Assembly: GCA_963513565.1 (NCBI GenBank)
Contig: CAUPRE010000017.1
Location: forward strand, 7,445-71,444
Length of the DNA stretch: 64,000 nucleotides
Direction of reading: 5' to 3'
From: an uncultured Flavobacterium sp.
GTDB taxonomy: Bacteria; Bacteroidota; Bacteroidia; Flavobacteriales; Flavobacteriaceae
Shown here: positions 1-64,000 of the stretch, one piece after another
Position numbering within the stretch: position 1 is the stretch's first letter
Layout: the number at the start of each line of letters is the position of its first letter
Notes under the pieces: generated by a model
What the model was told of the DNA's origin: nothing
Databases searched by the model: none
The model's input: only the letters and a program-made list of their open reading frames with translations
Made by a program: the position numbers and the translations under genes

Positions 1-41
1 CACAAAAAAAACGAATAGTAAACCTAATCTTTTCATAGCAT

Positions 42-269
42 CTATTTATTAGAATTATAAAACCTAAGAAAACGAATAATAGCGTAAACAATTAGCAAGA
101 CACCTAAGGCAATTCTATACTTAAACTCCATTGCCAAAGGAAAATCTTTCCAAAAGACAACTGCTAAGCCTAAAACTAAATAGACGCAAAAAAACAACAT
201 CCCTATAACGAGAAGAAATCGCTCTTTAGGCGATTTCTTCTTCATATTATCAACTAAATTTGTAATCAT
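42..269 (-). CDS. small hypothetical membrane protein (75 aa)
   Basis: ORF track. Two hydrophobic helices (LLVIGMLFFCVYLVLGLAVVF, IALGVLLIVYAII). Its ATG overlaps the TAA of the upstream tonB-like ORF by 1 nt (TAATG). Confidence 0.45.
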   Translation of the reverse strand: MITNLVDNMKKKSPKERFLLVIGMLFFCVYLVLGLAVVFWKDFPLAMEFKYRIALGVLLIVYAIIRFLRFYNSNK

Positions 270-1066
270 TATTCGGCTGATTGAATAGTAATAGGAAGAG
301 AATATAACACCCTCACTTTTTTACCATTTTGTTCACCAGGAACCCATTTTGGGCATTTATTTAAAACTCTAATAGCTTCTTTTCCTGTTCCGTATCCAAT
401 ATCTCTTAATACTTTGATATCTGTTAGAGAACCATCTTTTTCTACAACGAAAGTCACATAAACTTTACCTTTTAAACCTTCTTCTTCAGGTGCTTGGTAA
501 TTATTACCTACAAATTTGTAGAATTTTTCCATACCCCCTGGGAATTCAGGTTTTACTTCAATACCAGCAGTGTTGTAAACCGTATTGTCCTCTTCAACAA
601 CAGCAGCAGTACCTGTACCAACTGGTTCATCAACAGTTAAAATTGCATCTGGATCACCTTTTATAGTTTCAGCACCAATCTTTTTGTCTTTGATTTCTTT
701 TACCTCAACAATTTCCTCAACCACATCCTCTGCTTTAGCCACAACTGGCTTCACAAATTTCACTTGGTCCACTTTTGGTGGTGGTGGTGGTGGCGGAATG
801 TCTGGTTTAACTTCATCTTTCTTCTTAGGAGGTAATTTTACCGCAGTAATTTTTACATCAAGATTTTCATCTTCATCAGAACCGCTAGGCAACAAACTTG
901 CAATAAGTGGAGCACTAACCGCTAAACTGAAGACGATTGCACCCATTATAAGTGCTCTCATAGATGTCTTACGATTCGATTTTCTCAATTCATAAGCACC
1001 ATACAGTTTATTACGTCCTTCAAAAACGATATCAAGCCATTGATTTTTTAATATATCTAATTTCAT
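269..1066 (-). CDS. tonB: energy transducer TonB
   Basis: N-terminal anchor helix (ALIMGAIVFSLAVSAPLIA), Pro-rich spacer (PDIPPPPPPPK) and C-terminal TonB-type domain (PEFPGG...VYVTFVVEKDGSLTDIKVLR). Lies downstream of exbB-exbD-exbD on the same strand. Confidence 0.8.
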   Translation of the reverse strand: MKLDILKNQWLDIVFEGRNKLYGAYELRKSNRKTSMRALIMGAIVFSLAVSAPLIASLLPSGSDEDENLDVKITAVKLPPKKKDEVKPDIPPPPPPPKVDQVKFVKPVVAKAEDVVEEIVEVKEIKDKKIGAETIKGDPDAILTVDEPVGTGTAAVVEEDNTVYNTAGIEVKPEFPGGMEKFYKFVGNNYQAPEEEGLKGKVYVTFVVEKDGSLTDIKVLRDIGYGTGKEAIRVLNKCPKWVPGEQNGKKVRVLYSLPITIQSAE

Positions 1067-1103
1067 TTTTCTTAATTATTAGGTTATTAACAAAATAGTC
1101 AGA

Positions 1104-1661
1104 CTATTTTGCCGCTAACAATTTTGTTTCTTCCGGCGTAAACTCGTTTACAATAGCATAAGTAGGCACTTCTACTATAGCCATCTCATCTAAAATATCT
1201 ACTAAATTTCTATAAGTAGACTTCTTACTTGGTTTTATAATTACAATAATACCATTTTTAGGCTTCCCTTTTGCAGCAGAATACTCTAATACAGATTTTC
1301 TTCTAGAAAGCAATTCTTTACGAATCCCATCTTTCCCGTAAGTAATATCTTTAGGGCCAGCAATTGGAGTATTTAACATTCCCATGTAATATACCAACTT
1401 ACCATTCTCACCGATTAAGATCGTCATCGTACGATTTTCATCTACTTTGATATTCTTTTCTTCCTTATTGGGTTCATCTTTATCTGGCAACCCCAAATTC
1501 ATCGATTGAGGTTTTGATAGTGTTGTAGTCAACATAAAGAAGGTAATCAATAAGAAGGCCAAATCCACCATAGCAGTTAAATCTACCCTAGAATTTTGTT
1601 TTTTACTTCTTACTTTTCCACCACCTTTTTTGCCTCCACCACCGGTATTTAATTCAGCCAT
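1104..1661 (-). CDS. exbD: biopolymer transporter ExbD/TolR family
   Basis: Single N-terminal TM helix with the ExbD-type motif (DLTAMVDLAFLLITFFMLTTT). Operon context with the MotA/ExbB channel and TonB. Confidence 0.8.
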   Translation of the reverse strand: MAELNTGGGGKKGGGKVRSKKQNSRVDLTAMVDLAFLLITFFMLTTTLSKPQSMNLGLPDKDEPNKEEKNIKVDENRTMTILIGENGKLVYYMGMLNTPIAGPKDITYGKDGIRKELLSRRKSVLEYSAAKGKPKNGIIVIIKPSKKSTYRNLVDILDEMAIVEVPTYAIVNEFTPEETKLLAAK

Positions 1662-1680
1662 TATAGTGTGTCTTTATTAA

Positions 1681-2301
1681 TTAAAAATTCTTTCCTCTTA
1701 AACCAGTAACCAAACTAAAGTTGTTGATTTTTTGATCTTGCAAAATATCCATTACTTGTTTAATTGTAGCGTATTCTTCTTTAGCATCTCCTTTGATTGC
1801 TATTTCCAATTCTTTATCATTAATGTCAATATTAGCGCGTCTTGCATTTAAAAGCCACTCTTTCAATTGATTGTCTAACGAATCCTTTGGAATACCTGGT
1901 TGACCTGCTTTTGCTCTATCTGCCGCTTTCATATCTAAAATCTGCTTCAAATTTTGAAGTGGCACACCAAAATTTTCCATTAAGGCAAATTTGTTGGTGT
2001 CGTCATCAGAAAATTCCATTTCGTACTTTTGTCCCATTAATTCAAGAGTTTTTTTACGAACTTCTCTTCCTTTTAAGTCAAAAAACACTTTGCCTTTACC
2101 AATAGTGATAGTCGCTAAATTATCTGTAGGCAATTTGGTTTGCACTGTAGATTGTGGAGTATCAACTGGTATAACTTCAGGAGCTTTAGCGGTAGCAGTC
2201 AAAATAAAGAATGTTAGTAAAAGGAACGCAACATCACACATCGCAGTCATATCAGTAGTTGGTGCTGCTTTTTTCCCTCCTTTAGTATTTAATTCTGCCA
2301 T
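1681..2301 (-). CDS. exbD: biopolymer transporter ExbD/TolR family (second paralog)
   Basis: N-terminal motif DMTAMCDVAFLLLTFFILTAT. Tandem with the first ExbD, as is typical for Bacteroidota. Confidence 0.8.
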   Translation of the reverse strand: MAELNTKGGKKAAPTTDMTAMCDVAFLLLTFFILTATAKAPEVIPVDTPQSTVQTKLPTDNLATITIGKGKVFFDLKGREVRKKTLELMGQKYEMEFSDDDTNKFALMENFGVPLQNLKQILDMKAADRAKAGQPGIPKDSLDNQLKEWLLNARRANIDINDKELEIAIKGDAKEEYATIKQVMDILQDQKINNFSLVTGLRGKNF

Positions 2302-2361
2302 TTTTTTTGAATTTATTTTATCAAATGGAGTTTACATAATATAAACTCCATTTGACACTAA

Positions 2362-3189
2362 TTATTGTTTTAAACTACCTCTAAATTTTCTGTAAGTATT
2401 AACAATTGTAGTACCTGCCTCATCAATAGAGTAAGTTAAATTGTCAATTTTAGAAGTAAAGAAGTTATAAGAGATAATTGCTAATACAGAAGTAGAGATA
2501 CCCGTAGCTGTATTGATAAGTGCCTCAGAGATACCATTTGCAAGAGCAGATGAATCAGGAGAACCAGCAGCAGACAAAGCAGAGAACGCTTTAATCATCC
2601 CTGTTACAGTACCTAACAAACCTGCAAGAGTTCCCAAAGAAACTAATGAAGAAATGATAGTCATATTTTTCTCTAACATTGGCATTTCTAATGAAGTAGC
2701 CTCTTCGATTTCTTTGTGGATAGTTTCAGAAGCTTCTTCACTATTGAATCCTTCTTTTTTAACATCTTGATATTTTACTAAAGCTGATTTAATTGCATTA
2801 GCAACAGAACCTTGTTGTTTGTCACAAGCAGCAATAGCTTCATCAATTTTACCTTCTTTAATATCTCCTTGTACTTTTTTCATAAAAGTATCTAAATTTC
2901 CTTTTCCAGCAGCTTTAGTGATTACCATGTATCTTTCGAAAGAAAACACAATCACCATTAATAATAATCCCATCAAAACTGGAACGATAGGACCTCCTTT
3001 ATAAACCATTGCTAAGTAATTTCCTGGTAGTGGGTGACCTGTGTTTACTCCCCCTTCAAAGTTAGCACCGTCTCCCATAATAAAAGTCCATACTAACCAT
3101 CCTACAAAAATACATGATAAGATAATAATTCCTGAAACCATTCCTCCTCCATTTGAAGTGCTTTCTTTTTTTGCTTTAACGTTTGCCAT
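2362..3189 (-). CDS. exbB: MotA/TolQ/ExbB proton channel family protein
   Basis: Three TM segments with the conserved C-terminal channel region (LGTLAGLLGTVTGMIKAF...ALINTATGI). First gene of the exbB-exbD-exbD-tonB block. Confidence 0.85.
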   Translation of the reverse strand: MANVKAKKESTSNGGGMVSGIIILSCIFVGWLVWTFIMGDGANFEGGVNTGHPLPGNYLAMVYKGGPIVPVLMGLLLMVIVFSFERYMVITKAAGKGNLDTFMKKVQGDIKEGKIDEAIAACDKQQGSVANAIKSALVKYQDVKKEGFNSEEASETIHKEIEEATSLEMPMLEKNMTIISSLVSLGTLAGLLGTVTGMIKAFSALSAAGSPDSSALANGISEALINTATGISTSVLAIISYNFFTSKIDNLTYSIDEAGTTIVNTYRKFRGSLKQ

Positions 3190-3250
3190 TTTTTTTAATT
3201 TTAAAAATTTTAAATAATTTATTTTTTGTTATAATAAACTTGTAGAAAGG

Positions 3251-3258
3251 CAAATTTA
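3251..3258 (-). promoter_or_regulatory. candidate Bacteroidota sigma-A -7 box (TAAATTTG = TAnnTTTG) upstream of exbB
   Basis: The reverse complement of caaattta matches TAnnTTTG about 62 nt upstream of the exbB ATG. No clear -33 TTG seen. Confidence 0.3.
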
Positions 3259-3535
3259 TATGTTTAGTTTAAATAAAAAAATTTTTTTACCGCTAAAATT
3301 CGAAGTTATGATTTGAAAAACAAATCAACAAAACAAGTTTTTAGAATTATTCTTAGTAAAAACATTTATTTAACAGTTTATTCTCTAAAACAACTAAAAA
3401 AATAAAACCAAACTTAAGAATATATCAACTTTAAAAAAGCGTTAAAAAAAACACGATTCCTACAAATTTATGATTAAATCAATAAATATGCCTAAAAAAC
3501 TAAATTGATAGTTCTAAAAAAAAATAATAACTTGC

Positions 3536-5074
3536 ATGGAACAAAACATACCAAAAATGAGTCAAGAATCTGATTTCAAATCTTCTATTTCGGAGGGTTA
3601 TACTACTAAAGGAGAAAGCATTATATTAGGAGGAGCAATTTTAGACGGAGAAGCACTAGCTGATACTTTTGTAAAAATTCCCTTAAAAACATTGAATCGC
3701 CATGGCTTAATTGCCGGAGCCACCGGAACTGGCAAAACAAAGACCATTCAGGTGCTATCTGAGCAATTATCGGCATATGGCATACCCGTTTTGATGATGG
3801 ATATTAAAGGTGACTTTAGTGGCATAGCAATGCCTGGAGAAGAAAAGTCTTTCATAACAGAACGTCATCAAAAAATAAACATTCCATTTAGCGCCTCAAG
3901 CTACCCTGTAGAACTACTTTCTCTGTCTGACCAAAGTGGTGTTCGGCTAAGGGCTACAATATCAGAATTTGGCCCCGTTCTTTTCTCTAGAATACTTGAT
4001 TTGAATGACACTCAAGCAGGTGTAGTTTCAGTGATTTTTAAATACTGTGATGACAATCAAATGCCGCTTTTGGATTTGAAAGACATCAAAAAAGTCATCA
4101 ATTACATTACAGAAGAAGGAAAAGAAGAAATTGCCAATGCTTACGGGAAAATTTCAACAGCTACAACTGGAACTATCCTCAGAAAAATTATCGAATTAGA
4201 ACAACAAGGAGCTGATTTGTTTTTTGGAGAAAAATCATTCGAGATTGATGATTTAATGCGAATTGACGAGACTGGAAAAGGCTACATCAACATCATTCGC
4301 CTCAATGACATTCAGGATAAACCTAAATTATTCTCCACTTTTATGCTCAGTCTTTTGGCGGAAATTTACCAACAGATGCCCGAAAAAGGAGATTCGGAAC
4401 AACCCGAATTGGTTTTGTTCATCGACGAGGCACACTTAATTTTTAATGAAGCCAGTAAAGCGCTTTTAGACCAAATAGAAACTATTGTAAAACTAATTCG
4501 TTCAAAAGGAATAGGGATTTACTTTATCACCCAAAACCCAATGGATATTCCAAGTGGAGTTTTGGCACAATTAGGTTTGAAAATTCAACATGCTTTGAGA
4601 GCCTTTACCGCCAACGACCGAAAATCAATCAAACAAACTGCTGATAATTATCCATCAAGTGATTTCTACAACACAGAAGAAATTTTAACCAGTTTAGGAA
4701 TCGGAGAAGCCTTAGTTACCGCGTTGAACGAAAAAGGCATCCCTACTCCTCTTGCGGCCACTATGATGCGAGCTCCAACAAGTCGTATGGATGTGTTGAC
4801 CGAAAGCGAAATACAAACCATTAACACTAAATCCAAATTAGTAAAAAAATACAGCGAACTTATTGACAGAGAAAGCGCTTATGAATTATTGACTCAAAAA
4901 ATAAATGCCGCTCAAGAACAAGCCACACAAGCAGCAACTGAAGCTAAAGAAGAAAAAACATCTTCTGGACCAAGCACAACAGAAGTTGTCACTAAATCCG
5001 TTTTAAAAGTCGTAACAAGCGCCACATTTATTCGCGGCGCTTTTGGAATATTGTCAAAACTATTCAAGAAATAA
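3536..5074 (+). CDS. HerA-like helicase/NTPase, DUF853 (YjgR-like) family
   Basis: Walker A GATGTGKTKT and Walker B LVLFIDEAH. The size (512 aa) and C-terminal charged tail are typical of DUF853 proteins. Confidence 0.75.
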   Translation: MEQNIPKMSQESDFKSSISEGYTTKGESIILGGAILDGEALADTFVKIPLKTLNRHGLIAGATGTGKTKTIQVLSEQLSAYGIPVLMMDIKGDFSGIAMPGEEKSFITERHQKINIPFSASSYPVELLSLSDQSGVRLRATISEFGPVLFSRILDLNDTQAGVVSVIFKYCDDNQMPLLDLKDIKKVINYITEEGKEEIANAYGKISTATTGTILRKIIELEQQGADLFFGEKSFEIDDLMRIDETGKGYINIIRLNDIQDKPKLFSTFMLSLLAEIYQQMPEKGDSEQPELVLFIDEAHLIFNEASKALLDQIETIVKLIRSKGIGIYFITQNPMDIPSGVLAQLGLKIQHALRAFTANDRKSIKQTADNYPSSDFYNTEEILTSLGIGEALVTALNEKGIPTPLAATMMRAPTSRMDVLTESEIQTINTKSKLVKKYSELIDRESAYELLTQKINAAQEQATQAATEAKEEKTSSGPSTTEVVTKSVLKVVTSATFIRGAFGILSKLFKK

Positions 5075-5091
5075 AAACTTTATAATTAGTA

Positions 5092-5205
5092 GGGCGTGAC
5101 CCCATTTACAAAAAGGGGCAACTAGCAATAGTGTTATTCGCCCCTTTCAGTAAATGCGGTCGGGCTATCCATGCTACTTCGGTAGCTTATTGCTATCCCT
5201 CACGC
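5092..5205. repeat. family C repeat (~115 bp, GGGCGTGAC...GTCGGGCTATCC...CTATCCCTCACGC), copy 1
   Basis: Near-identical architecture to 62021..62135, and partly to 40433..40522. The termini GCGTGA/TCACGC are inverted. Contains internal hairpins (CCCC..GGGG, GCCCC). Confidence 0.8.
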
Positions 5206-5227
5206 AAAAAAAATAAAACATATAAAA

Positions 5228-5587
5228 ATGAAAAAATACACCTTACAAAAATCCCCTTTTATTGTTCCCACGACAGACGGAAAACTAATAGAAGAACATC
5301 ACGGCATCCCAACTACTCAAAATAAGGACGTTTCTATTGCACACATGATTGCGCCACCACAATGGAGCGAACCTTTTCAAACCCCAGAGTTCGACGAATA
5401 CACTTACATAATCAAAGGGAAAAAACAATTTATAATCGAAGGAGAGACCGTAATTATTGAAGCAGGACAATCGATACATATTCAAAAAAACACACGTGTT
5501 CAATATTCGAACCCATTTGAGGAGCCTTGTGAGTATATTGCTATTTGCACTCCCGCTTTTGATTTTAATAAAGTCCACCGCGAATAA
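5228..5587 (+). CDS. cupin domain-containing protein (119 aa)
   Basis: ATG start. The small beta-barrel pattern (EYTYIIKGKKQFIIEGETVIIEAGQSIHI) resembles a cupin fold. Function unknown. Confidence 0.55.
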   Translation: MKKYTLQKSPFIVPTTDGKLIEEHHGIPTTQNKDVSIAHMIAPPQWSEPFQTPEFDEYTYIIKGKKQFIIEGETVIIEAGQSIHIQKNTRVQYSNPFEEPCEYIAICTPAFDFNKVHRE

Positions 5588-5610
5588 CACCAATTTTTAT
5601 TGAACCATAT

Positions 5611-5657
5611 AAGACATTGAAGGGCATATAATTTTGGAGTGTAAAATTTTTAAATCA
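5611..5657. repeat. solo partial copy of the ~119-bp tandem-repeat unit found at 14043..14400
   Basis: tgaaccatataagacattgaagggcatataattttggagtgtaaaattttta resembles tggaaccatataaggcattaaaggacatataagtttggagtggaaaatatttta. Confidence 0.6.
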
Positions 5658-5760
5658 TTGGAGACCTAAAAGGAGCTTTAAGAAAAAAAACAAAATTGAA
5701 ATAAAATAGTGTCTACCATTTAAGTTGGACTAACATTTATTTTCAAATCGAATAAAACAA

Positions 5761-5798
5761 AAATCCCAAATCTAGCATCAATTTTAGATTTGGGATTT
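5761..5798. terminator. bidirectional intrinsic terminator hairpin (aaatcccaaatcta / tagatttgggattt)
   Basis: A 14-bp perfect inverted repeat flanked by an A-run and a T-run. It abuts the kmo stop codon. Confidence 0.7.
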
Positions 5799-5800
5799 TT

Positions 5801-7147
5801 TTATTTTACATTCAATAACTGAATAATTTTTTCTTCTACTTCTGGGCTATCCCATTTTTGGGCAATATCAGGAAACTGCATAATTTCCTCCATAATTTTA
5901 TTTTGAAAATCACCAATAGCCAAAGCTTCAGCATAAGGTTGTAAACTAAATGTTACACGGCTGTACAAGGGCATCCATTTTTCAGGATGCTTATCCGAAA
6001 ACCATTTCTCAATTTTCTTTTGCAGTAAAAATTTCGGGTCGGCAGTTTTGGAGCTCATTTCTTCAAAATTTCGTCTTGAAAGTTCGGCAATTGCATCTGC
6101 ATTTGGTTTTCTTGACTTTTGATATTCTGAAAAAATAGTTTTCCAATCGTCGCCATATTTCAAAATCATTTCATTTAGCGTGGTAATATCTTCAAAACCT
6201 GCATTCATTCCATGACCGTAAAAAGGAACTATCGCATGAGCCGAATCTCCAATTAATGCTACTTTATCACTATGCGTCCAAGGAAAACATTTGGTCATCA
6301 CCAAATAGCTTGTTGGGTTTCTAAAAAAATCTTCGACTAAATCTGGAATTACATCTTTGGTATCTGGGAAGTATTCTGCAAAAAAATCAACTAAAGTCGT
6401 TTCGTCTTTTAAATTTTCAAACGAATTTTCCCCTTCAAAAGGCATGAACAACGTACAAGTAAAACTTCCATCCAAATTAGCCAAACCCATCAACATAAAA
6501 TTGCCACGAGGCCAAATGTGTAGTGAGTTTTTATCGATTTTATGAGTTCCGTCTTCATTCGCTGGAATATGTAATTCCTTATAGCCAATCTTCATGAACT
6601 CTTGAGAATAATCAAATTGAGATTGACGCTGCATACGATGACGTACTCTTGAAAAAGCACCATCGGCTCCAAAAACTATATCATACTTTAATTCCTTCCA
6701 CTCTCCTTGCTCGGTTTCTCCTTCATAAAGAGAGGCATTCGCCAAAGAAACATCCCAAATTTTTCTATTAAAAAAGAATTCAGCTCCTGCTTCTTCCGCT
6801 AAATCAATCATTCTTCTGTTGAGAACTCCTCTGGAAAGCGAAAAGATGGACTCCCCTTCTTTTCCGTAAAATTGTGTGGTAAAAGTTCCATCTTTAAGAT
6901 GAATTCCTCTTTTGTCAACTTGAATACCAATTTTTTTTATTTCTTCTTCAAGACCAATATCTTGCAGTGTTTTCCAGCCGCGATTAGACATCACTAAATT
7001 AATAGAACGTCCAGAAAACTCAACAGTTCTGATGTCTGGACTTCTGTCGTAGACATGCACTGTGTGCCCTAATTTTTTCAGGTAAATTGCCAATAAAGTT
7101 CCAACTAAACCAGAACCTACAACGGCTATTTTTTGAGGTGTTTGCAT
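5801..7147 (-). CDS. kmo: kynurenine 3-monooxygenase (FAD-dependent)
   Basis: N-terminal Rossmann motif IAVVGSGLVGTLLAIYL, GADGAFSRVR and GDSAHAIVPFYGHGMN motifs, and the characteristic C-terminal extension. kynU lies nearby. Confidence 0.85.
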   Translation of the reverse strand: MQTPQKIAVVGSGLVGTLLAIYLKKLGHTVHVYDRSPDIRTVEFSGRSINLVMSNRGWKTLQDIGLEEEIKKIGIQVDKRGIHLKDGTFTTQFYGKEGESIFSLSRGVLNRRMIDLAEEAGAEFFFNRKIWDVSLANASLYEGETEQGEWKELKYDIVFGADGAFSRVRHRMQRQSQFDYSQEFMKIGYKELHIPANEDGTHKIDKNSLHIWPRGNFMLMGLANLDGSFTCTLFMPFEGENSFENLKDETTLVDFFAEYFPDTKDVIPDLVEDFFRNPTSYLVMTKCFPWTHSDKVALIGDSAHAIVPFYGHGMNAGFEDITTLNEMILKYGDDWKTIFSEYQKSRKPNADAIAELSRRNFEEMSSKTADPKFLLQKKIEKWFSDKHPEKWMPLYSRVTFSLQPYAEALAIGDFQNKIMEEIMQFPDIAQKWDSPEVEEKIIQLLNVK

Positions 7148-7210
7148 TCAAAGGGTATAAAAAAGTTAAGCAAAATTAGGGATTAATATGGGTAACCCCT
7201 TTATAAAAAT

Positions 7211-9601
7211 CTATTTTTTAATGGGATTAAAGATTAATTTTGTTGAAGTTGTAACGATTTCTGCTTTATTCATTTTCATTTTTCTGAATTTGCCTTCGTT
7301 ATACAATTGCGTTTGATCGGCATAATGAGCACTCATTGGATTCCCTGATTGACCTGTAGGGATAATACTCCAACTATTTTCCACATCCGAAAAATCGATA
7401 ATTCTTCTGGTAGAAGGCCCTCCAGTCACTTTATAATTCCCTGAAGCATTCAGACCAAACATCAAATTGTTAATCACTTCATTAGTACCAGCGATTTCAA
7501 AAGGCCCTACATTGAAAATTGGCTTCAATGCACTGACCTTACCTAATGGATGTTGGTGTTCTACAGTATGCACTTTGTTCCAAGTCCAAGATGCAACGGT
7601 AGAACCTACTTGCTTCTCGAGAGCAACTACAGCTTCTTTATACGATTTTTGCAAAATAAAGGCTTGCGTTTCTTTGGTTCCTTTTGTTGTGCTATCATCC
7701 CACCAAATCGAATTAGGATTCACAATAAGCTTTGTAGCCACTTGTTTCCCGATATGTGTTCCTAAAAACTGCTCGAATTTGTCTTTACCTAATTCATCTT
7801 CAAAGGTATTTTTTAAATACAAATAGAGCCATTTGTTGTAAATTGTTGGAGCCACTTGATTGAGATTACTATCACCTTTCCAATCCTTTAAGATAGTAAA
7901 AGCTTGTTTTTGATTTTCTGAAAGTGATTCGGTAGCAATAGAAGCCATCATCATTTTAAGCGTCTCAGTTACTGTTGAAGAAGTATTATCAACTATCATT
8001 TGGCTTACGGCTTGTTTGTTCCATTTTTGTTTGGCCTCTAAGAGCGTTGTAATTCGTTTGGCTCTATCTTCTGGAAGATAATACCCTGGATACAGGAAAC
8101 CTTCAACAGCTTCGGGCTGGTTATTGGCCGAAAAGACATAATTCCATGATGGATTTACGGCAGAGGGGTTTTTAGAAAAATCTAAATATTCTGCAATATC
8201 TTCTTTCCCTGATGCACCATTCAAAATAAAATTAGGATTTACACCAGGTTGGTGTTTGTACAGTTTACCTGTTGCCCACCAAGCTACATTTCCTTTGGCA
8301 TCACCATACATAACGTTCAACCCAGGAGCGGATATTAATGCCACGCCTTTCTGAAAATCAGTTATGTTTTGGGCGTGAGACAATCGATACACTGCATCTA
8401 ATATCTGAATCGGTTGTTGTGTGTAAATCCAAGAAAGAGCTACGGGTTGCTTAGTATTCAAACCTTTGATTAAATCATTTACAATAGGCCCATGACGGCT
8501 AATTTTCACTTTCAAGTTAACAGCAGAAGAATCTTTAACTTGGATAGTTTTGTTACGGATTTGGTAATTCACATATCCCTTTGGGCTCAAATAACTATTG
8601 GCATCATCTGCTTTGTTTTCTTCTTTATACAAATCCAAATCATCATTTTCGAACATCGTCAAACCATAAGCATACTTCCTATTGTGTCCTAAAAGCGGAT
8701 ATGGCGTTCCTGCTAAATAATACCCATACAATTCAAAATCAGGTGTGACGATGTGGGCTTCATACCAAGTAGCTGGTTGAGAAAATCCAATATGAGGGTC
8801 GTTGGCAAAAATAACTTTACCGTTCTCTGTTTTTGGCGGTGCAATAACCCAACTATTACTTCCAATAAAAGGTGGAATTGGAGATTGGTCAAGCAATGAC
8901 GTTACTGATTTTGCTATAGCTGAATACTCCTTTATTTTTTCATTCGCATTTTTGATTCTTGTAGTTCCCAAAGAGCCGTCCAAGCCAAAATCTTTTAAAT
9001 ACTCCGGTCCAAGTTGATCACGAATATCTGTCAATAATGGGTCTGTTTTTTGTGCCATTGCAAAGCTGAATGACATGTAACCAAAAATATTATAGACGTC
9101 TTTGAGTGTGAATTTTTCTTTTTTAACCCCAACTAAATGAAACTCAATAGGTGTTTTACCTTCTTCCAAATATTGATTAATCCCGTCCAAATAAGCCATA
9201 GCTAATTGATAATCTTTCCCGTTTTTATCTAATTTGGCAATTGCAATCTCAGAAGCTTCTTCGATACCTAAACCCGCAAAAAACATGTCATTTTTCAAAG
9301 CAACTGAACCAAAAATCTCAGATAATCTTCCAGGAGCAATGCGTCGCATCAATTCCATCTGCCATAAACGATCTTGTGCATGCACATAACCCAAAGCTAC
9401 CATTGCATCTTTTTGACTATCTGCATAAATATGCGGTACACCAAAATCATCAAAATAAACAGTAGTGGTTTTATCTATATGTTGTAAGGCCAATTCGCCA
9501 TCATATTTAGGTTTGGTGTAAAAAGCATAGCCTAGTAAAGCCAATGCTAGCACAATTAAAAACAAAAAAAGAAAAAGGGCAATTTTTTTAACTACTCTCA
9601 T
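7211..9601 (-). CDS. penicillin acylase family protein (Ntn hydrolase; possible acyl-homoserine-lactone/beta-lactam acylase)
   Basis: 796 aa with a signal/anchor sequence. Contains the internal autoproteolytic nucleophile motif GSNSWVIAP and the N-terminal DRLWQME motif typical of the family. Confidence 0.8.
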   Translation of the reverse strand: MRVVKKIALFLFLFLIVLALALLGYAFYTKPKYDGELALQHIDKTTTVYFDDFGVPHIYADSQKDAMVALGYVHAQDRLWQMELMRRIAPGRLSEIFGSVALKNDMFFAGLGIEEASEIAIAKLDKNGKDYQLAMAYLDGINQYLEEGKTPIEFHLVGVKKEKFTLKDVYNIFGYMSFSFAMAQKTDPLLTDIRDQLGPEYLKDFGLDGSLGTTRIKNANEKIKEYSAIAKSVTSLLDQSPIPPFIGSNSWVIAPPKTENGKVIFANDPHIGFSQPATWYEAHIVTPDFELYGYYLAGTPYPLLGHNRKYAYGLTMFENDDLDLYKEENKADDANSYLSPKGYVNYQIRNKTIQVKDSSAVNLKVKISRHGPIVNDLIKGLNTKQPVALSWIYTQQPIQILDAVYRLSHAQNITDFQKGVALISAPGLNVMYGDAKGNVAWWATGKLYKHQPGVNPNFILNGASGKEDIAEYLDFSKNPSAVNPSWNYVFSANNQPEAVEGFLYPGYYLPEDRAKRITTLLEAKQKWNKQAVSQMIVDNTSSTVTETLKMMMASIATESLSENQKQAFTILKDWKGDSNLNQVAPTIYNKWLYLYLKNTFEDELGKDKFEQFLGTHIGKQVATKLIVNPNSIWWDDSTTKGTKETQAFILQKSYKEAVVALEKQVGSTVASWTWNKVHTVEHQHPLGKVSALKPIFNVGPFEIAGTNEVINNLMFGLNASGNYKVTGGPSTRRIIDFSDVENSWSIIPTGQSGNPMSAHYADQTQLYNEGKFRKMKMNKAEIVTTSTKLIFNPIKK

Positions 9602-9847
9602 GGTGTAACTATTATTTTAGACTATGATTTAATTGAGTTATTATCATTGATTACAAACATCAAAAAAGACATTCGCAATTCATTTTTAATAAATTAGAAA
9701 AACAAATATAAAGGAATCCTGATGACATTTATCAAAGAAACTGTATGACAAAGGCATTTTTTGTCCAAAAAATCATAAATATATGTAAATTTTGTTTAAT
9801 AAATATTCGAAACAACTGAACAAGATTTATCTTTGAGTAAAAAAAAG

Positions 9848-10513
9848 ATGAAGCATTTAACAAAAGAGACTATTATACAAATGGATAAGATTTCAAAACT
9901 GAATCTTATTAACTCTTGCACGGGATATAAATCGGCAAATTTGATTGCCACCAAATCTATAGAAGGAGATACTAATGTAGCGGTATTTAGTAGCATCACA
10001 CACTTAGGAAGTAGCCCAGCTCTAATTGGTTTCATCATGCGCCCGACGACAGTACCTAGAGACACTTACAAAAACATTATGGAGACGGGCTACTTTACGG
10101 TAAATCATATTACGGTCGATATGATAGCTGACGCGCACCATACTTCAGCCAATTACGACACAGGCATTTCAGAATTTGATAAAACAAATTTAATAGAAGA
10201 GTACAAAAACAACCTTCCTATTCCATTTGTAAAAGGAAGTCCCGTACAATTATACTGTAAATATGTAAATGAGTATTTTATTAAAGAAAACGATACTATT
10301 CACGTCATTGCCTCAATAGAAGATTTATTTTTTAATGAAGAATTACAGCACAAAGACAGTTGGTTACAATTAGACAAGGCCAATGTAGTTTCATTGAATG
10401 GGCTAGACGGTTATAGTCTACCAAAATTAGTGGACCGTTTTCAATATGCAAGAAAAGACCAACCGACGACTTCCTTTTTTGACCAACAAAGCACATCAAA
10501 ATCAAATCTTTAA
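9848..10513 (+). CDS. flavin reductase family protein
   Basis: Flavin-reductase-like pattern (KSANLIATKS...NVAVFSSITHLGSSPALIGFIMRP). The track start at 9833 is a TTG, so I prefer the ATG at 9848. Confidence 0.65.
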   Translation: MKHLTKETIIQMDKISKLNLINSCTGYKSANLIATKSIEGDTNVAVFSSITHLGSSPALIGFIMRPTTVPRDTYKNIMETGYFTVNHITVDMIADAHHTSANYDTGISEFDKTNLIEEYKNNLPIPFVKGSPVQLYCKYVNEYFIKENDTIHVIASIEDLFFNEELQHKDSWLQLDKANVVSLNGLDGYSLPKLVDRFQYARKDQPTTSFFDQQSTSKSNL

Positions 10514-10628
10514 AAGATTATAGTAATACTACCCTAGCGATTTAAAATCTAATTGCGTCTATGATATTTATCAGTTTTTAAATCAATGCAATTCACAATA
10601 TTTGCATGGAATAAAATGCTATAAATAC

Positions 10629-12428
10629 ATGACTAACAAAAAATCACCACATACTTTTCACATTCCTGTGATGGGATTAGCTTATACGATAGATAGTCCT
10701 ATTCGCGTTGCTCAATATGGAATTTCTTCGGTAATTTCAATTGCGGATGATGAATTGATTGAAAAAATGAATGCTTTTTACAGCGAAAAATTTGAGATTC
10801 CTTACCAAGAAATCACTCAGAAAATTCACGACTATAGAGCTGAACGAATTACATCCTATCTTAATCTAGTAGATCGTATTGTAAAGAAAAAATTCGAGGA
10901 CTTCAAAACAGAATTAGTTGAGAGCAAACAGGCGTTAGACAATTACATCGCGCAGCTCCCAAATACATCTGATCTAAAGAAAGGCTTTTTGCAATTGATG
11001 GAAGAAGGTATCGCTTTTAAAGAAAACCTAAAACATTACATTGAGAACCAGCTAACACCAGGTGCCATTGATGTAAACATCATGACCAAACTAGACAAGG
11101 ACAATTCTGTAGGCAAAGAACAATTACCTGTTGAATTCAACGACGCTCATGCTGCATTAAGAGGTTTTGCCAATAGCAATTTAGGTTCTTCAGTAGTTTT
11201 AAGTGCCGGAATGAATCCAAGATTGTATAGTTATTTTGAGAACTTTCCTTGTTTTTTCCCAGATATAAACAATACGCTTAAAAAGAAAATAACCCTAAAG
11301 GTTAGCGATTTCCGTTCGGCTATGATACAAGGTAACTTTTTGGCTAAAAAAGGCCTTTGGGTTTCAGAATATCGCATAGAATCAGGATTGAATTGTGGCG
11401 GCCACGCATTTGCAACTGATGGCTTTTTGTTAGGCCCTATTTTGGAAGAATTCAAACAAAAGAAAGAGCAACTCATTCAATCAGCACATGACTTAATGGT
11501 AAAAGCATTAGGGCAAAAAGAACTTCCTGTACCCGAATCGCCATTAGAATTAAAAATCACAGTGCAAGGTGGTGTTGGCACTGCCTCAGAACATGATTTT
11601 TTATTGGAGCATTATCAAGTGGATTCTGTGGGATGGGGATCACCATTTTTATTAGTTCCAGAGGCAACTTCTGTAGACAACAAAACAAGAAAACTGCTAA
11701 CTGATGCAAAAGAAAGTGATTTTTATTTAAGTCATATTTCACCTTTAGGCGTTCCTTTTAACACCTTGAGAGGAACTAGTAATGAAATTGTAAGAGAAAA
11801 ACGCATACAAGCCAATAAAGCAGGTAGTTCTTGTCCAAAGAAATTCTTGGCTTTGCATAAAGATACTGAGGGCAATGGTATTTGTACCGCTTCGAAAAAA
11901 TTCCAAGACGAACAATTGGCTACTCTTGAAGAGAAAAAGCAAACGCTCAGCCTAGAACAATATGAAAGTTGCAAAAACAGCATTACCGAAAAATCTTGTC
12001 TTTGTGTTGGATTAGCCAATGCTTCATACTTGGAGAACAATATTCCAATAAAAGGGCAAGACCAAGGAATTGTAGTATGTCCTGGACCGAATTTAGCTTA
12101 TTTTGACCAAGAGGTTTCGTTGAAAAAAATGATTCAACACATTTATGGAAATGATACTGTACTTCGAGTGACTAATCGTCCAAACGTGTTCATCAAAGAA
12201 CTAAAGATGTACTTGGATTATTTCAAAAATGAATGCAAAACTGTTGCTTCAGAATCAACTGCAGCACAAATTAAGAAACTGCAATCATTCAAAAAAAATA
12301 TGTTAGAGGGAATTAGTTATTATCAAAATCTGCTGCCAAAAACAAGCTATTTTGAATCTATGACTAAAGAACTAGAAATGCAATTGCATGCTTTTCATCA
12401 AGAATTAAATTTTATAGAAGTAAAATAA
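10629..12428 (+). CDS. conserved hypothetical protein, possible FMN-dependent TIM-barrel oxidoreductase (function unknown)
   Basis: Long ORF. The track start at 10602 is a TTG, so I prefer the ATG at 10629. The motifs ESGLNCGGHAF and VQGGVGT...VGWGSPFLLVPE recall the E-x-GGH / GG-x-GT motifs of nitronate monooxygenase/PfaD-type enoyl reductases. Confidence 0.5.
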   Translation: MTNKKSPHTFHIPVMGLAYTIDSPIRVAQYGISSVISIADDELIEKMNAFYSEKFEIPYQEITQKIHDYRAERITSYLNLVDRIVKKKFEDFKTELVESKQALDNYIAQLPNTSDLKKGFLQLMEEGIAFKENLKHYIENQLTPGAIDVNIMTKLDKDNSVGKEQLPVEFNDAHAALRGFANSNLGSSVVLSAGMNPRLYSYFENFPCFFPDINNTLKKKITLKVSDFRSAMIQGNFLAKKGLWVSEYRIESGLNCGGHAFATDGFLLGPILEEFKQKKEQLIQSAHDLMVKALGQKELPVPESPLELKITVQGGVGTASEHDFLLEHYQVDSVGWGSPFLLVPEATSVDNKTRKLLTDAKESDFYLSHISPLGVPFNTLRGTSNEIVREKRIQANKAGSSCPKKFLALHKDTEGNGICTASKKFQDEQLATLEEKKQTLSLEQYESCKNSITEKSCLCVGLANASYLENNIPIKGQDQGIVVCPGPNLAYFDQEVSLKKMIQHIYGNDTVLRVTNRPNVFIKELKMYLDYFKNECKTVASESTAAQIKKLQSFKKNMLEGISYYQNLLPKTSYFESMTKELEMQLHAFHQELNFIEVK

Positions 12429-12581
12429 AGAATAGTAGAATTAGCAGCGTTTGAGACAAATGAATGCTACTCAAAATACCATTTAGTATGTACCTGTACT
12501 AGATTTCATGAGTAAAGAAGCACCTGAATTAGTTATAAGCTTCCCCTATATTTTGTCGTTCCTGTTCGTTTTATTACATAA

Positions 12582-12614
12582 AAAAGTCGGCTAGATTAAT
12601 CTAGCCGACTTTTG
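12582..12614. terminator. bidirectional intrinsic terminator (aaaagtcggctag / ctagccgactttt)
   Basis: A 13-bp perfect inverted repeat between convergent genes (10629..12428 on the plus strand and kynU on the minus strand), flanked by A- and T-runs. Confidence 0.75.
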
Positions 12615-12632
12615 GCTTTTATACCTGTATGA

Positions 12633-13925
12633 TTACTTTTTTTCTAAAATACCACGCTTGAGGATTTGTCCAAAATGGTACATATCTTCATAAGAAGTAT
12701 ACAAAGGAACAGGTGCTAAACGAATCACGTTCGGTTCTCTCCAGTCTGTTATTACTCCATTTTTCATCAAATAGTCGAACAAACTACGACCTTCACCGTG
12801 TAAAAAAACAGACAATTGCGAAGCTCGTTCCTCAGGATTACTTGGAGTGATAATCTCAAAAGTACTGTCTACTTCTTTATCTATTTCGTGTAAAATAAAT
12901 TCTAAATAAGAAGTTATATGGTCACGCTTTGCAATCAATGCCTCCATCCCCACTTCGTCAAATAAATGAACCGAAGCCAAATAAGGCGCTAAGGACAGAA
13001 TCGGTAAGTTACTAATTTGCCAACCATCGGCTCCGTGAACAGGATCAAATTGAGGTTCCATTTTGAAACGTCTTTCTTTGTTATGTCCCCACCAACCCGC
13101 AAATCTAGACAAAGTGCTGTCGTTGTGATGTTTTTGATGCACAAAACAACCTGAAGCATTTCCTGGACCTGAGTTCATGTATTTGTAACTGCACCAAGCG
13201 GCAAAATCCACATTCCAATCGTGTAGTTCTAGTTTTATATTTCCAGCAGCGTGTGCTAAGTCCCACCCTACTTTTGCTCCTACTTTATGACCTGCAGCAG
13301 TGATGGTTTTGATATCAAAAACTTGGCCGGTGTAATAGTTTACTCCTCCGATTAAAACCAGCGCCAGCTCATCGCCTACTTCGTTTATCTTGCTAATAAC
13401 ATCTTCGAGGCGAATGTTGTGTTCTCCTTCACGGCGTTTGATTTCAACTATGGCATCGTTTGCGTTGATTCCGCTGTTTTGAGCGTGAAATTGCACTTGA
13501 CTCTGAAACATGTATTGGTCAGAAGGAAAGGCTTTTTCTTCGCAAATGATTTTATATCTTTTAGGCGTAGGCTTATAAAAGGAAACCATCAACAAGTGAA
13601 GATTGACCGTTAGGGTATTCATCACCGTTACTTCGCTAGGCAAAGCGCCCACAATTTTACTCAATGGTGCTGCAAAACGTTCGTGATAATCCCACCAAGG
13701 TTTGTCGGCATAGAAATGACCTTCAACTGCAAGATTGGCCCAGTCGTTCATTACTTCATCAACATAGGTTTTGGTTCTTTTGGGTTGTATTCCAAGAGAG
13801 TTTCCAGTAAAATAAATTACCTTTTGGTTATTGACTTGCGGAAAAATAAATTCGTTTTGATAGCTTCTCAACGAATCTTGTGCATCTAATTGCTGTGCAA
13901 ATTCGAGCGTATTTTTGAAATTCAT
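12633..13925 (-). CDS. kynU: kynureninase
   Basis: PLP-lysine motif WCSYKYMNSGPG plus the N-terminal FIFP..N....IYFTGNSLG pattern typical of kynureninase. Confidence 0.9.
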   Translation of the reverse strand: MNFKNTLEFAQQLDAQDSLRSYQNEFIFPQVNNQKVIYFTGNSLGIQPKRTKTYVDEVMNDWANLAVEGHFYADKPWWDYHERFAAPLSKIVGALPSEVTVMNTLTVNLHLLMVSFYKPTPKRYKIICEEKAFPSDQYMFQSQVQFHAQNSGINANDAIVEIKRREGEHNIRLEDVISKINEVGDELALVLIGGVNYYTGQVFDIKTITAAGHKVGAKVGWDLAHAAGNIKLELHDWNVDFAAWCSYKYMNSGPGNASGCFVHQKHHNDSTLSRFAGWWGHNKERRFKMEPQFDPVHGADGWQISNLPILSLAPYLASVHLFDEVGMEALIAKRDHITSYLEFILHEIDKEVDSTFEIITPSNPEERASQLSVFLHGEGRSLFDYLMKNGVITDWREPNVIRLAPVPLYTSYEDMYHFGQILKRGILEKK

Positions 13926-14042
13926 AAGAGTTGTTTTGAGGGGTAAATGTAGTAAAAACCTAAATTCTATTACTTATTTGTGAAAAAATCTACAAGAATG
14001 TTTTTTGCTAAAACTGATTGTGCTTTTTGATTGGTGAAATTT

Positions 14043-14400
14043 AAACATATGAGACATAGAAGTTTTTTAACTGAATGGTTATGGAACCATATAAGGCATT
14101 AAAGGACATATAAGTTTGGAGTGGAAAATATTTTAATTTCTGTGCTTTGTATTGAAGATTTTAACATATGAGACATAGAAGTTTTTTAACTGTATGGTTA
14201 TGGAACCATATAAGGCATTAAAGGACATGTAAGTTTGGAGTACTAAATATTTTAATCTCTGTGATTTGTATTGAAGCTTTGAACATATGAGCCATTGAAG
14301 TTTTTAACTGGATATTCATGGAATCATATAAAGCAATAAAAGACATATAAGTCGTTGCTGTTGAATGTAATTTTGGAAAATTAATTTGTCTTTTTTTATC
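14043..14400. repeat. tandem repeat, about 3 units of ~119 bp (third unit degenerate)
   Basis: Units start near 14043, 14163 and 14282 (aacatatgagacatagaagttttttaactg.atggttatggaaccatataaggcattaaaggacat.taagtttggagt...tctgtg.tttgtattgaag). They lie in the intergenic space upstream of kynU. Confidence 0.85.
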
Positions 14401-14461
14401 TGTGAAAATCTGTGTATAAAAAACTATGCTTTTAAAGCATAAAAATTGTTTTGAAAAGGAG

Positions 14462-14600
14462 TTGCGTTAGGGATGGTAATGGAAATAAAGAGCACTGGCA
14501 CTGTAGTATTGCCCTAACGAGGAAGCGACCAACGGAAGCTCCCGCAGTAGGAGCAATAGTTAGTGCCAGCGCTCTTTATTGTAATGTACAGCCCGAAATA
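14462..14600. repeat. large GC-rich palindromic element (about 28-bp arms around a GC-rich core)
   Basis: The left arm ataaagagcactggcactgtagtattgc (14485..14512) pairs with the right arm gcaatagttagtgccagcgctctttatt (14553..14580). The core shares CGGGAG/GGGCAAT-type words with family D elements. Confidence 0.7.
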
Positions 14601-14605
14601 CGCCC

Positions 14606-14636
14606 AAAAAAAAATCTCGCCATTGCTGACGAGATT
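14606..14636 (-). terminator. intrinsic terminator downstream of queA
   Basis: On the minus strand: aatctcgtcagcaatggcgagat followed by a T9 run, directly after the queA stop. Confidence 0.7.
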
Positions 14637-14659
14637 GATTGAATATGTTTTTATGTGAT

Positions 14660-15709
14660 TTAAAGAATCAACATAGCATCTCCATAAGAATAAAATTTAT
14701 ATTCTTCTTTGATAGCCTCTTCGTAGGCACGTTTCATCAAATCGTGACCACAAAAAGCTGAAATCATCATTAATAAGGTTGATTTTGGCGTATGAAAATT
14801 GGTAATCATACAAGTGGCAATGCTAAAATCGTGTGGAGGAAAAATAAATTTATTGGTCCAACCATCAAAAGGATTTAAGGTGTTTTGAGAAGAAACTGAG
14901 CTTTCTACCGCACGCATGGAAGTAGTTCCTACGGTACAAATACGTTTTTTTCTTGCTTTGGCATCATTCACGACATCACAAGCTTCTTGTGTGATTTTTA
15001 GTTCTTCAGAATCCATTTTGTGTTTAGACAAATCTTCCACTTCTACTGGATTGAAAGTTCCTAAACCTACGTGAAGCGTAACCTCAGCAAACTTAACGCC
15101 TTTGATTTCTAATCGTTTTAATAAATGTTTAGAGAAGTGCAATCCTGCAGTTGGTGCTGCTACTGCTCCTTCTTCTTTAGCATAAATAGTTTGGTAACGT
15201 TCTGCATCTTCTGGAGTTACCTCTCTATTGATGTATTTTGGGATTGGAGTTTCTCCTAGCTCAGTCAATTTATTTCTGAATTCTTCATAAGAACCATCAT
15301 ATAAAAAACGTAGTGTTCTACCTCGAGAGGTTGTATTATCAATTACCTCAGCCACTAAAGAGTCGTCGTCACCAAAATACAATTTGTTTCCGATACGGAT
15401 TTTACGCGCCGGATCTACCAATACATCCCATAATCTTTGTTCTGCATTTAATTCTCTCAACAAGAAAACTTCAATTCTAGCACCGGTTTTTTCTTTGTTT
15501 CCATACAAACGCGCTGGAAAAACTTTGGTATTGTTTAAGATTAAAACATCGCCATCATCAAAATAATCAATTACGTCTTTGAACATTTTGTGCTCAATGG
15601 TTTGTTTTTTTCTATCGATTACCATCAAACGAGATTCGTCTCTGTTTTCTGCAGGGAATTCGGCTAAAAGTTCTTTTGGTAAATTGAAGTTAAAGTGGGA
15701 TAATTTCAT
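14660..15709 (-). CDS. queA: tRNA preQ1(34) S-adenosylmethionine ribosyltransferase-isomerase
   Basis: N-terminus [30 protein letters not shown] and the [10 protein letters not shown] motif. The length (349 aa) is typical. Confidence 0.93.
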
Positions 15710-15904
15710 ATTTGAGTATTAAGATATTAGAAGTAAGTATTAAGACATGCTGACTTAATAAAAATCTGGCTGCAAATATACGATTCTCAAATAGGCGTTG
15801 TCAAGTGTTTTGGTGTTTATTTTGTTTATTGCCACAACGACGGGCATTTACAAACTTTTACCTTTGTGAAAGCCCATACAAAAAACGATAAAACGGAGTA
15901 GAAA

Positions 15905-17152
15905 TTAGATTTCGGCAGATTGAAACCCTAAACTTTTTAAATCTGTCCAAAAATCAGGGTATGACTTTGAAACCACTTCGGCATTGTTGATTATGATTGG
16001 AACACGCAAAGCTAATGGAGCAAAAGCCATTGCCATACGATGATCGTTATACGTATCTATCGCGATATTTGGCAAAATAGTACTAGTAGGTTCCAAAGTC
16101 AAACTATCGTTAGTAACAGTAATGGCTGCGCCTAATTTTGTTAGTTCAATTCGAAGGGCTTCCAAGCGATCCGTTTCTTTAATTTTTAGGGTATGTAATC
16201 CCGTTAAATGACAGCCTATACCAAGTCCCAAACAAGTAACAACAATGGTTTGCGCAATATCTGGTGTATTATTCAAATCGAAAGTAACCGATTGATAATC
16301 GAAATTAGGCTGCTTTACCAAGGTCAGTTTATTTTCTTCAAAACGAGCCTCGACTCCCATTTTGGCGTAGATTTCAACCAAAGCCGAATCGCCTTGCAAA
16401 CTTGATTCTTTATAGCTACTCAATACGATAACGGCTTCGTTCGACAAAGCTGCCAAACTGAAAAAGTAAGACGCAGAACTCCAATCGGATTCGACAAGCC
16501 CCCTAGCCCCCGAAGGAGGAACTTCAGCTAATGGCTTAACCACTATTGTATTTCCTTCAAAACTTGTTACTGCGCCAATTTGATTGAGCAAGGCCAATGT
16601 CATTTTGATGTATGGAACAGAAGTAATTTCGCCAACCAAGGTCAATTCGATTCCATTTTCTAATTTTGGAGCCACTAACAAAAGTGCCGAAATGTATTGA
16701 CTACTTACATTGGCAGGAATACTCACTTTGGATTGGGTTATTTTTTGACCTTTGATTCGGATAGGTGGGAATCCCGGTTCTTTTTCGTAATAAATTTTAG
16801 CACCTAATTGTTGCAATGCTTCAACTAATACTTTTATGGGACGCTCAGTCATACGCTGAGAGCCTGTCAAAACTACTTCTTTTCCTTCGCTTACTGCAAA
16901 AAAAGCCGTTAAGAAACGCATGGCAGTTCCTGCATGATGAATATCTATAAGTTGAGAATCAGCACCCGAAAACTGAGTATTCTGCAAGGCTTTGGTCATC
17001 ACTTCCGAATCATCAGAATTGGAAGTATTGTCCAAAACAAGATTGGGATATAATGCCTGCAACAATAACAATCTGTTGGTTTCGCTTTTGGAACCAGTGA
17101 TTGAGATAGTAGCATTGAGATTTGAAATTGCAGAATGTAGTTGTAAATTCAT
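15905..17152 (-). CDS. aroA: 3-phosphoshikimate 1-carboxyvinyltransferase (EPSP synthase)
   Basis: GSKSETNRLLLL, AGTAMRFL and SDWSSASYF motifs. The track start at 17227 is a GTG, so I prefer the ATG at 17152 (MNLQLHS...). Carries an in-frame repeat insertion at 16498..16519. Confidence 0.9.
   Translation of the reverse strand: MNLQLHSAISNLNATISITGSKSETNRLLLLQALYPNLVLDNTSNSDDSEVMTKALQNTQFSGADSQLIDIHHAGTAMRFLTAFFAVSEGKEVVLTGSQRMTERPIKVLVEALQQLGAKIYYEKEPGFPPIRIKGQKITQSKVSIPANVSSQYISALLLVAPKLENGIELTLVGEITSVPYIKMTLALLNQIGAVTSFEGNTIVVKPLAEVPPSGARGLVESDWSSASYFFSLAALSNEAVIVLSSYKESSLQGDSALVEIYAKMGVEARFEENKLTLVKQPNFDYQSVTFDLNNTPDIAQTIVVTCLGLGIGCHLTGLHTLKIKETDRLEALRIELTKLGAAITVTNDSLTLEPTSTILPNIAIDTYNDHRMAMAFAPLALRVPIIINNAEVVSKSYPDFWTDLKSLGFQSAEI
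16498..16519. repeat. family A GC hairpin element (CCTCCTTCGGGGGCTAGGGGGC) inside the aroA CDS
   Basis: The same about 24-nt element occurs at 30830, 41860, 56419 and 59514. Here it is translated in frame as PPSGARGL just before the conserved ESDWSSASYF motif. Confidence 0.85.
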
Positions 17153-17258
17153 GGCTGTATAAAAGATGTTGTGAGCTGTGCTTTGTATTACCGCTCCAAT
17201 AATTTTGGGGTGCAATTTACAATTCACAACTCACAATTCACAATTTAGCCTTGACTAA

Positions 17259-17585
17259 TTATTTTAGTTTTTCGTTGTTTTTGTGACGATTTTTATCTCG
17301 AACAGATTTCAAATCCATTTTTTTATCAAAAGCGGCTTGCAAATCAATTCCTGTTTGATTGGCTAAACACAATACTACAAAAACTACATCGGCCAATTCT
17401 TCACCTAAATCTTTATTTTTATCGCTTTCTTTCTCGGACTGTTCTCCATAACGACGCGCGATGATTCGGGCTACCTCGCCTACTTCTTCGGTGAGTTGTG
17501 CCATATTGGTCAGTTCGTTAAAATAGCGAACGCCGTGTTCTTTAATCCAATTATCTACGTCGAGTTGCGAGTTTTTCAAGTTCAT
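17259..17585 (-). CDS. MazG-like nucleotide pyrophosphohydrolase family protein
   Basis: 108 aa. Contains the EEVGEVARII...ELADVVFVVLCLAN motif pattern (the EExxE...ExxD of all-alpha NTP pyrophosphatases). Confidence 0.75.
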   Translation of the reverse strand: MNLKNSQLDVDNWIKEHGVRYFNELTNMAQLTEEVGEVARIIARRYGEQSEKESDKNKDLGEELADVVFVVLCLANQTGIDLQAAFDKKMDLKSVRDKNRHKNNEKLK

Positions 17586-17658
17586 AATAGCTTATTTTGC
17601 TTCAAAGGTAACTAAAGTCAATAAAGTTTGGAAGGGACAAATGCTATACTAAAGATCA

Positions 17659-19644
17659 TTACACTTTTTTTAAGACGATTTTTTCGTTCAACTTATCGAT
17701 GGTTCTTTGAAAAAACTCTTTTAACATTTCATAATAATCCATGGGAACAATAACCTTATTTATTTGGCTACTTACCACCACTTGTAAAACATTTTCTTCC
17801 AATTTAGCATCATAAAAAAAACTAGCCAAATTATCTTGTGCATTAAGTCTTATAGGTGTGGGCAAATTCTCCAAAACATAACCCTGAGGCATCTCGATGT
17901 TAATGATAAACTTCTCTTGATTTGTAGGTCCAAAATAAATGGGCATTTTCCTGTCTTGCGTTTTAAATGGATTCTTCAATTCCTTAAAAAACAACAAAGG
18001 ATTGAGGTACATTTTATTTCCAATAACATCAAAAGAATGCTCTATTTCAAAAGAATAGGACTCCACCAAAGGTTTAGACAAATCGGTTTTAAGGTTCGTT
18101 ATGCTATAATCTGATATCGTTAAACCATTATGTTGACTTTCAATTTTCTCTACATGCATCTCTGTAGTTACATCTGCATTCTTTTCTCGAAAGGCTAGTG
18201 CTTCAAAATCGGTCTTTTGATTTTTATAGGTTCCTTTTAATACTCCGTTAGCATCTATTTTGCCATTGATTCCGAAGATGCTTTTAGACAAAGCAGTATC
18301 TGTTAATTTTACCTCGGTAGAATTCCCATCCGATTGAAGCATTCTCCCTGACCAGTTTACTAAGGGCAATGGATAAACATTTGGAGTGGTAAATTTATTC
18401 GCCGCATCTAACAAATAATTTTTGCCATCTGCAATTACAGAAACCATTACATAATTAAAACCGGTTCGCCCAGGAAAAACAGAAATTCCGTTATCAATTG
18501 TGCTTGCTAAGACAGGACTTGCATTAAAGCCAACAATATTAAGCATATTAATCAGGATAAAATTAATCTCAGCCACATTACCAGTTGACGTTTCATATGC
18601 CTTCTCAACTCCTTTATCCACATAAACCCCAAAAGTTTTATTCCAATTCATTTTTTCTTGCACATGCTTGAAAATGGCTTCCATTTTTTCAGTTTGTGTC
18701 GTTTTTCCTTCGACACAGCTGCTAACATAAGGAACAAAATACTTACTTTTTAGCAGTTCTGCTCCAAATTCCTTTTCCTTAAATATAGTCTTCGAAACGC
18801 CTTCCCATGTTATAGAATAGTCCTTATCGGGTTTGTCTGTGTAACGAACTCGTTCTAATTCTTGCTGGATTTTTGAAGTATAATTTTCAATATTGTTGAC
18901 AAAACTTTCCTCATGCAGGGGAGGTACATTTTGTACCTCATATTTAGTGTTTATTTGTGTAAAATTTAAATAAGACATTTGACGAAACTGATTTTCAAAA
19001 GAACATGAACCTTTCGTGATTTCATTAGTCGAGTTAACCTCAACGTAACCATTAAGTATACTTTTGTAAATGTACATGTCTGGAATTTCAGTAGTGTATT
19101 CAAAATTATTTACAGGAATATTGTACTGGATAATCATGTCAGGAAATTTGAAAATATTTTCAGATTTGTGCAAATATTTAAACTCCAATACAGAACCTTC
19201 TTTAACATTTGAAAAAGTGATACTTGTTTTTTTCCAAAATTTATTGATTTGTTCAACAAAACTTCCTTCACTCTTTACCTTTGTTTTGGTCACTTTACCT
19301 TGTTCTAAATTGTATGTAACCGCCTCCGAAAACTTAATTTGATCAGGATTCAATTCTTCATATCCTATATAATACGGAAGAGCAAATGTTGCCCATTTCA
19401 ACCCTTCTTTTTTATAGATTTTGATTCTATATGCTACTTCATGATTAGCAATAAAACCTGCTTTAACATTGTATGTAAAGAAGGTTCTTGCCTTTTTATA
19501 CAATATTGCAGCAACTGCGGAAGAATCTTTGGGGTGCTGCATTTCCTCAAGTTCTGTTACAGTTACTTTACCCAATTTAAAATCTTGTGCATTAGTTGAA
19601 CTTATCAAAACAAAAAACAATAGAAAAAAAAAGTTTTTTTTCAT
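17659..19644 (-). CDS. DUF3857/DUF3858-type exported protein (transglutaminase-like fold, catalytic Cys absent)
   Basis: Signal peptide MKKNFFFLLFFVLISSTNAQ. Paralogous to 19647..21659. The position equivalent to the GDC motif reads TGNVAEIN. Confidence 0.65.
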   Translation of the reverse strand: MKKNFFFLLFFVLISSTNAQDFKLGKVTVTELEEMQHPKDSSAVAAILYKKARTFFTYNVKAGFIANHEVAYRIKIYKKEGLKWATFALPYYIGYEELNPDQIKFSEAVTYNLEQGKVTKTKVKSEGSFVEQINKFWKKTSITFSNVKEGSVLEFKYLHKSENIFKFPDMIIQYNIPVNNFEYTTEIPDMYIYKSILNGYVEVNSTNEITKGSCSFENQFRQMSYLNFTQINTKYEVQNVPPLHEESFVNNIENYTSKIQQELERVRYTDKPDKDYSITWEGVSKTIFKEKEFGAELLKSKYFVPYVSSCVEGKTTQTEKMEAIFKHVQEKMNWNKTFGVYVDKGVEKAYETSTGNVAEINFILINMLNIVGFNASPVLASTIDNGISVFPGRTGFNYVMVSVIADGKNYLLDAANKFTTPNVYPLPLVNWSGRMLQSDGNSTEVKLTDTALSKSIFGINGKIDANGVLKGTYKNQKTDFEALAFREKNADVTTEMHVEKIESQHNGLTISDYSITNLKTDLSKPLVESYSFEIEHSFDVIGNKMYLNPLLFFKELKNPFKTQDRKMPIYFGPTNQEKFIINIEMPQGYVLENLPTPIRLNAQDNLASFFYDAKLEENVLQVVVSSQINKVIVPMDYYEMLKEFFQRTIDKLNEKIVLKKV

Positions 19645-19646
19645 TC

Positions 19647-21659
19647 CTATACTTTCTTCAATACAATTTTCTCATTCATTTTTTCAATCATTTTTTGGTA
19701 ATACTCTTTCAGCATAGGATAATAATCTGCTCCAATGATAGATGCATTTACTTGATGCTGCGCTGAAATCTGAATAGTTTTACCAGAAACATTGGTCAAA
19801 AATTTAAATGTCCCCAACTCATCTAACATACTTAGGTTAATAGAAGCAGGAATAGTTTCTACAGTGTAGCCCTCAGGAATTTGAACATTAATAGTATACT
19901 TATCGATAAAAGGAAAACTGTAGTCTATCGGGTACTCCCTTGTTTCTTGCTTGAAAGGATTCTCCTTATAAGTGTAAAATAGCATTGGAGTAATGTACAT
20001 TTTGTCTTGAATCACTTCACATAAATTGGAACCTTTAAAAGAGAAAACTTCAGTAACAGGCAAATGTAATTCCTTTTCGTTAGTACGGCTGTACTCTTCG
20101 ATTTCAATTTTTGAATGTTCATTTTCAAACTTTTCTAAATAAGCATCTTGATTTTCACTACTTATTAGATTACGGAACAACATTGCATTATAATTAGTTT
20201 GCATTCTTCGCAATTTTCCTTCCACCTTTCCAGTAGGTTCAACACTATAATTCATCGTAATAGCGTTATTTGAATGCACTTTTGGCATTAAATCAACTTC
20301 AGAGGAGGTACCGTCTTTTCGAATTAATCGACCAAACCAGTTCAAATCACGAGTAGGTAATATATTGGGTAAGGAATGTACAGCAGTAGCATCCAAAAGT
20401 ATCAATCCTTTTGAATCTTCAATAGCAGCGATTACATAATCAAAAGCAGTACGACTTGGATATAATGCAATTCCATTTTCTCGGGTACTAACAAGCACAG
20501 GATTTGCTTCAAAACCTGCATATCGTAACATGGCCGTCAACATCAAATTAATCTCACCTACATTTCCGGTCTTATTTTTAAATGCTGTTCGAACCCCCTC
20601 TTCACAATAAAAGCCACGAGAACCATTCCACTTTACATTTTGCTTCACATAACTAAAAATAGCTGCAATTTTTTCTTCTGGAGAATTAGCCGCAGCTAAA
20701 ATAGGGGCAATTGTCTCCTCAAAATAACCTGTTTTATTAAGTTCAGGGCCAAAATCTTGATAGTCATAGATTGTTTTGGTTACTGCCTTCCAATCTGTCG
20801 AATATGACTTAAGGTTCCTGTTCGGAAACTTAACCATAGCTAATTCTTGCACCAAAGTAGAGGTGTAATTATCAATATTATTCACATAACTCTCATCTTT
20901 CAGCGCTGGCACATTTTCAATTTGATAGGTAGTGCTATTCTCGAGATAATTTAATCGCTCCGTCGTAAAAGTTGTTGATGGACTCAGACCTGAACTTCGT
21001 TCTTTAAAGGTGAAATTAATCCCTTTATTTTTGATGTCTTTAGCAACTTTTAAGGGGAGAAAGCCCTTGGTATAACTATTGTAAGTATAGTATTCTGGTA
21101 TTCCAACTTTATACTCACAATAATTGATTGGAATAGCGGTTTGAAAATCCCAATCTCTAGGATGTTCGTCATTTGGAGTCCTAATGGTATATTCATATTC
21201 TATTATCGAGCCCTCTTTAACATTAGGCATCGTAATCTTCTTTCTGTTCCTGTATTTATTTACTTTTTCTTCGAACTCCCCATCACTTTTTAGTTTTGTC
21301 TTTTCTATGGCGCCATTAACTAAATTATACGTGACCGCTTTTGAAAATGAAATATACTCTTTTGGGGAAGAAGCTACATAATACTGAATCGATTTATTGG
21401 CCCAATCATACCCCCCCTTTTTATAAATTTTAATTTTGGTCTTAACAATCGTTTGCAGCAAAAAACCATACTCATCTGAATATTCAAAAGTCGTTACGCC
21501 CTTTTTAAAAATAATCGCCGCTACCGCCGCTGTATCTTTAGGGTGGTGTTTTTCTTGCAACTCGGCTATAGTTACTTTTCCTAGTTCATGTTCTTGTGCA
21601 CTTACCAATAATGCAGATGCGAAAACAACAAGGATAGTGAATAACTGCTTAATTTTCAT
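19647..21659 (-). CDS. DUF3857/DUF3858-type exported protein (transglutaminase-like fold, catalytic Cys absent)
   Basis: Signal peptide MKIKQLFTILVVFASALLVSAQ. Collinear with the neighbouring paralog (GKVT..EL.E..HPKD.(S/T)AVAAI...). Contains TGNVGEIN instead of a Cys motif. Confidence 0.65.
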   Translation of the reverse strand: MKIKQLFTILVVFASALLVSAQEHELGKVTIAELQEKHHPKDTAAVAAIIFKKGVTTFEYSDEYGFLLQTIVKTKIKIYKKGGYDWANKSIQYYVASSPKEYISFSKAVTYNLVNGAIEKTKLKSDGEFEEKVNKYRNRKKITMPNVKEGSIIEYEYTIRTPNDEHPRDWDFQTAIPINYCEYKVGIPEYYTYNSYTKGFLPLKVAKDIKNKGINFTFKERSSGLSPSTTFTTERLNYLENSTTYQIENVPALKDESYVNNIDNYTSTLVQELAMVKFPNRNLKSYSTDWKAVTKTIYDYQDFGPELNKTGYFEETIAPILAAANSPEEKIAAIFSYVKQNVKWNGSRGFYCEEGVRTAFKNKTGNVGEINLMLTAMLRYAGFEANPVLVSTRENGIALYPSRTAFDYVIAAIEDSKGLILLDATAVHSLPNILPTRDLNWFGRLIRKDGTSSEVDLMPKVHSNNAITMNYSVEPTGKVEGKLRRMQTNYNAMLFRNLISSENQDAYLEKFENEHSKIEIEEYSRTNEKELHLPVTEVFSFKGSNLCEVIQDKMYITPMLFYTYKENPFKQETREYPIDYSFPFIDKYTINVQIPEGYTVETIPASINLSMLDELGTFKFLTNVSGKTIQISAQHQVNASIIGADYYPMLKEYYQKMIEKMNEKIVLKKV

Positions 21660-21662
21660 AAA

Positions 21663-23576
21663 TTAAATGGTTTTGGTTAAAATTATTTTGGCGTTGTCAT
21701 TTTGACTCACTTGATCCATAAATTGGCGATAGGCGTCATATTCTTTGTTGGTATAAGTCCCCGAGTTCAGCATAAAAATGCGTTTATAGACTAGGCGATT
21801 TGCTTCTTTTTTCTCAAAGGAAACGGTATAAGTGCCAAACTTTGTTTTGCTTTCAAAAGCTAGCGGTACAAAATCTAAAGTAAATCCCGAAGGCAATTCT
21901 AGTACTATTTCATCTTCATCGACAAATCCTCTTGTCACTTCAAAAGGAGTTTTTCGATTACGAATGCGCTTTACACTATTCGACAAACGATTGAAGGCAT
22001 TTACAGTTACCATCATTTTGTCTCCAACTAAAGTGCCGTACTTCTCCGCTGATAATTTGGCATTTTGCGTAAAACGAATGTCTTTTTTATTATTGTCGTG
22101 TGTTACTTTTTCGATCTTCAAATTATGGATACCATCCCAATAATTTTTATAATACTTTTCCTTTTCATCAGGTTGCATTCGTTCTACGTCTGCTTTGGCT
22201 CCGTATTGAGTTCCAGTAGATACGATTTGAATTTCGCCCGAAAAATCGCCATTAGATGCTATTTTATATGACCCTTTACTCAATTGTGAATTCTCATTGG
22301 CAGCATATATTTTAGTATGTACAATTTGTCCACCCTCAGGTTTTATAATCAAAACATCTCGATCGTCTGTAAAATTGGCTTGAAAACCAAAGGGATCGGT
22401 TTGACTAGTACACTCTAACCAAGTATATTTATCGCCAACTGGAATTGTCAAAATGATATGATTTCCTTGCATCGAAACAAAATCGGTCTCAATATTTCTT
22501 CGATAACGGTCTCCATACAAAATAGTATAGTAGGAAGGAATGTCAACTGCTTTGAGTAACGCATGCGTATAATTGGTAAGCGCCTTACAATCACCATATC
22601 CCAAACGATCTACATCCGATGCCAACATGGGTTTCCATCCTCCAATTCCTACTTGTATACTAATGTACCTCACTTTTTGTTGCACATAATCATAGATAAG
22701 CTTTGCTTTTTGTATTGGATCAGTTTCATTACTCACCAAAGTTTTAACTTTAGTAACCGTTTCTGATGGCAAATCTATAGTGTTGTACAAAATTTTACTA
22801 GAATACCATTTTCCAAAGTCTTCCCACGATGCAGCAGTTCCATCTACTCCCTCTAAATGAAAAGATTCCAATCCTAACATCACTTTTGGAAACGTATCCA
22901 TAAAAAAAGGACTATAACTTTCTTCTTTTACGGGCACCATATTCACCGCAGTGTAACTAAGTTGTGTGCTAGTATCGACCGTTTTAGTGATTTGGTTGCT
23001 AGACAAAAGGCATTCTTTTTTCTTAAACCCCAAGTTATCTGGAAAAGTAACATTAAGCACGTTTTTTTCAACTCCTAATAAATAATCAGGCATAGGCAAC
23101 CATTGTGGTAAAAAAGCTGTTGCAGAAGTTTCGGTTTCGCAGTCAAAGATCATCGTAAATGGATAACTCACAGGCGTATAATCAAGATAAAGCACGCGAC
23201 TATCCGAATATAAAGTTCCTCCATCAACTGCACTATGGTCTTTAAAATCTTTCCTCTTTATTTTTTTAATTTCATTACCCACCACATCGATAACTGTGGC
23301 TTGGATATTTGAAATGCTTGTTGATTTATCATAATGAGCATAAGCATCAATGGCCGTTAAGCCCGCTTCATTAAAAACGGTGATAACACGTTTGGTCTTA
23401 ATAGACATTTTTCTTTGGGAAGCAATGACAATATCCAATTGATTCAGACGTATCACAGCATTGGCATTTGTCTTTAAACTATCTGGAATAGAAGTAACAG
23501 GATATTTTACTTCTTGCGCTGAAAGAACATTTAGCGAAAAGCAAATCAAAAACAATACAATAAACTTAAATTTCAT
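21663..23576 (-). CDS. DUF3857 + transglutaminase-like cysteine peptidase domain protein
   Basis: Retains the putative catalytic YGDCKALTNY and QGNHIIL motifs. The signal peptide MKFKFIVLFLICFSLNVLSAQ follows the ATG at 23576; the track start at 23624 adds an unlikely extension. Confidence 0.65.
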   Translation of the reverse strand: MKFKFIVLFLICFSLNVLSAQEVKYPVTSIPDSLKTNANAVIRLNQLDIVIASQRKMSIKTKRVITVFNEAGLTAIDAYAHYDKSTSISNIQATVIDVVGNEIKKIKRKDFKDHSAVDGGTLYSDSRVLYLDYTPVSYPFTMIFDCETETSATAFLPQWLPMPDYLLGVEKNVLNVTFPDNLGFKKKECLLSSNQITKTVDTSTQLSYTAVNMVPVKEESYSPFFMDTFPKVMLGLESFHLEGVDGTAASWEDFGKWYSSKILYNTIDLPSETVTKVKTLVSNETDPIQKAKLIYDYVQQKVRYISIQVGIGGWKPMLASDVDRLGYGDCKALTNYTHALLKAVDIPSYYTILYGDRYRRNIETDFVSMQGNHIILTIPVGDKYTWLECTSQTDPFGFQANFTDDRDVLIIKPEGGQIVHTKIYAANENSQLSKGSYKIASNGDFSGEIQIVSTGTQYGAKADVERMQPDEKEKYYKNYWDGIHNLKIEKVTHDNNKKDIRFTQNAKLSAEKYGTLVGDKMMVTVNAFNRLSNSVKRIRNRKTPFEVTRGFVDEDEIVLELPSGFTLDFVPLAFESKTKFGTYTVSFEKKEANRLVYKRIFMLNSGTYTNKEYDAYRQFMDQVSQNDNAKIILTKTI

Positions 23577-23610
23577 AAAATATATAGGGTTAAATAAAAC
23601 CAAAAAGCAC

Positions 23611-23640
23611 AAAAAAAACCTCAACAGCTTACCGTTGAAG
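23611..23640 (-). terminator. intrinsic terminator downstream of dtd
   Basis: On the minus strand: cttcaacggtaagctgttgagg followed by T8. Lies between dtd and the DUF3857 gene cluster. Confidence 0.55.
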
Positions 23641-23713
23641 TATTTATAATAGATTTGTTTTCTTTAATTTGTGGTAACCAAATATATCGTAATTCTTCTA
23701 ATAAAAAAATAAA

Positions 23714-24166
23714 TTATTCTTTATTTTTTGAGTCTATTTGTATCGTAACTGGGCCATCATTTAACAATAACACTTTCATATCCGCACCAAAAATACCAGT
23801 AGATACTTTTTTTCCTAATTTCGATTCTAGGGCTTTTACAAAACGTTCATACATAGGAATAGCGAAATCTGGTTTTGCAGCTTTGATATATGAAGGGCGA
23901 TTCCCTTTTTTAGTCGCTGCATGAAGTGTAAACTGACTGACCACAAGCACATCTCCTCCAACATCTTGAATAGAAAGATTCATCACCTCATTTTCATCAC
24001 CAAAAATACGAAGCTGGGTAATTTTGGTCACTAACCAATCCATATCTTCTTGAGTATCGGCATCTTCGATTCCCACTAAAACTAATAGCCCTTTTTGGAT
24101 TTCGGCTACTACTTTACCCTCAACAGTTACTGAGGCATGTGCTACTCTTTGGATAATAGTTCTCAA
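23714..24166 (-). CDS. dtd: D-aminoacyl-tRNA deacylase
   Basis: IIQRV..ASV N-terminus plus SQFTLHA and NDGPVTI motifs. 150 aa. Apparent TTG start 2 nt after the stop of the upstream ORF. Confidence 0.9.
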   Translation of the reverse strand: MRTIIQRVAHASVTVEGKVVAEIQKGLLVLVGIEDADTQEDMDWLVTKITQLRIFGDENEVMNLSIQDVGGDVLVVSQFTLHAATKKGNRPSYIKAAKPDFAIPMYERFVKALESKLGKKVSTGIFGADMKVLLLNDGPVTIQIDSKNKE

Positions 24167-24168
24167 AT

Positions 24169-24843
24169 TTATTTATAGTAGTAATTTAACTCTCTCAACT
24201 TATCAATAAGAGAGTTTTTAAATTTGACATAAGAAGGTAATTTTTCTAATTCGGAAATTTCAATTTTTTGACCAATAATTTGATACAAATCAGAAATATT
24301 TAACACTCTATTTCTTCTTCTTTTTGGCAGATCTTCTTTAGACAATCTAATTATATTCTCAATTAGACTTTTGGGATTCGTTATCGCTTCTGGGTTAAGA
24401 TGAATACCTAATTCCGCATCGGTTTTTTCTATTCCAATTTCTTCTTTCAATAGATTTTTATCTGCTAACATCCAAGATTCGGTCATTTGAATTGGAACAA
24501 TTGCTACAATGTGTTTACAATGCATATCATCTTGTAACAAAAGATTTTCTTTAGCAGGAACTATTTTTGATTTAAAAATTAAATCATCAGTTGTAGCATC
24601 AGAATCAGTATGAACGAATAGAAACAAAACACCAAACTTATCAAAAGCAAATCTTGAAGCTTCAATAATCTGTTGATTAAAATTCAATCCAGATTTATTG
24701 ATCGTAATAACCTCTACTTTTGTTTCAAATTCTCCTGCACAATCAAACACAACATCTATTAAAGTCCTTTCGACAACGCTAGATAAAAACCTGACATCAG
24801 TTGTTCCTTCTGTAAAAAGACCCGCAAGAATAAAATTACTCAT
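24169..24843 (-). CDS. Toprim-like (DUF4276-like) putative nuclease, partner of the upstream ATPase
   Basis: 224 aa. The N-terminal LFTEGTTD (Glu12) and FVHTDSD (Asp80-x-Asp82) form a Toprim-type Glu + DxD signature. There is a 3-nt gap to the ATPase ORF. Confidence 0.6.
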   Translation of the reverse strand: MSNFILAGLFTEGTTDVRFLSSVVERTLIDVVFDCAGEFETKVEVITINKSGLNFNQQIIEASRFAFDKFGVLFLFVHTDSDATTDDLIFKSKIVPAKENLLLQDDMHCKHIVAIVPIQMTESWMLADKNLLKEEIGIEKTDAELGIHLNPEAITNPKSLIENIIRLSKEDLPKRRRNRVLNISDLYQIIGQKIEISELEKLPSYVKFKNSLIDKLRELNYYYK

Positions 24844-24846
24844 ATA

Positions 24847-26247
24847 CTAAAAATTTGTCTCTTCAAATTGAGCAGTTTGCAAATAATCATTAACTATTGC
24901 CAAGGTTAACTTCCTGTCTTGTTCAGAAAAAATTAAGCGTAATTGTAAAAGTGAATTATCTTTTATTACCGGACTTATTTTTGTAGAATTTATTTTCAAT
25001 CTATCACCATTAATATCTGAAATTGACGTTCTCATCTGTGCGTACCAAATACTAACGTTTTTATCATTTTTCCAAGTATCCATATTACCAACTAGAACCG
25101 GAGAGTGAGTATTTACTATTACCTGTCTTAAAGGAATTTCTACTTCATTAAAATCAACACTAAGATCTTTTAATAATTCAGTCATTGCTCTAATTCTAAA
25201 AGGATGTATACCATTTTCTGGCTCTTCAAAACATAATAAACCAGTATGCTTTTCATCAAACTCTAAAATACACAAAGCTAAAATTCTTAAAGTCCCTTCT
25301 GACAAAACTCTGGAAGAAAACTCTTTTTTATCAACATCTTTAAGTTTAATTAAATACTGTTTGTTCTCATTGTCATCAACTACATCAACTTCTGTAAAGT
25401 TTGGCAAAAAACTATTAAGCTTTCTCGATATTTCTTTCAATGAATACTTATCATTTTGTTTAATTCTAAACAATGCAGCTGCTAAGTTTTTTCCACTAAC
25501 AGAAATTGTATCTTCTCCGTTGTTTTTACTTGTTGCCTGACGCAAATCTTCAGGGTTTAATTGCAAAAACTTCCAGCTCTTCATTTCTTCTTTAGCAGCC
25601 AAAACGTGTGGAAAATCGATTGTGTCAAAACTGCTCAAAACAGTTCTCGTTGCATTACTTAGAGGAAATCTTCTTTTATTACCTGTTGTACCATCTTGAG
25701 GAACTTGAATAATATCTAAATTATTTTCATTAACAGTTTCAATATATGGTATTCCTCTTTTACCTGTTCCAACTTTTGGCCTCCAATACTCTAAAGATTT
25801 CTTAGGTATGCTAATACTTACCCATATGTCATCTTGATGATTTAATTTTAATAGATTCTCTTTTGAAACGACTAAATCTTGAATCCCTGATACGTTTGTA
25901 ATTCTTTTAATTGACAACTCATATCTCAATCTTGTATATTTTAATTTAGCCTCATTACCCCAAGCATCTTTTATGTTTTTATTAACCAACATTTCTACAA
26001 CAAATTCCATTTCTGTTGCGTAGTTGTCATCACCATATTGCGTAAATAATTCGATAAACTCACCTCTTTGTTCACCAAAAGCCCTTTTTAAATTATCGGT
26101 TTCTGCTAATCTTGATAATAATGTTAATGCGTCAAATAAATTACTTTTACCAGAAGCATTAGCACCAGCAATCACAGTAAAAGGAGCAAATTCCATTTCA
26201 AAATTATGAAAGGACTTAAAGCCATTTATTTTTATATATGTTATCAT
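24847..26247 (-). CDS. AAA_15/AAA_21 (ABC/SMC-like) family ATPase, putative defence-system component
   Basis: Walker A GANASGKS (aa 28-35), signature-like LSEGT, Walker B LLCFEEPENGIHP and H-loop NTHSP. The N-terminus I.I.NFKSF is typical of OLD/AriA/GajA-type ATPases. Confidence 0.75.
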   Translation of the reverse strand: MITYIKINGFKSFHNFEMEFAPFTVIAGANASGKSNLFDALTLLSRLAETDNLKRAFGEQRGEFIELFTQYGDDNYATEMEFVVEMLVNKNIKDAWGNEAKLKYTRLRYELSIKRITNVSGIQDLVVSKENLLKLNHQDDIWVSISIPKKSLEYWRPKVGTGKRGIPYIETVNENNLDIIQVPQDGTTGNKRRFPLSNATRTVLSSFDTIDFPHVLAAKEEMKSWKFLQLNPEDLRQATSKNNGEDTISVSGKNLAAALFRIKQNDKYSLKEISRKLNSFLPNFTEVDVVDDNENKQYLIKLKDVDKKEFSSRVLSEGTLRILALCILEFDEKHTGLLCFEEPENGIHPFRIRAMTELLKDLSVDFNEVEIPLRQVIVNTHSPVLVGNMDTWKNDKNVSIWYAQMRTSISDINGDRLKINSTKISPVIKDNSLLQLRLIFSEQDRKLTLAIVNDYLQTAQFEETNF

Positions 26248-26313
26248 TTTATGTGCATTAATTAATTTTAAATTAAAATCTTATGCAATATAATAAAATT
26301 AAAAGTATCCGAT

Positions 26314-27291
26314 TTACTCCCTCGTTTTATCACTAGCTTTTCTGTCTTCATCATAGGAATCAACACGGTAATGTTCGTCGTCGCCTTCTAATATTTTCAG
26401 GTAACTGTTATAACGCGACCAAGCAATTTCATCTTTTTCTAAGGCGGCCTTTATAGCACAATGTGGCTCTTCTTTATGCAAACAATTGTTGAACTTACAC
26501 TGTTCTTTCAATCTAAAAAATTCAGGAAAATAATCGCTAATTTCTTGAGGCTCCATATCGACAATTCCAAAACCTTTGATCCCTGGTGTATCAATAATAC
26601 TAGCATTAAAAGACAAATCGTACATCTCTGCAAAAGTGGTGGTATGCTGTCCTTGCTTGCTTGCTACCGAAATAGTTTTCGTTTTCAAATCTAAGCTCGG
26701 CTCCAAAGCATTAACCAAAGTCGATTTACCTACACCTGAATGCCCCGAGAACATACTTGTGTTGCCTAACATTAATGCTTTCAAAGCGTCAACTCCTTTA
26801 CCTTCAGCAGCCGAAACGCGCAAACATTGATACCCAATTTCTTGATACACATGTTGCATGTACAACTGTTCGTCTAAAGTGACTTCATCTAAAGTATCAA
26901 TTTTGTTAAAAACTAAAATAGTCTCAATGCCATACGCCTCTGCAGTCACCAAAAAACGATCAATAAAATTAAAAGTCGTAGGAGGATTATTGACAGTAAT
27001 TAAAAGAAAAACACGATCAATATTGGCTGCAATAATGTGCATTTGATGCGACAAATTCACCGATTTTCGAACGATATAATTTTTTCGATCATGGATATGA
27101 TGAATCGTCCCAGTAATGGTATCCGAAGTTTCATCTTGTTCATAATCCACCATATCGCCAACTGCAATAGGATTGGTACTTTTAATGCCTTTCATTCGGA
27201 ACTTCCCTTTCATTCTGCACTCTATAAAATCACCTTGTTCGGATTTTACAGTATACCAACTTCCTGTAGATTTATATACGGTTCCTGTCAT
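26314..27291 (-). CDS. rsgA: ribosome small subunit-dependent GTPase A
   Basis: Circularly permuted GTPase motifs (NKIDT, then GHSGVGKSTLVNAL, then DTPG) and a C-terminal zinc knuckle CKFNNCLHKEEPHC. Confidence 0.9.
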   Translation of the reverse strand: MTGTVYKSTGSWYTVKSEQGDFIECRMKGKFRMKGIKSTNPIAVGDMVDYEQDETSDTITGTIHHIHDRKNYIVRKSVNLSHQMHIIAANIDRVFLLITVNNPPTTFNFIDRFLVTAEAYGIETILVFNKIDTLDEVTLDEQLYMQHVYQEIGYQCLRVSAAEGKGVDALKALMLGNTSMFSGHSGVGKSTLVNALEPSLDLKTKTISVASKQGQHTTTFAEMYDLSFNASIIDTPGIKGFGIVDMEPQEISDYFPEFFRLKEQCKFNNCLHKEEPHCAIKAALEKDEIAWSRYNSYLKILEGDDEHYRVDSYDEDRKASDKTRE

Positions 27292-27390
27292 ATAGGATTC
27301 TTGAGTTTTAATTAACGCTTTTAGATTTATGATTTATAACCTAAAAGTTTTGCAAAGATAAATGATTTTAAACGACTTCAAGACAAACAA

Positions 27391-27420
27391 AAAATCCCAA
27401 AACAAAGGTCTTGGGATTTT
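27391..27420 (-). terminator. intrinsic terminator at the end of the aromatic amino acid operon
   Basis: aaaatcccaaaac / gtcttgggatttt hairpin with flanking A/T runs, just downstream of the DAHP synthase stop (27458). Confidence 0.6.
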
Positions 27421-27457
27421 AATCAGAAATTAAAAAAATAAGCGTAATGAAATCCTT

Positions 27458-28540
27458 TTACGAATTCAATACTTTATCTTGTTTGTTGATACTTTCTTGG
27501 TGAATTGCTTTGAACATTTTTAAAACAAACTCTTCCGAAAGTCCTTTCTTTTCTCCTTCCAAAATCATTTTGCCTAAAATTTCATTCCAACGATTGTTTT
27601 GCAAAACCGCCACGTTTGCTTCTTTTTTCACCTGTCCAATTTCTACAGCCACTTTCATTCTTTTGCTCAAAAGCTCCAATAAATTAGCATCTAATACATC
27701 GATATTCGCTCTTAATTTACTCATTTTAGTCATAAACTCATCCGAAACATCGATTTGTTTTCTAACTCTCAAATCTTTGAAAATTTGTTTCAAAGCATCT
27801 GGCGTTACTTGTTGCGCAGCATCACTCCAAGCATTATCAGGGTCTGTGTGAGTTTCAATAATCATTCCGTCATAATTCAAATCCAAAGCTTCTTGCGTCA
27901 CTTCAAGAATCATATCACGATTTCCAGTAATGTGAGAAGGATCAATAATCAAAGGCAAATCTGGGAATTTGTTTTGCAATTCAATCGCAATTTGCCATTC
28001 TGGGATGTTTCTGTATTTTGTTTTTTCGTAAGTAGAAAAACCACGGTGAATCACCCCTAATTTTTCAATTCCGGCCATATGCAAACGCTCTACACCACCT
28101 AACCACAAAGCTAAATCTGGGTTCACTGGATTTTTAATCAAAACAATTTTGTCTGTCCCTTTCAAGGTATCTGCAATTTCTTGAACCGCAAACGGATTGG
28201 CCGTAGTACGTGCCCCAACCCATAATACATCAATATCATTTTCTAAAGCCAATTTACAGTGAGCAGCAGTAGCTACCTCGGTTCCCATTAACAAACCTGT
28301 TTCTGCTTTGGCTTTTTTCAACCATTTCAATCCTATTTCTCCAACGCCTTCAAATCCACCTGGACGCGTTCTTGGTTTCCAAATTCCAGCTCTAAACACA
28401 CTTACATCAGAATCTTTCAATTCGTGTGCAATTTTCAATACTTGCTCTTCTGTTTCGGCGCTACAAGGTCCTGCTATCACCAATGGATGCGTCAAATTGA
28501 ACGCTTCCAACCAATTTCTCATTTCTTTCTTGTTTTCCAT
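27458..28540 (-). CDS. bifunctional 3-deoxy-7-phosphoheptulonate synthase / chorismate mutase
   Basis: KDO8P/DAHP synthase type I-beta core (AGPCS.E, FRAG.WKPRT, DPSH) with a C-terminal chorismate mutase type II helix bundle (RANIDVLDANLLELLSKRMKVAVEIG). Confidence 0.88.
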   Translation of the reverse strand: MENKKEMRNWLEAFNLTHPLVIAGPCSAETEEQVLKIAHELKDSDVSVFRAGIWKPRTRPGGFEGVGEIGLKWLKKAKAETGLLMGTEVATAAHCKLALENDIDVLWVGARTTANPFAVQEIADTLKGTDKIVLIKNPVNPDLALWLGGVERLHMAGIEKLGVIHRGFSTYEKTKYRNIPEWQIAIELQNKFPDLPLIIDPSHITGNRDMILEVTQEALDLNYDGMIIETHTDPDNAWSDAAQQVTPDALKQIFKDLRVRKQIDVSDEFMTKMSKLRANIDVLDANLLELLSKRMKVAVEIGQVKKEANVAVLQNNRWNEILGKMILEGEKKGLSEEFVLKMFKAIHQESINKQDKVLNS

Positions 28541-28604
28541 TTTTTTAGTTTTTAATCTTTAAAATTATTCTATAGTTTCTTGTGTTAATTCTGTTCTTCT
28601 CTAC

Positions 28605-29462
28605 CTATTTTTTGGTATTCATCCCATTCAAAATGGCTTTAATTTTATTCACACTCTGCATTTCATCATAAATAGCATCATATTCTTCACTTTTCAACAA
28701 GTCTTTAAACTGCGTCAAATTGGCAATGTATTCCTCCAAACTTTTCACTACGTGCTTTTTGTTTTGCTTAAAAATAGGCGTCCACATAGCAGGCGAACTT
28801 TTGGCTAAACGCACGGTGCTCTCAAAACCTGAGCCTGCCATATCAAAAATATCCTGTTCGTCTTTCTCTTTATTAATGACCGTTTTTCCTAACATAAACG
28901 AACTAATGTGCGACAAATGCGATACGTAAGCAATGTGTTTATCGTGCGACTTCGGGTCCATATAGCGAATGCGCATTCCTAACTCTTTGAACAATTCGAT
29001 GGCTTTTTCTTGCAACTTAAAAGTCGTTTTCTCCACCTCACAAATAATATTCGTTTTCCCTTGAAACAATCCTTTTATAGCCGCTGATGGTCCCGAAAAT
29101 TCCGTTCCAGCAATAGGATGCGTGGCAATATAATTTCTTCTTCTTGGATGATTAGCCACCGCTTCACAAATAGGCATTTTCGTAGAACCCACTTCAAAAA
29201 CAATAGTGTTTTCGCCAATATGGTCCAAAACTTCGGGCAACACTTGCAACGCCACATCCACAGGAACCGAAACAATAACATAATCCGCATTGGCCAAATC
29301 CTGCATCGTAGCGGCTTTCTCCACAACCCCAAGCGCCATCGCTTCTTGCAAATGGGCTTCATTTTTGTCCATTCCGTAAATAGTCGCTTCTGGGTGTAAA
29401 GTCTTTATATCCAACACCATCGAACCTCCAATCAAACCTATTCCTATTACGTGTATATTCAT
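28605..29462 (-). CDS. tyrA: prephenate dehydrogenase
   Basis: N-terminal GIGLIGGS Rossmann motif and HPIAGTE catalytic His motif. Operon context. Confidence 0.85.
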   Translation of the reverse strand: MNIHVIGIGLIGGSMVLDIKTLHPEATIYGMDKNEAHLQEAMALGVVEKAATMQDLANADYVIVSVPVDVALQVLPEVLDHIGENTIVFEVGSTKMPICEAVANHPRRRNYIATHPIAGTEFSGPSAAIKGLFQGKTNIICEVEKTTFKLQEKAIELFKELGMRIRYMDPKSHDKHIAYVSHLSHISSFMLGKTVINKEKDEQDIFDMAGSGFESTVRLAKSSPAMWTPIFKQNKKHVVKSLEEYIANLTQFKDLLKSEEYDAIYDEMQSVNKIKAILNGMNTKK

Positions 29463-29482
29463 TATTATTTTTATTATTAGCT

Positions 29483-29551
29483 AATCCTGCTATCCGCTAT
29501 ATCTATTGTGGCGAACCCCGCTACAATAGGATGCCGCTACTATCAGGGCTA
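29483..29551. repeat. family D element (reverse orientation)
   Basis: The reverse complement reads tagccctgatagtagcggcatcc-[tattgtagcggggttcgccacaata]-gatatagcggatagcagga. Same flank-hairpin-flank layout as 42039, 50796 and 55524. Confidence 0.75.
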
Positions 29552-29562
29552 GGTATTATCTG

Positions 29563-30780
29563 CTAAAAACGACGAATCGCTTCTTCAATTTTTTCTTCTT
29601 TTACACACAAAGCAAATCGGATGTACCCTTCGCCATTCGAACCAAAAATTGTTCCTGGTGTAATAAAGATGTATTTCTCATATAGTATCTTATCAATAAA
29701 ATCCTCCGCCGATGTGATTCCTGCTGGGAGTTTTGCCCAAACAAACAATCCCACACCTTCTTTGTACACCACACAACCTAATTTCTCAGCCAACTCTTCG
29801 GTTAAAATTCTGCGTTTTGCGTAAATCGCATTCATTTCGTCGAACCAAGAAGCATCACTCTGCAAAGCTGCAATAGCCCCTTTTTGAATGCCGTAAAACA
29901 TTCCGCTATCCATATTACTTTTTACTTTCAATACCGCATCAATACAGGCAGCATTTCCAGAAACCATTCCTACACGCCATCCTGCCATATTAAAGGTTTT
30001 GGACAACGAATTCAACTCCAACGCTACTTCTTTTGCTCCCTCCACTTGCAACAAACTCATTGGTTGATCATTCAAAACAAAACTATATGGATTATCATTG
30101 ACTAATAAAATGTTGTGTTTTTGTGCAAAAGCTACCAGTTTTTCAAACAAAGCCAAATTTCCTCTGGCTCCTGTAGGCATATGCGGATAACCAATCCACA
30201 TCAATTTTACTTTAGACAAATCCATTTTTTCCAAAGCCTCAAAATCAGGTTCCCAATTGGTGCTTTCTTTCAAGTCATAATACATTGGCACCGCACCTAC
30301 TAAATTAGTCACCGAAATATACGTCGGATACCCAGGATTTGGAATCAAAACGCCATCACCTTCATTCAAAAATGCTAACGAAATGTGCATAATTCCTTCT
30401 TTGGAACCCATCAAAGGCAAAATTTCAGTGGTGGTATTTAGGATCACTTGGTAATTACGCTCATAAAAATCAGCCATAGCTTGTCTTAATTCAGGCAAAC
30501 CTTGATAGCTTTGATACTGATGTGCATTTTCGTCTTGCATCGCTGCTGTCATTGCGGCAATCACAGCAGGAGCAGGTTTTAAATCAGGACTACCAATTCC
30601 CATATTGATTACAGGTTTTCCTTCGGCGGCCAATTGGCGTACTTCTCTCAACTTTGAGGAGAAGTAATATTCTTCAACTACATCAAGGCGTTTGGCAAGC
30701 CCCACCCCAACCCTCCCCAAAAGGGAGGGAGCCGAAGCTGATGCTTTTTCTGAATTACTGCTTTTATCTAAACTTTTCAA
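29563..30780 (-). CDS. pyridoxal phosphate-dependent aminotransferase (class I/II; aromatic/prephenate aminotransferase by context); start codon uncertain
   Basis: SLSKTFNMAGWRVG PLP-lysine motif and the EYYFS.KL N-terminal pattern. There is no in-frame ATG upstream of the conserved core. Candidate starts are the TTG at 30780 or a GTG/TTG inside the family B repeat (30699..30731). Confidence 0.85.
   Translation of the reverse strand: MKSLDKSSNSEKASASAPSLLGRVGVGLAKRLDVVEEYYFSSKLREVRQLAAEGKPVINMGIGSPDLKPAPAVIAAMTAAMQDENAHQYQSYQGLPELRQAMADFYERNYQVILNTTTEILPLMGSKEGIMHISLAFLNEGDGVLIPNPGYPTYISVTNLVGAVPMYYDLKESTNWEPDFEALEKMDLSKVKLMWIGYPHMPTGARGNLALFEKLVAFAQKHNILLVNDNPYSFVLNDQPMSLLQVEGAKEVALELNSLSKTFNMAGWRVGMVSGNAACIDAVLKVKSNMDSGMFYGIQKGAIAALQSDASWFDEMNAIYAKRRILTEELAEKLGCVVYKEGVGLFVWAKLPAGITSAEDFIDKILYEKYIFITPGTIFGSNGEGYIRFALCVKEEKIEEAIRRF
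30699..30731. repeat. family B GC-rich element (CTCCCTCCCTTTTGGGGAGGGTTGGGGTGGGGC) in the 5' end of the aminotransferase ORF
   Basis: Same element as 45201, 58141 and 59319. In the long ORF it is translated as APSLLGRVGVGL. Confidence 0.85.
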
Positions 30781-30829
30781 TTTTTCTTTTTTTTAAATCA
30801 ACAATTATCTTTTTTCTTGCTTCTTGATT

Positions 30830-30854
30830 CCCCGCCTAGGCGGGTTAGGGGGCT
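30830..30854. repeat. family A variant (CCCCGCCTAGGCGGGTTAGGGGGCT) abutting the pheA stop
   Basis: The pheA stop TAG (30853..30855) overlaps the element by 2 nt at its edge. The element lies in the pheA-aminotransferase spacer. Confidence 0.7.
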
Positions 30855-31680
30855 AAGGTTTTGTATTTTTATATTCACCCAAAACTTTAAAATAATCCGC
30901 CATAATCGAAACTAATGCTTTCGCCTTGGCGTAATCTTCATACTTTTCAAAAGTCACATCTACAAAAAAAGAATATTTCCAAGGTGTTTCTATTTTTGGC
31001 AAGGATTGTATTTTGGTTAAATTCAGTTTACAATCGCTCATCACATTCAAAACAGCGGCTAAACTTCCGCGTTTATGGTCCAATTCAAACTTGATGGAGG
31101 CTCTATTGATTTCGTCTTCGGAAACAAAAGAATTCTCTTTTTTGAGGATTACAAATCGAGTCATATTGTTCTCGATGGTTTGAATCGAAGGCGCGATAAT
31201 CTCTAAATTATACATATCAGCAGCCGTTTCACTGGCGATTGCTGCAATTCCTTTGATTTGATTTTCGTGGATTCTGCGAGCGGTTTCTGCCGTATCTTTA
31301 TCTTCAACCAATTTAATGTTAGGGTATTTTTTCAAGAAGTCCATACATTGTAATAATGCCATCGGATGCGAATGTACTTCTTGTATATCCTCGATTTTTT
31401 GTCCAGGCAAAGCCATTAAATTTTGAATAATATCCAAATAATGTTCCCCTATAATGTGCAAATTATTCTTGTCGATTAGTGCATAATTTGGAATAATCGG
31501 TCCCGCAATGGAGTTCTCAATAGCCATTACCGCTTGGTCACTATCTCCCTTCAACAAGCTATCTACTAATTCTTCAAAAGACAAGCATTCATCTACTGCC
31601 ACATTTTGGTAGAAATAATCTTTAGCTACCTGATGGTGAAACGACCCCTTTATCCCCTGAATTGCAATTTTTGCTCTCAT
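30853..31680 (-). CDS. pheA: prephenate dehydratase
   Basis: AIENSIAGPI and TRFVIL motifs plus a C-terminal ACT domain. First gene of the aromatic operon. Confidence 0.9.
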   Translation of the reverse strand: MRAKIAIQGIKGSFHHQVAKDYFYQNVAVDECLSFEELVDSLLKGDSDQAVMAIENSIAGPIIPNYALIDKNNLHIIGEHYLDIIQNLMALPGQKIEDIQEVHSHPMALLQCMDFLKKYPNIKLVEDKDTAETARRIHENQIKGIAAIASETAADMYNLEIIAPSIQTIENNMTRFVILKKENSFVSEDEINRASIKFELDHKRGSLAAVLNVMSDCKLNLTKIQSLPKIETPWKYSFFVDVTFEKYEDYAKAKALVSIMADYFKVLGEYKNTKP

Positions 31681-31685
31681 ATATT

Positions 31686-31717
31686 CAAAAAAAAATCCTG
31701 ATTTTCATCAGGATTGT
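31686..31717 (-). terminator. attenuator terminator immediately upstream of the pheA ATG
   Basis: On the minus strand: AAUCCUGAU-GAAA-AUCAGGAUU followed by U9, ending 6 nt before the pheA start. Its 5' arm (ACAAUCCU) can alternatively pair with AGGAUUGU at the leader ORF stop. Confidence 0.7.
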
Positions 31718-31767
31718 ATTGTAGTTTTATTTGTTTTTTTGTCATTCAAATAACCATAGCACAATCC

Positions 31768-31824
31768 TTACTTCTCAAAGAAGAAATAAAAAGTATAGCT
31801 AAAGTAAAAACGGTTATTTGACAT
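31768..31824 (-). CDS. Phe/Tyr-rich leader peptide MSNNRFYFSYTFYFFFEK (18 aa)
   Basis: ATG at 31824, TAA at 31768..31770. 7 Phe + 3 Tyr in 18 codons. Located 50-140 nt upstream of pheA and followed by antiterminator/terminator alternatives. Too short for the ORF track. Confidence 0.6.
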   Translation of the reverse strand: MSNNRFYFSYTFYFFFEK

Positions 31825-32018
31825 TTTGTGTTCTAATTTTCAATAAATTCTTTGACAAAGATAAAAACTTATTTTGATGTCATCAAAAAAAACAGCATTA
31901 ATCCCTAACAAAAAAGGATTTCTTTGTGAAATTGATTTTCAATTAACAATCCTATAAAAAAGTTTACAGCAAAGCCTCTTTTTTTATTGATTATTCTTAT
32001 TGATTCGACACTAAAAAA

Positions 32019-32945
32019 CTATTTCTTCATCTTTGGAACCCTTGATGGCGTATCTTTTCCACTAATTATGGTTTGTGAACTGATGGCAATCGACTTGATA
32101 ATCTCCGTCATATTATCCATATCCAAAGTACTTATTTCGTCACTTAATTTATGATAATTCGGCTCAACATCCATTTTAGAAGTAGAAATAGTATGCGCTG
32201 GAACTCCTAAAGCAGCCAATCTTGCATTATCAGAACGATAAAATAATTGTTGCTCAGGATAAGGGTCTTGATAAAAGTTAAATCCAGAACCCACTAAATT
32301 CTTTTGCAAAATAGTTCCAAAATCAGAGCGCTCGAATCCTGTAATATAGGCTGAGTTCTTACCCCATTTACTATCCGTTCCAATCATTTCGATATTGAAC
32401 ATCGCTACCACTTCGTCTGCATTGATAGAATTTGAAAAAAAGGCTGAACCGTAGCCTCCTGTTTCTTCGCCCGTAAATGCTACAAAAATAAGTGTTCGTT
32501 CATTGTCGTTTTTCTTTTTAAAATATTCTGCCAGAGTAATTACCGCTGTAATTCCAGAAGCATCATCATTGGCACCATTAAAAATTTTGTCATCACCAGA
32601 CTCTTTCATTCCTAAATGATCGAAATGTCCAGAAAAAATGACATACTCGTTGGGGTTTGATTTTCCTGGAATAATTCCAATTACATTATTGGCTTTTTTC
32701 CCTTTAATCAAAAAATCTTGACGATAAGATTGTAATTCTTTATAGTAAGTCAATCCAATTCGTTTGAACTCTGCTTCTATAAAAGCCGATGCTTTCTCGA
32801 TTCCTGGTGTAAACATACCACGTCCTTCCATGGCATCCGAAGCCAATTCCGTTTCTATTCGAGTAACCTCGCTTTTTTGAATCCCACTCTGAGCTTGAGC
32901 CGTGAGTCCAAAAAGTACCATCAATCCTAAACTAATTTTTTTCAT
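32019..32945 (-). CDS. M28 family metallopeptidase (aminopeptidase)
   Basis: Signal peptide. Zn-ligand motifs SGHFDH, GANDDASG and TGEETGG typical of M28 peptidases. Confidence 0.8.
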   Translation of the reverse strand: MKKISLGLMVLFGLTAQAQSGIQKSEVTRIETELASDAMEGRGMFTPGIEKASAFIEAEFKRIGLTYYKELQSYRQDFLIKGKKANNVIGIIPGKSNPNEYVIFSGHFDHLGMKESGDDKIFNGANDDASGITAVITLAEYFKKKNDNERTLIFVAFTGEETGGYGSAFFSNSINADEVVAMFNIEMIGTDSKWGKNSAYITGFERSDFGTILQKNLVGSGFNFYQDPYPEQQLFYRSDNARLAALGVPAHTISTSKMDVEPNYHKLSDEISTLDMDNMTEIIKSIAISSQTIISGKDTPSRVPKMKK

Positions 32946-32956
32946 ATGTATGTGAT

Positions 32957-34207
32957 TTAATTGATTTCATTTTCTCGTAAAAGCCATTTTTTACCTTCAA
33001 CGATTCGTGTGACCATCATTGCCGATATCAAATCGCCATTAGCATTGAGCAAAGTCGCAATGGGATCGACTAGTGTTCCAATAATCATAGCAGCGGGCAA
33101 GGCTTGTTCCATTGGAAAACCATAAATGGTGATGGCTAAAATTTCACCGATATAACCTCCGTTTGGAATCCCTCCTTCCACTACTGATACAATAATTGTT
33201 ATTCCAATAGCTGTTAGAATCGTAATCGGATCTGTGAAATCCTTACCAAAAATAGCAAAAATCACCGCTATTTTTACAATAGACGACATACTAGAACCAT
33301 CTTTATGCAAAGGCGCCCCTAAAGGAATTACCAAATTTCGAATATAAGCAGGGATTTTCATTTGTGTAGCTCCTTCTAAATTGGCTGGAATTGTGGCAAT
33401 ACTACTGCAAGTTCCTATTGCCGTAAAGGAAGGCGTGATATTGTTTTTCCAAAACACTTTCACACCTAATAGCCCTCCTGAAAAAAAAGCATAGATAGTA
33501 AAGAATACTATAAAGTAAAAAGTACACATCCCATAATAAACAGCTAGTGGTTTGGCATAAGCTCCAAATAGCTGGGGACCAAAAATCCCAACCTGATACG
33601 CAAAATAGGCCCCAAGCCCAACTGGAGCTCCTTTCATAATGATTACTAACAACTGTTTCATCACCTCATTTGCCGAATGCAAAAATCGAGCAAAATCTTT
33701 ACCCTTTTCGCCAGCATTCAAAGTGGCAAAACCCATTAAAAAAGAAAAAAGGATCAAAGCCAACATATTTTTACGAGACAAAATTTCATAAAAATCATTC
33801 ACCGTTAACAGCTGAGTAACGGGCGAATCTGTTGTACTGTTATGAGCAGTAACCAAAGAAGATTTTGCTAAAAAAACAGCCTGATCAACAGGAAAAATAA
33901 AAATCCCAATAATCATTACTATGGCAGAAATAATTACCGTTACCAAAAAGACCACCAAAACAACTCCGAAAAGTTTACCAAGCTTATCGGTTTTTTGCAA
34001 ATTAGCAATTGAAGATGCTATGGTAAAAATCACCAATGGAATTATAGCAGTAAAAAGTAAATTAAGAAAGATATCGCCCAACGGTTTTATTACCTCAACG
34101 TCTTTACCAAAAAGCAATCCAGCCATACTGCCAAGTACAATCCCACCCAAAAGCAATAGGATACTGCTGTAATTTTCTAAAAAAGAATTTGTTTTGTCTT
34201 CGCTCAT
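32957..34207 (-). CDS. dicarboxylate/amino acid:cation symporter (DAACS family)
   Basis: 416-aa polytopic membrane protein with DAACS-type motifs (GTCSSIATIPAN, PLGAPLHKDGS, NANGD). Confidence 0.8.
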   Translation of the reverse strand: MSEDKTNSFLENYSSILLLLGGIVLGSMAGLLFGKDVEVIKPLGDIFLNLLFTAIIPLVIFTIASSIANLQKTDKLGKLFGVVLVVFLVTVIISAIVMIIGIFIFPVDQAVFLAKSSLVTAHNSTTDSPVTQLLTVNDFYEILSRKNMLALILFSFLMGFATLNAGEKGKDFARFLHSANEVMKQLLVIIMKGAPVGLGAYFAYQVGIFGPQLFGAYAKPLAVYYGMCTFYFIVFFTIYAFFSGGLLGVKVFWKNNITPSFTAIGTCSSIATIPANLEGATQMKIPAYIRNLVIPLGAPLHKDGSSMSSIVKIAVIFAIFGKDFTDPITILTAIGITIIVSVVEGGIPNGGYIGEILAITIYGFPMEQALPAAMIIGTLVDPIATLLNANGDLISAMMVTRIVEGKKWLLRENEIN

Positions 34208-34350
34208 AGCTATAAGTTTGAAGTAAATATAGAAATCTTAGCGCATTGGTAGGAATAAAAGCGAGATAAATTGATATCCAGCAAAAAACAAAATAGCTCA
34301 ATATTTTTTCATACTATCCAAAGAAACTTCCATAGCTTGGTTTTTCTGTT

Positions 34351-34358
34351 TACTTTTG
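34351..34358 (+). promoter_or_regulatory. candidate -7 box TACTTTTG (TAnnTTTG) upstream of the gldA-like gene
   Basis: Motif match 17 nt upstream of the ATG at 34375. The -33 element is not convincing. Confidence 0.35.
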
Positions 34359-34374
34359 CAACAAAACCATTCTT

Positions 34375-35271
34375 ATGTCTATAGAAGTTACAAATTTATC
34401 AAAAAGCTATGGTGCTCAAAAAGCAATAGACTCGATTACTTTTTCTGTAAAAAAAGGAGAAATCGTTGGTTTTCTTGGTCCAAATGGCGCTGGAAAATCT
34501 ACTTTGATGAAAATATTGACCACTTATCTAGCGGCTGATGAAGGCGTAGCACTAGTAAACGATAAAAATGTCATTTCAGACACCAAAGAAGTCCAAAAAA
34601 TCATTGGCTATTTACCAGAGCACAATCCGTTGTATTTAGATTTGTATGTTAGAGAGTATCTGGCTTTCAACGCCGATGTTTACAAAGTACCCTCCTCTCG
34701 CATTCAAGAAGTAATTGAATTGACAGGATTAACGCCCGAAAGTCATAAGAAAATAGGGCAACTCTCTAAAGGATACCGTCAACGTGTAGGATTAGCCAAT
34801 GCCTTGTTGCACAATCCAGAAGTACTCATTCTTGACGAACCCACAACTGGTTTAGACCCTAATCAATTGGTCGAAATAAGAAATGTGATTAAAAACGTGG
34901 GGAAAGACAAAACCGTTTTTCTGTCTACTCATATTATGCAAGAAGTAGAAGCGATTTGTGACCGTGTCATTATTATTGATAAAGGCAAAATTGTAGCTGA
35001 CAAAAAATTAGAAGTTTTGATTGCAGCCGACAAAGAACAAGTCATCGAAGTAGAATTTGATTTAAAAGTAACCGAAGACCAAATCAATACCATTCCACAT
35101 TTAAAATCATTCATCAAAAACAGTGATTATCTATGGGAACTGACTTTTTTATCGAGTCAAGATATGCGTCCAACCGTATTCGATTTCGCTCACGACAATG
35201 GTTTAAAAACCTTGCAACTCAACCAGAAAAACAAAAATCTAGAAGCGGTATTTAGGGAGATTACAAAGTAG
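34375..35271 (+). CDS. gldA: ABC transporter ATP-binding protein, gliding-motility GldA-like
   Basis: Walker A GPNGAGKST, signature LSKGYRQRV, Walker B LILDEPTTGLD. The size (298 aa) and N-terminus MSIEV.N.SKSYG match my recollection of Flavobacterium GldA. Confidence 0.65.
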   Translation: MSIEVTNLSKSYGAQKAIDSITFSVKKGEIVGFLGPNGAGKSTLMKILTTYLAADEGVALVNDKNVISDTKEVQKIIGYLPEHNPLYLDLYVREYLAFNADVYKVPSSRIQEVIELTGLTPESHKKIGQLSKGYRQRVGLANALLHNPEVLILDEPTTGLDPNQLVEIRNVIKNVGKDKTVFLSTHIMQEVEAICDRVIIIDKGKIVADKKLEVLIAADKEQVIEVEFDLKVTEDQINTIPHLKSFIKNSDYLWELTFLSSQDMRPTVFDFAHDNGLKTLQLNQKNKNLEAVFREITK

Positions 35272-35273
35272 TG

Positions 35274-35355
35274 ATTAGTCCCTAGCAGTTAGTAATTAGT
35301 GAATAGCAAAAAAACTAAGAACTAACTGCTAAGGACTAATTACAATTCACTAATT
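35274..35355. repeat. two interleaved inverted-repeat pairs (A-B ... A'-B') between convergent genes
   Basis: A is attagtccctagcagttagt (35274..35293) and pairs with A' actaactgctaaggactaat (35321..35340). B is aattagtgaat (35294..35304) and pairs with B' attcactaatt (35345..35355). Probably acts as a convergent terminator. Confidence 0.7.
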
Positions 35356-36397
35356 ACTCCAAGCTATCTTTTATCGCTTGAATCCAATCCTCAATAGTAG
35401 TTTCGTTGGTATTGATTGCGACACTTTTTGCTCCATAAGGCGCATATTTATCTGTTTTGGTAACCGAAAACAAACCTACTACTGGTAATTGAGCAGCACT
35501 AGCCAAGTGCATCATTCCGCTATCAGCGCCCACAAAAACAGCTGTATTTTTAAAAAATGCCGTAATTTCTCTAATGTCTTTACTGTAATAGGTTGGCGCA
35601 GCAAAATGTATTTGCGACACATTTTCTACAGGCAACACTTCCAAAATATTGTAGTCTGGAAATTCTTTTAAAATTCTTTCATAAAAAACGGCCCACCATT
35701 CCACCGAATAACATTTGGCTCCCGTGGCAAAAGTGAAAAGACAAATCGTTTTTTTAGATGCTGGAACAATGGCGTCCAAAAGTCCTTTCCCTTTAGCTAG
35801 TTCTTCGTGACTTAGTTGCAAAAGCAAATTAGGAATTGGTGCGTTCGGCACTTTCATCCCTACCGAAGAAAGAAAATAACGCAAATCATACACAGGATAT
35901 TTTGCAATATGAGTATAGTCAGAAAATTGACTAGAAAGATCGGTTGCTTGTTCCCCAAAACATTTGAATTTTGCATCGACTAGCTGAATAGACAAACGAC
36001 CTGATGAAGAATTTTTATCTGCATTGATGGCCAAATCGTATTTGTTTTTCTTCAGTTTCAACCAGCCCTTCATATAGTTTCCTAATTCGTCAAAATGCTT
36101 TTTAGGCAAACGAATAATCTGATTTACATTTGTGAAATTTTCAAAAACAATAGGACCAAGATTCCCTTTTATAAAAACATCAATAGTTGCATTCGGGAAA
36201 AGATTTTGTACTTCTTGTACCAAAGGTGTAATTAGCAACAAGTTTCCTAAACGGTGATTGGGTCTCGAAATCAAGACTCTTTTTACTTGTTGTGGATTAA
36301 TTGTTCCCTTATTTACATTCGAAGAGTTGCCAAGACCACTTGTTAGGCTTTGCATAACACTTCTTCTTATTCTATTAATTTTTATTTTGAAACTCAT
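35354..36397 (-). CDS. glycosyltransferase family 9 protein (heptosyltransferase-like)
   Basis: GADSGMMHLASA motif and the N-terminal RVLISRPNHRLGNLLLITP pattern. I prefer the ATG at 36397 over the track start at 36565. Confidence 0.7.
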   Translation of the reverse strand: MSFKIKINRIRRSVMQSLTSGLGNSSNVNKGTINPQQVKRVLISRPNHRLGNLLLITPLVQEVQNLFPNATIDVFIKGNLGPIVFENFTNVNQIIRLPKKHFDELGNYMKGWLKLKKNKYDLAINADKNSSSGRLSIQLVDAKFKCFGEQATDLSSQFSDYTHIAKYPVYDLRYFLSSVGMKVPNAPIPNLLLQLSHEELAKGKGLLDAIVPASKKTICLFTFATGAKCYSVEWWAVFYERILKEFPDYNILEVLPVENVSQIHFAAPTYYSKDIREITAFFKNTAVFVGADSGMMHLASAAQLPVVGLFSVTKTDKYAPYGAKSVAINTNETTIEDWIQAIKDSLE

Positions 36398-36587
36398 CGT
36401 AAAGTATATTTTAGCGAAAAAAGAATACTCTTTTTTGGAACTGCAAATGTAGAACTCTTGGGTAATATTATCAGAAGAAAATAAAAATTTAACCCTTAGA
36501 TAATTACTTTCGCCAAAGCCAAAAAAAAATACCCGACAAGCCAAAAGCTCATCGAGTACTTTCAATTGAAATAATATAATCCTTTTA

Positions 36588-37544
36588 TTAAAAAATCTGA
36601 CTAGCGATTTGTCTGATGTTCTCTGATTTCCCCATAGAATAGTAATGCAAAACAGGAACTCCCGCGGCTTTTAATTCTATAGATTGTTGAATCGCCCATT
36701 CTATTCCAACTTGACGAATTTCTGCATTGTTTTTACATTTTTCTACCGCAGCAATTAAATCTTCTGGCAAATCGATACGGAAAATTTGTGGCAACACTTG
36801 CAAATGTCTTTCTACCGCAATAGGTTTAATCCCTGGAATAATTGGAACTGTAATGCCCATTTCTCTGGCTTTGGATACGAATTCGAAATATTTAGCATTA
36901 TCAAAAAACATTTGAGTAACAACATAATCTGCTCCTGCATCTACTTTTTCTTTAAGACGTTTCAAATCGGTTTGCAAAGATGGAGATTCCAAATGCTTTT
37001 CTGGATAACCTGCCACCCCAATACAGAAATCGGCTTTATTGTCAATGTCCATTACTTCGTGCAAATACTTCCCTTGATTCAATTGATAAATTTGGCTTAC
37101 TAAATCGGAAGCATATTTATTCCCACCGTTGGTTGGCACAAACGATTGCTCGTCTTTCATCGCATCACCACGCAAAGCCATCACATTATCAATGCCTAAG
37201 TAATGACAATCTACCAACAAATACTCAGTTTCTTCTTTCGTAAAACCTCCACAAAGTACGTGCGGCACCGTGTCGACATTGTATTTATGTTTTATAGATG
37301 CACAAATACCCAAAGTTCCTGGGCGCATTCTTGTCAACTTCTTTTCTAATAACCCATTCCCTTTATTAACATAGATAAACTCTTCACGAGAAGTGGTCAC
37401 ATCAATAAATGGTGGCTTGAACTCCATCAACGGGTCGATGTTGTCGTATAATTCCTGAATGCTTTTGCCTTTTTGTGGCGGAATAATCTCAAAAGAAAAC
37501 AAGGTTTCTCCTTTGGCGTTTTCTATATGTTGTGTTACTTTCAT
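36588..37544 (-). CDS. metF: methylenetetrahydrofolate reductase [NAD(P)H]
   Basis: N-terminus FSFEIIPP.KG and TIM-barrel MTHFR motifs (GYPE.H, DYVVTQMFFD). Adjacent to metH. Confidence 0.9.
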   Translation of the reverse strand: MKVTQHIENAKGETLFSFEIIPPQKGKSIQELYDNIDPLMEFKPPFIDVTTSREEFIYVNKGNGLLEKKLTRMRPGTLGICASIKHKYNVDTVPHVLCGGFTKEETEYLLVDCHYLGIDNVMALRGDAMKDEQSFVPTNGGNKYASDLVSQIYQLNQGKYLHEVMDIDNKADFCIGVAGYPEKHLESPSLQTDLKRLKEKVDAGADYVVTQMFFDNAKYFEFVSKAREMGITVPIIPGIKPIAVERHLQVLPQIFRIDLPEDLIAAVEKCKNNAEIRQVGIEWAIQQSIELKAAGVPVLHYYSMGKSENIRQIASQIF

Positions 37545-37552
37545 TTCCTTTA

Positions 37553-37634
37553 GTTTGAAGTTTAAGGTTTAAGGTTTAAGGTTCTCACGAACAACTTTAA
37601 ACTTTAAACTTTAAACAAATTTTCAACTTTAAAC
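37553..37634. repeat. intercistronic heptamer-word inverted repeat (gtttaag x3 versus aacttta x3) between metH and metF
   Basis: The left arm gtttgaagtttaaggtttaaggtttaaggtt faces the right arm aactttaaactttaaactttaaac. They form an imperfect long hairpin. Confidence 0.7.
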
Positions 37635-37639
37635 TATTA

Positions 37640-40318
37640 TTAATCAGCTATATTCGGATTCAACCATTTCATCGCTACATCGGTCGAAACATTTCTTCGT
37701 TTGGCGTAATCAATTACTTGGTCTTCTTTGATTTTTCCGAGTCCGAAATACTTGCTCTCTGGATTTCCAAAATAGTATCCAGAAACAGATGAAGCTGGCC
37801 ACATCGCCATACTTTCGGTTAAGGTTACTCCAATTTCTTCTTCAACATTTAATAATTTCCAAATAGTCGGTTTCTCTAAATGGTCTGGACAAGCTGGATA
37901 TCCTGGTGCTGGACGGATTCCTTTATACGATTCTTCAATCAAGTCCTCTTTACTTAACACTTCATCTGAAGCATAGCCCCAAATTTCTTTACGGACTTTT
38001 TCGTGTAAATATTCAGCAAAAGCTTCTGCAAAACGGTCGGCCAAAGCCTTCACCATAATCGAATTATAATCGTCTAATGCGGCTTCAAATTCGGCAGCCC
38101 ATTCGTCAACTCCAAAACCTGTAGTTACACAAAAAGCTCCCATATAATCCACTTTTCCACTATCTTTTGGCGCAATAAAATCAGACAACGCAATGTTGGG
38201 CGCTCCTTTGGTTTTTTGAGCTTGCTGACGCAAAGTCAAGAATGTTTGCAATGGATTTCCGTTTTCATCTTTCAATTCGATATCGTCGTCGTTGATTTGA
38301 TTCGCAGGAAAAATACCGTAAACGCCTTTTGCAGTTAACTTTTTCTCCTCCAAAATCACTTTCAGCATTGCTTGTGCATCTGCAAAAACCGAAGTGGCTT
38401 GTTCACCCACTACTTCATCGGTTAAAATCGCAGGATACTTCCCGAATAATTCCCAAGTTCTGAAAAATGGCGTCCAATCGATATAAGGCACCAAAGTTTC
38501 TAAATCGACTTCTACGATTTGTTTGCCAATTACTTTAGGTTGAACAGGAGTAAAACTATCCCAATCCAATTGCAATTTATTTTTTCTGGCTTCCTCGATA
38601 GACAAGAAATTTTTATCTCGTGAACGATTCAAGAATGTTTCTCTAAATGCATCGTATTCTGCACGAATATCGCTCGCATAAATTTTTCGGTTATGGTCCA
38701 ATAAATTACCCGCTACAGTTACCGCTCTCGAAGCATCGTTTACGTGAATTACCGTTTCTCTGTATTGAGGCGCAATTTTCACGGCGGTATGCGCGCGCGA
38801 AGTAGTCGCTCCACCAATCATTACAGGAATTTTCATATTGCGTTTGTCCAACTCTTTGGCCAAATACACCATTTCGTCCAATGAGGGCGTAATCAAACCG
38901 CTCAAACCAATAATATCTACCTCGTGTTCAATAGCTGCTGCGATAATTTTTTCTGGAGGCACCATCACACCCAAATCGACAATCTCATAATTATTACAAG
39001 CCAATACTACCGAAACAATATTTTTTCCAATATCGTGAACATCGCCTTTTACGGTAGCCATCAGGATTTTTCCGTTCCCAGATTTGTCTCCAACTTGCTT
39101 GGCGGCTTCAATAAAAGGCAATAGATAAGCCACCGCTTTTTTCATCACACGTGCCGATTTTACCACTTGTGGCAAAAACATTTTACCCGAACCAAACAAA
39201 TCGCCCACGACATTCATTCCTGCCATCAAATTGATTTCGATTACTTCGATGGGTTTTTCGGCGGCCAAACGTGCTTCTTCTACATCAATTTCGATAAAAG
39301 CATCCACTCCTTTTACCAAAGAGTGCGTGATTCTTTCTTGCACGGTTCCATTACGCCATTCTTGTATTACTGCTTCATTTGTTTTAGAACCGTCTCCTTT
39401 TACATTCTCAGCAAAATCCAACAAACGCTCTGTAGCATCATCGCGTCGGTCCAAAATCACATCTTCAACGTATTCTAATAAATCTTTTGGAATCTCATCG
39501 TAAATCGACAACATCTCTGGGTTTACAATTCCCATCGTCATTCCGTTTTGAATCGCGTGGTACAAGAAAACCGAGTGCATCGCCTCTCTCACCACATCAT
39601 TTCCTCTAAACGAAAACGACACATTACTCACTCCACCACTAATGTGGGCGTGCGGTAAATTTTCGCGAACCCATTTGGTTCCTCTAAAGAAATCCAAGGC
39701 ATTCAAGCGGTGTTCTTCCATTCCTGTAGCCACAGGAAAAATATTCAAATCGAAGATGATATCTTGTGGTGGAAAATGTACTTTGTTCACCAAAATATCA
39801 TACGAACGCTGACAAATTTCGATACGTCTTTCGTAATTATCGGCCTGACCCACTTCGTCAAAAGCCATCACAATCACCGCCGCACCATAGCGTTTGATTA
39901 GGTTCGCGTGATGAATGAATCGCTCCTCACCTTCTTTCAAAGAAATCGAATTCACGACACATTTCCCTTGCACCACTTTCAATCCCGCCTCAATGATTTC
40001 CCATTTCGAGCTATCAATCATAATCGGCACACGCGAAATATCTGGTTCGGCCGCAATCAAATTCAGGAATTTGGTCATAGCATATTCGCCATCCAACATC
40101 CCTTCGTCCATATTGACATCAATAATCTGTGCGCCACCTTCTACTTGTTGGCGCGCAATATCCAGCGCCTCATCGTATTTCTCTTCCTTTATCAATCGAA
40201 GAAATTTTCGCGAACCCGTCACATTGGTTCGTTCCCCCACATTCACAAATACGCTTTCCGGCGTGATGATTAAGGGTTCCAATCCTGATAATACTAGGTT
40301 TCTTCTTTTTTCTGCCAT
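37640..40318 (-). CDS. metH: methionine synthase, cobalamin-dependent (pterin-binding, B12-binding and AdoMet-activation domains; lacks the Hcy domain)
   Basis: B12-binding motif [11 protein letters not shown], the pterin-binding barrel at the N-terminus and the activation domain at the C-terminus. 892 aa. Confidence 0.92.
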
Positions 40319-40432
40319 TTGTTTATTTTGAGTTACTCAGTGGCTAAATAGCTTAGCTACTAAGTGATTTTCTATTTTATATTTTATCTCCAGCTCGTCT
40401 TCAAAACTAAACTGGGTTTTCTTTTTTATTTT

Positions 40433-40522
40433 GGGCGTCTCCCAAGGGCCGGGCTATCCGTTCCCGCTTTTTTTCTTGATAAAAAAATCAAGAAAAAAGA
40501 GCTCCACTACTATCCCTCACGC
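40433..40522. repeat. family C variant (GGGCGTCT...GGGCTATCC...[ttcttgat..atcaagaa hairpin]...CTATCCCTCACGC)
   Basis: Shares both termini and the GGGCTATCC word with 5092..5205 and 62021..62135, but has a different internal hairpin. Confidence 0.65.
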
Positions 40523-40610
40523 GGGCATTGTGCAATACAACACCATTTTTGTTTCAATGAAACGGTTCCGTTTTTATAATTCACAACGGAATGAATTTTC
40601 CTCTTACATC

Positions 40611-40659
40611 CCAACGGATTAAAATCCGTTGCTACAAAATAGGTCGTTCCTACGGAACT
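40611..40659. repeat. family F element (GGATTAAAATCC hairpin + GCTACAAAATAGGTCGTTCCTACGGAAC)
   Basis: Second copy at 43769..43816 (tcgggttgaaacccgacgctataaaattatacgttcctacggaac). Confidence 0.75.
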
Positions 40660-40667
40660 TTTATGCT

Positions 40668-40758
40668 GCTAGCGCGAGCGTCCCGCTCGTGCTTATTCTT
40701 TTCTTGAAAATATTTTCCTGCCCTATATTATGTGCACGAGCGTGACGCTCGCGCTAGC
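40668..40758. repeat. 25-bp inverted repeat pair (GCTAGCGCGAGCGTCCCGCTCGTGC / GCACGAGCGTGACGCTCGCGCTAGC) with a 41-bp spacer
   Basis: The arms at 40668..40692 and 40734..40758 are reverse complements with one mismatch. Confidence 0.8.
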
Positions 40759-40783
40759 TGGACAACTGAATTTTCTCTGCCCT

Positions 40784-40854
40784 CCTGCAAGGTTTACAAA
40801 ACCTTGTAGGTCTATTAAATTAAATACCTACAAGGTTAAAAAAAACCTTGCAGG
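40784..40854. repeat. pair of related hairpins (cctgcaaggttt-acaa-aaccttgtagg and cctacaaggtt-a8-aaccttgcagg)
   Basis: Two self-complementary units at 40784..40810 and 40827..40854, just downstream of the Hcy methyltransferase stop. Confidence 0.75.
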
Positions 40855-40864
40855 AACAGTCTTT

Positions 40865-41914
40865 TTACATCACCGCAGTCGAAACCCTCGGCTTATACTC
40901 CTTAGCGATATCCGCAATTAATTTGATGTGTTCTGGGGTGGTGCCGCAGCAGCCTCCTATGATGTTGATTAAATTATCTTCTAAATAAGAACGAATTTGC
41001 GCTTGCATTTCCTCAGGCGTTTCGTCGTATTCTCCAAAGGCATTAGGCAATCCCGCATTAGGATGCGCCGAAATATTGAAAGAGGTATTATGCGACAAAT
41101 TTTGCAAATACGGCTTGAGCAAATCGGCGCCCAAAGCGCAATTGAATCCTACACTCAACAACGGAATGTGCGAAACCGAAATCAAGAAAGCCTCAACGGT
41201 TTGTCCAGAAAGTGTTCTTCCTGAAGCATCGGTGATGGTTCCAGAAACCATAATCGGTACATCGATGTTGCGTTCTTCTTTGACTTCTTCGATGGCAAAA
41301 AGTGCGGCTTTGGCATTCAAGGTGTCGAAAATAGTTTCTACCAAAAGAATGTCAGAACCTCCATCCAACAAGGCTTCGACTTGTTGTTTGTAAGCGATAC
41401 GTAAATCATCAAAAGTTACCGCTCGGTATCCTGGGTCATTCACATCGGGTGACATACTTGCGGTTCTGTTTGTGGGTCCAATGGAACCTGCTACAAAACG
41501 TGGTTGGTCTGGATTTTTGGCGGTGAATGCATCGGCTACTTCACGGGCTAATTTAGCGGATTCGTAGTTGAGTTCGTATACCAAATCCTCCAAATGATAG
41601 TCGGCCATTCCGATGGTGGTTCCTGAAAAGGTATTGGTTTCTACAATATCGGCTCCTGCCTCAAAATAGGCGGCGTGCACGGCTTTGATGGCCTGTGGTT
41701 GCGTGAGGGACAATAAATCATTGTTCCCTTTTAACGGATGTGGGAAATCTTTGAATCGTTCGCCACGAAAATCTTCTTCGGAGAAATTGTAGCGTTGCAA
41801 CATCGTTCCCATCGCTCCGTCGAGCACGAGAATTCTTTTTTTTATAGCTTCCCAAATAAGCCCCCTAGCCCCCGAAGGGGGAACTCCTATCGTATCTTTT
41901 AAATCTTTTGACAT
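40865..41914 (-). CDS. homocysteine S-methyltransferase domain protein (N-terminal module of split MetH)
   Basis: [15 protein letters not shown] and [11 protein letters not shown] zinc-ligand motifs. I prefer the ATG at 41914 because the track start at 41947 is a TTG. The N-terminus contains a translated family A repeat (VPPSGARGL). Confidence 0.88.
41860..41882. repeat. family A GC hairpin element inside the 5' end of the Hcy methyltransferase CDS
   Basis: gccccctagcccccgaaggggga. In frame it encodes PPSGARGL between the ATG (41914) and the conserved KKRILVLDG core. Confidence 0.85.
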
Positions 41915-42038
41915 ACTTTTTCTTGTCGCTAAGGCGCTAGAGCGCAAAGCTTTTTTTAATTTATATTTTCTGACATTCCTCTAGTTTGAGGAAATACATT
42001 GCTTTTTTTGTTTCTAAATAAGCCTATTGCTGGCTATT

Positions 42039-42109
42039 TAGCCCCGATAGCAGTGTAAATCCTTGTGTGCCGGGGTTCGGCATACAAGATTGTAACGGAT
42101 AGCGGGAAC
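42039..42109. repeat. family D element between the SAM riboswitch and its regulated ORF
   Basis: tagccccgatagcagtgtaaatcc-[ttgtgtgccggggttcggcatacaa]-gattgtaacggatagcgggaac. Confidence 0.8.
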
Positions 42110-42175
42110 GTTGATGCCAAAAAAGCGGCAATGATGCGCTCATTCAATTATTTAAAAATGTATCGGGAAAGGGGT

Positions 42176-42200
42176 TTGAAAAAATACGAGACTGTATTTT
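42176..42200 (-). terminator. riboswitch expression-platform terminator
   Basis: On the minus strand: AAAAUAC-AGUCUC-GUAUUUUUU, immediately 3' of the SAM-I aptamer. Confidence 0.5.
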
Positions 42201-42203
42201 GTT

Positions 42204-42307
42204 GTTATCTATCCGCGCTATGCTTGGTAGAATGTAGCACCTTCTTTAAAAAAGTAAAGGGTTGCTAAGGTTTCATCGGGTCTTTTCCCTCCGCCTTTCG
42301 TGATAAC
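42204..42307 (-). promoter_or_regulatory. SAM-I (S-box) riboswitch aptamer upstream of the Hcy-MT/metH/metF genes
   Basis: The minus strand reads GUUAUC-acgaaAGGCGGAGGGAaaAGACCCGAUGAAaCCuuAGCAACCc...gaAGGUGCUAcAUUCua...GAUAAC, matching the SAM-I conserved core and P1 helix. Confidence 0.8.
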
Positions 42308-42383
42308 TTTCAATAAAAATAGGAACGGTGCAAAGTAACGACATAACGCTAACAATTGCAAGTGTTTTTTTAGAAGTTTAAAA

Positions 42384-42476
42384 GTTTAAAAAAAGGTTTA
42401 AATTGTTTAAAGTTGTTTAAGATTGTCGCCGAATCGACGCAACACTTAAACTTTTAAACAATTTAAACCTTTAAAC
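42384..42476 (-). terminator. long word-repeat hairpin after the FNR-like gene (probable end of the cys operon)
   Basis: A 17-bp perfect core (ggtttaaattgtttaaa at 42394..42410 paired with tttaaacaatttaaacc at 42453..42469) lies within longer imperfect arms. The tip hairpin is gtcg-ccgaat-cgac. Confidence 0.45.
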
Positions 42477-42489
42477 GGAATAAACGAAA

Positions 42490-43545
42490 CTATACAATAG
42501 CTTTCACTACTGCTTTTGGCGCTTCTTTACGAGTACCGTCGAATCCGTCAACACCTGAAACGGTGGTGTACTTCATCACATATTTTTTACCTGGATTGAT
42601 AATTTGGTAAGCCGCTTGACACATTAAAGTGGCTTCGTGGAATCCGCAAAGAATCAATTTTAATTTTCCTGGATAGGTGTTTACGTCACCAATGGCGAAA
42701 ATCCCAGGAATGTTGGTTTGATAATCTAAAGCATTGTTTACTTTGATGGCATTTTTTTCGATTTCTAATCCCCAATCGCCGATAGGTCCTAATTTTGGAG
42801 TCAATCCGAAAAGTGGAATAAAATAGTCGGTTGCGATGGTTTGTTTAGCGCCTTTGTCGTCTTCTACCACTACAGATTCGATATGCTCGGCACCATTTAA
42901 GCCTACTACTTCTCCTGGAGTAATCAATCTGATTTTTCCAGCAGATTTTAATTCTTGCACTTTCTCTACAGAATCTAATGCGCCACGGAATTCGTTACGA
43001 CGGTGAATCAAGGTTACCTCTGATGCTACATTCGACAAGAAAATACTCCAGTCTAAAGCAGAATCTCCACCACCAGCAATCACGACTCTCTTGTCACGGA
43101 ATTTTTCTGGATTCTTGATAAAGTATTTGATTCCCTTGTCTTCGTAAAACTCAATGTCTTCGATTAAAGGTTTTCTTGGTTCAAAACTTCCTAAGCCTCC
43201 TGCAATAGCAATAACTGGAGCGTGGAATTTTTTTCCTTTGTTAGAAGTTACAATAAAGCTACCATCTTCTTGTTTTTCGATAGTTTCTGCGCGTTCTCCA
43301 AGGGTAAATCCTGGTTCGAATTGTTTGATTTGTTCCATTAAATTATCCACCAAATCTCCAGCTAGTACTTCTGGAAATCCTGGAATATCATAAATAGGTT
43401 TCTTAGGATACAATTCTGATAATTGTCCGCCTGGCTGTGGCAAGGCATCCAAAATATGACATTTTAATTTTAATAATCCTGCTTCGAAAACGGCGAAAAG
43501 CCCTGTTGGTCCTGCTCCTATTATTAATATATCTGTTTTAACCAT
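42490..43545 (-). CDS. ferredoxin--NADP(+) reductase, thioredoxin-reductase-like type (YumC-like)
   Basis: IIGAGPTGLF (FAD) and IAGGGDSALDW (NADPH) motifs. 351 aa and no CxxC redox pair. Confidence 0.8.
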   Translation of the reverse strand: MVKTDILIIGAGPTGLFAVFEAGLLKLKCHILDALPQPGGQLSELYPKKPIYDIPGFPEVLAGDLVDNLMEQIKQFEPGFTLGERAETIEKQEDGSFIVTSNKGKKFHAPVIAIAGGLGSFEPRKPLIEDIEFYEDKGIKYFIKNPEKFRDKRVVIAGGGDSALDWSIFLSNVASEVTLIHRRNEFRGALDSVEKVQELKSAGKIRLITPGEVVGLNGAEHIESVVVEDDKGAKQTIATDYFIPLFGLTPKLGPIGDWGLEIEKNAIKVNNALDYQTNIPGIFAIGDVNTYPGKLKLILCGFHEATLMCQAAYQIINPGKKYVMKYTTVSGVDGFDGTRKEAPKAVVKAIV

Positions 43546-43593
43546 TTTTTTTTATTTATACTTATTACTTCTTTTTTTTTTTTCATTTTGTAC

Positions 43594-43619
43594 GTGCAGG
43601 TCGCGACCTGTCCCTAAAG
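43594..43619. repeat. family E palindrome (CAGGTCGCGACCTGTCCCTA), copy 1
   Basis: Related copies at 43695..43720 and 44413..44437. Confidence 0.75.
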
Positions 43620-43694
43620 TGTTCAAATAAACGATTAATTCATTTGAGGATTCGTGATAAATATCACTTGGGTATTTTTTTTTATTGTGATGGA

Positions 43695-43720
43695 GGACAG
43701 GTCACGACCTGTCCCTACGC
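43695..43720. repeat. family E palindrome (CAGGTCACGACCTGTCCCTAC), copy 2
   Basis: See copy 1. Confidence 0.75.
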
Positions 43721-43725
43721 GTATT

Positions 43726-43768
43726 ATTTATTATTTTTTAATGCCTCGGTGATTTCGTTCATACGTTT
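43726..43768 (-). pseudogene. relic duplicate of the 3' end of the precorrin-2 dehydrogenase gene (encodes ...KRMNEITEALKNNK*)
   Basis: 43740..43767 matches 43832..43859 at 26 of 28 nt. Across the aligned codons the differences are synonymous. The relic is separated from the live stop codon by a family F element. Confidence 0.6.
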
Positions 43769-43816
43769 CATCGGGTTGAAACCCGACGCTATAAAATTAT
43801 ACGTTCCTACGGAACT
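43769..43816. repeat. family F element, copy 2
   Basis: catcgggttgaaacccgacgctataaaattatacgttcctacggaact. Its last base overlaps the first base of the live stop codon (43816..43818). Confidence 0.75.
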
Positions 43817-44397
43817 TATCCCTTGTTCTTCAACGCCTCGGTGATTTCATTCATACGTTGCACCTTTTCTTCAAAATTTCCTTTCAACGTTTTGCGATAT
43901 TCATTCAGGTTTTCGACCATTTTATTCACATCTTCTGGAATGACCTCTTCAAAAAATTCACGCAATCGCTTGGCGGTTGTTGGTGATTTCCCGTTCGTTG
44001 AAATGGCGATTTTTACATTGCCTTTGGTTACAATTCCGCCCAAATAATAATCGCATAAATCGGGCGTATCGGCAATATTACAAATCAAATAACGCTTTCT
44101 GGATAAATCATACACGCGTTTGTTCACCTTCAAATCATCCGTACAAGCTATTACTAAATTACGCTTGCGAAGCATCCAACGATTGAATTTCTTTGGCGTC
44201 AATTTTACTGAAGGATGTTTCTCAGCCAAAGCTTCCAACTCGGGAAGAAATCGCGGTGCGACCACTTCAACATTCGCATTTGGGCTTGATTTCAACATAA
44301 AAGATAACTTTTCTAAACCCACATTTCCACCACCTACAATCAATACATTTAATTGATGTAGTTTTAAAAATACGGGATATAATTCGTTTCTTTCCAT
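43816..44397 (-). CDS. precorrin-2 dehydrogenase / sirohydrochlorin ferrochelatase (siroheme synthase N-terminal-type, SirC/Met8-like)
   Basis: LIVGGGNVGLEK NAD-binding motif. 193 aa. Adjacent to cobA and sulfite reductase. Confidence 0.8.
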   Translation of the reverse strand: MERNELYPVFLKLHQLNVLIVGGGNVGLEKLSFMLKSSPNANVEVVAPRFLPELEALAEKHPSVKLTPKKFNRWMLRKRNLVIACTDDLKVNKRVYDLSRKRYLICNIADTPDLCDYYLGGIVTKGNVKIAISTNGKSPTTAKRLREFFEEVIPEDVNKMVENLNEYRKTLKGNFEEKVQRMNEITEALKNKG

Positions 44398-44412
44398 TGC
44401 TTATTTTTTTAA

Positions 44413-44437
44413 GTCAGGTCAAGACCTGACCCTACGG
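44413..44437. repeat. family E palindrome (CAGGTCAAGACCTGACCCTAC), copy 3
   Basis: Lies in the 46-bp cobA-sirC spacer. Confidence 0.7.
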
Positions 44438-44443
44438 ATTTAT

Positions 44444-45265
44444 TTATCGTATTTCTTTCGAAATAAATTCTTCGTAAAATCCTTTTAACTTATTGCTTTC
44501 TTTTACCACTTCGCCAATTACAATGATGGCGGGATTGCTCAAATTATGCGTTGCTACAACAGCTTCTATCGTATCAATAGTTCCTACTCCAATTCTTTCT
44601 TCTGGAGTCGTTCCGTTTTGAATGATGGCAATCGGCGTTTCACCTTTGCTTTCCTCTTGAAACAGGGCAACAATTTGCGCCAATTTACTCATTCCCATTA
44701 AAATCACCACCGTTGCCGTTGATTTGGCTGCTAGCTGAACATCATCTGATAATTTTCTTGCCGATGTTGTACCAGTAATTACCCAAAAGCTCTCTGAAAC
44801 ACCACGTTTTGTCAACGAAATCCCTTGATAAGCAGGAACTGCAATTGATGATGAAATACCTGGAACGACAAAGGTAGGAATTCCAAAGCTTTCAGCGTGC
44901 TCAATTTCTTCACTTCCACGTCCAAAAATAAATGGGTCACCTCCTTTTAATCGAACAACGTGACCGTAAGTCAAGGCATTATCAACAATTAACTGATTGA
45001 TTTGCTCCTGCGAATAGGCGTGACTTCCTTTGCGTTTGCCTACAAATATCTTGATTGAAGATTTTGGCGCAAACTCCATTAACTCTTCGTTAGCCAAAGC
45101 ATCATACAAAACGACATCGGCTTCAGCCAAAGCTTTTACCCCTTTTATAGTCAAAAGGTCTGGGTCACCTGGGCCTGCACCTACTAAAGTAACTTTAGGA
45201 GCCCCACCCCGGCCCTCCCCAAAAGGGAGGGAGGAAGAATTGGTACTTGTTATTTTATAGCTCAT
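44444..45265 (-). CDS. cobA: uroporphyrinogen-III C-methyltransferase
   Basis: LVGAGPGDPDLLT and GGDPFIFGRG motifs. The N-terminal 24 aa include a translated family B repeat (SSLPFGEGRGGAP). Confidence 0.88.
   Translation of the reverse strand: MSYKITSTNSSSLPFGEGRGGAPKVTLVGAGPGDPDLLTIKGVKALAEADVVLYDALANEELMEFAPKSSIKIFVGKRKGSHAYSQEQINQLIVDNALTYGHVVRLKGGDPFIFGRGSEEIEHAESFGIPTFVVPGISSSIAVPAYQGISLTKRGVSESFWVITGTTSARKLSDDVQLAAKSTATVVILMGMSKLAQIVALFQEESKGETPIAIIQNGTTPEERIGVGTIDTIEAVVATHNLSNPAIIVIGEVVKESNKLKGFYEEFISKEIR
45201..45234. repeat. family B GC-rich element inside the 5' end of the cobA CDS
   Basis: gccccaccccggccctccccaaaagggagggagg. No alternative in-frame ATG lies between it and the conserved core. 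Confidence 0.85.
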
Positions 45266-45277
45266 ACGCTTCCGCTT

Positions 45278-47368
45278 TTATGCTTTTGATAAATCTAGTG
45301 CTCTGTATGTTTCAATCGTTTCAAAAAACGCAGTTGCTGTGGCAATGTATTCTTTGGCAAAAGTTTCAGATGGTTCGTTTTCTTTTATTTTATAGACCAA
45401 TTCTTTAAAAGAAGTGGCTAATTGTATTTTATTCGTCTCCACAAAAACAGTATCAAATAAATCGATGATTCCTGCGTGATGATTTGTTTTTTGGTTTTCA
45501 GCTAACAACAAAGCTTTGGCTCCATTTACAAATCCAGCATAAGCTAAATAAATCGCATCCGACCATTTTTTATCCTCGAAAGCTTCTTGTGCAAACGTCA
45601 ATTTGTCTTTGGCTTCGTACAACAAAGTCGCAACTAAATCAATTACCACTCCCGCACATTCGCCCACTCCAACTGCTTTCACATAATTATCGGCGTTGCC
45701 CCAATCTACAAAATCAGCTTCGGTTAAATTGGTCACATCGGCTAAGGGTTTCAAAAATTCATAGAAATATTTTTCCCCTTTAGCATCGTAATAGTTCAAA
45801 AATGACTGACCGTTGGCATTGGCTTCAAAATCATTCAAAATCAATCGTAAAGCTTCTGGGCCACGACGACTCGGGATTTTGATTACTTTATCAGAAAAAC
45901 GTCCTTGTCCGTTTCCTAAATTCCCTCCACCCAACAATACTTGTAAAGCTGGTGCTACCAATTTACCTGCATTGATAGACATTCCTTGAAAACCAATTTC
46001 GGCCATATTGTGTTGCCCACAAGCGTTCATACAACCACTAATCTTAATCGTGATTTCGTTTGAATTGGCATAGTGTGGATATTCTGTCGCTAAAACTCTT
46101 TCTAATTCTACTGCAATTCCAGTACTGCTCGCGATTCCTAAATTACAAGTATCTGTTCCAGGACAAGCGGTAATATCTGCGGTACTATTGTAGCCTAAAG
46201 CAACAAAATCTAATTTGGCTAATTCTTGATAAAAGAAAGGCAATGCTTCTTCTTTTATATGACGAATTAAAATATCTTGACGCAACGTAAAACGCAATTC
46301 GTTGGTAGCATAATTTTTGATTAAATCAGCCAATTGTCGGGCTTTATCAATATAAAAATCGCCAAGAGCTACTTTGATTCCGATAGCCACATAACCCGCT
46401 TGTTTCTGCGGAATAACATTGGCTTTTTTCCAAGCTTCGAAGGCAGCAACATCATCAATTACTACTTGTGGAGCATCCAATATTGGCGTTGGAATGGCTT
46501 TTTCAAAAGGAGTTGTATCAATTTCAACTACTTGATGCGATAAAGCTTTTTTCTCTTCTTCGACCAAACGCAAAAATTCTTCTTTTCCGATTTCTTTAAC
46601 CAAAAACTTCATTCTCGCTTTCAATCGTTTGGCTCTTTCGCCGTGACGGTCAAAAATTCTCAATATTCCTTCTGTGGTTGGAATGATTTGATTGGCAGGG
46701 ATGAATTCAGACAATAATTCGGCGTGACTAGGTTGTGACCCTAAACCACCTCCAAACAATACTTTAAATCCTTTTTGACCATTAACAATCTTTGGAATAA
46801 ATCCTAAATCGTGCAAATAGCTCAAAGCGGTATCTTTATCAGAAGAAGAAAAAGACATTTTGAATTTACGCCCCATTTCTTGACACACTGGATTTCTCAA
46901 GAAAAATTCGAATAGTGCGTGTGCATATGGAGACACATCGAAAGGTTCGTCTGGGTCGATACCAGCAGTTTCGCTAGCGGTAATATTTCTAACCGTATTC
47001 CCACAAGCTTCTCTTAAGGTAACATCATCTTTCTCTAGCTCAGCCCAAAGTTGTGGTGTTCTGTCTAAACTCACATAGTGAATTTGAATATCCTGACGCG
47101 TAGTGATGTGCAAACGTCCTGTAGAATATTCTTCAGAAACTTTACAGATACGGTGTAATTGTTCGCTTGTCACTTTACCAAAAGGCAATTTGATACGAAT
47201 CATTTGTACACCTTCTTGACGCTGACCGTATACACCTCTTGCTAAACGAAGAGAACGAAAACGTTCGTCATCGATTTTTCCATCGCGGAATAAAGCAATT
47301 TTTCTTTCTAAATCGATAATATCCTTTTGGACAATCGGATTCTCTATTTCGGTTCTAAAACTTTCCAT
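45278..47368 (-). CDS. sulfite reductase hemoprotein (nitrite/sulfite reductase family) with a C-terminal extension
   Basis: Siroheme/[4Fe-4S] cysteine motifs CPGTDTCNLG and SGCMNACGQH. At 696 aa it has about 130 extra helical residues at the C-terminus. Confidence 0.85.
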   Translation of the reverse strand: MESFRTEIENPIVQKDIIDLERKIALFRDGKIDDERFRSLRLARGVYGQRQEGVQMIRIKLPFGKVTSEQLHRICKVSEEYSTGRLHITTRQDIQIHYVSLDRTPQLWAELEKDDVTLREACGNTVRNITASETAGIDPDEPFDVSPYAHALFEFFLRNPVCQEMGRKFKMSFSSSDKDTALSYLHDLGFIPKIVNGQKGFKVLFGGGLGSQPSHAELLSEFIPANQIIPTTEGILRIFDRHGERAKRLKARMKFLVKEIGKEEFLRLVEEEKKALSHQVVEIDTTPFEKAIPTPILDAPQVVIDDVAAFEAWKKANVIPQKQAGYVAIGIKVALGDFYIDKARQLADLIKNYATNELRFTLRQDILIRHIKEEALPFFYQELAKLDFVALGYNSTADITACPGTDTCNLGIASSTGIAVELERVLATEYPHYANSNEITIKISGCMNACGQHNMAEIGFQGMSINAGKLVAPALQVLLGGGNLGNGQGRFSDKVIKIPSRRGPEALRLILNDFEANANGQSFLNYYDAKGEKYFYEFLKPLADVTNLTEADFVDWGNADNYVKAVGVGECAGVVIDLVATLLYEAKDKLTFAQEAFEDKKWSDAIYLAYAGFVNGAKALLLAENQKTNHHAGIIDLFDTVFVETNKIQLATSFKELVYKIKENEPSETFAKEYIATATAFFETIETYRALDLSKA

Positions 47369-47375
47369 TTTTATT

Positions 47376-47463
47376 TTGGCTCTTAGCTATTGGCTTTTAG
47401 CTTTTAGCTGATTTGTATATCTGTTTCTATTCTTTGCCAAAGGCTATAAGCCAATAGCTAACA
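47376..47463. repeat. intercistronic word-repeat hairpin (ttagctattggctt / aagccaatagctaa) between cysN and sulfite reductase
   Basis: A 14-bp perfect inverted repeat (47383..47396 with 47449..47462) embedded in ttagc/ggct word repeats. Confidence 0.7.
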
Positions 47464-47464
47464 A

Positions 47465-48709
47465 CTATTTTATAAATCCAACGCCTGCAGTGGTGTTGGT
47501 TGCAGCATCTATTAGGATAAAAGCTCCATTTGATTTGTTATCGTTGTAAGCGTCAAAATAAATGGCTTTGCTCAATTTTATAGTTACTTCACCAATTTCG
47601 TTTATTGCCAATTGTGTTGCTGGTGTTACCCCAGAATAATCGGTTGCGATCACGTTTTTCACGCTGTCAATTTTGGCCAAAACTCTATTGGTGTTGTGTT
47701 GCACAAAATACTTTGCTCCTGCCACTAATTTTTTACTGTCCATCCAACAAACGGTTGTTGTGATGTCTTTTTCAATTCTAGGAAGCTCGCTTGATTTTAC
47801 AATCATATCACCACGAGTCACATTGATGTCATTTTCCAATTCAATAGTGATGGAGGAACCAGCAATGGCTTCATCGTATTGCTTATCGAAAAAGTGAATG
47901 TTGGTTACTTTAGATTGTGTTAAAGAAGGTAAAACGGTTACTGCATCGCCTACTTTAATTGAATTTCCATATAATTTTCCTGCATATCCTCTAAAGTCGT
48001 GGTACTCTTCCGTTTTTGGACGAATAACGGTTTGTACTGGAAAACGAGTAATACCATTTTCATAAATATCATTCGGTTCCAAAGACTCCAAATGTTCCAA
48101 AACGGTTTGCCCAGAATACCAAGGCATATTTTCTGATTTTTGAGCCACATTCCCACCATTGATAGCACTTAGCGGAATATAACTTACGTTTTGTTCTTTG
48201 AAAGCGCTTTTAGCATTTAAGGCTTGAAAATCAGCTTTGATTTTATTGAAAACTTCTTCGGAATACTCCACCAAATCCATTTTGTTAATGGCCACAATCA
48301 CGTCTTTTACACGCAATAAATTATTGATGAAAAAGTGACGGTAGGTTTGCTCAATTACTCCTTTTCGAGCATCAATCAAAATAATCGATACTTGAGAAGT
48401 AGAAGCGCCTGTCACCATATTACGAGTATATTCTACGTGACCTGGTGTATCGGCAATGATGTAACTTTTTTTGGCAGTAGAAAAATAAATATGTGCTACG
48501 TCTATTGTAATTCCTTGCTCTCTCTCAGCCACCAAACCATCAGTCGCCAAAGAAAAATCCAGGTAATCATATCCTTTTTGTTTGCTGCTTTTTTCTATTG
48601 CTTCAATTTTATCGGTAGTCAAGGATTGTGTATCGTATAATAATCTTCCGATTAACGTACTTTTTCCGTCGTCTACACTTCCTGCTGTTGCTATTTTTAA
48701 AACTTCCAT
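47465..48709 (-). CDS. cysN: sulfate adenylyltransferase subunit 1 (GTPase, no APS kinase domain)
   Basis: G1 GSVDDGKSTL, G3 DTPGH and G4 NKMD. At 414 aa there is no fused CysC domain. Confidence 0.9.
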   Translation of the reverse strand: MEVLKIATAGSVDDGKSTLIGRLLYDTQSLTTDKIEAIEKSSKQKGYDYLDFSLATDGLVAEREQGITIDVAHIYFSTAKKSYIIADTPGHVEYTRNMVTGASTSQVSIILIDARKGVIEQTYRHFFINNLLRVKDVIVAINKMDLVEYSEEVFNKIKADFQALNAKSAFKEQNVSYIPLSAINGGNVAQKSENMPWYSGQTVLEHLESLEPNDIYENGITRFPVQTVIRPKTEEYHDFRGYAGKLYGNSIKVGDAVTVLPSLTQSKVTNIHFFDKQYDEAIAGSSITIELENDINVTRGDMIVKSSELPRIEKDITTTVCWMDSKKLVAGAKYFVQHNTNRVLAKIDSVKNVIATDYSGVTPATQLAINEIGEVTIKLSKAIYFDAYNDNKSNGAFILIDAATNTTAGVGFIK

Positions 48710-48718
48710 TTATTTTTT

Positions 48719-48752
48719 GTTTAAAGTTTAAGGTTTAAAGTTGTTTAACTTT
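48719..48752. repeat. tttaaag/tttaagg word-repeat tract in the cysD-cysN spacer
   Basis: tgtttaaagtttaaggtttaaagttgtttaacttt. Same word family as 37553, 42384, 49709 and 57616. Confidence 0.55.
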
Positions 48753-48802
48753 CTCCTTACATCTTTTAATTTTTTAAATCCTTAAATCTTTCAATTGCTA
48801 TT

Positions 48803-49702
48803 CTAAAAGTACCCTTGTTGTTTTCTTTTTTCCATAGCGGCTTCCGAACGTTTGTCGTCGATTCTGGCGCCTCTTTCAGAAATAGTAGAAGAACGAATTT
48901 CTCCAACTACTTCAGCAATAGTGGCGGCATACGACTCTACTGCGGCGGTACAACTCATATCACCAACGGTTCTGAAGCGAACAATTCGTTCTTCGATTTG
49001 TTCGTCTTCTTCTTGGTACACATAAGGAGAGTGTGACCAAATTAAACCGTCTCTCAAAAAAACTTTTCTTTTGTGTGAAAAATAAATCGACGGAATCTCG
49101 ATTTGTTCTTGTTCGATATAACTCCAAACATCCAATTCGGTCCAGTTTGAAATTGGAAAAACACGTACGTTTTGACCATTTTCGATTTTACCATTCAACA
49201 AATCAAACAATTCAGGACGTTGATTTTTTTCATCCCATTGTCCAAAATCATCACGTACTGAGAAAATACGCTCTTTGGCTCTGGCTTTTTCCTCGTCTCT
49301 ACGTGCTCCACCGATACAAGCATCGAATTTAAATTCTTCGATGGCATCCAAAAGTGTAGTGGTTTGCAATGTATTTCTACTAGAATACTTTCCTGTTTCT
49401 TCTACTACCTTACCTTCATCAATCGCGTCTTGTACATTGCGAACGATTAATTCTAATCCTAATTCTGCCACCAATTTATCTCTAAACTCGATGGTTTCTG
49501 GAAAATTATGTCCCGTATCTACGTGCAACAACGGAAAAGGAATTTTTGCTGGAAAAAAGGCTTTTTGTGCCAAACGCACCAAGGTAATCGAATCTTTCCC
49601 GCCCGAAAAAAGCAAAACAGGTCGGTCAAATTGAGCAATTACTTCTCTAAATATGTAAATAGCTTCGCTTTCTAAAGCATTTGTTTTTAATACTGAACTC
49701 AT
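48803..49702 (-). CDS. cysD: sulfate adenylyltransferase subunit 2
   Basis: PP-loop FSGGKDS and the C-terminal KRKQQGYF typical of CysD. Confidence 0.93.
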   Translation of the reverse strand: MSSVLKTNALESEAIYIFREVIAQFDRPVLLFSGGKDSITLVRLAQKAFFPAKIPFPLLHVDTGHNFPETIEFRDKLVAELGLELIVRNVQDAIDEGKVVEETGKYSSRNTLQTTTLLDAIEEFKFDACIGGARRDEEKARAKERIFSVRDDFGQWDEKNQRPELFDLLNGKIENGQNVRVFPISNWTELDVWSYIEQEQIEIPSIYFSHKRKVFLRDGLIWSHSPYVYQEEDEQIEERIVRFRTVGDMSCTAAVESYAATIAEVVGEIRSSTISERGARIDDKRSEAAMEKRKQQGYF

Positions 49703-49708
49703 TATTTT

Positions 49709-49745
49709 TAGTTTAAGAGTTTAAAGTTTAAAGTGTAAGGTTGTT
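49709..49745. repeat. tttaaag word-repeat tract in the cysH-cysD spacer
   Basis: tagtttaagagtttaaagtttaaagtgtaaggttg. Confidence 0.55.
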
Positions 49746-49819
49746 GTGACCTCGACTAAAATCTTACCACTATTATTGTTTTTTCTATTCTCTTTATTCT
49801 ATTTTCTAAAATCTGCCTT

Positions 49820-50527
49820 CTATTTTTGGTGCAACCCACATTCTTTGTGACTGGATTCCCAAGACCATCTTCCGGCTCTGATGTCTTCTCCCTCGGCAAT
49901 CGCTCTCGTACAAGGTGCACAACCGATGCTCACAAATCTTTTTTTGTGCAATGCGTTTTGTGGCACATTGTTGGTATCAATATATTCTTGAACCTCTTTT
50001 AAACTCCACTTCAACAAAGGATTGAATTTGATGATATCAAAATGGGCATCGTATTCGAAAAGGGCTAAATCATTTCTGTTTTCAGATTGCTCTGCTCTCA
50101 GCCCTGTAATCCAAACTTTATTTCCCGCTAATCCTTTTTTCAACGGCACCACTTTTCGAATGAAGCAGCACTCTTTTCTGTTTTCTACCGATTCGTAAAA
50201 ACTGTTTGGTCCTTTGGTGTTCAACAAGTTTTCTACTTGACTCGTTTCTGGATAGAAAGTCTGAATATTCACTTTGTATTTCTTTAGCGTCTTATGAAAA
50301 ACATCATAGGTTTCTTGAAACAACCTTCCAGTATCGAGTGTAAATATTTTTATCGGCAATTCATTGGTTGCGATTAAAGCCGTAATTACTTGGTCTTCTT
50401 GTCCGAAAGAAGTCGAAAAAACTACTTTTTCTGGAAATTCATTAGCCAAAAAAGCTAAAGTTTCCTCGATGGGAAGGTTTTCGGTTCTTTTTATTAATTC
50501 TTGTGCTACTTCAATGCTCATAGTCAT
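49820..50527 (-). CDS. cysH: phosphoadenosine/adenosine 5'-phosphosulfate reductase (Fe-S, APS-reductase-like signature)
   Basis: C-terminal KECGLH motif plus the Cys pairs ECCFIRKVVPL and GCAPCT, which characterise [4Fe-4S] APS reductases. Confidence 0.88.
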   Translation of the reverse strand: MTMSIEVAQELIKRTENLPIEETLAFLANEFPEKVVFSTSFGQEDQVITALIATNELPIKIFTLDTGRLFQETYDVFHKTLKKYKVNIQTFYPETSQVENLLNTKGPNSFYESVENRKECCFIRKVVPLKKGLAGNKVWITGLRAEQSENRNDLALFEYDAHFDIIKFNPLLKWSLKEVQEYIDTNNVPQNALHKKRFVSIGCAPCTRAIAEGEDIRAGRWSWESSHKECGLHQK

Positions 50528-50795
50528 TTCATTTTAAAATCTATTACCCTATCGGTTTTGTAGATTACTTCGCAAAAGTACTACTATTTTCTAAATCACA
50601 AAATTTATTTTAAAAAATTAGCGTTGTTTTTACATCAAAAAATCAAGTCCATTAAGAAATTAAAAGATTTATTGTTAAAGTCATAGGCGTAACATCTATT
50701 CTTTTTATGAATAGCAATGAAGAATGAAGTCTTCTCTCATTTTCATAAAGTAACATAAAGAAGGAAAAGTGAATTAAAAAAGCAGACGTCTTTAA

Positions 50796-50873
50796 TAGCC
50801 CCGGGAGTAGCGGCATCCTTTTTTGTCTCGTTTTTTTTTTACGAGACAAAAAAGATATAGCGAATCACGGGAG
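50796..50873. repeat. family D element in the cysH/tauE divergent spacer
   Basis: tagccccgggagtagcggcatcc-[ttttttgtctcg-t10-acgagacaaaaaa]-gatatagcgaatcacgggag. Confidence 0.75.
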
Positions 50874-50954
50874 GAGACGTGATGAAAAAAAAATAATTTG
50901 TGCTTCAATAAAATTTAATTCTACTTAATCGATAGGATTATTATAAATTTATTT

Positions 50955-50962
50955 TATTTTTG
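50955..50962 (+). promoter_or_regulatory. candidate -7 box TATTTTTG (TAnnTTTG) upstream of the TauE-like gene
   Basis: Motif match 18 nt upstream of the ATG at 50980. Confidence 0.35.
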
Positions 50963-50979
50963 CCAAAAAATTATTTAAG

Positions 50980-51762
50980 ATGGATTTTCAAATAGGTTTT
51001 GTTATTGCAGGTTTAGTGGTAGGTTTTGTTGTTGGACTAACAGGTGTTGGCGGGGGTTCATTGATGACTCCTATACTGCTTTGGTTTGGTATTCCTCCAA
51101 CAACTGCTGTAGGAACTGATTTATTGTATGCGGCTTTTACCAAAATGGGAGGGATATTTGTTCACAATAAAAAAAGCAATATCAATTGGACCATTGTGGG
51201 ATGGCTTTCGCTAGGAAGTTTACCTGCTGCTGCTGTAACCTTATGGATTTTAGAAAGTTTTAAGGCTGATATTTCGGGACTGAATAGCATCATCAAATAC
51301 AGTCTAGGCTGGGCGTTATTGTTCACCTCTATTGCGATACTATTCAAAAAGAAATTATTGGTATTTTCTCAAAAACACGCGGGAGATAAATTTCATAGTG
51401 AAAGCAAGACTCAAAATTTTCTAACTGTAGCTATTGGAGTGATGCTAGGTGCAACAGTGACATTGACGTCTATTGGTGCTGGTGCCCTAGGAACTGTAAC
51501 GCTGTTTTTTTTGTATCCACTTTTACCTACCCCAAAATTAGTAGGTACAGAAATTGCGCACGCCGTTCCTTTAACGCTAGTGGCTGGCTTTGGTCACGCA
51601 TCGATGGGTAATATGGACTATGGGCTATTAGTGCAATTATTAATGGGGTCTCTACCAGGGATATATATAGGCAGTATGCTCAGTGGAAAAGTTCCTGATT
51701 TATTGCTAAGAAACGCCATAGCAATGATGCTGTTTTTTGTTGGATATAAATTGATTTTTTAA
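50980..51762 (+). CDS. sulfite exporter TauE/SafE family membrane protein
   Basis: 260 aa, about 8 TM segments, with internally duplicated G-rich helices (GLTGVGGGSLMTP / LTSIGAGALGT). Divergent from the cys operon. Confidence 0.8.
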   Translation: MDFQIGFVIAGLVVGFVVGLTGVGGGSLMTPILLWFGIPPTTAVGTDLLYAAFTKMGGIFVHNKKSNINWTIVGWLSLGSLPAAAVTLWILESFKADISGLNSIIKYSLGWALLFTSIAILFKKKLLVFSQKHAGDKFHSESKTQNFLTVAIGVMLGATVTLTSIGAGALGTVTLFFLYPLLPTPKLVGTEIAHAVPLTLVAGFGHASMGNMDYGLLVQLLMGSLPGIYIGSMLSGKVPDLLLRNAIAMMLFFVGYKLIF

Positions 51763-51822
51763 TTCTCTCATACCACTAAATAAATTTCTAAAACCGAAAC
51801 GATAACTGATAGCATAACAAAG

Positions 51823-51875
51823 AACCGCAAATTCGCAAATTTTAAAACCTAGTTAAAATTTGTGAATTTGCGGTT
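51823..51875. terminator. bidirectional terminator hairpin (aaccgcaaattcgcaaatttt / aaaatttgtgaatttgcggtt)
   Basis: An inverted repeat of about 21 bp with one mismatch, lying between the tauE stop and the Rrf2 3'-end relic. Confidence 0.7.
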
Positions 51876-51880
51876 AATTT

Positions 51881-51975
51881 TTAAAAAGCAATGTCTGCCA
51901 AAGTGTTGTTCTCCAAAATCATTAAAGTATTGTCACGCACTTCCATCATCAGTTTACGAACGGCGCAAGTGGCTT
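51881..51975 (-). pseudogene. orphan duplicate of the last 92 nt + stop of the Rrf2 regulator gene
   Basis: 91 of 95 nt are identical to 54336..54430. All four differences are synonymous in the Rrf2 reading frame (tgc/tgt, act/acc, ttg/ctg, act/acc). No upstream coding continuation. Confidence 0.85.
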
Positions 51976-52080
51976 AGTATTTTAAAGACTCATAAAAGAG
52001 AGCTCTTTAACTAGAAAAGATAATAAAAAAATAGTGCCTCTTTAATCAAAAATTTTAATTATCAAGGACTGCATCCCAAA

Positions 52081-52956
52081 TTAATTTTTCAAGAATGTTA
52101 TACTTGCTTTTTCGTTTGACTTTAAACTTGTTTTTAAATCAAATGTTCTTTCTCCATCAACAATTTTAATAGTCACAGTATTTAATCCTTTATCCCCTTG
52201 ATTCAATGCTTCTATTTTAAAAATGTGATTCCCTTTACTAAGAAACAAAGGGATTCTTTTCTTTGTATTTAGTATAGTATAGTTAGATAAAATAATCCTA
52301 TCATCTTGATATAAATTTATCTTATCTCCATCTTCATTTTCTGAATCAAAAATTTCTATTTCAACTGATTCAGACTTCACAAAAACATTTAAATTTTGAT
52401 CTTTAACTAAATTGTTCACTTTTAGGCTATCGAGTAAACTAATTGGATTAGCCTTTGCTTTAGTAGTAACATCCAATTTCTTGCTCTTCTGTATTTTATT
52501 ATTTACTTTATTAAGTACTTTATAAATTCTCTCTGATCCTACTAATGTAATTGTACCATTAATACATTTTCTTTTATTTTTATAAAGTCCCGTAAAATCA
52601 CCATCGATTTTGGTTGTCTTGTCATTAAGCTTCACTTTTCCATTAAAATTAACAAAACAAAAACTCTTTTCTGAAAATGTAGATTTTGTGTATAAAATAT
52701 CATCTTCTTTAAATTCTAAAATCTTATTTTTATTATCAAAAGTACCTGAAATGGAGTTTTTAGTTTCATTATCACCACCCAAATCAGTAATTGAATATCC
52801 ATTTATTTTATTATTAGATAGTTCAAAAACCAAGCGATAGGTTATTAAAGTTTTATCATTTCCATTCAACTTCAAACCACCAAAAAACTCGAATCTTTTT
52901 TGTGAATAATTTTTGAAACAAAAAAATAGAAGAATTAAAAAACATATTTTTCTCAT
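52081..52956 (-). CDS. hypothetical exported protein (291 aa)
   Basis: Signal peptide MRKICFLILLFFCFKNYSQ. Lys/Asn-rich and very AT-rich coding sequence. I recognise no family. Confidence 0.55.
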   Translation of the reverse strand: MRKICFLILLFFCFKNYSQKRFEFFGGLKLNGNDKTLITYRLVFELSNNKINGYSITDLGGDNETKNSISGTFDNKNKILEFKEDDILYTKSTFSEKSFCFVNFNGKVKLNDKTTKIDGDFTGLYKNKRKCINGTITLVGSERIYKVLNKVNNKIQKSKKLDVTTKAKANPISLLDSLKVNNLVKDQNLNVFVKSESVEIEIFDSENEDGDKINLYQDDRIILSNYTILNTKKRIPLFLSKGNHIFKIEALNQGDKGLNTVTIKIVDGERTFDLKTSLKSNEKASITFLKN

Positions 52957-52972
52957 AAATCAAATTTAAATT

Positions 52973-52980
52973 TATATTTG
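52973..52980 (+). promoter_or_regulatory. candidate -7 box TATATTTG (TAnnTTTG) upstream of the first TM2 gene
   Basis: Motif match 31 nt upstream of the ATG at 53012. Confidence 0.3.
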
Positions 52981-53011
52981 CAAGTATAACCTTAATTTTT
53001 TAATTTAAATT

Positions 53012-53386
53012 ATGAAACTAAAATTTTTATTATCAATGATTGCGTTGTTATTTATAACATCGTTTTCTACGTATGCATCATTCCCTGTTGAGCAAGCAAC
53101 AAAAAACGGGACAACTCAAAGTACAATTACTAAATCTACTAATGATGATGATGAACTCTCATCTCCAGCTGCAGCTGCATCAGGCAAAAGCCAAGTTACA
53201 GCCTTAATTCTTGCTATTTTAATAGGGGGAATTGGAATTCATCGTTTTTACTTAGGCTATACTTGGCAAGGTATAGTTCAACTATTAACACTAGGCGGTT
53301 GTGGTATTTGGTCATTAATAGATTTAATTAGAATTATTACTGGCGATCTTCAACCAAAAAACGGTAACTATACCGAAACGCTATAG
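53012..53386 (+). CDS. TM2 domain-containing protein
   Basis: Signal peptide, Thr/Ser-rich linker, then the TM2 hairpin GKSQVTALILAILIGGIGIHRFYLGYTWQGIVQLLTLGGCGIWSLIDLIRI. Confidence 0.8.
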   Translation: MKLKFLLSMIALLFITSFSTYASFPVEQATKNGTTQSTITKSTNDDDELSSPAAAASGKSQVTALILAILIGGIGIHRFYLGYTWQGIVQLLTLGGCGIWSLIDLIRIITGDLQPKNGNYTETL

Positions 53387-53388
53387 TG

Positions 53389-53703
53389 ATGATTAAAACT
53401 ACTGTATTTTATATAAGAGTCATTATTACAATAATATCTCCTTTCATTCTATTATTTTTACCAGCTAATTATTTTGATCAAGGAGATAGTATTTGTTTAT
53501 CAAAAATGCTTCTAAACTATCAATGTTATGCCTGTGGATTAACAAAAGCAACTATGCATTTTATTCATTTTGAATTTGAAAAAGCATGGAGTTACAATAA
53601 ATTAGTCTTTATTGTTGTGCCAATGTTGGTTCCATTATGGGCAAAAGCAATTTATGAAATACAAGGTAAAAAGATGCCTGGTGTATTAGGTAGACTTACT
53701 TAA
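53389..53703 (+). CDS. DUF2752 domain-containing membrane protein
   Basis: The CLSKMLLNYQCYACGLTKA motif resembles the C-x-G-x-x-CP-x-CG-x-TRA pattern of DUF2752. The ATG lies 2 nt after the TM2 stop codon. Confidence 0.6.
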   Translation: MIKTTVFYIRVIITIISPFILLFLPANYFDQGDSICLSKMLLNYQCYACGLTKATMHFIHFEFEKAWSYNKLVFIVVPMLVPLWAKAIYEIQGKKMPGVLGRLT

Positions 53704-53886
53704 TGCATTATTCAAAACATTACTAGCACTCTAGAAATAGAGTGCTTTTTTTTTAATAAAAAAAGTTGAGGAATTAAATCTAGTTTTCAATTCGAAAATA
53801 ATTTTTAAAATTAAGTAAAAAAAATTGCGAAGCTAAGTTATTTATTGTTAATTAGTTGTATCAAATAATCTTTAATAAAAACTTTT

Positions 53887-54261
53887 ATGAGAAAACAATT
53901 TTTATTTTCGCTGATTGTATTATTTTTCATCTCTTCGTTTACCTCTTACGCCTCATTTCCTGTAGAAAATAGAGCAACAAGTAATACGACAAGTCAAACC
54001 ACCATTACAAATGCAACTGAAAAAGAAGAGCTTGTTTCACCAGCAATACTTGGTTCTGGCAAAAGTCAAGTTGCAGCACTAATTCTTTGTGTTTTTGTGG
54101 GAGTACTAGGAATACATCGTTTTTATCTTGGCTATACTTGGCAAGGTATTGTTCAATTACTCACTTTGGGAGTATTTGGAATTTGGACATTGATTGATCT
54201 TATCAGAATTATTACTGGTGATTTACAACCTAAAGGAGGAAGTTACTCCAAAACTTTGTAA
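53887..54261 (+). CDS. TM2 domain-containing protein (paralog)
   Basis: The C-terminal 70 aa are nearly identical to 53012..53386 (GKSQVAALILCVFVGVLGIHRFYLGYTWQGIVQLLTLGVFGIWTLIDLIRIITGDLQPK). Confidence 0.8.
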   Translation: MRKQFLFSLIVLFFISSFTSYASFPVENRATSNTTSQTTITNATEKEELVSPAILGSGKSQVAALILCVFVGVLGIHRFYLGYTWQGIVQLLTLGVFGIWTLIDLIRIITGDLQPKGGSYSKTL

Positions 54262-54302
54262 TAAAAACATTATAAAAAAACCACTCATAAACAATTTTAT
54301 AT

Positions 54303-54330
54303 AAAAATGACTGCTTAGGCAGTCATTTTT
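54303..54330. terminator. bidirectional terminator (aatgactgc-ttag-gcagtcatt)
   Basis: A 9-bp stem with flanking A5/T5 runs between the convergent TM2 and Rrf2 genes. Confidence 0.7.
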
Positions 54331-54335
54331 ATACT

Positions 54336-54746
54336 TTAAAAAGCAATGTCTGCCAAGGTGTTGTTCTCCAGAATCATTAAGGTATTGTCACGCACTTCCA
54401 TCATCAGTTTACGAACGGCACAAGTGGCTTCGTCATTGCAATCGTCGCAGGGTTCATAAAAATTGTGACTAGCACAAGGCAATAAGGCAATTGGTCCTTC
54501 GAGTATACGATAGACTTTGGCCATATTGATGTCTTTGGGTTCTTTGATTAAATAGTATCCGCCGCCTTTTCCTTTTTTGGCACCCAAAAAACCCGAATGA
54601 CGCAAAAGCAATAAAATGCTTTCCAAAAACTTCAAAGAAATATGCTCTGCTTTAGCAATTTCGGCAATTTGCACAGGTGTATTGTCCTTTTGTCGTGCCA
54701 AAAAAGTAAGGGCTTTGATTCCGTATTTCGTTTTTTTTGAAAGCAT
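54336..54746 (-). CDS. Rrf2 family transcriptional regulator (Fe-S cluster-ligand cysteines present)
   Basis: N-terminal wHTH MLSKKTKYGIKALTFLA and a C-terminal Cys cluster LPCASHNFYEPCDDCNDEATC. Confidence 0.88.
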   Translation of the reverse strand: MLSKKTKYGIKALTFLARQKDNTPVQIAEIAKAEHISLKFLESILLLLRHSGFLGAKKGKGGGYYLIKEPKDINMAKVYRILEGPIALLPCASHNFYEPCDDCNDEATCAVRKLMMEVRDNTLMILENNTLADIAF

Positions 54747-54876
54747 AATGAATTTGAATTAATCCCAATAGTAATCGGGACTGATGTTTAATTTTTTTAG
54801 AATCGAAAACAAATCGTCTTTAAATTATGTTTACGAAACTACAAACTTTATCCTTTTGTTACCAAATTGAATGAAT

Positions 54877-55395
54877 CTAATTTAAAATTTCGTTGCAAAT
54901 TGAAGTTGCATATTCTTTTTGAGTATAAAAATTGTGCCCCTTATTTTTTATGATTTCAAAATTTATCGAATGCTTTTCAAACCAATTGTTGCTTGGTTTA
55001 TTGATGTCATTTTCTCCATAATAAAGTTTAATTACTCCATTAGGAATATCTTCCTCAAAGCGCAATCTTGTTGATGAAACGGCAAATAAATTTCGAATAT
55101 CCAATCCCTTCAAAGCAGCTTTCCAAGCAATTGTTCCACCAACACTAAAGGCTAAAATATCAATCTGATTTTTCTCTGCTTCCAAAAGATTTTCAATCAC
55201 CTTTTCGATTCCGCCATTGACAAATTGGATGTGGAGACTTTCTTCAGTATAATTGGTGCTGTCGATTGCTCCCAACTCGCAACAATCATAAAATTGAATT
55301 TCGAATTTATCTTTCAATTGTTCAACATAATCGGAAACCCAATCTGATTTTTCTTTTCCACACAAATCCGATAAAATGATTAATCTTGGTTTCAT
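54877..55395 (-). CDS. small alpha/beta hydrolase fold protein (172 aa)
   Basis: Nucleophile-elbow-like AFSVGG and a C-terminal GH motif. Function unknown. Confidence 0.5.
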   Translation of the reverse strand: MKPRLIILSDLCGKEKSDWVSDYVEQLKDKFEIQFYDCCELGAIDSTNYTEESLHIQFVNGGIEKVIENLLEAEKNQIDILAFSVGGTIAWKAALKGLDIRNLFAVSSTRLRFEEDIPNGVIKLYYGENDINKPSNNWFEKHSINFEIIKNKGHNFYTQKEYATSICNEILN

Positions 55396-55523
55396 TTACT
55401 TTTAATGTCAAAAACCAAATTTACACTTTTAACAAATCAAAACTCAATTATTCTATCGTCTGAATTCGATAAATAGTATTTCTACCATTTTGGATGATAA
55501 CAAAAATGCAAAATCTTTCCTTT

Positions 55524-55601
55524 TAGCCCCGATGGAAGGGAAAATCCTTTTTTGAGTCGATCTTTTTTCGACTCAAAAAAGATTGGAATGACAGCGGGAA
55601 C
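55524..55601. repeat. family D element
   Basis: tagccccgatggaagggaaaatcc-[ttttttgagtcga-tctttt-ttcgactcaaaaaa]-gattggaatgacagcgggaac. Confidence 0.8.
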
Positions 55602-55718
55602 TTTCCCTCCAAAAAAGCCAAATCTTTCTGCTCCAAATTAATCGTTTTACTATAATATCCCTTTTATAACCACAAAACCCACAGCCGAAAGCGTGGGTTT
55701 AAAATTGTTATAAAACTA

Positions 55719-56318
55719 TTAAAGATCAAAAACGACTTTTGCCTTAAATTTTAAGTTTGGAAAAACGGCACTTTGGAGGAGGCTTTTTTCTGTAATCGGT
55801 TTTAATCCTACGAATCTATCGTTTTCGAGAACGTAGATCAAAATCATTTTTTCCATAGGATTAACTATCCAATACTCTTTAACTTTATTTTCTTGGTAGA
55901 GATCAAATTTCAAATCCATTTCTTTTGTGGAATTCCCTGGCGAAAGAATTTCGATGATCAAATCGGGAGCGCCAATACATCCTTTTTCATCTAATTTATT
56001 ATGATCACAAATAACACATAAATCAGGTTGAACCACAGAAACTATCTGACTATCATCACTACTGTTTTTAAAATCAACCAATCGAACATCAAATGGTGCT
56101 GCATACATTTTACAGGATGTTTTGCGGAAAATTTTATCTAACTGTCTTGCAATTATCCAAGAAATTTCTTGATGATTCCTGCTAGGAGCTGGACTCATTT
56201 TTAAGATTTTCCCCTTAATCAACTCTACCCTTTCCGAGAATTGCCATAGCAAATAATCAGCATAAGTATAACTTCCTTTAGGATCTAATTGATTGATGTT
56301 GTTAATAATAGTACTCAT
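55719..56318 (-). CDS. Uma2 family (DUF820) restriction-endonuclease-fold protein
   Basis: The pattern YTYADYL...ELIKGKI..MSPAPS..HQ...PDL..EILSP.N...D...K...Y...V.EYWIV is typical of Uma2. I prefer the ATG at 56318 because the track start is a TTG. Confidence 0.75.
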   Translation of the reverse strand: MSTIINNINQLDPKGSYTYADYLLWQFSERVELIKGKILKMSPAPSRNHQEISWIIARQLDKIFRKTSCKMYAAPFDVRLVDFKNSSDDSQIVSVVQPDLCVICDHNKLDEKGCIGAPDLIIEILSPGNSTKEMDLKFDLYQENKVKEYWIVNPMEKMILIYVLENDRFVGLKPITEKSLLQSAVFPNLKFKAKVVFDL

Positions 56319-56418
56319 TTTAACAGCTTTGGAATACAAATTTAATTAAAAAAACTTTCACAAAACATAACCCACAGCTGAAACCGTGGGCTATTACTAT
56401 AATTCAAAACTTTTGCAT

Positions 56419-56441
56419 TCCTCCTTCGGGGGTTAGGGGGT
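56419..56441. repeat. family A GC hairpin element overlapping the stop codon of the metB-like gene
   Basis: tcctccttcgggggttagggggt. The element supplies the final Thr-Pro codons and the TAA stop of the ORF. Confidence 0.8.
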
Positions 56442-57608
56442 CAACGCCTGATCCAAATCGGCAATCACATCTTCTACGGTTTCTAATCCTACAGAAACAC
56501 GTACCAAACCATCGGTGATGCTCACCGCCAAACGCTCTTCTATAGATAATTTACTATGCGTGGTAGAGGCTGGATGGGTTACAATAGTTCTAGTATCTCC
56601 CAAATTAGGCGATAACGAACATAATTTTATTTTATCCAAAAAGGCTCTTCCTGCTTCAAGTCCGCCTTTGATTTCGAAGGCCACGATGTTACCGCCCAAT
56701 TTCATTTGCTTTTTAGCAATTTCGTATTGCGGATGCGATTTCAAGAAAGGATATTTCACTTTATTGACTTGTGGATGATTTTCTAAAAACTCGGCTACTT
56801 TCAAAGCATTTTCACAATGTCTATCTACACGAACCGCCAAAGTTTCTAAACTTTTAGACAATACCCAAGCGTTAAATGGCGACAAAGAAGGTCCTGTCAA
56901 ACGAGAAAAAAGATAAATATCTTTAATCAAATCCGACCTTCCAACGGTAATTCCTCCTAAAACTCTGCCTTGTCCATCGATTAATTTGGTAGCCGAATGA
57001 ATCACCAAATCCGCTCCCCATTTAATGGGTTGCTGAATATAAGGCGTAGCAAAACAATTATCGATAATCAAAATCAAGTTGTGCTTTTTGGCAATGGCGC
57101 CCAATAATTCCAAATCAATGATATCGATGGCTGGATTCGTTGGAGATTCGGCATAAAGAATCTTGGTGTTGGGCTTAATAAAGCTTTCTATAGTTTCAGG
57201 TTGATTGATATCAAAATAGGTCGTTTGAATATTCCACTTTGGAAAATAATTCATAAACAAAGAATGCGAAGCACCAAAAACACTGCTTGACGAAACGATA
57301 TGATCGCCCGACTTCAACAAAGCTGCAAATGTAGAATAGATGGCTGCCATTCCTGATGCAAAAGCATAACCAGCTTCAGCTCCTTCCATTTTGCAAATTT
57401 TATCAATAAACTCAATGGTGTTTGGGTTGCTATAGCGGCTGTATACATTACGCTCTTTTTCTTCTGCAAATGAAGCTCTCATATCTTCGGCATCCTCAAA
57501 TACAAAACTTGACGTTAAGTATAAAGGCACCGAATGTTCTAAATATTGTGATCGTTCTATCTGACCGCGAATGGCTTGGGTTTCAAAACCAAAATCTTGT
57601 TCGTTCAT
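56433..57608 (-). CDS. Cys/Met-metabolism PLP-dependent enzyme (cystathionine gamma-synthase / O-acylhomoserine sulfhydrylase type)
   Basis: PLP-lysine motif HSATKLIDGQG and the YSRYSNPN N-terminal motif. 391 aa. Confidence 0.85.
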   Translation of the reverse strand: MNEQDFGFETQAIRGQIERSQYLEHSVPLYLTSSFVFEDAEDMRASFAEEKERNVYSRYSNPNTIEFIDKICKMEGAEAGYAFASGMAAIYSTFAALLKSGDHIVSSSSVFGASHSLFMNYFPKWNIQTTYFDINQPETIESFIKPNTKILYAESPTNPAIDIIDLELLGAIAKKHNLILIIDNCFATPYIQQPIKWGADLVIHSATKLIDGQGRVLGGITVGRSDLIKDIYLFSRLTGPSLSPFNAWVLSKSLETLAVRVDRHCENALKVAEFLENHPQVNKVKYPFLKSHPQYEIAKKQMKLGGNIVAFEIKGGLEAGRAFLDKIKLCSLSPNLGDTRTIVTHPASTTHSKLSIEERLAVSITDGLVRVSVGLETVEDVIADLDQALTP

Positions 57609-57615
57609 TTATTTT

Positions 57616-57684
57616 TGTTTAAAGTTTAAAGTTTAGAGTTTAAAATGGTTAAAAACCAGCTATCGACTCTTACTCTTTAAACGA
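57616..57684. repeat. tttaaag word-repeat / partial hairpin in the osmC-metB spacer
   Basis: tgtttaaagtttaaagtttagagtttaaaatgg ... ctctttaaacgaa. Confidence 0.5.
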
Positions 57685-57699
57685 ATCCTTTACTTATTT

Positions 57700-58134
57700 T
57701 TAAATCTTTTCTAACAGGCTACCATTCAAAACCACTTTGTAGTGAATGGTTGCGGTTGGTTCTAATGTTTTGGAAACAGAACAATATTTCTCAAAAGAAA
57801 GTTGTGCTGCACGAGCTGCTTTTTCGGGGATAATGTCACCTTCCAAATAAAACACTACGTGAATGTCTTTGAAGGGTTTGGCTTCGCCCACTTGTACCCG
57901 TTCTCCTTCTACCTCAGCTTTGAAAGAGGTGATTTCTTGACGTTGTTTCTTCAAAATCGAAATCATATCGATGCCGCTACAACCTGCCACACCCATCAAT
58001 ACTAATTCCATTGGACTTGGTCCCATATCATTTCCACCAAATTCAGGACGCGCATCTACATTTACTAGATGACCTCTGTCATTTTTTAACTCGAAATGGA
58101 AATTTTCGTTTACTCTGTTTAATGTTGCTTTCAT
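57700..58134 (-). CDS. OsmC family peroxiredoxin-like protein
   Basis: Two conserved Cys motifs (VAGCSGID, EKYCSVSK). I prefer the ATG at 58134 because the track extension (MGRVGEGII) is just a translated family B repeat. Confidence 0.85.
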   Translation of the reverse strand: MKATLNRVNENFHFELKNDRGHLVNVDARPEFGGNDMGPSPMELVLMGVAGCSGIDMISILKKQRQEITSFKAEVEGERVQVGEAKPFKDIHVVFYLEGDIIPEKAARAAQLSFEKYCSVSKTLEPTATIHYKVVLNGSLLEKI

Positions 58135-58140
58135 AATAAT

Positions 58141-58195
58141 CCCCTCCCCAACCCTCCCCAAAAAGGGAGGGAGTATAAGACTGGAGGTAAGTCTT
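58141..58195. repeat. family B element + gactggaggtaagtctt hairpin, 6 nt upstream of the osmC ATG
   Basis: About 90 percent identical over about 65 bp to 59311..59373, including the cataataa start-codon context. Confidence 0.85.
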
Positions 58196-58225
58196 TTTTA
58201 AATTATAAAATTATTCTTCCAATAC

Positions 58226-59313
58226 TTAAACATCAAGCCTTTTTAATTCTTGCTCAATTTCTTCAATGGTAGGCAAGCTACTTTTTAGGTTATCTGGCAA
58301 ATTTTCCGTTAGTTTCAATTCGCTTATCCCTATAGGTTTGTTTATGTCTCGTAAAGCAAATTCAGCTTCTAAATTACTTTTATCTTTACAAAGCAAAATA
58401 CCAATAGTTGGATTGTCGTCATTTTGCTTGACCAAACTATCCACTGCTGACAAATAAAAATTTAATTTCCCTGCAAATTCTGGTATAATTTGGTGTTTTT
58501 TAATTCAACCACCACATAACATTTAAGCCGAGTATGATAAAAGAGCAAATCGATATAATAATCATTATCGGCAATAACCAAATGATATTGTTGTCCAACA
58601 AATGCAAATCCTTTACCCAATTCTAGCAAAAACTTAGTGATATGTTGTACCAATTGGTTTTCGATATCTCGTTCTCTATATTTTGTATCTAAAGCAATAA
58701 AATCAAAAACATAAGGGTCTTTTAGCGTTTGAATGGCTAAATCTGAAAAAGGTTCAGGCAACGTATTTTTGAAATTAGTTATCGATTTGCCTTGTCTTTC
58801 ATATAAGTTTGATTTAATTTGAAGGTCTAAAATATCTCTACTCCAATTGTTTTCAATGGTTTGTTGGATGTAAAAAACCGCTTCATTTGTATCCTTTGAT
58901 TTCGTAAAAATAAGGATATTATGTCCCCAAGGCACTTGAATTAACAGTTGCTGCATTTTGTTTAATGACTGATTACTTGAGCTTTGCAACTCAGGGCTTG
59001 CTAGTTGCTCCATTAGTGCAACAGCTTGTTGCACTAAATCGGAAGCGTAAAATTTATAAAATTGCTTACAATTAAAAAGGTTTCTTCTTGAAAGTCCTTT
59101 CATTTCAGGAAACTCTTCCTTTAAGTCTTGTGCTACCTTTTCAATTAATTTGCTTCCCCAAACGCTTTCTTTTTCACTAATTGATTTTCCTAATTCCCAA
59201 TAAAACGCAATCAGCTCACTATTTACGGCAATTGCCGCTTTAATTTGTGAAGAACGAATTTTGCTTTTTAGCTCAACAAGCCAATTTTTATATTCAGTAG
59301 TTGTTATTTCCAT
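58226..59313 (-). pseudogene. yhcG: PDDEXK nuclease YhcG-like (DUF1016) gene with a single frameshift
   Basis: The N-terminal 283 aa (MEITTTEYKNW...) and C-terminal 75 aa are in different frames. Shifting the frame near 58488 restores ELKNTK-x-IPEFAGKLNFYLSAVDSLVKQNDDNPTIGILLC, the canonical YhcG core. Confidence 0.7.
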
Positions 59314-59318
59314 AATAA

Positions 59319-59373
59319 GCCCCTCCACAGCCCTCCTAAAAAGGGGAGGGAGCATAGACTGGAGGTAAGTCTT
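59319..59373. repeat. family B element + gactggaggtaagtctt hairpin, 6 nt upstream of the yhcG ATG
   Basis: Direct repeat of 58141..58195. Confidence 0.85.
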
Positions 59374-59513
59374 TATATAATTAATACTTTATATAATAAT
59401 GTTTATAATTCTACTATACTTGGACAAGCCAAACTCAGAAAAACAATGTTCCATCCTCTCCATCTAAAATCAAAAATTGTTACTCTTAATTCAAAAATCA
59501 TTTATCTTTTCAT

Positions 59514-59537
59514 TCCCCCTTCGGGGGCTAGGGGGCT
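59514..59537. repeat. family A GC hairpin element immediately 3' of the thrA stop
   Basis: tcccccttcgggggctagggggct. The thrA stop codon is at 59539..59541. Confidence 0.8.
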
Positions 59538-59538
59538 T

Positions 59539-61950
59539 TTACCCTTTATCCGACAACCTCAAAATATCGCCAAACACACCTCTCGCCGTTACTGCCGAAC
59601 CTGCTCCTGCTCCTTGAATTACAATAGGTCGGTCACCGTAGGATTCGGTGTAAATTTCGAAGAAAGAATCCGAACCTTTCAAACCTCCCAAAGCAGTATC
59701 CGAAGGTACAGAAACTAATTTTACTTCCAGATTTCCTTTATCGTTTTGCAAATCGCCAGACAATTCTCCAATATAGCGTAAAACGTGGTTGGGTTGCTGT
59801 TCTGCTTTTATTTTGGCATAAATAGGGTCGAACTCTTTTAGTTTATTCAAGAAAGTCGACACATCGCCTTCACGCAAATGCTCTGGAATTAAATTCTGAA
59901 TAGCAATCTCATCAAATTCGTTTTGCAAATCCAATTCTCTGGCCAAAATCAATAGTTTTCTACCTACGTCGTTACCACATAAATCTTCTCTAGGGTCGGG
60001 TTCAGTGTAACCGTTGTCGATTGCTTCTTTCAAAATTTCGCTAAACGGAACATCTTTGGCTGAGAAATTATTGAACAAATAACTTAACGTACCTGAAAAC
60101 ACTCCTTTGATTCTGGTGATGTTTTCACCCGACAAATGCAACAATTTGATGGTATCAATCAAAGGCAAACCTGCACCAACATTGGTTTCGTACAAATAAC
60201 TTTTTTGATTCTCATCCAAAACCTTTCTCAATTTTTTATAAAAACTATAGCTCAACGTATTGGCCACTTTATTAGAAGAAATCAAGTCGAAACTACTTTC
60301 AACTAATGGAATATAATTTTCAACAAAAGCTGCACTGGCGGTATTATCGATAGCAATTAAGTTCTCTAAATGATGCTCCTTCGCGTAGGCGATAATCTCA
60401 TCTATAGAATAAGAATGTCCGTTAGTTTGAATTTCATTTCTCCAATTTGGCGACACCCCATTTTTGTTCAACAAGACATTTTTTGAATTGGCTATCGCAA
60501 AAACATTCAATCGAATATCCTTGCGTTTTTCAATCGCATCTGCCGATTCTAAAATTTGGTTAATCAACGTTCCTCCTACCAATCCGTGTCCGAAAATCGC
60601 GATATTAATTTTCTTCGAAACCCCAAAAATTTCTCCGTGGATTACGTTCAACGCACGGTTCAATTCAGATTTATGCACCACCAAACTCACGTTTTTCCCT
60701 GTCACGGTGTTGTTGAACAAAATCGGAACAATCTTGTTTTTGATTAAAGCGGTGTAAGGTTTGTGAAACGTGCTCAAATCCTGCCCGATAATAGAGATTA
60801 CAGAAACTTCATCAGTAACCGAAATTTTATTTACGTCTTTGGAATAAAAGTCATTTTCGAATTCTTTTTCCAATTCAATCATCGCTTTACTCGCTTTGTC
60901 TGCGGCAACTACCAAACCAATACCACGTTCAGAAGACCCTTGAGAAATAATACTTACACTAATATCATTATCGCCCATCACTCTAAAAATACGCGCGTCA
61001 ACACCCGTTTTTCCAAGCAAACCTCGACCTTCTAAATTGACCAAAGCCACATTCTCCAAAACCGAAAGCGTTTTAATACCTTCCTTTCCAGCATTCGAAG
61101 TGATTAAAGTTCCTTTATTTTCGTGATTGAACGTATTTAAAATTCGTAGCGGAATATTTTTCTCCAAAAGCGGAATAATGGTTTTCGCGTGCAAAATAGT
61201 AGCGCCAAAATTGGCTAGCTCATTGGCTTCGTTAAACGATAGGAAGTCAATTTTTTTAGCATCTTCTACTAATTCTGGATTGGCCGTATAAATTCCATCC
61301 ACGTGCGTAAAATTCTGCAATTCGGATGCATTCAAATAATTCGCAAAAAGCGATGCCGTGTAGTTACTTCCGTTTCTACCCAAAGTCGTTGCCTCATTTT
61401 TGTTATTTGAACCAATAAAACCAGTAATTATGTTGACTTTATCGCTGTGTTGTTTAAAAAACTGCACCACATTTTTCTTAGAAATTTGCTCAATAGGTTG
61501 CGCATCACCAAATTTTCCATCGGTTTTTATCAATGCTCTAGCGTCAGCAAAATTGGCATTGACTCCTTTTTGCTTCAAAATAGCCGTAATCAATTTGGCC
61601 GACAGTAATTCGCCTTGCGATAAGACTTGGTCTTTGATTTTTTCGCTATAATCGCCAATCAAACTTACCCCTTCGAACAATTTTTCAAGCACGGTAAATT
61701 CCTCCGACAAATCCACCGTTGGGTAATCCGCTTGTTGATAGGCTTTAAATTTCTCGAACAAAGGTTTGTAGTTTTCATTTTTAGACGCAATCGCTAACAA
61801 ATCTTCCAACTCATCCGTTGCATTTCCTCTTGCCGAAACAACCACAGCAAATTCTTCTCCCTTCAACACTTTGTCTGAAAGTATCGCCAAAACTTTATTC
61901 AATCCATCGCCATTCGCTAATGATTTTCCTCCGAATTTTAATATTTTCAT
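59539..61950 (-). CDS. thrA: bifunctional aspartate kinase / homoserine dehydrogenase
   Basis: N-terminus MKILKFGGKSL (aspartokinase), two ACT regions, and a C-terminal homoserine dehydrogenase with the Rossmann motif IAIFGHGLVGG. 803 aa. Confidence 0.92.
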   Translation of the reverse strand: MKILKFGGKSLANGDGLNKVLAILSDKVLKGEEFAVVVSARGNATDELEDLLAIASKNENYKPLFEKFKAYQQADYPTVDLSEEFTVLEKLFEGVSLIGDYSEKIKDQVLSQGELLSAKLITAILKQKGVNANFADARALIKTDGKFGDAQPIEQISKKNVVQFFKQHSDKVNIITGFIGSNNKNEATTLGRNGSNYTASLFANYLNASELQNFTHVDGIYTANPELVEDAKKIDFLSFNEANELANFGATILHAKTIIPLLEKNIPLRILNTFNHENKGTLITSNAGKEGIKTLSVLENVALVNLEGRGLLGKTGVDARIFRVMGDNDISVSIISQGSSERGIGLVVAADKASKAMIELEKEFENDFYSKDVNKISVTDEVSVISIIGQDLSTFHKPYTALIKNKIVPILFNNTVTGKNVSLVVHKSELNRALNVIHGEIFGVSKKINIAIFGHGLVGGTLINQILESADAIEKRKDIRLNVFAIANSKNVLLNKNGVSPNWRNEIQTNGHSYSIDEIIAYAKEHHLENLIAIDNTASAAFVENYIPLVESSFDLISSNKVANTLSYSFYKKLRKVLDENQKSYLYETNVGAGLPLIDTIKLLHLSGENITRIKGVFSGTLSYLFNNFSAKDVPFSEILKEAIDNGYTEPDPREDLCGNDVGRKLLILARELDLQNEFDEIAIQNLIPEHLREGDVSTFLNKLKEFDPIYAKIKAEQQPNHVLRYIGELSGDLQNDKGNLEVKLVSVPSDTALGGLKGSDSFFEIYTESYGDRPIVIQGAGAGSAVTARGVFGDILRLSDKG

Positions 61951-62020
61951 TTTATTCTATTTTACGAGTCATTCAACTCCTTTTATTTACTTCATTTTTA
62001 TATTTTCCCCTCATTAATTA

Positions 62021-62135
62021 GGGCGTGACCCTGTTAAAAAAAGGGGCTTATCTATAGCACCGTTTACAAAGCCCCTTTCTTTAACAGCGTCGGGCTATAC
62101 GCGCTACTTTGGTAGCCAGCTGCTATCCCTCACGC
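62021..62135. repeat. family C repeat, copy in the metX-thrA spacer
   Basis: gggcgtgaccctgttaaaaaaaggggc...gtcgggctatacgcgctactttggtagccagctgctatccctcacgc. Confidence 0.8.
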
Positions 62136-62176
62136 AAGATTCCAAAAGAACTTTTAGTGGAATCTCATTTTTTCAA

Positions 62177-63148
62177 CTAATCAAAAACCGTTGCAAGCAA
62201 ACGATGCAACTGCTGGAATTCTATTAAAAAAGCATCGTGTCCGTGAATAGAATCAATTTCTTGATACGATACTTGGTGCTGTAATTGTTGCAATTCTAGA
62301 TTTGTTTTTCGATTTTCCGTTGGGGTAAAAAACAAATCGGTATTGATTCCAATAATATGAATGTTTGCCGTTATGGGCGCTACCACACTTTCAAAAGAAC
62401 CTCTTCCGCGAGTGATATCAATGGTTTTCAACAACTGATTCATCAATTTATAAGAAGCCAATTGAAACCGTTGTTGCAATTTCTCTCCGTGATGCGCCAA
62501 CCAACTTTCGATATTAAAAACACCCAATTCGCTATTAATCGTTCGGTTGAATTTAGCTTCAAACGATTCTGGAGTGCGGTAACACAACATCGCGTGTATT
62601 CTTGCGTCTTCAATAGGGCGAGAGGAATGATTCAGAATTTGTTCTTGCAAATAGCAATTGGCCATCAACCAATCGGTCGCTTTCCAATCCGTTGCAATTG
62701 GAATTAAATGCTGTGCGAGTTGTGGCGACAAAGCGGCCATTTCCCAAGCAATTCCTCCACCAACAGAACCTCCAATAATGGCATAAACACCATTAATCTC
62801 GAGTTGTTGTAAACCTAAATTAAAAAGCTGTGCCACATCGCGAGCGGTAAAATCCAAATAGGATTCAATTACACTGCCATCAAAACCATTGCCTGGCACA
62901 TTAAAGGCAATCACGGTATATTTTTGAGTGTCGATAGTTTTTGCAGGTCCAATTAAATCGTTCCACCAGCCTGTTGCGCCAATCACTTGTGAATTTCCCG
63001 TCAACGCGTGATTTACTACCACAATAGGAGCGGTATGCAAAGCGGGTCCAAAAACTTGATAACTTAAGTTTAGGGTAGCATAAAAAGCACCACTTTCGGT
63101 GGTAAAATTAGTAAGGGTAAGTATGTTGGGTTTATTTTCCAATCTCAA
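62177..63148 (-). CDS. metX: homoserine O-acetyltransferase (alpha/beta hydrolase)
   Basis: Nucleophile motif IIGGSVGGGIAWE, a C-terminal HGHDAFL and the LESG-like N-terminus. Apparent TTG start, with no in-frame ATG near the N-terminus. Confidence 0.8.
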   Translation of the reverse strand: MRLENKPNILTLTNFTTESGAFYATLNLSYQVFGPALHTAPIVVVNHALTGNSQVIGATGWWNDLIGPAKTIDTQKYTVIAFNVPGNGFDGSVIESYLDFTARDVAQLFNLGLQQLEINGVYAIIGGSVGGGIAWEMAALSPQLAQHLIPIATDWKATDWLMANCYLQEQILNHSSRPIEDARIHAMLCYRTPESFEAKFNRTINSELGVFNIESWLAHHGEKLQQRFQLASYKLMNQLLKTIDITRGRGSFESVVAPITANIHIIGINTDLFFTPTENRKTNLELQQLQHQVSYQEIDSIHGHDAFLIEFQQLHRLLATVFD

Positions 63149-63221
63149 ATCTTTGTTGTTGTTGATTTGTATTTGGAATATTAGAAAGAAAAACTAGTGG
63201 AGACTAGAGGTATTTTGTTGC

Positions 63222-63322
63222 GTTATCTTTTTCGCTAGGCGAATAGAATGTAGCACCTTCTTCGATTTCCGAAGGGTTGCTAAGGCTTCATTGGGTCTAA
63301 TCCCTCCGCCTTTCTTTATAAC
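63222..63322 (-). promoter_or_regulatory. SAM-I (S-box) riboswitch aptamer upstream of metX-thrA
   Basis: The minus strand reads GUUAU-aaagaaAGGCGGAGGGAuuAGACCCAAUGAAGCCuuAGCAACCcuucgg...gaAGGUGCUAcAUUCua...AGAUAAC. A weak hairpin (CUAGU-n4-ACUAG + U5) follows at about 63186..63208. Confidence 0.8.
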
Positions 63323-63456
63323 ATTTCAATACGTTTGTGAACTTAAAGCTGCAAAGTAACTATTTATTTTTTTAACACGCAAATTTTTAAAACAACAACC
63401 AAGTTACAAATCATTTGCAAACTTGGTTATTGTTAGCTATTAGAATCTAGTATTCT

Positions 63457-63666
63457 TTAAATGAAAAGCGTATCGTTTTCGTTAGAATACAAATGAAACA
63501 ACATTGATTTCTTAGTAGTTTCATTCGTAGCTTCAGAAGATTTATCCATAATAAAACGCGGATGAATCAACTCGTGTACGGATTGATCTACTTTTTCTAT
63601 TTTATTTTTGATGTTTTTTCTACTAAAGAAAGAAACTATTTTGCTGAAGGTTATATTTGTTTTCAT
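63457..63666 (-). CDS. hypothetical protein (69 aa), weakly supported
   Basis: ATG-initiated ORF 35 nt downstream of the metY stop and upstream of the riboswitch. No recognisable motifs. Confidence 0.25.
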   Translation of the reverse strand: MKTNITFSKIVSFFSRKNIKNKIEKVDQSVHELIHPRFIMDKSSEATNETTKKSMLFHLYSNENDTLFI

Positions 63667-63700
63667 GATGATTGTTTTTTATTTGGTTTATCTTTTTTAT

Positions 63701-64000
63701 TTAACCGAAGCTATCAAACACAGCTTTTAAATCGGCTTTTAAATCTTCTATATCCTCTAATCCGACCGAGAGTCGAATCAAATCTTTGGTAACTCCTGTT
63801 GTCACTTGGTCTTCATCGGACAATTGTTGATGTGTGGTACTCGCTGGATGAATGATTAACGACTTCGTATCTCCAATGTTGGCCAAGAGTGAAAAAAGAT
63901 TCGTTTCATCGGCTACTTTTTTCGCTGCTTCGAATCCTCCTTTGAGTCCGAAAGTTACGATACCACTCTGACCCTTAGGTAAATAGCGCGTTACCAAATC
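63701..64000 (-). CDS. metY: O-acetylhomoserine aminocarboxypropyltransferase/sulfhydrylase, 3' end only (gene continues beyond the window)
   Basis: The C-terminal motifs [21 protein letters not shown] and [13 protein letters not shown] are typical of MetY/MetZ-type PLP enzymes. Confidence 0.85.

Follow-up and report, generated by a model that had tools for sequence, protein, structure and literature searches.

How did a GC-rich hairpin repeat come to be translated in the middle of aroA, an essential gene, and what has it done to the enzyme? The initial annotation of the window (the whole 64,000-nt stretch of DNA analysed here) had described such a dispersed repeat with the reading frame of aroA kept, and this observation was confirmed: the 22-mer CCTCCTTCGGGGGCTAGGGGGC is found at 16498-16519 on the minus strand and is translated as PPSGARGL. 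In the translation of the open reading frame 15905..17227(-), an EPSP synthase (PF00275), the repeat reads VPPSGARGL with VESDWSSASYF directly after it, in agreement with the position described for it, directly before the ESDWSSASYF motif. Orthologues of the product are 77-96% identical and carry PF00275, and EPSP synthases in the PDB match at E 1e-65. The start codon given in Table 1 agrees with the starts of annotated 414-aa orthologues, and the open frame extends to a GTG at 17227. The conserved unit, for which 22-24 nt had been stated, comprises about 28 nt.

Table 1. Positions of aroA, its mosaic patch and the repeat copies in the 64-kb window
Feature	Position	Strand	Remark
aroA (3-phosphoshikimate 1-carboxyvinyltransferase / EPSP synthase)	15905..17152	-	start ATG 17150-17152
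28-nt repeat unit AGTTCCTCCTTCGGGGGCTAGGGGGCTT in aroA	16496..16523	-	read (E)VPPSGARGL
Mosaic patch: element and ~72-75 nt on its 5' side (gene sense)	16498..16596	-	from comparison with closest aroA genes
Variant copy ATTCCCCGCCTAGGCGGGTTAGGGGGCTAA	30826..30856	+	hairpin stem CCCGCC/GGCGGG altered on both sides
Second copy within a coding sequence, read VPPSGARGL	41858..41885	-	N-terminal tail of metH-like (homocysteine S-methyltransferase domain) ORF 40865..41947(-)
Copy with TTA linker = TAA stop (- strand)	56416..56443	+	ends O-acetylhomoserine sulfhydrylase-like ORF 56433..57608(-)
Copy just beyond stop codon (ends 2-3 nt away)	59511..59538	+	thrA-like aspartokinase/homoserine dehydrogenase ORF 59539..61950(-)

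Four canonical copies were detected in the window at up to three mismatches (16498-, 41860-, 56420+ and 59515+), for which the chance expectation from 100 dinucleotide shuffles was 0. The fifth of the five copies originally counted is probably the variant; with it the density here is 5 per 64 kb, or about one copy per 13-16 kb. Apart from aroA, all copies had been placed between genes or at gene ends, which applies to 56420, 59515 and the variant but not to the copy at 41860, which is coding. The latter shares the reading frame of the aroA copy, and from it to the conserved LDGAMGT motif the frame contains no ATG, GTG or TTG. ORF 30853..31680(-) has its TAG stop codon in the CTA that ends the variant. 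The copies at 56416..56443 and 59511..59538 are located about 80 nt upstream of a Uma2 nuclease ORF (55719..56339(-)) and about 160 nt upstream of a DUF1016/YhcG nuclease ORF (58462..59355(-)), respectively. When the whole window was searched against Rfam at gathering thresholds, no match was obtained at any of the five copies; matches to Flavo-1 and SAM lie elsewhere.

For the AroA protein the initial annotation had assumed an addition of eight residues. However, the corresponding stretch of element-free orthologues is just as long, a loop of 10 amino acids (KPL-TTNSKQQTVT-VESDW) compared to 11-12 with the element, so that the net change is +1 to +2 residues. An equivalent segment in orthologues had been named as the observation that would make the loop ancestral and the similarity coincidental; the loop is indeed ancestral, but the DNA is an exact member of a repeat family. 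Therefore, the repeat took the place of the ancestral 10-residue loop, with loop length kept. Only two discrete states were seen in 121 aroA sequences, and none showed a gradual decay of the repeat into the element-free loop. In an AlphaFold model (m884af804ebb0) the repeat corresponds to residues 213-220 and falls, as a loop or hairpin with a local pLDDT of about 60, between strand 203-206 and helix 225-237, which fits the tolerated loop that had been suggested, though as a replacement and not as an insertion. Since the loop length is kept, the enzyme presumably stays functional. For aroA alone this is a modest result: an essential enzyme tolerates the exchange of a single loop.

The repeat is a member of a short-repeat family that extends across the Bacteroidota. 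From 135 copies in 118 loci and the window, a conserved unit of about 28 nt with the consensus ARTTCCCCCTTCGGGGGYTAGGGGGCTW was derived, which can be written as A-R-TTCCCCCTTCGGGGGYTAGGGGGC-T-W and forms a G/C-rich hairpin of the architecture C5-TTC-G5-N3-G5; beyond -7 and +3 the flanks are random, i.e. the edges are sharp. The exact 18-mer core was found throughout the phylum and is not specific for Flavobacterium. About a quarter of the copies (32 of 135) are located within long ORFs, almost all in two of the four open frames, read as (I/V)PPSG(A/V)RGL (about 12) or SPLTPEGG(T/I/N) (about 18), the other two being used once each. Viruses as the main home of the repeat were rejected, as only 29 stretches were found in 2.9 million viral contigs. 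No earlier description of the repeat, its peptides or its link to DUF559 was found in the literature searched, which left out most subscription journals.

The complete form of the repeat is an inverted pair around a DUF559 gene, in frame in many host proteins. The full unit of about 420-575 nt contains a gene of about 120 codons for a Vsr-like PD-(D/E)XK nuclease and is situated in loops or linkers of unrelated hosts. Four of the 118 pattern loci are nuclease-bearing: in MetH (L038, L067 and L075) and LeuRS (L040) the repeat borders an in-frame DUF559 domain (Pfam E 1e-35). Of 80 DUF559 relatives from metagenomes, about 75 sit within long ORFs and continue the host frame on both sides; the hosts are LeuRS (49), MetH, IleRS, RecG, a UvrD-like helicase, PurL, ABC-F, SpoIIE, GH31, Type ISP R-M and a prolidase-like protein, and inserts flanked by the inverted pair were seen in the first six and in others. 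A few of the genes are free-standing (L193, L196 and L197), L193 with the same ends. The length of the in-frame units is a multiple of three. The motifs FRRQH, DF.CL, E.DG..H and RF.N are conserved in the 80 copies, PF04480 matches with E 1e-30 to 1e-37, and between the ends DUF559 / REase_MTES_1575 with its PD-(D/E)XK fold is the sole domain; the Pfam results for these loci include neither intein nor intron domains. The initial annotation of the aroA repeat does not mention DUF559.

The association of repeat and nuclease was followed over the 80 DUF559 loci (410 kb). A repeat lies within 400 nt of the gene in 21 loci, on both sides in 10 and on one side in 11, and at the inserts of the other 59 none is recognisable at up to five mismatches. 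With the exception of the complex locus L138, it occurs there only as '-' upstream and '+' downstream. Altogether 33 of 41 repeat matches adjoin the nuclease in this terminal-repeat orientation, and the adjacency zones make up 6% of the sequence. The two ends of an element covary, and in L160 and L193 left and right are exact reverse complements with private linkers. No consistent target-site duplication was seen, TTA or TTTA being present on both sides in L161 and L193 and not in L135, L156, L179 and L185. The CTAGG in the repeat was considered as a Vsr-type CTWGG target and rejected, as nuclease-flanking copies differ freely in their 3-nt linker (TTA, CTA, AAC, GAC, CGG, TCG, TTG, AAA and CTG).

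MITE-like inverted pairs without a nuclease occur as well, as do single ends, and some of them occupy host sites at which other loci carry full elements. Site 1 of MetH is empty in L052, L111 and L179, contains a pair in L075 and is full in L038, L067, L175, L178, L185 and L186, while site 2 is empty in L067, L075 and L185, contains a pair in L052 and a solo copy in L111, and is full in L179. Further pairs are present in L030, L078, L065, L080, L093 and L113. aroA holds one element end only; it points 'forward', as the right-hand terminal repeat of the DUF559 elements does. Its descent from a full element is suggested by analogy only, since among the 120 closest homologues none with a pair or a complete element in this loop was seen. 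The 64-kb window itself contains no DUF559 gene. Nuclease-bearing loci are far rarer than solo copies, so that most solos may be made directly and not by decay.

The distribution among aroA genes suggests how the allele reached this genome. The element is located at one end of a patch of about 100 nt in which divergence from the closest element-free aroA relatives is about 35%, compared to about 6% elsewhere. In the 72 nt 5' of the element 25 differences were counted to the element-free L234 (P0002), and in the next 60 nt on the 3' side 0; to the element-bearing L235 (P0001), in which the patch is nearly identical, there are 2 differences in these 72 nt. The patch is thus one-sided; contigs of related strains cease aligning at 16496/16497, and as ESDWSSASYF is conserved, the 3' boundary is placed no better than to about 30 nt. 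A donor was not found among six aroA DNA sequences. An identical repeat is present at the same codon in L120-L123 and L235, and the element nucleotides hardly vary between aroA lineages even though their flanks share only about 75% identity. A lineage-specific insertion or recent invasion, as had been considered, does not agree with the finding that at least six separate Flavobacterium aroA clades carry the element at this codon (a polyphyletic state), that a relative about 8% diverged in DNA shares it, and that the family is phylum-wide. Judged from the mosaic pattern, another Flavobacterium lineage was probably the source of the element-bearing loop allele, which would have entered by homologous recombination along with about 75-100 nt of adjoining aroA sequence; this would also explain the same allele in these scattered clades.

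Taken together, the aroA copy is best read as a solo end of a Bacteroidota-wide repeat/DUF559 element family, tolerated in a hairpin loop, on an allele imported by recombination, and a probability of about 60% is assigned to this reading. The element would be without function for aroA. New copies could originate from DNA breaks set at or near the repeats by the DUF559 nuclease, the cleavage being putative, followed by copying repair. In essential genes selection would let pass only those outcomes that are in frame, preserve loop length and are read in the two benign frames. More tentatively, and at somewhat less than even odds, the inverted-repeat/DUF559 units may constitute a previously unrecognised class of bacterial mobile elements that moves with only a Vsr-like nuclease and its own hairpin ends, persists in frame in essential genes (LeuRS, MetH, IleRS, RecG, PurL and others) and in each genome leaves, or mobilises in trans, hundreds of solo 28-nt ends that rewrite loops, starts and stops throughout the phylum; the aroA copy would then be one trace, spread between species by homing-like gene conversion.

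As an alternative, the 28-nt unit may itself be mobile, a REP-like hairpin copied by a trans-acting enzyme, with DUF559 genes homing into or next to pairs and the aroA copy being a direct solo insertion with a target loss of about 27 nt instead of a product of decay. The great excess of solos over nuclease-bearing units, the sharp edges of solos on both sides, inverted pairs resembling REPINs and solos that provide stop codons at gene ends, as GTAG REPs do (Di Nocera 2013, PMC3733652), would be expected from it. However, the three RAYT-type Y1 transposase genes encountered (subclass-2.6-like ORFs in L075, L099 and L122) are flanked by other, species-specific long hairpins, e.g. CCCTGTCAGGGTTCNAAACCCTGACAGGG, and not by the aroA-type repeat, which has no GT[AG]G or CGTC head. 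An association with RAYT/REP was therefore rejected. In addition, covarying ends around DUF559 fit ends that belong to the nuclease element, and an insertion of 28 nt is out of frame unless a further 1- or 2-nt change and a compensating deletion occur. This alternative is regarded as rather unlikely.

Considerably less probable is that the repeat is a cis-signal of the host under nucleotide selection, such as a terminator or RNA-stability hairpin, a protein-binding site or a DNA-uptake-type sequence, spread by ordinary recombination and tolerated by aroA. The near invariance of the element between diverged flanks and the phylum-wide exact 18-mer would be in line with such selection, as would the many copies at gene 3' ends, some of them followed by T runs, and inverted pairs between genes. 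The uptake sequences of Haemophilus (USS) and Neisseria (DUS), which competent cells take up preferentially, likewise replace sequence instead of being inserted, and recombination patches are seen with them too. Yet uptake sequences occur about once per kb, compared to about one copy per 13-16 kb here; both orientations relative to genes are found, and copies lie within ORFs, where a terminator would be harmful. Folding of single copies is no better than that of shuffled sequence (z -0.9 to +1.0), no Rfam family matches, a 24-nt exact core cannot come from point mutation, and a host signal would not be expected to pair so tightly with a nuclease gene. A chance resemblance of the ancestral loop, to which the equally long loop of repeat-free orthologues might point, or the assembly artefact raised in the initial annotation can be regarded as refuted, because the repeat agrees exactly with its family over 22/28 nt, where chance predicts 0 matches, is crossed by Logan contigs from four independent runs with 0-2 differences and is also present in contigs of other lineages from JGI, ENA and Logan. 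In run X5 a putative allele that skips 105 nt was also seen.

The family behind the aroA copy matters more than the aroA result itself. A phylum-wide selfish element would remodel coding sequence at loops, N-termini and stop codons, and whole nuclease domains are nested in tRNA synthetases, methionine synthase and repair helicases. It would account for odd 'DUF559 fusions' and for low-complexity PPSGxRGL and SPLTPEGG segments in Bacteroidota proteomes, now annotated as native. Moreover, the family maps, in nature, where essential proteins tolerate insertions, and it provides a candidate nuclease with possible specificity for a defined hairpin sequence of 24-28 nt as well as a testable case of repeat spread among orthologues of different species.

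Several known systems share features with this family. Yeast mitochondrial GC clusters and the double-hairpin elements of Allomyces are short, mobile GC-rich hairpins in AT-rich genomes, with in-frame entry into coding sequence and endonuclease-mediated gene conversion, but they are organellar, differ in sequence and are not known as ends of a nuclease gene. The likeness to Rickettsia palindromic elements drawn in the initial annotation is fair as an analogy, as both are short palindromic repeats translated in frame, as surface segments, in functional protein genes, with short copies that code no enzyme. It does not extend to unit size, host range and added residues: the Rickettsia elements are about 100-150 bp, occur in Rickettsia only and add residues, whereas the 28-nt Bacteroidota unit replaces the aroA loop and has full-length relatives coding a nuclease; no sequence relation was seen.

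REPs and REPINs are likewise hairpins of 20-40 nt that occur as singles and inverted pairs, commonly just after genes, sometimes with stop codons and occasionally in ORFs (PMC3733652, PMC6006769). They differ in being conserved per species, while the aroA-type repeat is phylum-wide with about a quarter of its copies within ORFs, and their enzyme is a HUH Y1 protein instead of a PD-(D/E)XK nuclease. Flavo-1 RNA as the RAYT-flanking repeat was rejected, since the sequences differ. Like the Correia/NEMIS MITEs of Neisseria, the family comprises nuclease-free inverted pairs of about 60-75 nt, and terminal inverted repeats of about 24-28 nt are common to short non-coding copies and the longer coding DUF559 element. 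In contrast to MITEs, a known transposase (DDE, HUH, serine or tyrosine) is absent from the longer partner, a clear target duplication was not seen, single ends are commonest, and elements are in frame in essential genes.

Finally, the nuclease belongs to the Vsr/DUF559 clade, which includes I-Bth0305I (PMC3424549), and has the fold and catalytic motifs known from Vsr-like (EDxHD) homing endonucleases. Patchy presence at identical sites of conserved genes, flanks that look co-converted and essential hosts that are not destroyed are shared with homing endonuclease genes and inteins. For the step typical of homing, cleavage of the empty allele and repair copying that co-converts its flanks, the patchy distribution and the one-sided patch beside the aroA copy are indirect indications. 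However, DUF559 is here translated as a nested domain without intron or intein, and the same terminal repeats recur at many unrelated host sites, which implies a transposition-like spread rather than one cognate homing site.

The 22-mer CCTCCTTCGGGGGCTAGGGGGC was located at positions 16498-16519 on the minus strand, within the ORF 15905..17227(-), which encodes EPSP synthase (PF00275; orthologues 77-96% identical; match to solved EPSP synthases, E 1e-65). As stated in the initial annotation, the repeat is read in frame in this aroA gene; it is translated as VPPSGARGL and followed immediately by VESDWSSASYF. The element-bearing aroA was also assembled from four independent public sequencing runs, with 0-2 differences in the contigs, and the element is therefore not an assembly artefact, a possibility that had been left open. 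Four copies were found in the window at up to three mismatches, with 0 expected from 100 shuffles, while the fifth that had been counted is probably a variant with an altered stem. Nor are the other copies all intergenic or at gene ends, as had been claimed, since one lies inside a metH-like CDS.

Coordinates and loci of the repeat copies and of other features
Feature	Position or loci (strand)	Details
Repeat, aroA copy	16496..16523 (-)	
Repeat, variant fifth copy	30826-30856	both sides of hairpin stem altered (CCCGCC/GGCGGG); terminal CTA is stop codon of ORF 30853..31680(-)
Repeat copy	41860 (-)	in CDS, same frame as aroA copy (VPPSGARGL), N-terminal tail of metH-like ORF
Repeat copy	56420 (+)	supplies stop codon of sulfhydrylase-like ORF 56433..57608(-)
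Repeat copy	59515 (+)	directly after thrA-like stop codon, end 2-3 nt past stop
Uma2-family ORF	55719-56339 (-)	PF05685
DUF1016/YhcG ORF	58462-59355 (-)	PDDEXK nuclease
SAM riboswitches	42202-42309 (-); 63220-63324 (-)	RF00162; 73 and 81 bits
Flavo-1 RNA motif	29479-29554 (-); 40443-40531 (-); 42036-42113 (+); 50793-50878 (+); 55521-55605 (+)	RF01705; 52-73 bits
RAYT-like ORFs	L122 352-966 (+); L099 6584-7201 (+); L075 ~1-553 (-)	
CCTATTTACCCCTAATAGGAATT composite	L001, L012, L023, L030, L058, L076, L078, L079, L104, L110	~60 nt, ends at start codon
MetH site 1, empty	L052, L111, L179	49-62 residues between anchor motifs
MetH site 1, nuclease-free inverted pair	L075	74 residues
MetH site 1, full	L038, L067, L175, L178, L185, L186	183-201 residues
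MetH site 2, empty	L067, L075, L185	46-50 residues
MetH site 2, solo right end	L111	53 residues
MetH site 2, pair	L052	67 residues
MetH site 2, full	L179	189 residues

The Uma2-family and DUF1016/YhcG ORFs lie among methionine/threonine biosynthesis genes and each start 80-160 nt downstream of an intergenic repeat copy, which could be due to chance or to an association of the repeat with further PD-(D/E)XK genes. The SAM riboswitch at 42202-42309 is located upstream of the metH-like ORF that has the second in-CDS copy at its N-terminus. The Flavo-1 motif, with five copies per 64 kb, represents a second dispersed repeat family of the genome, unrelated in sequence to the studied repeat.

Comparison with the 120 closest AroA proteins showed that those of the F. 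succinicans group (91-93% identical) are without the element and have a loop of 10 residues (KPL-TTNSKQQTVT-VESDW) at the position where the window AroA has 11 residues with the element. Loops of equal length, of the TTNPKPQTLT type, are present in other element-free lineages, and E. coli-type and Vibrio-type EPSP synthases align at the loop with at most one gap. Therefore, the element replaces the loop and, contrary to what had been proposed, does not add the eight residues PPSGARGL. The suggested alignment with orthologues thus revealed an equivalent-length loop in element-free proteins, and the repeat DNA itself proved to be common to four further lineages: in a codon alignment of six aroA genes, the unit (A/G)TT CCY CCT TCG GGG GYT AGG GGG CTT occupies the identical codon in these lineages, with only three substitutions in the unit and flanks ~74-75% identical to the window. 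Intermediate loop sequences were not found among the 120 proteins. In an AlphaFold model (mean pLDDT 80) PPSGARGL comprises residues 213-220, preceded by strand 203-206 and followed by helix 225-237, which is consistent with a hairpin or loop at a local pLDDT of ~60.

In an aroA tree built by neighbour-joining only, with the loop columns removed, the element-bearing state occurs in at least six separate clades, and the window and the element-bearing sequence P0001 (L235) are nested within the element-free F. succinicans group. When the window is compared with P0002 (L234), the closest element-free relative, the 72-nt stretch immediately 5′ of the element (gene sense) shows 25 differences and the 60-nt stretch on its 3′ side shows 0, at a background divergence of ~6%; versus P0001, the 72-nt stretch shows 2. 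Contigs of co-occurring strains match only up to the element's outer edge (16496/16497). As judged from these comparisons, the element and the 5′ patch are a mosaic segment of ~100 nt, the 3′ limit of which can be placed only within ~30 nt owing to the conservation of ESDWSSASYF. The simplest reading would be that the loop allele with the element was imported through homologous recombination, and the patch supports between-species transfer of the allele by this route. In run X5, position 16492 is joined to 16598 in one contig of low depth, which thereby lacks 16493-16597 (105 nt, 35 codons), precisely the element and the mosaic patch; this contig may be chimeric, or it may represent a genuine in-frame deletion allele. 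In an element-bearing Flavobacterium lineage (L123, 2801-3336), a small ORF and a ParE-toxin ORF (PF05016) are inserted between aroA and queA.

An exact scan for CCTTCGGGGGYTAGGGGG in one genome per species returned at least 118 loci in Flavobacteriales, Bacteroidales, Cytophagales, Sphingobacteriales, Chitinophagales and Saprospiraceae, and the element is therefore not Flavobacterium-specific; the few loci in MAGs assigned outside the phylum (Limnohabitans, Fibrobacter, Saccharibacteria) are suspected binning errors. Viral contigs seldom contain the repeat (29 stretches among 2.9 million contigs), and no Rfam family covers it. Alignment of 135 copies yielded the consensus A-R-TTCCCCCTTCGGGGGYTAGGGGGC-T-W (~28 nt) and, since the composition outside -7 and +3 is random, the repeat is a discrete unit. 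According to mechanical ORF calls, on which the in-ORF counts rest, 32 of the 135 copies lie inside ORFs with an open frame of ≥150 nt to either side, mostly kilobase-sized genes, and further copies lie at ORF ends (21/135) and ORF starts (16/135). Four of the six frames through the unit are open and nearly all in-ORF copies use two of them, forward (I/V)PPSG(A/V)RGL (~12) and reverse SPLTPEGG(T/I/N) (~18), with one copy each in FPLRGLGG and KPPNPRRGN; this bias probably reflects selection for benign, turn-forming peptides.

In Flavobacterium, a composite of CCTATTTACCCCTAATAGGAATT, the repeat and CTAA(CAT)ATG, in which a second small hairpin is fused to the repeat, recurs immediately 5′ of start codons in a variety of genes and may represent a mobile 5′ leader. 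The repeat also forms tandem arrays, spaced by ~25 nt, in a Psychroflexus MAG (L106), and a ~70-nt composite of the repeat and CAAATACATGATTGGATAAGAGA..CATAACTTTTTACCAATCATG is present in two copies in Spirosoma (L035, 1-400); both are larger lineage-specific repeats made from the studied unit.

At 4 of the 118 loci listed, in MetH (L038, L067, L075) and in LeuRS of Cellulophaga baltica (L040), the unit borders an in-frame DUF559 nuclease domain (PF04480, E 1e-35 to 1e-37) in the order host, SPLTPEGG-like (unit reversed), DUF559, VPPSGVRGL (unit forward), host. A metagenome scan with these four inserts returned 573 relatives, of which the best 80, a LeuRS-biased set, were analysed. Among these, ~75 are in frame and continuous with long host ORFs, comprising LeuRS (49) as well as MetH (two sites), IleRS, RecG, UvrD-like helicase, ABC-F, PurL, SpoIIE phosphatase, GH31, Type ISP restriction enzymes and a prolidase-like protein. 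At up to five mismatches, the unit is present on both sides at 10 of the best 80 loci, downstream only at 10 and upstream only at 1, with all upstream copies in minus and all downstream copies in plus orientation at every locus but the complex L138; 33 of 41 unit matches in 410 kb adjoin the nuclease in that orientation, in adjacency zones amounting to 6% of the sequence. The two ends covary within an element, being exact reverse complements with private linkers (AAA, TCG) in L160 and L193, and only the architecture C5-TTC-G5-N3-G5 is constant among end variants. The lengths of the in-frame units (420, 420, 435, 447, 507, 537, 537 and 573 nt) are all divisible by three, the free-standing L193 has a start and a stop codon of its own, and the motifs FRRQH, DF.CL, E.DG..H and RF.N are kept in 80/80 copies. 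Tight physical pairing, covarying ends and conserved motifs suggest that DUF559 acts on the repeats, and new copies would arise through this activity.

Two MetH sites, site 1 between AVAYLLPYI and a second anchor motif and site 2 from ANTINDDDI to LTLRQQ, were found in empty, nuclease-free and full states. In the solo state of L111, as in aroA, the loop stays near its original length, and further nuclease-free in-frame pairs are present in, among other proteins, a ValRS-like protein and Type ISP enzymes. We lean slightly towards the aroA copy being a lone end of the DUF559-linked repeat family, which may be either a decayed full element or a solo formed directly at a break, target DNA being lost in the process.

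No description of the repeat or the DUF559 element was found in the part of the literature covered and, because this coverage is partial, the element is rated as related to known kinds and not as categorically new. The element lacks defining features of each of Rickettsia palindromic elements, REP/REPIN, MITEs and homing endonuclease genes. The likeness to Rickettsia palindromic elements drawn in the initial annotation holds for in-frame entry into ORFs, but the studied unit is far shorter. Singles, inverted pairs and shared ends are found as in REP/REPIN and MITEs; however, the repeat is without a GTAG head, RAYT genes bear other hairpins, and the element has no transposase. The long hairpins that flank the RAYT-like ORFs for Y1 transposases (NH[FL]H ... 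YIH[QN]NP, as in RAYT subclass 2.6; PMC6006769) are species-specific, e.g. CCCTGTCAGGGTTCNAAACCCTGACAGGG and ACTCCGACAGAGTTCAAAACTCTGTCGGAGT, and the ORF of L122 is located two genes upstream of aroA. Although no intron or intein surrounds the studied DUF559, the element resembles homing endonuclease genes in its patchy presence at fixed sites, its flanking patch and its Vsr-clade nuclease (PMC3424549).

What the first reader, a model, noticed from the sequence alone, without database searches (positions are those of the whole stretch)
24169..26247. ATPase + Toprim-like (DUF4276-like) gene pair wedged between rsgA and dtd: candidate uncharacterised anti-phage/abortive-infection module
Two tightly coupled minus-strand ORFs (3-nt gap) sit between two translation housekeeping genes, rsgA (26314..27291) and dtd (23714..24166). 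All four genes are on the same strand and are followed by a single terminator at 23611..23640. ORF1 (466 aa) has the full ABC/SMC-like motif set of AAA_15/AAA_21 ATPases: Walker A GANASGKS, LSEGT, Walker B LLCFEEPENGIHP and NTHSP. This is the ATPase type found in PARIS AriA, Gabija GajA, AbiL, Septu PtuA and OLD nucleases. ORF2 (224 aa) carries Glu12 in LFTEGTTD and Asp80-x-Asp82 in HTDSD, a Toprim-type metal-binding signature. Its length and N-terminus match my memory of DUF4276. ATPase + Toprim-nuclease pairs are a recurrent immune architecture, but I know of no experimentally characterised system with this exact partner domain. The pair looks more AT-rich than its flanks by eye (not computed). 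dtd now starts at a TTG only 2 nt after the ORF2 stop, as expected if a cassette was inserted into an older rsgA-dtd junction.
Basis: partly seen in the sequence, partly recalled or inferred. Interest (0 to 1): 0.85.

Follow-up and report, generated by a model that had tools for sequence, protein, structure and literature searches.

The report
Known candidate phage-defence pair, HEC-01
Two coupled genes (an ABC-type ATPase and a small DUF4276/Toprim-like putative nuclease) sit between rsgA and dtd in this Flavobacterium; they belong to the already catalogued candidate anti-phage system HEC-01, are present in only a few related species, and still have no known mechanism.

Summary
The pair is not unnamed. 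Both proteins match PADLOC's HEC-01A and HEC-01B models over their full length (E=8e-143 and 2.5e-61). HEC-01 is an ABC ATPase + TOPRIM/DUF4276 candidate defined by Payne et al. 2024, who saw no defence in E. coli. A cold-seep homologue later protected against at least one of T4/T5/T7. Only 4 of the 80 nearest Flavobacterium species genomes carry the pair at the rsgA|dtd junction, and the closest relatives lack it. At least 5 gain/loss events are needed. One carrier has a pseudogenised ORF2. The same junction alternatively holds a 23S-rRNA-IVP gene or a small inverted-repeat element. Relatives in other Bacteroidota and on Streptomyces plasmids keep the ATPase+DUF4276 pairing but sit in unrelated contexts, one inside a helicase/methylase/endonuclease system. 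The link to rsgA/dtd is therefore positional, not functional. E12, D80, D82 and E122 are conserved family-wide and sit after strands 1, 3 and 4 of a confident model, but my Foldseek match to the OLD Toprim region was weak (E=0.025, TM 0.37-0.39). Most likely mechanism: a PARIS/OLD-like ATPase sensor controlling a Toprim nuclease. This is inferred, not shown. The dtd TTG-start argument fails. Interest is modest.

The parts
24847..26247 (-). ORF1, 466 aa: ABC/SMC-type ATPase (HEC-01A). Walker A G28-ANASGKS-35, signature-like LSEGT (315-319), Walker B LLCFEE (337-342), H-loop NTHSP (379-383)
   Evidence: ORF and translation; AAA_21 4.1e-29, AAA_15 1.4e-22, above the gathering score; PADLOC HEC-01A PDLC04184, E=7.9e-143, residues 1-462 on model 1-463/464; motif residues invariant in the alignment; dN/dS 0.03-0.09
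24169..24843 (-). ORF2, 224 aa: DUF4276 / Toprim-like putative nuclease (HEC-01B). Putative metal-binding residues E12, D80, D82, E122
   Evidence: HEC-01B PDLC04212, E=2.5e-61, full length; DUF4276: window protein 23.2 bits, below the cut-off; 47 of 47 homologues hit; conservation; AF2 pLDDT 87.9; E12 after strand 1, DxD after strand 3, E122 after strand 4; dN/dS 0.09-0.24
26248..26313 (-). 66-nt AT-rich (15% GC) spacer between the rsgA stop and the ORF1 start; left edge of the cassette. Conserved in L006, L007 and L034; only 18 nt in L084
24164..24171 (-). Right edge of the cassette: ORF2 stop TAA, 2 nt, then the dtd TTG start. In L069 the equivalent junction is TAATG, the same stop/start overlap that rsgA and dtd have in empty sites
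26314..27291 (-). rsgA (flanking core gene, upstream, same strand)
   Evidence: RsgA_GTPase 9.5e-54, RsgA_N 3.7e-16
23714..24166 (-). dtd (flanking core gene, downstream, same strand, TTG start)
   Evidence: (Tyr_Deacylase 3e-61)
23618..23641 (-). Terminator-like hairpin followed by a T-run, downstream of dtd; predicted end of the rsgA-ORF1-ORF2-dtd unit
   Evidence: sequence
27391..27420 (-). Terminator-like hairpin upstream of rsgA, after the DAHP synthase/chorismate mutase gene; predicted upstream boundary of the unit

Best explanation
The pair is a stand-alone member of the HEC-01 family, a two-gene accessory module made of an ABC-type (AAA_15/21) ATPase and a DUF4276 Toprim-like metal-dependent nuclease. 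It occupies a variable hotspot between the core genes rsgA and dtd and is probably transcribed with them. The most likely function is anti-phage (abortive-infection-type) defence, working like PARIS and other OLD-family systems. In that model the ATPase oligomer holds the small nuclease inactive and senses an infection cue in an ATP-dependent way. The nuclease is then released or activated and cuts nucleic acid (tRNA/RNA or DNA), which stops growth of the infected cell. Shown here: family identity, domain content, tight gene coupling, conservation of catalytic-type residues, purifying selection, accessory and patchy distribution, and independence from genomic context. Inferred by analogy: complex formation, the trigger, the substrate and the defence phenotype itself.
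For: Family identity: PADLOC HEC-01A E=7.9e-143 and HEC-01B E=2.5e-61, both full length. ATPase: Pfam AAA_21 and AAA_15 above the gathering score. DUF4276: all 47 homologues hit it and nothing else. Catalytic-type residues: E12, G13, E122 and K158 are invariant, and D80, D82, H78 and D16 are at least 90% conserved, across 109 representatives at 28-74% identity. In a confident AF2 model (pLDDT 87.9, pTM 0.85) they follow strands 1, 3 and 4 of a beta-alpha core, which is the Toprim placement described for DUF4276 in PMC12065111 and for HEC-01B against BpOLD by Payne et al.. Accessory behaviour: present in 4 of the 80 nearest species genomes and absent from the nearest relatives L001-L005. At least 5 state changes on a flanking-gene tree. 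ORF2 is a pseudogene in F. restrictum L034. Low GC, z about -2. Cassette dS is 2-4 times lower than that of its flanks among close carriers. Functional constraint: dN/dS is 0.03-0.09 for ORF1 and 0.09-0.24 for ORF2. Autonomy: the ATPase+DUF4276 adjacency is kept in unrelated contexts in Bacteroides, Arcicella, Thermoflexibacter, Emticicia, a gut Bacteroidales contig and Streptomyces plasmids. In Spirosoma it is embedded between a SNF2 helicase/N6_N4 methyltransferase and a ResIII/RE endonuclease. Experimental precedent: one HEC-01 protected E. coli B against at least one of T4/T5/T7. In MADS, deleting the methyltransferase mad5 is lethal unless mad2 or mad3 (the ATPase homologue) is also deleted, and mad3 and mad4 deletions reduce defence. 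The PARIS mechanism is the analogy used.
Against: The HEC-01 tested by Payne et al. gave no protection against any phage in their panel. The positive cold-seep result is a spot assay, and the text gives no fold-change for HEC-01. No phenotype exists for this subfamily or in a Flavobacterium host. My Foldseek search gave no PDB hit at E<=1e-3, and OLD Toprim (6nk8_B) appeared only at rank 10 (E=0.025, TM 0.37-0.39), among generic alpha/beta folds. Profile searches of PDB sequences found nothing. The locus is not in a defence island, because all neighbours are housekeeping genes. The ATPase is unusually conserved for an immune sensor: 85-98% identity within Flavobacterium and 64-79% to other orders. 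No viral-contig copies were found.
Confidence: 0.65

Rival explanations
1. The pair is a dependent or selfish module rather than an autonomous defence system. It could be an accessory effector that only works together with a methyltransferase/helicase system, as Mad3-Mad4 do inside MADS or HEC-01 inside Hma, and is an orphan here. Or it could be a toxin-antitoxin-like addiction cassette that persists through post-segregational toxicity.
For: The HEC-01 family was discovered embedded in Hma systems, and the tested one gave no defence on its own. Mad3/Mad4 are accessory parts of an 8-gene system, and mad3 is needed for the lethality of methyltransferase loss. The Spirosoma relative sits inside a helicase/methylase/endonuclease operon. 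Pfam describes AAA_21 as 'putative AbiEii toxin, Type IV TA system'. ORF2 alone is pseudogenised in L034 while ORF1 stays intact, a pattern that fits loss of a toxic effector.
Against: Most contexts sampled have no methylase or helicase partner: Flavobacteriales, Bacteroides, Arcicella, Thermoflexibacter, Emticicia and Streptomyces. Even so, both genes are under strong purifying selection there. Payne et al. shortlisted candidates precisely because they are also common outside Hma. A stand-alone HEC-01 construct gave some protection.
Confidence: 0.2
2. The pair has a housekeeping role tied to translation. It would be co-expressed with rsgA (30S maturation GTPase) and dtd (D-aminoacyl-tRNA deacylase) and act on rRNA or tRNA, since Toprim RNases such as RNase M5 process rRNA and PARIS AriB cuts tRNA.
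For: All four genes are on one strand with no predicted terminator between them. Every Flavobacteriales carrier examined has the pair in exactly this position with tight or overlapping junctions. ORF1 evolves as slowly as RsgA.
Against: It is absent from 76 of the 80 closest species genomes, including those with 97-98% identical RsgA, where rsgA and dtd abut or overlap directly (TAATG). At least 5 gains or losses are needed. ORF2 is a pseudogene in L034. Relatives in other orders sit in contexts unrelated to translation. The same junction alternatively carries unrelated cargo.
Confidence: 0.07
3. The pair is a DNA repair or recombination module: an SMC/RecF-like ATPase with a Toprim nuclease that processes DNA ends or junctions for the host.
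For: ORF1's only PDB sequence matches are SMC heads, and Pfam SMC_N and NCBIfam RecF match its N-terminus. A Bacteroidales relative lies directly upstream of ruvB and near a DNA alkylation repair gene.
Against: Those matches cover only the P-loop region and fall far below family thresholds. The ruvB adjacency is seen in one lineage only. Patchy, hotspot-type distribution and low GC are not expected of a repair function.
Confidence: 0.05

Closest known systems
HEC-01 (PADLOC 'Hma-embedded candidate 01'; Payne et al. 2024, bioRxiv 10.1101/2024.01.29.577857)
   Same: The same two-gene architecture (ABC ATPase followed by a TOPRIM/DUF4276 protein). Both proteins match the PADLOC HEC-01A and HEC-01B models over their full length.
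   Different: Here the pair stands alone between housekeeping genes and is not embedded in an Hma system. The homologue tested by Payne et al. showed no defence, and this Flavobacteriales subfamily has not been tested.
MADS Mad3-Mad4 (methylation-associated defence system, Pseudomonas aeruginosa)
   Same: An AAA_15/21 ATPase plus a DUF4276 homologue. PMC12065111 calls Mad4 a DUF4276 homologue, and the PARIS paper lists MADS3-4 among ABC ATPase + TOPRIM systems. ORF1 hits the MAD3 models.
   Different: ORF1 scores 172.9 bits against NCBIfam MAD3, whose cut-off is 420. None of the other six mad genes (methyltransferase, specificity and regulatory genes and so on) is nearby. MADS is an 8-gene methylation-based system.
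PARIS (AriA ABC ATPase + AriB DUF4435 Toprim nuclease)
   Same: A two-gene ABC ATPase + small Toprim-type nuclease layout of similar sizes, with conserved Walker A Lys and Toprim Glu. It is the best-understood mechanistic model: ATP-dependent trigger sensing releases the nuclease, which cleaves tRNA-Lys.
   Different: The partner domain is DUF4276, not DUF4435, and ORF2 hits no AriB model. ORF1 matches only generic AriA/AAA_21-type models at about 1e-30, against 1e-143 for HEC-01A. No PARIS protein appears among PDB sequence hits.
OLD-family nucleases and Gabija GajA (class 1 and class 2 OLD)
   Same: An ABC ATPase combined with a Toprim nuclease carrying E and DxD metal ligands. BpOLD (6nk8) was the highest-TM Toprim hit of the ORF2 model and is the reference Payne et al. 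used for HEC-01B.
   Different: In OLD and GajA the ATPase and Toprim are fused in one polypeptide (and Gabija adds the GajB helicase), whereas here they are separate genes. Structural similarity in my search was weak (TM 0.37-0.39, E=0.025).
Menshen (NsnABC) variants with a DUF4276 C-terminal domain in NsnC
   Same: The same DUF4276 Toprim-like predicted effector, together with an ABC ATPase (NsnB; ORF1 hits the NsnB model at 1.5e-19). See PMC12065111.
   Different: Menshen is a three-gene system with NsnA and a multidomain NsnC. Here the DUF4276 protein is a free-standing 224-aa protein and no NsnA or NsnC is present.

Membership tests
HEC-01 (PADLOC candidate system) | Gene A matches a HEC-01A (ABC ATPase) model | tested here: met
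   PDLC04184 E=7.9e-143, 474.8 bits, protein 1-462 on model 1-463/464
HEC-01 (PADLOC candidate system) | Gene B matches a HEC-01B (TOPRIM/DUF4276) model | tested here: met
   PDLC04212 E=2.5e-61, protein 5-221 on model 4-220/222
HEC-01 (PADLOC candidate system) | The two genes are adjacent and on the same strand | tested here: met
   3-nt gap, both on the minus strand. The same adjacency occurs in all 15 or more relatives inspected
HEC-01 (PADLOC candidate system) | Anti-phage phenotype | not testable with these tools
   The literature is mixed: no defence in E. coli MG1655 deltaRM; protection against at least one of T4/T5/T7 for a cold-seep homologue
DUF4276 (Pfam PF14103) | Score at or above the Pfam gathering cut-off (30.2 bits) | tested here: inconclusive
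   The window ORF2 scores 23.2 bits, E=9.3e-5, below the cut-off. All 47 aligned homologues hit DUF4276 at E<=0.01 (best 2.9e-10) and no other family. Most close homologues carry a precomputed PF14103 hit
Toprim superfamily | Conserved Glu at the end of strand 1 | tested here: met
   E12 is invariant in 109 diverse representatives and lies directly after strand 4-11 of the model
Toprim superfamily | Conserved DxD after strand 3 | tested here: met
   D80 and D82 are invariant in A1 and at least 90% conserved in A5, directly after strand 74-78
Toprim superfamily | Three-layer alpha/beta fold with a four-stranded sheet (order 2-1-3-4) superposable on known Toprim domains | tested here: inconclusive
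   The model has the order b1-a1-b2-a2-b3-a3-b4. Foldseek against the PDB gave no hit at E<=1e-3, and OLD 6nk8_B was rank 10 (E=0.025, prob 0.72, TM 0.37/0.39). I could not read the strand order in space. Published comparisons assert Toprim
ABC/SMC-type ATPases (Pfam AAA_15/AAA_21) | Walker A, signature-like motif, Walker B and H-loop, plus a Pfam score above the gathering cut-off | tested here: met
   AAA_21 103.1 bits (cut-off 27) and AAA_15 81.3 bits (cut-off 32.1). G28, K34, S35, S316, G318, E341, E342 and H381 are invariant in alignments A2 and A3. Structural confirmation failed (AF2 pLDDT 48)
PARIS | Partner is AriB (DUF4435 Toprim), and AriA-specific similarity | tested here: not met
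   ORF2 hits only HEC-01B and PDC-M25B models, with no AriB or DUF4435 hit. ORF1's AriA hits (about 1e-30 and 1e-24) are far weaker than its HEC-01A hit and coincide with the generic AAA_21/AAA_15 profiles
MADS | MAD3 equivalog score, and the presence of the mad methyltransferase and other mad genes | tested here: not met
   NCBIfam MAD3 172.9 bits against a cut-off of 420. The neighbours are rsgA, dtd, aromatic amino-acid genes and DUF3857/transglutaminase genes
OLD / Gabija | ATPase and Toprim fused in one protein (plus the GajB helicase for Gabija) | tested here: not met
   They are separate ORFs. Old and GajA models match only the N-terminal P-loop of ORF1. No helicase is adjacent

The most novel reading that the evidence does not exclude
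This Flavobacteriales HEC-01 lineage is locked to the rsgA|dtd junction, appears to be co-transcribed with those two translation-quality genes, and has an ATPase that evolves as slowly as RsgA. It may therefore not sense fast-evolving phage proteins at all. It might instead monitor a conserved host translation state (ribosome assembly or tRNA charging) and respond with a Toprim RNase acting on tRNA or rRNA. That would be a 'guard' type of immune or stress module wired into translation surveillance. A related point: the junction itself may be a recombination-driven hotspot that exchanges three unrelated cargos without any integrase.
Probability: 0.1. Interest if true: 0.6.

Novelty: new member of a known kind. 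Interest (0 to 1): 0.3.

Why it matters
HEC-01 is among the more abundant candidate defence systems in environmental genomes (top 12 in cold-seep genomes). Its mechanism is unknown and its experimental record is contradictory. This locus adds no new kind of system, but it offers a clean natural experiment. The same compact cassette is present or absent at one defined core-genome junction across many Flavobacterium species, with one natural effector knockout. That would allow isogenic comparisons in a native host that has its own phages, which the published E. coli tests lacked. It also shows that defence candidates can hide as single islets inside housekeeping operons, outside defence islands.

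Tried and rejected
- Foldseek of the confident ORF2 model against the PDB and BFVD gave no significant hit. OLD Toprim was recovered only weakly, so I do not claim independent confirmation of the fold.
- Profile searches of PDB sequences with shallow (A1) and deep (A5) DUF4276 alignments returned only spurious hits.
- The AF2 model of ORF1 from a shallow alignment failed (pLDDT 48, pTM 0.36). I did not run a fold search on this model.
- phmmer of ORF1 against the PDB matched only SMC-head P-loops.
- A scan of viral contigs for this subfamily found nothing. The one 'phage' record hit (MT836135.1) turned out to be a bacterial chromosome fragment.
- The dtd TTG start as a scar of insertion is rejected, because 16 of 75 empty sites also use TTG.
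- Flanking direct or inverted repeats and target-site duplications: only short AT-rich chance matches. There are no integrase or transposase genes nearby.
- The sigma-70 promoter scan was no better than shuffles (22 found vs 22.0 expected) and does not suit Bacteroidota promoters, so I make no promoter claim.
- A functional link to rsgA/dtd was considered and largely rejected on distribution and on the contexts of distant relatives.
- The lower cassette dS relative to its flanks is suggestive of exchange but not conclusive. The whole region is a mosaic (aroG-like 96%, rsgA 86%, dtd 90%, downstream gene 74% DNA identity to L007), and the cassette is compositionally biased.
Full report
**1. Checking the observation**

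- ORF1 is 24847..26247(-), 466 aa.
- ORF2 is 24169..24843(-), 224 aa, 3 nt downstream of ORF1.
- dtd is 23714..24166(-) and starts at a TTG 2 nt after the ORF2 stop (sequence).
- rsgA is 26314..27291(-).

Pfam confirms the flanking genes (RsgA_GTPase 9.5e-54, Tyr_Deacylase 3e-61). It places ORF1 in AAA_21 (4.1e-29) and AAA_15 (1.4e-22), both above the gathering score. The quoted motifs are present at the stated residues in the translations.

A terminator-like hairpin plus T-run lies at 23641-23618(-) after dtd. Another lies at 27420-27391(-) before rsgA, and there is none in between. The four genes therefore form one predicted unit.

GC is 0.302 and 0.290 against a mean of 0.365 (sd 0.034) for 49 window ORFs. 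That gives z=-1.85 and -2.19, the second and third lowest values. GC3 is 0.206 and 0.191, against 0.325 for rsgA.

**2. What the pair is**

PADLOC-DB gives a direct answer. ORF1 matches HEC-01A model PDLC04184 at E=7.9e-143 over its whole length, and ORF2 matches HEC-01B model PDLC04212 at E=2.5e-61.

HEC-01 is one of nine 'Hma-embedded candidates' defined by Payne et al. (bioRxiv 10.1101/2024.01.29.577857). They describe it as an ABC ATPase associated with a TOPRIM protein. They report structural similarity of HEC-01B to TOPRIM domains and a conserved metal site when it is aligned to B. pseudomallei OLD. They found no protection against any phage tested in E. coli.

A later survey of cold-seep genomes reported that one randomly chosen HEC-01 gene cluster protected E. 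coli B against at least one of T4, T5 and T7 in spot assays. The text gives no fold-change for it (PMC12881386). Other authors still treat HEC-01 as unvalidated.

DUF4276 has been assigned to the Toprim superfamily, with Mad4 of MADS named as a homologue (PMC12065111). The PARIS structure paper adds 'MADS3-4' and AbiL to the ABC-ATPase + TOPRIM systems (PMC11464382).

It remains fair to say that the mechanism is unknown.

**3. ORF2**

The window protein scores 23.2 bits against Pfam DUF4276, below the 30.2-bit cut-off. However, all 47 aligned homologues hit DUF4276 and nothing else (best 2.9e-10).

An exhaustive profile search found 898 clusters (at 50% identity) with E<=1e-3. Almost all are free-standing proteins of about 220 aa. 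Conservation across 109 representatives at 28-74% identity is:
- invariant: E12, G13, E122, K158;
- at least 90% conserved: T15, D16, H78, D80, D82, W124, D128.

AlphaFold2 gave a confident model (pLDDT 87.9, pTM 0.85). It has a b1-a1-b2-a2-b3-a3-b4 core followed by a helical C-terminal half. E12 directly follows strand 1, D80-x-D82 follows strand 3, and E122 follows strand 4. That is the Toprim arrangement.

My own fold search was weak, however. No PDB hit reached E<=1e-3. The OLD C-terminal (Toprim) region 6nk8_B came at rank 10 (E=0.025, TM 0.37/0.39) among generic alpha/beta folds such as PurE and lumazine synthase. BFVD and PDB sequence-profile searches added nothing. I therefore score the Toprim motifs as met and the fold as inconclusive in my hands.

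**4. ORF1**

The ABC-type motif residues are invariant across homologues. ORF1's only PDB sequence matches are the P-loop region of SMC heads. NCBIfam MAD3 scores 172.9 bits against a cut-off of 420. A structure prediction from the available shallow alignment failed (pLDDT 48), so I made no structural placement among AriA, GajA and OLD.

**5. Is it an accessory cassette?**

I fetched the 80 species-representative genomes with the most similar RsgA; all are Flavobacterium or close relatives.
- The pair lies between rsgA and dtd in only four: L006, L007 (Flavobacterium sp. RSSB_23), L034 (F. restrictum) and L069 (F. zhoui).
- It is absent from the nearest relatives L001-L005, whose RsgA is 94-98% identical.
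- In empty sites rsgA and dtd are separated by a short spacer, or overlap as TAATG (L001, L004, L051, L058, L071).
- In L069 the cassette ends in the same TAATG overlap with dtd.
- On a neighbour-joining tree of RsgA plus the upstream DAHP-synthase gene (70 complete loci), the five carriers each have a non-carrier sister, so at least 5 state changes are needed. The caveat is that this is an unsupported NJ tree built from genes that themselves recombine.

The same junction holds other cargo. In 12 genomes it carries a gene of about 120 aa of the 23S_rRNA_IVP family (PF05635, 7.1e-27), which needs at least 9 changes on the tree. In L002, L003 and L005 it carries a 134-162-bp element with G/C-rich terminal inverted repeats. 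The junction is therefore a hotspot.

F. restrictum carries an in-frame stop at about codon 53 of ORF2 while ORF1 is intact. Elsewhere both genes are under purifying selection: dN/dS is 0.03-0.09 for ORF1 and 0.09-0.24 for ORF2.

Among the closest carriers, cassette dS (0.08-0.26) is 2-4 times lower than that of rsgA (0.36-1.01) and dtd (0.42-0.53). This hints at exchange of the cassette between lineages. I do not rely on it, because the region is a mosaic and the cassette is compositionally biased.

I found no flanking repeats and no mobility genes. Exchange by homologous recombination in the conserved flanks is the simplest route, but that is an inference.

**6. Is the link to rsgA/dtd functional?**

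All Flavobacteriales homologues I looked up at 69-74% ORF2 identity sit in exactly the same position (L081, L084, L086). That raised the possibility of a translation-related role. More distant relatives argue against it.

| Relative | Locus | Context of the ATPase+DUF4276 pair |
|---|---|---|
| Gut Bacteroidales contig (deposited as 'Bacteriophage sp.') | L088 | upstream of ruvB |
| Bacteroides | L090-L092 | between an aldose epimerase and a GH32 gene |
| Arcicella | L093 | between an aspartokinase/homoserine dehydrogenase gene and a GHMP kinase gene |
| Thermoflexibacter | L094 | next to RND efflux genes |
| Emticicia | L096 | near IS110 and Fic |
| Spirosoma | L095 | between a SNF2 helicase/N6_N4 methyltransferase and a ResIII/RE endonuclease, next to a transposase |
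| Streptomyces plasmids | L089 | among PKS, lectin and polymorphic-toxin genes |

The pairs tested (Spirosoma, Arcicella and Streptomyces) hit the same HEC-01 models. The constant feature is the ATPase-DUF4276 pairing, not the neighbourhood. The Spirosoma context is of the embedded kind through which the family was first found.

**7. Mechanism**

I commit to the PARIS/OLD-type model. ORF1 oligomers bind and restrain ORF2. ATP-dependent recognition of an infection cue then releases or activates the nuclease, which degrades tRNA/RNA or DNA and arrests the infected cell. In PARIS, an AriA hexamer holds three AriB subunits, the Ocr trigger releases AriB, and the AriB dimer cleaves tRNA-Lys.

MADS genetics fit an ATPase-dependent toxic activity that methylation holds in check. 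There, loss of the methyltransferase is lethal unless mad2 or mad3 is also deleted.

For this locus, only the parts list, the conservation of catalytic-type residues and the accessory behaviour are shown. The complex, trigger, substrate and phenotype are inferred.

One feature fits poorly with a rapidly co-evolving sensor. The ATPase is far better conserved than its partner. Within Flavobacterium the figures are 85-98% for ORF1 and 68-95% for ORF2. Against other orders they are 64-79% for the ATPase and 43-56% for the DUF4276 partner.

**8. Verdict**

The novelty is low: this is a new member of an already catalogued candidate family. The useful additions are:
- the site-locked hotspot behaviour in Flavobacteriales;
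- a natural ORF2 knockout in F. restrictum;
- the asymmetry in conservation between the ATPase and its partner.

Interest is 0.3.

Noticed in passing
L002:7979-8112, L003:7979-8139, L005:7979-8140; window 16497-16519(-), 41859-41881(-), 59515-59537(+): In three close relatives the empty rsgA|dtd junction holds a 134-162-bp element bounded by G/C-rich inverted repeats (AGCCCC(C)TAGCCCCC ... GGGGGTTAGGGGGCT), which looks like a MITE or REP-type element. Its terminal motif occurs 3 times in the window, against 0 expected from shuffles.
   Followed up: partly
L012:7979-8404 and the same junction in L014, L038, L040, L041, L045, L049, L054, L059, L060, L066, L079: Twelve Flavobacterium genomes carry a gene of about 120 aa of the 23S_rRNA_IVP / four-helix-bundle family (PF05635, E=7.1e-27) in the same rsgA|dtd junction. 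It needs at least 9 gain/loss events on the flanking-gene tree. In L054 the frame is open for only 89 aa. Eight of these 12 loci also have a TTG start on dtd.
   Followed up: partly
L034:9445-10115 (Flavobacterium restrictum LB1R34): ORF2 has an in-frame premature stop at about codon 53 (...EIISSKKQE*), while the adjacent ATPase is intact and 90% identical to the window's. This is a natural knockout of the effector.
   Followed up: yes
window 24169-26247 compared with L088, L090, L093-L096: The ATPase is far more conserved than its DUF4276 partner: 64-79% against 43-56% identity between orders of Bacteroidota, and 94% against 74% for L084. This is unusual if the ATPase is a fast-evolving sensor of phage proteins.
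   Followed up: partly
L088 (GenBank MT836135.1, 'UNVERIFIED: Bacteriophage sp.'): This 12.6-kb record in the phage collection encodes DNA alkylation repair, RuvB, DUF389, peptidase S46 and a Bro-N protein, and no phage hallmark genes among the ORFs I scanned. It looks like a Bacteroidales chromosome fragment that was misfiled as phage.
   Followed up: partly
L084 (GCA_030053945.1, labelled Limnohabitans sp. MAG); L066 (labelled Klebsiella pneumoniae MAG): These contigs have Flavobacteriales gene content and 86-94% identity to the window's proteins but carry proteobacterial labels. They are probably mis-binned contigs.
   Followed up: no
window 52081-52956(-): This is the most AT-rich ORF in the window (291 aa, GC 0.247, z=-3.5) and has no Pfam or PADLOC hit. 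It may be another accessory gene. Next to it are two paralogous 124-aa TM2-domain genes at 53012-53386(+) and 53887-54261(+).
   Followed up: partly
window 21663-28540 compared with L001-L007: DNA identity to the closest relatives is strongly mosaic gene by gene: aroG-like 95-97%, rsgA 86-92%, dtd 78-90%, and the downstream DUF3857/transglutaminase gene 70-77%. This indicates frequent recombination across the region.
   Followed up: partly
window 23576-23641: The mechanical ORF 21663..23624 starts at a TTG that lies inside the dtd terminator hairpin. The real start of this DUF3857/transglutaminase gene is more likely the ATG of 'MKFKFIVLF' about 48 nt downstream.
   Followed up: no
L093:1769-7661 (Arcicella aquatica): Here the HEC-01 pair sits between a bifunctional aspartokinase/homoserine dehydrogenase gene and a GHMP-kinase (homoserine-kinase-like) gene. 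This is a second case of the cassette lying between housekeeping genes on the same strand.
   Followed up: no

Follow-up and report, generated by a model that had tools for sequence, protein, structure and literature searches.

A functional counterpart of the leader described here is the leader of E. coli pheA (pheL), in which a short Phe-rich ORF is followed by alternative 1:2, 2:3, and 3:4 hairpins and by an intrinsic terminator that precedes pheA. The E. coli leader responds to Phe alone and has one gene under its control. Other enterobacterial attenuators are multivalent, with the thr leader responding to Thr and Ile and the ilvGMEDA leader to Ile, Leu, and Val. Outside of the enterobacteria, Vitreschak and colleagues reportedly predicted amino acid attenuators in Bacteroidetes/Chlorobi in 2004, in FEMS Microbiol Lett.

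A tryptophan leader-peptide RNA of Bacteroidetes, Bacteroid-trp (Rfam RF01692), was described by Weinberg et al. 2010 (PMC2864571), where this class of mechanism was already predicted; Bacteroidetes fall outside the coverage of Naville & Gautheret 2010. The closest described system is found in F. psychrophilum, for which Guerin et al. 2021 (ISME Commun 1:33, PMC9723704, Table S7, SI D9) reported a pheA-aspC3 leader peptide attenuation element, THC0290_N_0195, with its peptide, a mapped start site, "putative terminator/anti-terminator hairpins" (SI D9), and condition-dependent read-through. Expression of that operon was maximal in minimal nutrient media, and the leader segment was expressed separately from pheA (PMC9723704). 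A preliminary description of the locus analyzed here had called ribosome-mediated attenuation little documented experimentally in Bacteroidota. This remains fair for mutational or biochemical proof of a leader-peptide attenuator, which we did not find in the literature searched (its absence is not thereby proven), but it overlooks the F. psychrophilum ortholog, which has transcriptome support.

Here we examine a 64,000-nt stretch of DNA from an uncultured Flavobacterium sp. (contig CAUPRE010000017.1; "the window") in which an orthologous leader lies upstream of pheA. The published 170-nt F. psychrophilum sequence aligns with the window's leader over its whole length. The two have in common a skeleton of aromatic-rich ORF, GGGATTGT, TATGGTTATTTGA, ATACAATCC, terminator, and T9, and the blocks GGATTGT, TATGGTTATTT, ATACAATCC, and GGATTTTTTTTT are invariant between them. 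The mechanism proposed for the F. psychrophilum element by its authors is the same as the one favored here (PMC9723704). The F. psychrophilum peptide is 27 codons long (MNTNNTFYSNNSFYFYWNIGRDCYMVI) with its stop within GGUUAUUUGA, whereas the window has a derived 18-codon form that stops just before GGAUUGU, and the lower terminator stem differs between the two by compensatory changes. In F. psychrophilum the annotated operon is pheA-aspC3, and the DAHP synthase gene that comes after it has its own promoter, while the four genes in the window have no obvious internal terminator.

Since the F. psychrophilum ortholog was described in 2021, the window's element is not a discovery but a sound annotation, and pheA leader-peptide attenuation in Flavobacterium is already known as a proposal with transcriptome support. 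To that published prediction we add a three-state structural model with coordinates, the substitution pattern at the level of codons, the existence of two stop-codon classes, and the persistence of the architecture down to 47-68% PheA identity. Together these give a firm functional annotation to a conserved 170-nt leader of the Flavobacterium aromatic amino acid operon. The extreme conservation of this leader and the genetic tools available for F. johnsoniae would make it a convenient first system in which to prove ribosome-mediated attenuation in a phylum that initiates translation without Shine-Dalgarno pairing.

The window's leader resembles E. coli pheL in its regulatory logic and in the enzyme that is regulated. 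It differs in carrying both Phe and Tyr codons (and Trp in one clade), in standing before genes of both branches and the common pathway, and in a start codon without Shine-Dalgarno context. A search with the Rfam Phe_leader model (RF01859) gave 23.6 bits (E = 0.36) against a gathering threshold of 55 bits, and the leader is not a homologous member of that family. Like the thr and ilvGMEDA leaders it mixes codons for several end products of a pathway; the amino acids and the phylum differ, and multivalency would follow here from codon content. Bacteroid-trp is a leader-peptide attenuator from the same phylum but belongs to a trp operon, has Trp codons, and is of other sequence; RF01692 had no match up to E = 10 in 31000-32500 and none at the gathering score across the window. 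Rfam holds no family for the window's leader element.

Table 1. Features of the pheA leader and the operon downstream of it, in window coordinates.
Feature	Position	Strand	Basis or remark
-33 element TTTG, Bacteroidetes sigma-A type promoter	31884..31887	minus	in most of 68 aligned leaders
-7 box TATCTTTG, consensus TAnnTTTG	31856..31863	minus	TAnnTT[TC]G conserved in aligned leaders
Predicted transcription start, 5-6 nt past the -7 box and ~26 nt before the leader AUG	31850..31851	minus	homology
Leader ORF, 18 codons + TAA, MSNNRFYFSYTFYFFFEK	31768..31824	minus	direct reading and conservation
P0 5' arm UCAAAUAACCGU, codons 2-5, pairing with 31757-31746	31810..31821	minus	minimum-energy fold
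Region 1, 5' arm of the 1:2 helix, codons 9-15 including UUU UAU UUC UU	31781..31800	minus	minimum-energy fold
Region 2, 3' arm of the 1:2 helix, GAGAAGUAAGGAUUGUGCU, holding the core AGGAUUGU (31768-31761)	31758..31776	minus	folding
P0 3' arm AUGGUUAUUUGA	31746..31757	minus	folding; UAUGGUUAUUU invariant
Spacer CAAAUAA, 3' arm of the hairpin nested in the antiterminator	31727..31733	minus	folding
Region 3, ACAAUCCU, partner of AGGAUUGU, overlapping the terminator 5' arm	31710..31717	minus	ACAAUCC invariant
Intrinsic terminator stem-loop AAUCCUGAU-GAAA-AUCAGGAUU, -11.1 kcal/mol	31694..31715	minus	terminator scan and folding
U-tract 3' of the stem	31687..31693	minus	invariant in alignment
pheA, prephenate dehydratase with ACT domain	30853..31680	minus	Pfam PF00800, 1.7e-57
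Class I/II aminotransferase (aspC/tyrB-like)	29563..30780	minus	Pfam PF00155, 4e-65
Prephenate dehydrogenase (tyrA)	28605..29462	minus	Pfam PDH_N + PDH_C
DAHP synthase fused to chorismate mutase (aroG fusion)	27458..28540	minus	Pfam DAHP_synth_1 + CM_2
Terminator closing the four-gene operon	27395..27416	minus	stem 9, loop 4, T-run; ~40 nt past the last gene

The leader ORF, its promoter, and the operon

Direct reading of the minus strand gives an ATG at 31824-31822, 18 sense codons, and a TAA at 31770-31768, the same ORF that had been delimited in the preliminary description. That description had also counted 7 Phe and 3 Tyr codons, of which the Tyr count stands and the Phe count is reduced to 6. 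The peptide MSNNRFYFSYTFYFFFEK thus has 9 aromatic residues, so that half of its codons (9/18) are Phe or Tyr, and all of them lie in codons 6-16, a density of 9 F/Y per 11 residues. Among the window's 639 ATG mini-ORFs of 12-45 codons the runner-up has 6 F/Y versus the 9 of the leader ORF, and a score of 9 was reached in 0 of 100 first-order Markov simulated windows. The aromatic-rich ORF is therefore a statistical outlier in the window, beyond chance. Its translation, from a start without Shine-Dalgarno context, is indirectly suggested by the pattern of substitutions at the aromatic codons that is described below.

A promoter of the Bacteroidetes sigma-A type (motif TTTG / TAnnTTTG, as quoted in Guerin et al. 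2021, PMC9723704) precedes the ORF, with 20 nt between the TTTG of the -33 element and the -7 box. The SigA start mapped in F. psychrophilum is the 6th nt after the homologous -7 box (PMC9723704, supplementary file 3). An RNA-seq contig of a related isolate has its first base at L066:2327, which is the 5th nt past the -7 box and lies 25 nt ahead of the leader AUG; it ends at 2494, just past the U-tract, and pheA is covered by a separate RNA-seq contig. The leader contig sits directly behind GGTATCAACGCAGAGTACGGG, which we take to be a template-switch oligo marking the RNA 5' end. Metatranscriptome contigs from ~95%-identical strains are no more than suggestive and may include DNA: one run gave a depth of 38 for the leader piece versus 22 for pheA, and in two further runs there were individual contigs continuous from leader to pheA.

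The four genes downstream had been named in the preliminary description, and Pfam matches agree with every assignment (Table 1). The ACT domain match of PheA is below threshold (20.6 bits versus a cut-off of 27). The protein is 96-99% identical to those of F. succinicans, F. polysaccharolyticum, and Flavobacterium sp. RSSB_23.

Terminator and antiterminator core

As DNA, the terminator hairpin reads AATCCTGAT-GAAA-ATCAGGATT (31715-31694), with a 9-bp G+C-containing stem, and the same hairpin is picked out by a terminator scan. It is followed by a run of nine consecutive T at 31695-31687, the first two of which belong to the stem, and then by GAATAT (31686-31681) and the pheA ATG at 31680. Both direct reading and the scan thus uphold the previously described terminator with a GAAA loop and U9 ending 6 nt before the pheA ATG. 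The segment AGGATTGT (31768-31761, minus strand) has as its first A the last base of the stop codon, and by direct reading ACAATCCT occupies 31717-31710 of the same strand. In the RNA, the 8-mer AGGAUUGU is complementary to ACAAUCCU, and 6 nt are common to the ACAAUCCU helix and the terminator 5' arm. The duplex of the stop-codon segment with the terminator 5' arm has an energy of -11.7 kcal/mol versus -5.5 for shuffles (z = -3.4), a value that 1% of shuffles reach. The complementarity between AGGAUUGU and the terminator 5' arm, on which the first reading of this locus was built, is therefore real by inspection and by this measure.

Conservation within Flavobacterium

We compared the pheA loci of 80 Flavobacterium species representatives, whose PheA proteins are 86-99% identical to that of the window. 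The preliminary description had made its interpretation depend on conservation in relatives, and a mini-ORF is found upstream of pheA in 80/80 species, with the pairing blocks kept. The peptides have a core of M-x-x-N-R-F-Y-F-S-[NY]-x-[FY]-Y-F-F-[FW]. According to the codon table, changes at aromatic positions are limited to TTT/TTC, TAT/TAC, F to Y or the reverse, N to Y or the reverse, and F to W, the last of these being a TTT to TGG change of Phe to Trp at codon 16 in one clade, while residues 2, 3, 11, 17, and 18 vary freely. A regulatory leader should show just such a pattern, the hallmark of selection on codon identity and not on a peptide.

The ORFs fall into two length classes. In 46/80 loci the ORF has 18-19 codons and its TAA lies just before GGATTGT, and in 32 loci it has 26 codons, runs through GGATTGTGCTATGGTTATT, and ends with a UGA or UAA in the AUGGUUAUUUGA block, so that a ribosome would translate through region 2. 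A 22-nt block, GGATTGTGCTATGGTTATTTGA, is invariant in both classes, being untranslated in the 18-19-codon class and translated in the 26-codon class. Its invariance with and without translation means that the constraint acts on the RNA.

For pairing statistics, 68 leaders comprising 67 distinct sequences were aligned. All 68 leaders have GGAUUGU unchanged. Over the 67 distinct sequences the terminator is paired in 100% of cells, with compensatory changes at 2 pairs. RNAalifold recovered only the terminator from the 68-sequence alignment, and the alternative helices were supplied by hand. Antiterminator pairs were counted per sequence, the alignment columns carrying a 1-nt gap (GG-ATTGT versus GGGATTGT). 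Both core arms of the antiterminator are invariant within the genus, as they should be if two different partners have to fit region 3, and for that reason covariation is scarce. What covariation there is falls on a single three-way position, where the last base of region 3 varies in step with its two partners. For regions 2, 3, and 4, in that order, this position reads (A,U,A) in 40 leaders, (G,U,A) in 21, (G,C,G) in 6, and (A,U,G) in 1; every combination fits both helices, with 0 incompatible among the 68. A second AGGATTGT ~185 nt upstream (~31953-31946) was considered as an extra partner and is kept in two close relatives only, which we regard as coincidence.

Competing RNA structures in the leader

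The leader folds with -37.8 kcal/mol versus -21.7 +/- 3.4 for dinucleotide shuffles (z = -4.7). Folding had been proposed along with the first reading of the locus, and it yields both this excess stability and three competing structures. One of them had been missed, a 1:2 anti-antiterminator that is part of the minimum-energy fold and forms a long imperfect helix of -23.6 kcal/mol. Between species, the 1:2 helix of region 1 is 85% paired, with many switches between G-U and A-U. The P0 helix is ~90% paired over the 67 distinct sequences, and the pairing of the P0 5' arm with 31757-31746 accounts for the near invariance of the Asn-Arg codons AAC CGU.

The segment UUAUUUG (31753-31747), within AUGGUUAUUUGA, has the spacer CAAAUAA as an alternative partner. 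Because CAAAUAA is present twice, in codons 2-4 and in the spacer, either copy can pair with the one UUAUUUG. The helix between UUAUUUG and the spacer is 98% paired, and in 3 sequences one pair is changed on both sides (G-C to A-U). The antiterminator is thus a composite in which AGGAUUGU(G):(U)ACAAUCCU encloses the nested hairpin UUAUUUG:CAAAUAA, with a total of -14.4 kcal/mol. The core pairing of the antiterminator as originally described holds, but the bare 8-bp helix drawn there does not. Taken as isolated elements, the terminator has -11.1, the antiterminator -14.4, and the 1:2 structure -23.6 kcal/mol; the same order of stability is seen across species, with the antiterminator ahead of the terminator in 68/68 leaders and the 1:2 structure ahead of the antiterminator in 67/68.

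The effect of a ribosome was modeled by masking the A-site codon, an assumed 12 nt beyond it, and all RNA 5' of it, and folding the emerged RNA as far as region 3 extends, as a co-transcriptional intermediate. In these folds the antiterminator forms with the A site at codon 14 or before, is weaker at codon 15, and is absent at codon 16 and beyond, the stop included. In this model a ribosome that has reached the stop codon does mask AGGAUUGU, as had been supposed, and the terminator alone forms. The companion idea, that stalling on Phe or Tyr codons frees the antiterminator, applies to aromatic codons up to about 14 but fails for the last Phe codon: a stall at codon 16 gives no antitermination since it is too near to region 2. 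When the complete leader was folded to equilibrium with a masked ribosome, the states did not come apart cleanly, the terminator and antiterminator being nearly degenerate and the terminator often favored; these folds are disturbed by pairing behind the ribosome and by the near-equal energies of the states. Near-equal energies at equilibrium imply that the outcome must be kinetic, as in classical systems, and the order of co-transcriptional folding would then decide the state. The mechanism proposed below is accordingly built on the isolated-element energies and the co-transcriptional intermediate.

Leaders of more distant relatives

A second set, serving as a stronger test, consisted of the contigs of PheA representatives 47-68% identical to the window's PheA, making up 8 distinct loci. 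In 7 of these 8, an aromatic-rich mini-ORF and a terminator stand just before pheA with different sequences, examples of the peptides being MNTHHFFYFNSFCTFYFWKKRDCYCVMMKK, MINNRTYYNNSFYYFFSEKDGIVV, MRAHFNQLFFYFFFFSAKEGNLVV, and MLNKVYFWNYFYFAFSSETGEF. The exception is a 568-kb genome (L092), probably that of a reduced endosymbiont, which is without any leader. A segment near the stop codon is complementary to the leader's own terminator 5' arm in 6 of 8 loci tested (z -1.9 to -4.0), where the 8 are the window and seven distant loci, and five of the six positives are distant. Such pairs include GAAGGACC with GGUCCU and GGGGAGUUCU with AGAAGCCCC, and one distant locus (L088) has only a weak antiterminator. 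A "terminator arm paired upstream" measure was no better than shuffles at the distant loci and is treated as weak.

Proposed mechanism and alternative explanations

We consider it very probable that the leader is a ribosome-mediated (leader-peptide) transcription attenuator of the four-gene aromatic operon. It combines an ORF rich in codons for the end products, a terminator, a mutually exclusive antiterminator, a 1:2 helix, a suitable masking geometry, and matching genes downstream; these sequence-level properties are conserved in 80/80 congeners, and the architecture is found in the more distant relatives as well. In the proposed mechanism, transcription would start ~26 nt upstream of the 18-codon ORF, and the transcript could adopt one of three mutually exclusive folds: (i) an anti-antiterminator, in which codons 2-5 and 9-15 are paired with region 2 and AUGGUUAUUUGA; (ii) an antiterminator, in which AGGAUUGU:ACAAUCCU forms around UUAUUUG:CAAAUAA; and (iii) the terminator AAUCCUGAU-GAAA-AUCAGGAUU with its U-tract. 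With ample charged tRNA-Phe and tRNA-Tyr, the ribosome would reach the stop codon and cover AGGAUUGU, the terminator would form, and transcription would end. If either charged tRNA were scarce, the ribosome would stall at one of the aromatic codons (as far as about codon 14), melting the 1:2 helix and leaving region 2 free to take region 3 before the 3' arm of the terminator is made, and RNA polymerase would enter pheA. In a leader that is not translated, the 1:2 structure would keep region 2, so that termination would be the default. The predicted response to Phe and Tyr supply comes from this model.

Could the hairpin instead act mainly on translation of pheA, with the leader ORF modulating occlusion of the start site and mRNA stability and not termination? 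The pheA AUG is only 14 nt from the end of the stem and 6 nt from the end of the U-tract, the host does without Shine-Dalgarno pairing and needs an unstructured start region, and the metatranscriptome contigs that are continuous over leader and pheA would fit such a role. Yet a G+C-containing stem of 9 bp with 7-9 U behind it has the canonical form of an intrinsic terminator, and its U-tract is invariant. In addition, ~15 of the 80 species have 85-110 nt inserted between the terminator and the pheA start with the leader unchanged, which removes any start-site occlusion in those species, and the expression profile of the F. psychrophilum leader segment is separate from that of pheA. We therefore think translational control very improbable as the main function of the hairpin. 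A chance ORF and chance complementarity in T-rich intergenic DNA, lying beside some ordinary terminator (such as one of the upstream gene) and regulating nothing, would be easier to imagine at a base composition of 36% G+C, where Phe codons and A/U pairings are common, and the shuffle control for an upstream-paired terminator arm in diverse loci was not significant. Against this, no comparable ORF arose in simulated windows, the ORF and every structural block are kept in 80/80 species, and the upstream gene is separated from the leader by a conserved promoter and apparently has a hairpin and U-run of its own; with no promoter after it, a terminator only 6 nt ahead of pheA would otherwise shut off the operon. 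The comparative data effectively refute coincidence, to which we assign next to no probability.

The strictness of the 22-nt block, which exceeds what pairing alone would seem to need, and the scarce covariation in the antiterminator core might instead point to a trans-acting factor that binds GGAUUGUGCUAUGGUUAUUUGA, whether an RNA-binding protein like TRAP or PyrR or, as in T-boxes, an uncharged tRNA, with the ORF incidental or auxiliary. The part that the block plays in two or three alternative helices suffices, however, to explain its invariance, and the substitutions at the aromatic codons are of the type expected from translation. Distant relatives keep aromatic-rich ORFs while the block is replaced by other sequences, and there is no match to a T-box or any other Rfam family in the leader. 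Recognition by such a factor thus appears highly improbable, and we continue with attenuation by the translating ribosome as the preferred reading.

An interesting question is whether an attenuator of this kind would be a multivalent sensor, in which a stall at Phe or at Tyr codons (or at Trp in the clade with TGG at codon 16) opens one operon that feeds both the common pathway and its two branches. We regard the chances of this as evenly balanced, together with the suggestion that relocation of the stop codon may tune basal read-through. The stop codon lies just before region 2 in the 18-codon form and inside the nested hairpin in the 26-codon form.

Variation of the pheA leader among relatives

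The Phe/Tyr-rich leader ORF ends at one of two alternative stop-codon sites within Flavobacterium (80 species representatives, L001-L080). The short class comprises 18-19 codons, with TAA ahead of GGATTGT, the invariant region 2 block at the core of the antiterminator, while the long class comprises 26 codons, with TGA or TAA inside GGTTATTTGA. Since F. psychrophilum and the more distant locus L081 both carry the long form, the short form, as in the window, is probably the derived state, judging from these sequence comparisons.

Additional DNA separates the leader terminator from the conserved PheA start in approximately 15 of the 80 species, in which the leader sequence itself is unaltered. 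This DNA extends ~85-110 nt beyond the terminator at loci L005, L006, L008-L012, L015, L016, L029, and L032, and the further loci listed for it are L020, L022, L044, and L067. Four of the ~15 species contain a repeat like GGAGAGGG(T/G)TGGGGTGAGG within the additional DNA, which in the same 4 species reads as an N-terminal extension of PheA, with proteins of 294 aa.

Neither leader ORF nor terminator was found upstream of pheA at L092, a locus in a small complete genome (CP059218.1; 567,897 bp). The PheA encoded there is 48% identical to that of the window, and the gene order pheA-aminotransferase-tyrA is unchanged. This pattern is consistent with the genome being reduced and having lost this regulation.

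Structured RNA motifs and neighboring genes

A Flavo-1 RNA motif lies within the pheA operon, on the same strand as the operon genes, and fills the 100 nt that separate the gene for the aminotransferase from that for prephenate dehydrogenase. As the corresponding gap in distant relatives is merely 12-47 nt, this motif looks like an inserted repeat when the loci are compared; 4 further copies are found outside the operon across the window. Two SAM (S-box) riboswitch aptamers in the window are also predicted from covariance scores.

Features in the pheA operon region and elsewhere in the window
Feature	Position	Strand	Remarks
AAA_21/AAA_15 ATPase gene	24847-26247	-	downstream of rsgA; family names include 'putative AbiEii toxin'
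rsgA	26314-27291
Flavo-1 (RF01705)	29479-29554	-	64.8 bits
Hairpin AGGAUU...AAUCCU, then U6	~31953-31908	-	3' of M28 peptidase gene (stop at 32019)
Flavo-1	40443-40531	-	Rfam match
Flavo-1	42036-42113	+	Rfam match
SAM aptamer	42202-42309	-	72.7 bits, above gathering threshold
Flavo-1	50793-50878	+	Rfam match
Flavo-1	55521-55605	+	Rfam match
SAM aptamer	63220-63324	-	80.6 bits, above gathering threshold

The hairpin upstream of the leader probably serves the M28 peptidase gene as its terminator. Within this hairpin sits another copy of AGGATTGT, which was judged coincidental because it is kept only in two close relatives. Beyond the operon, the AAA_21/AAA_15 ATPase gene may be related to defence.
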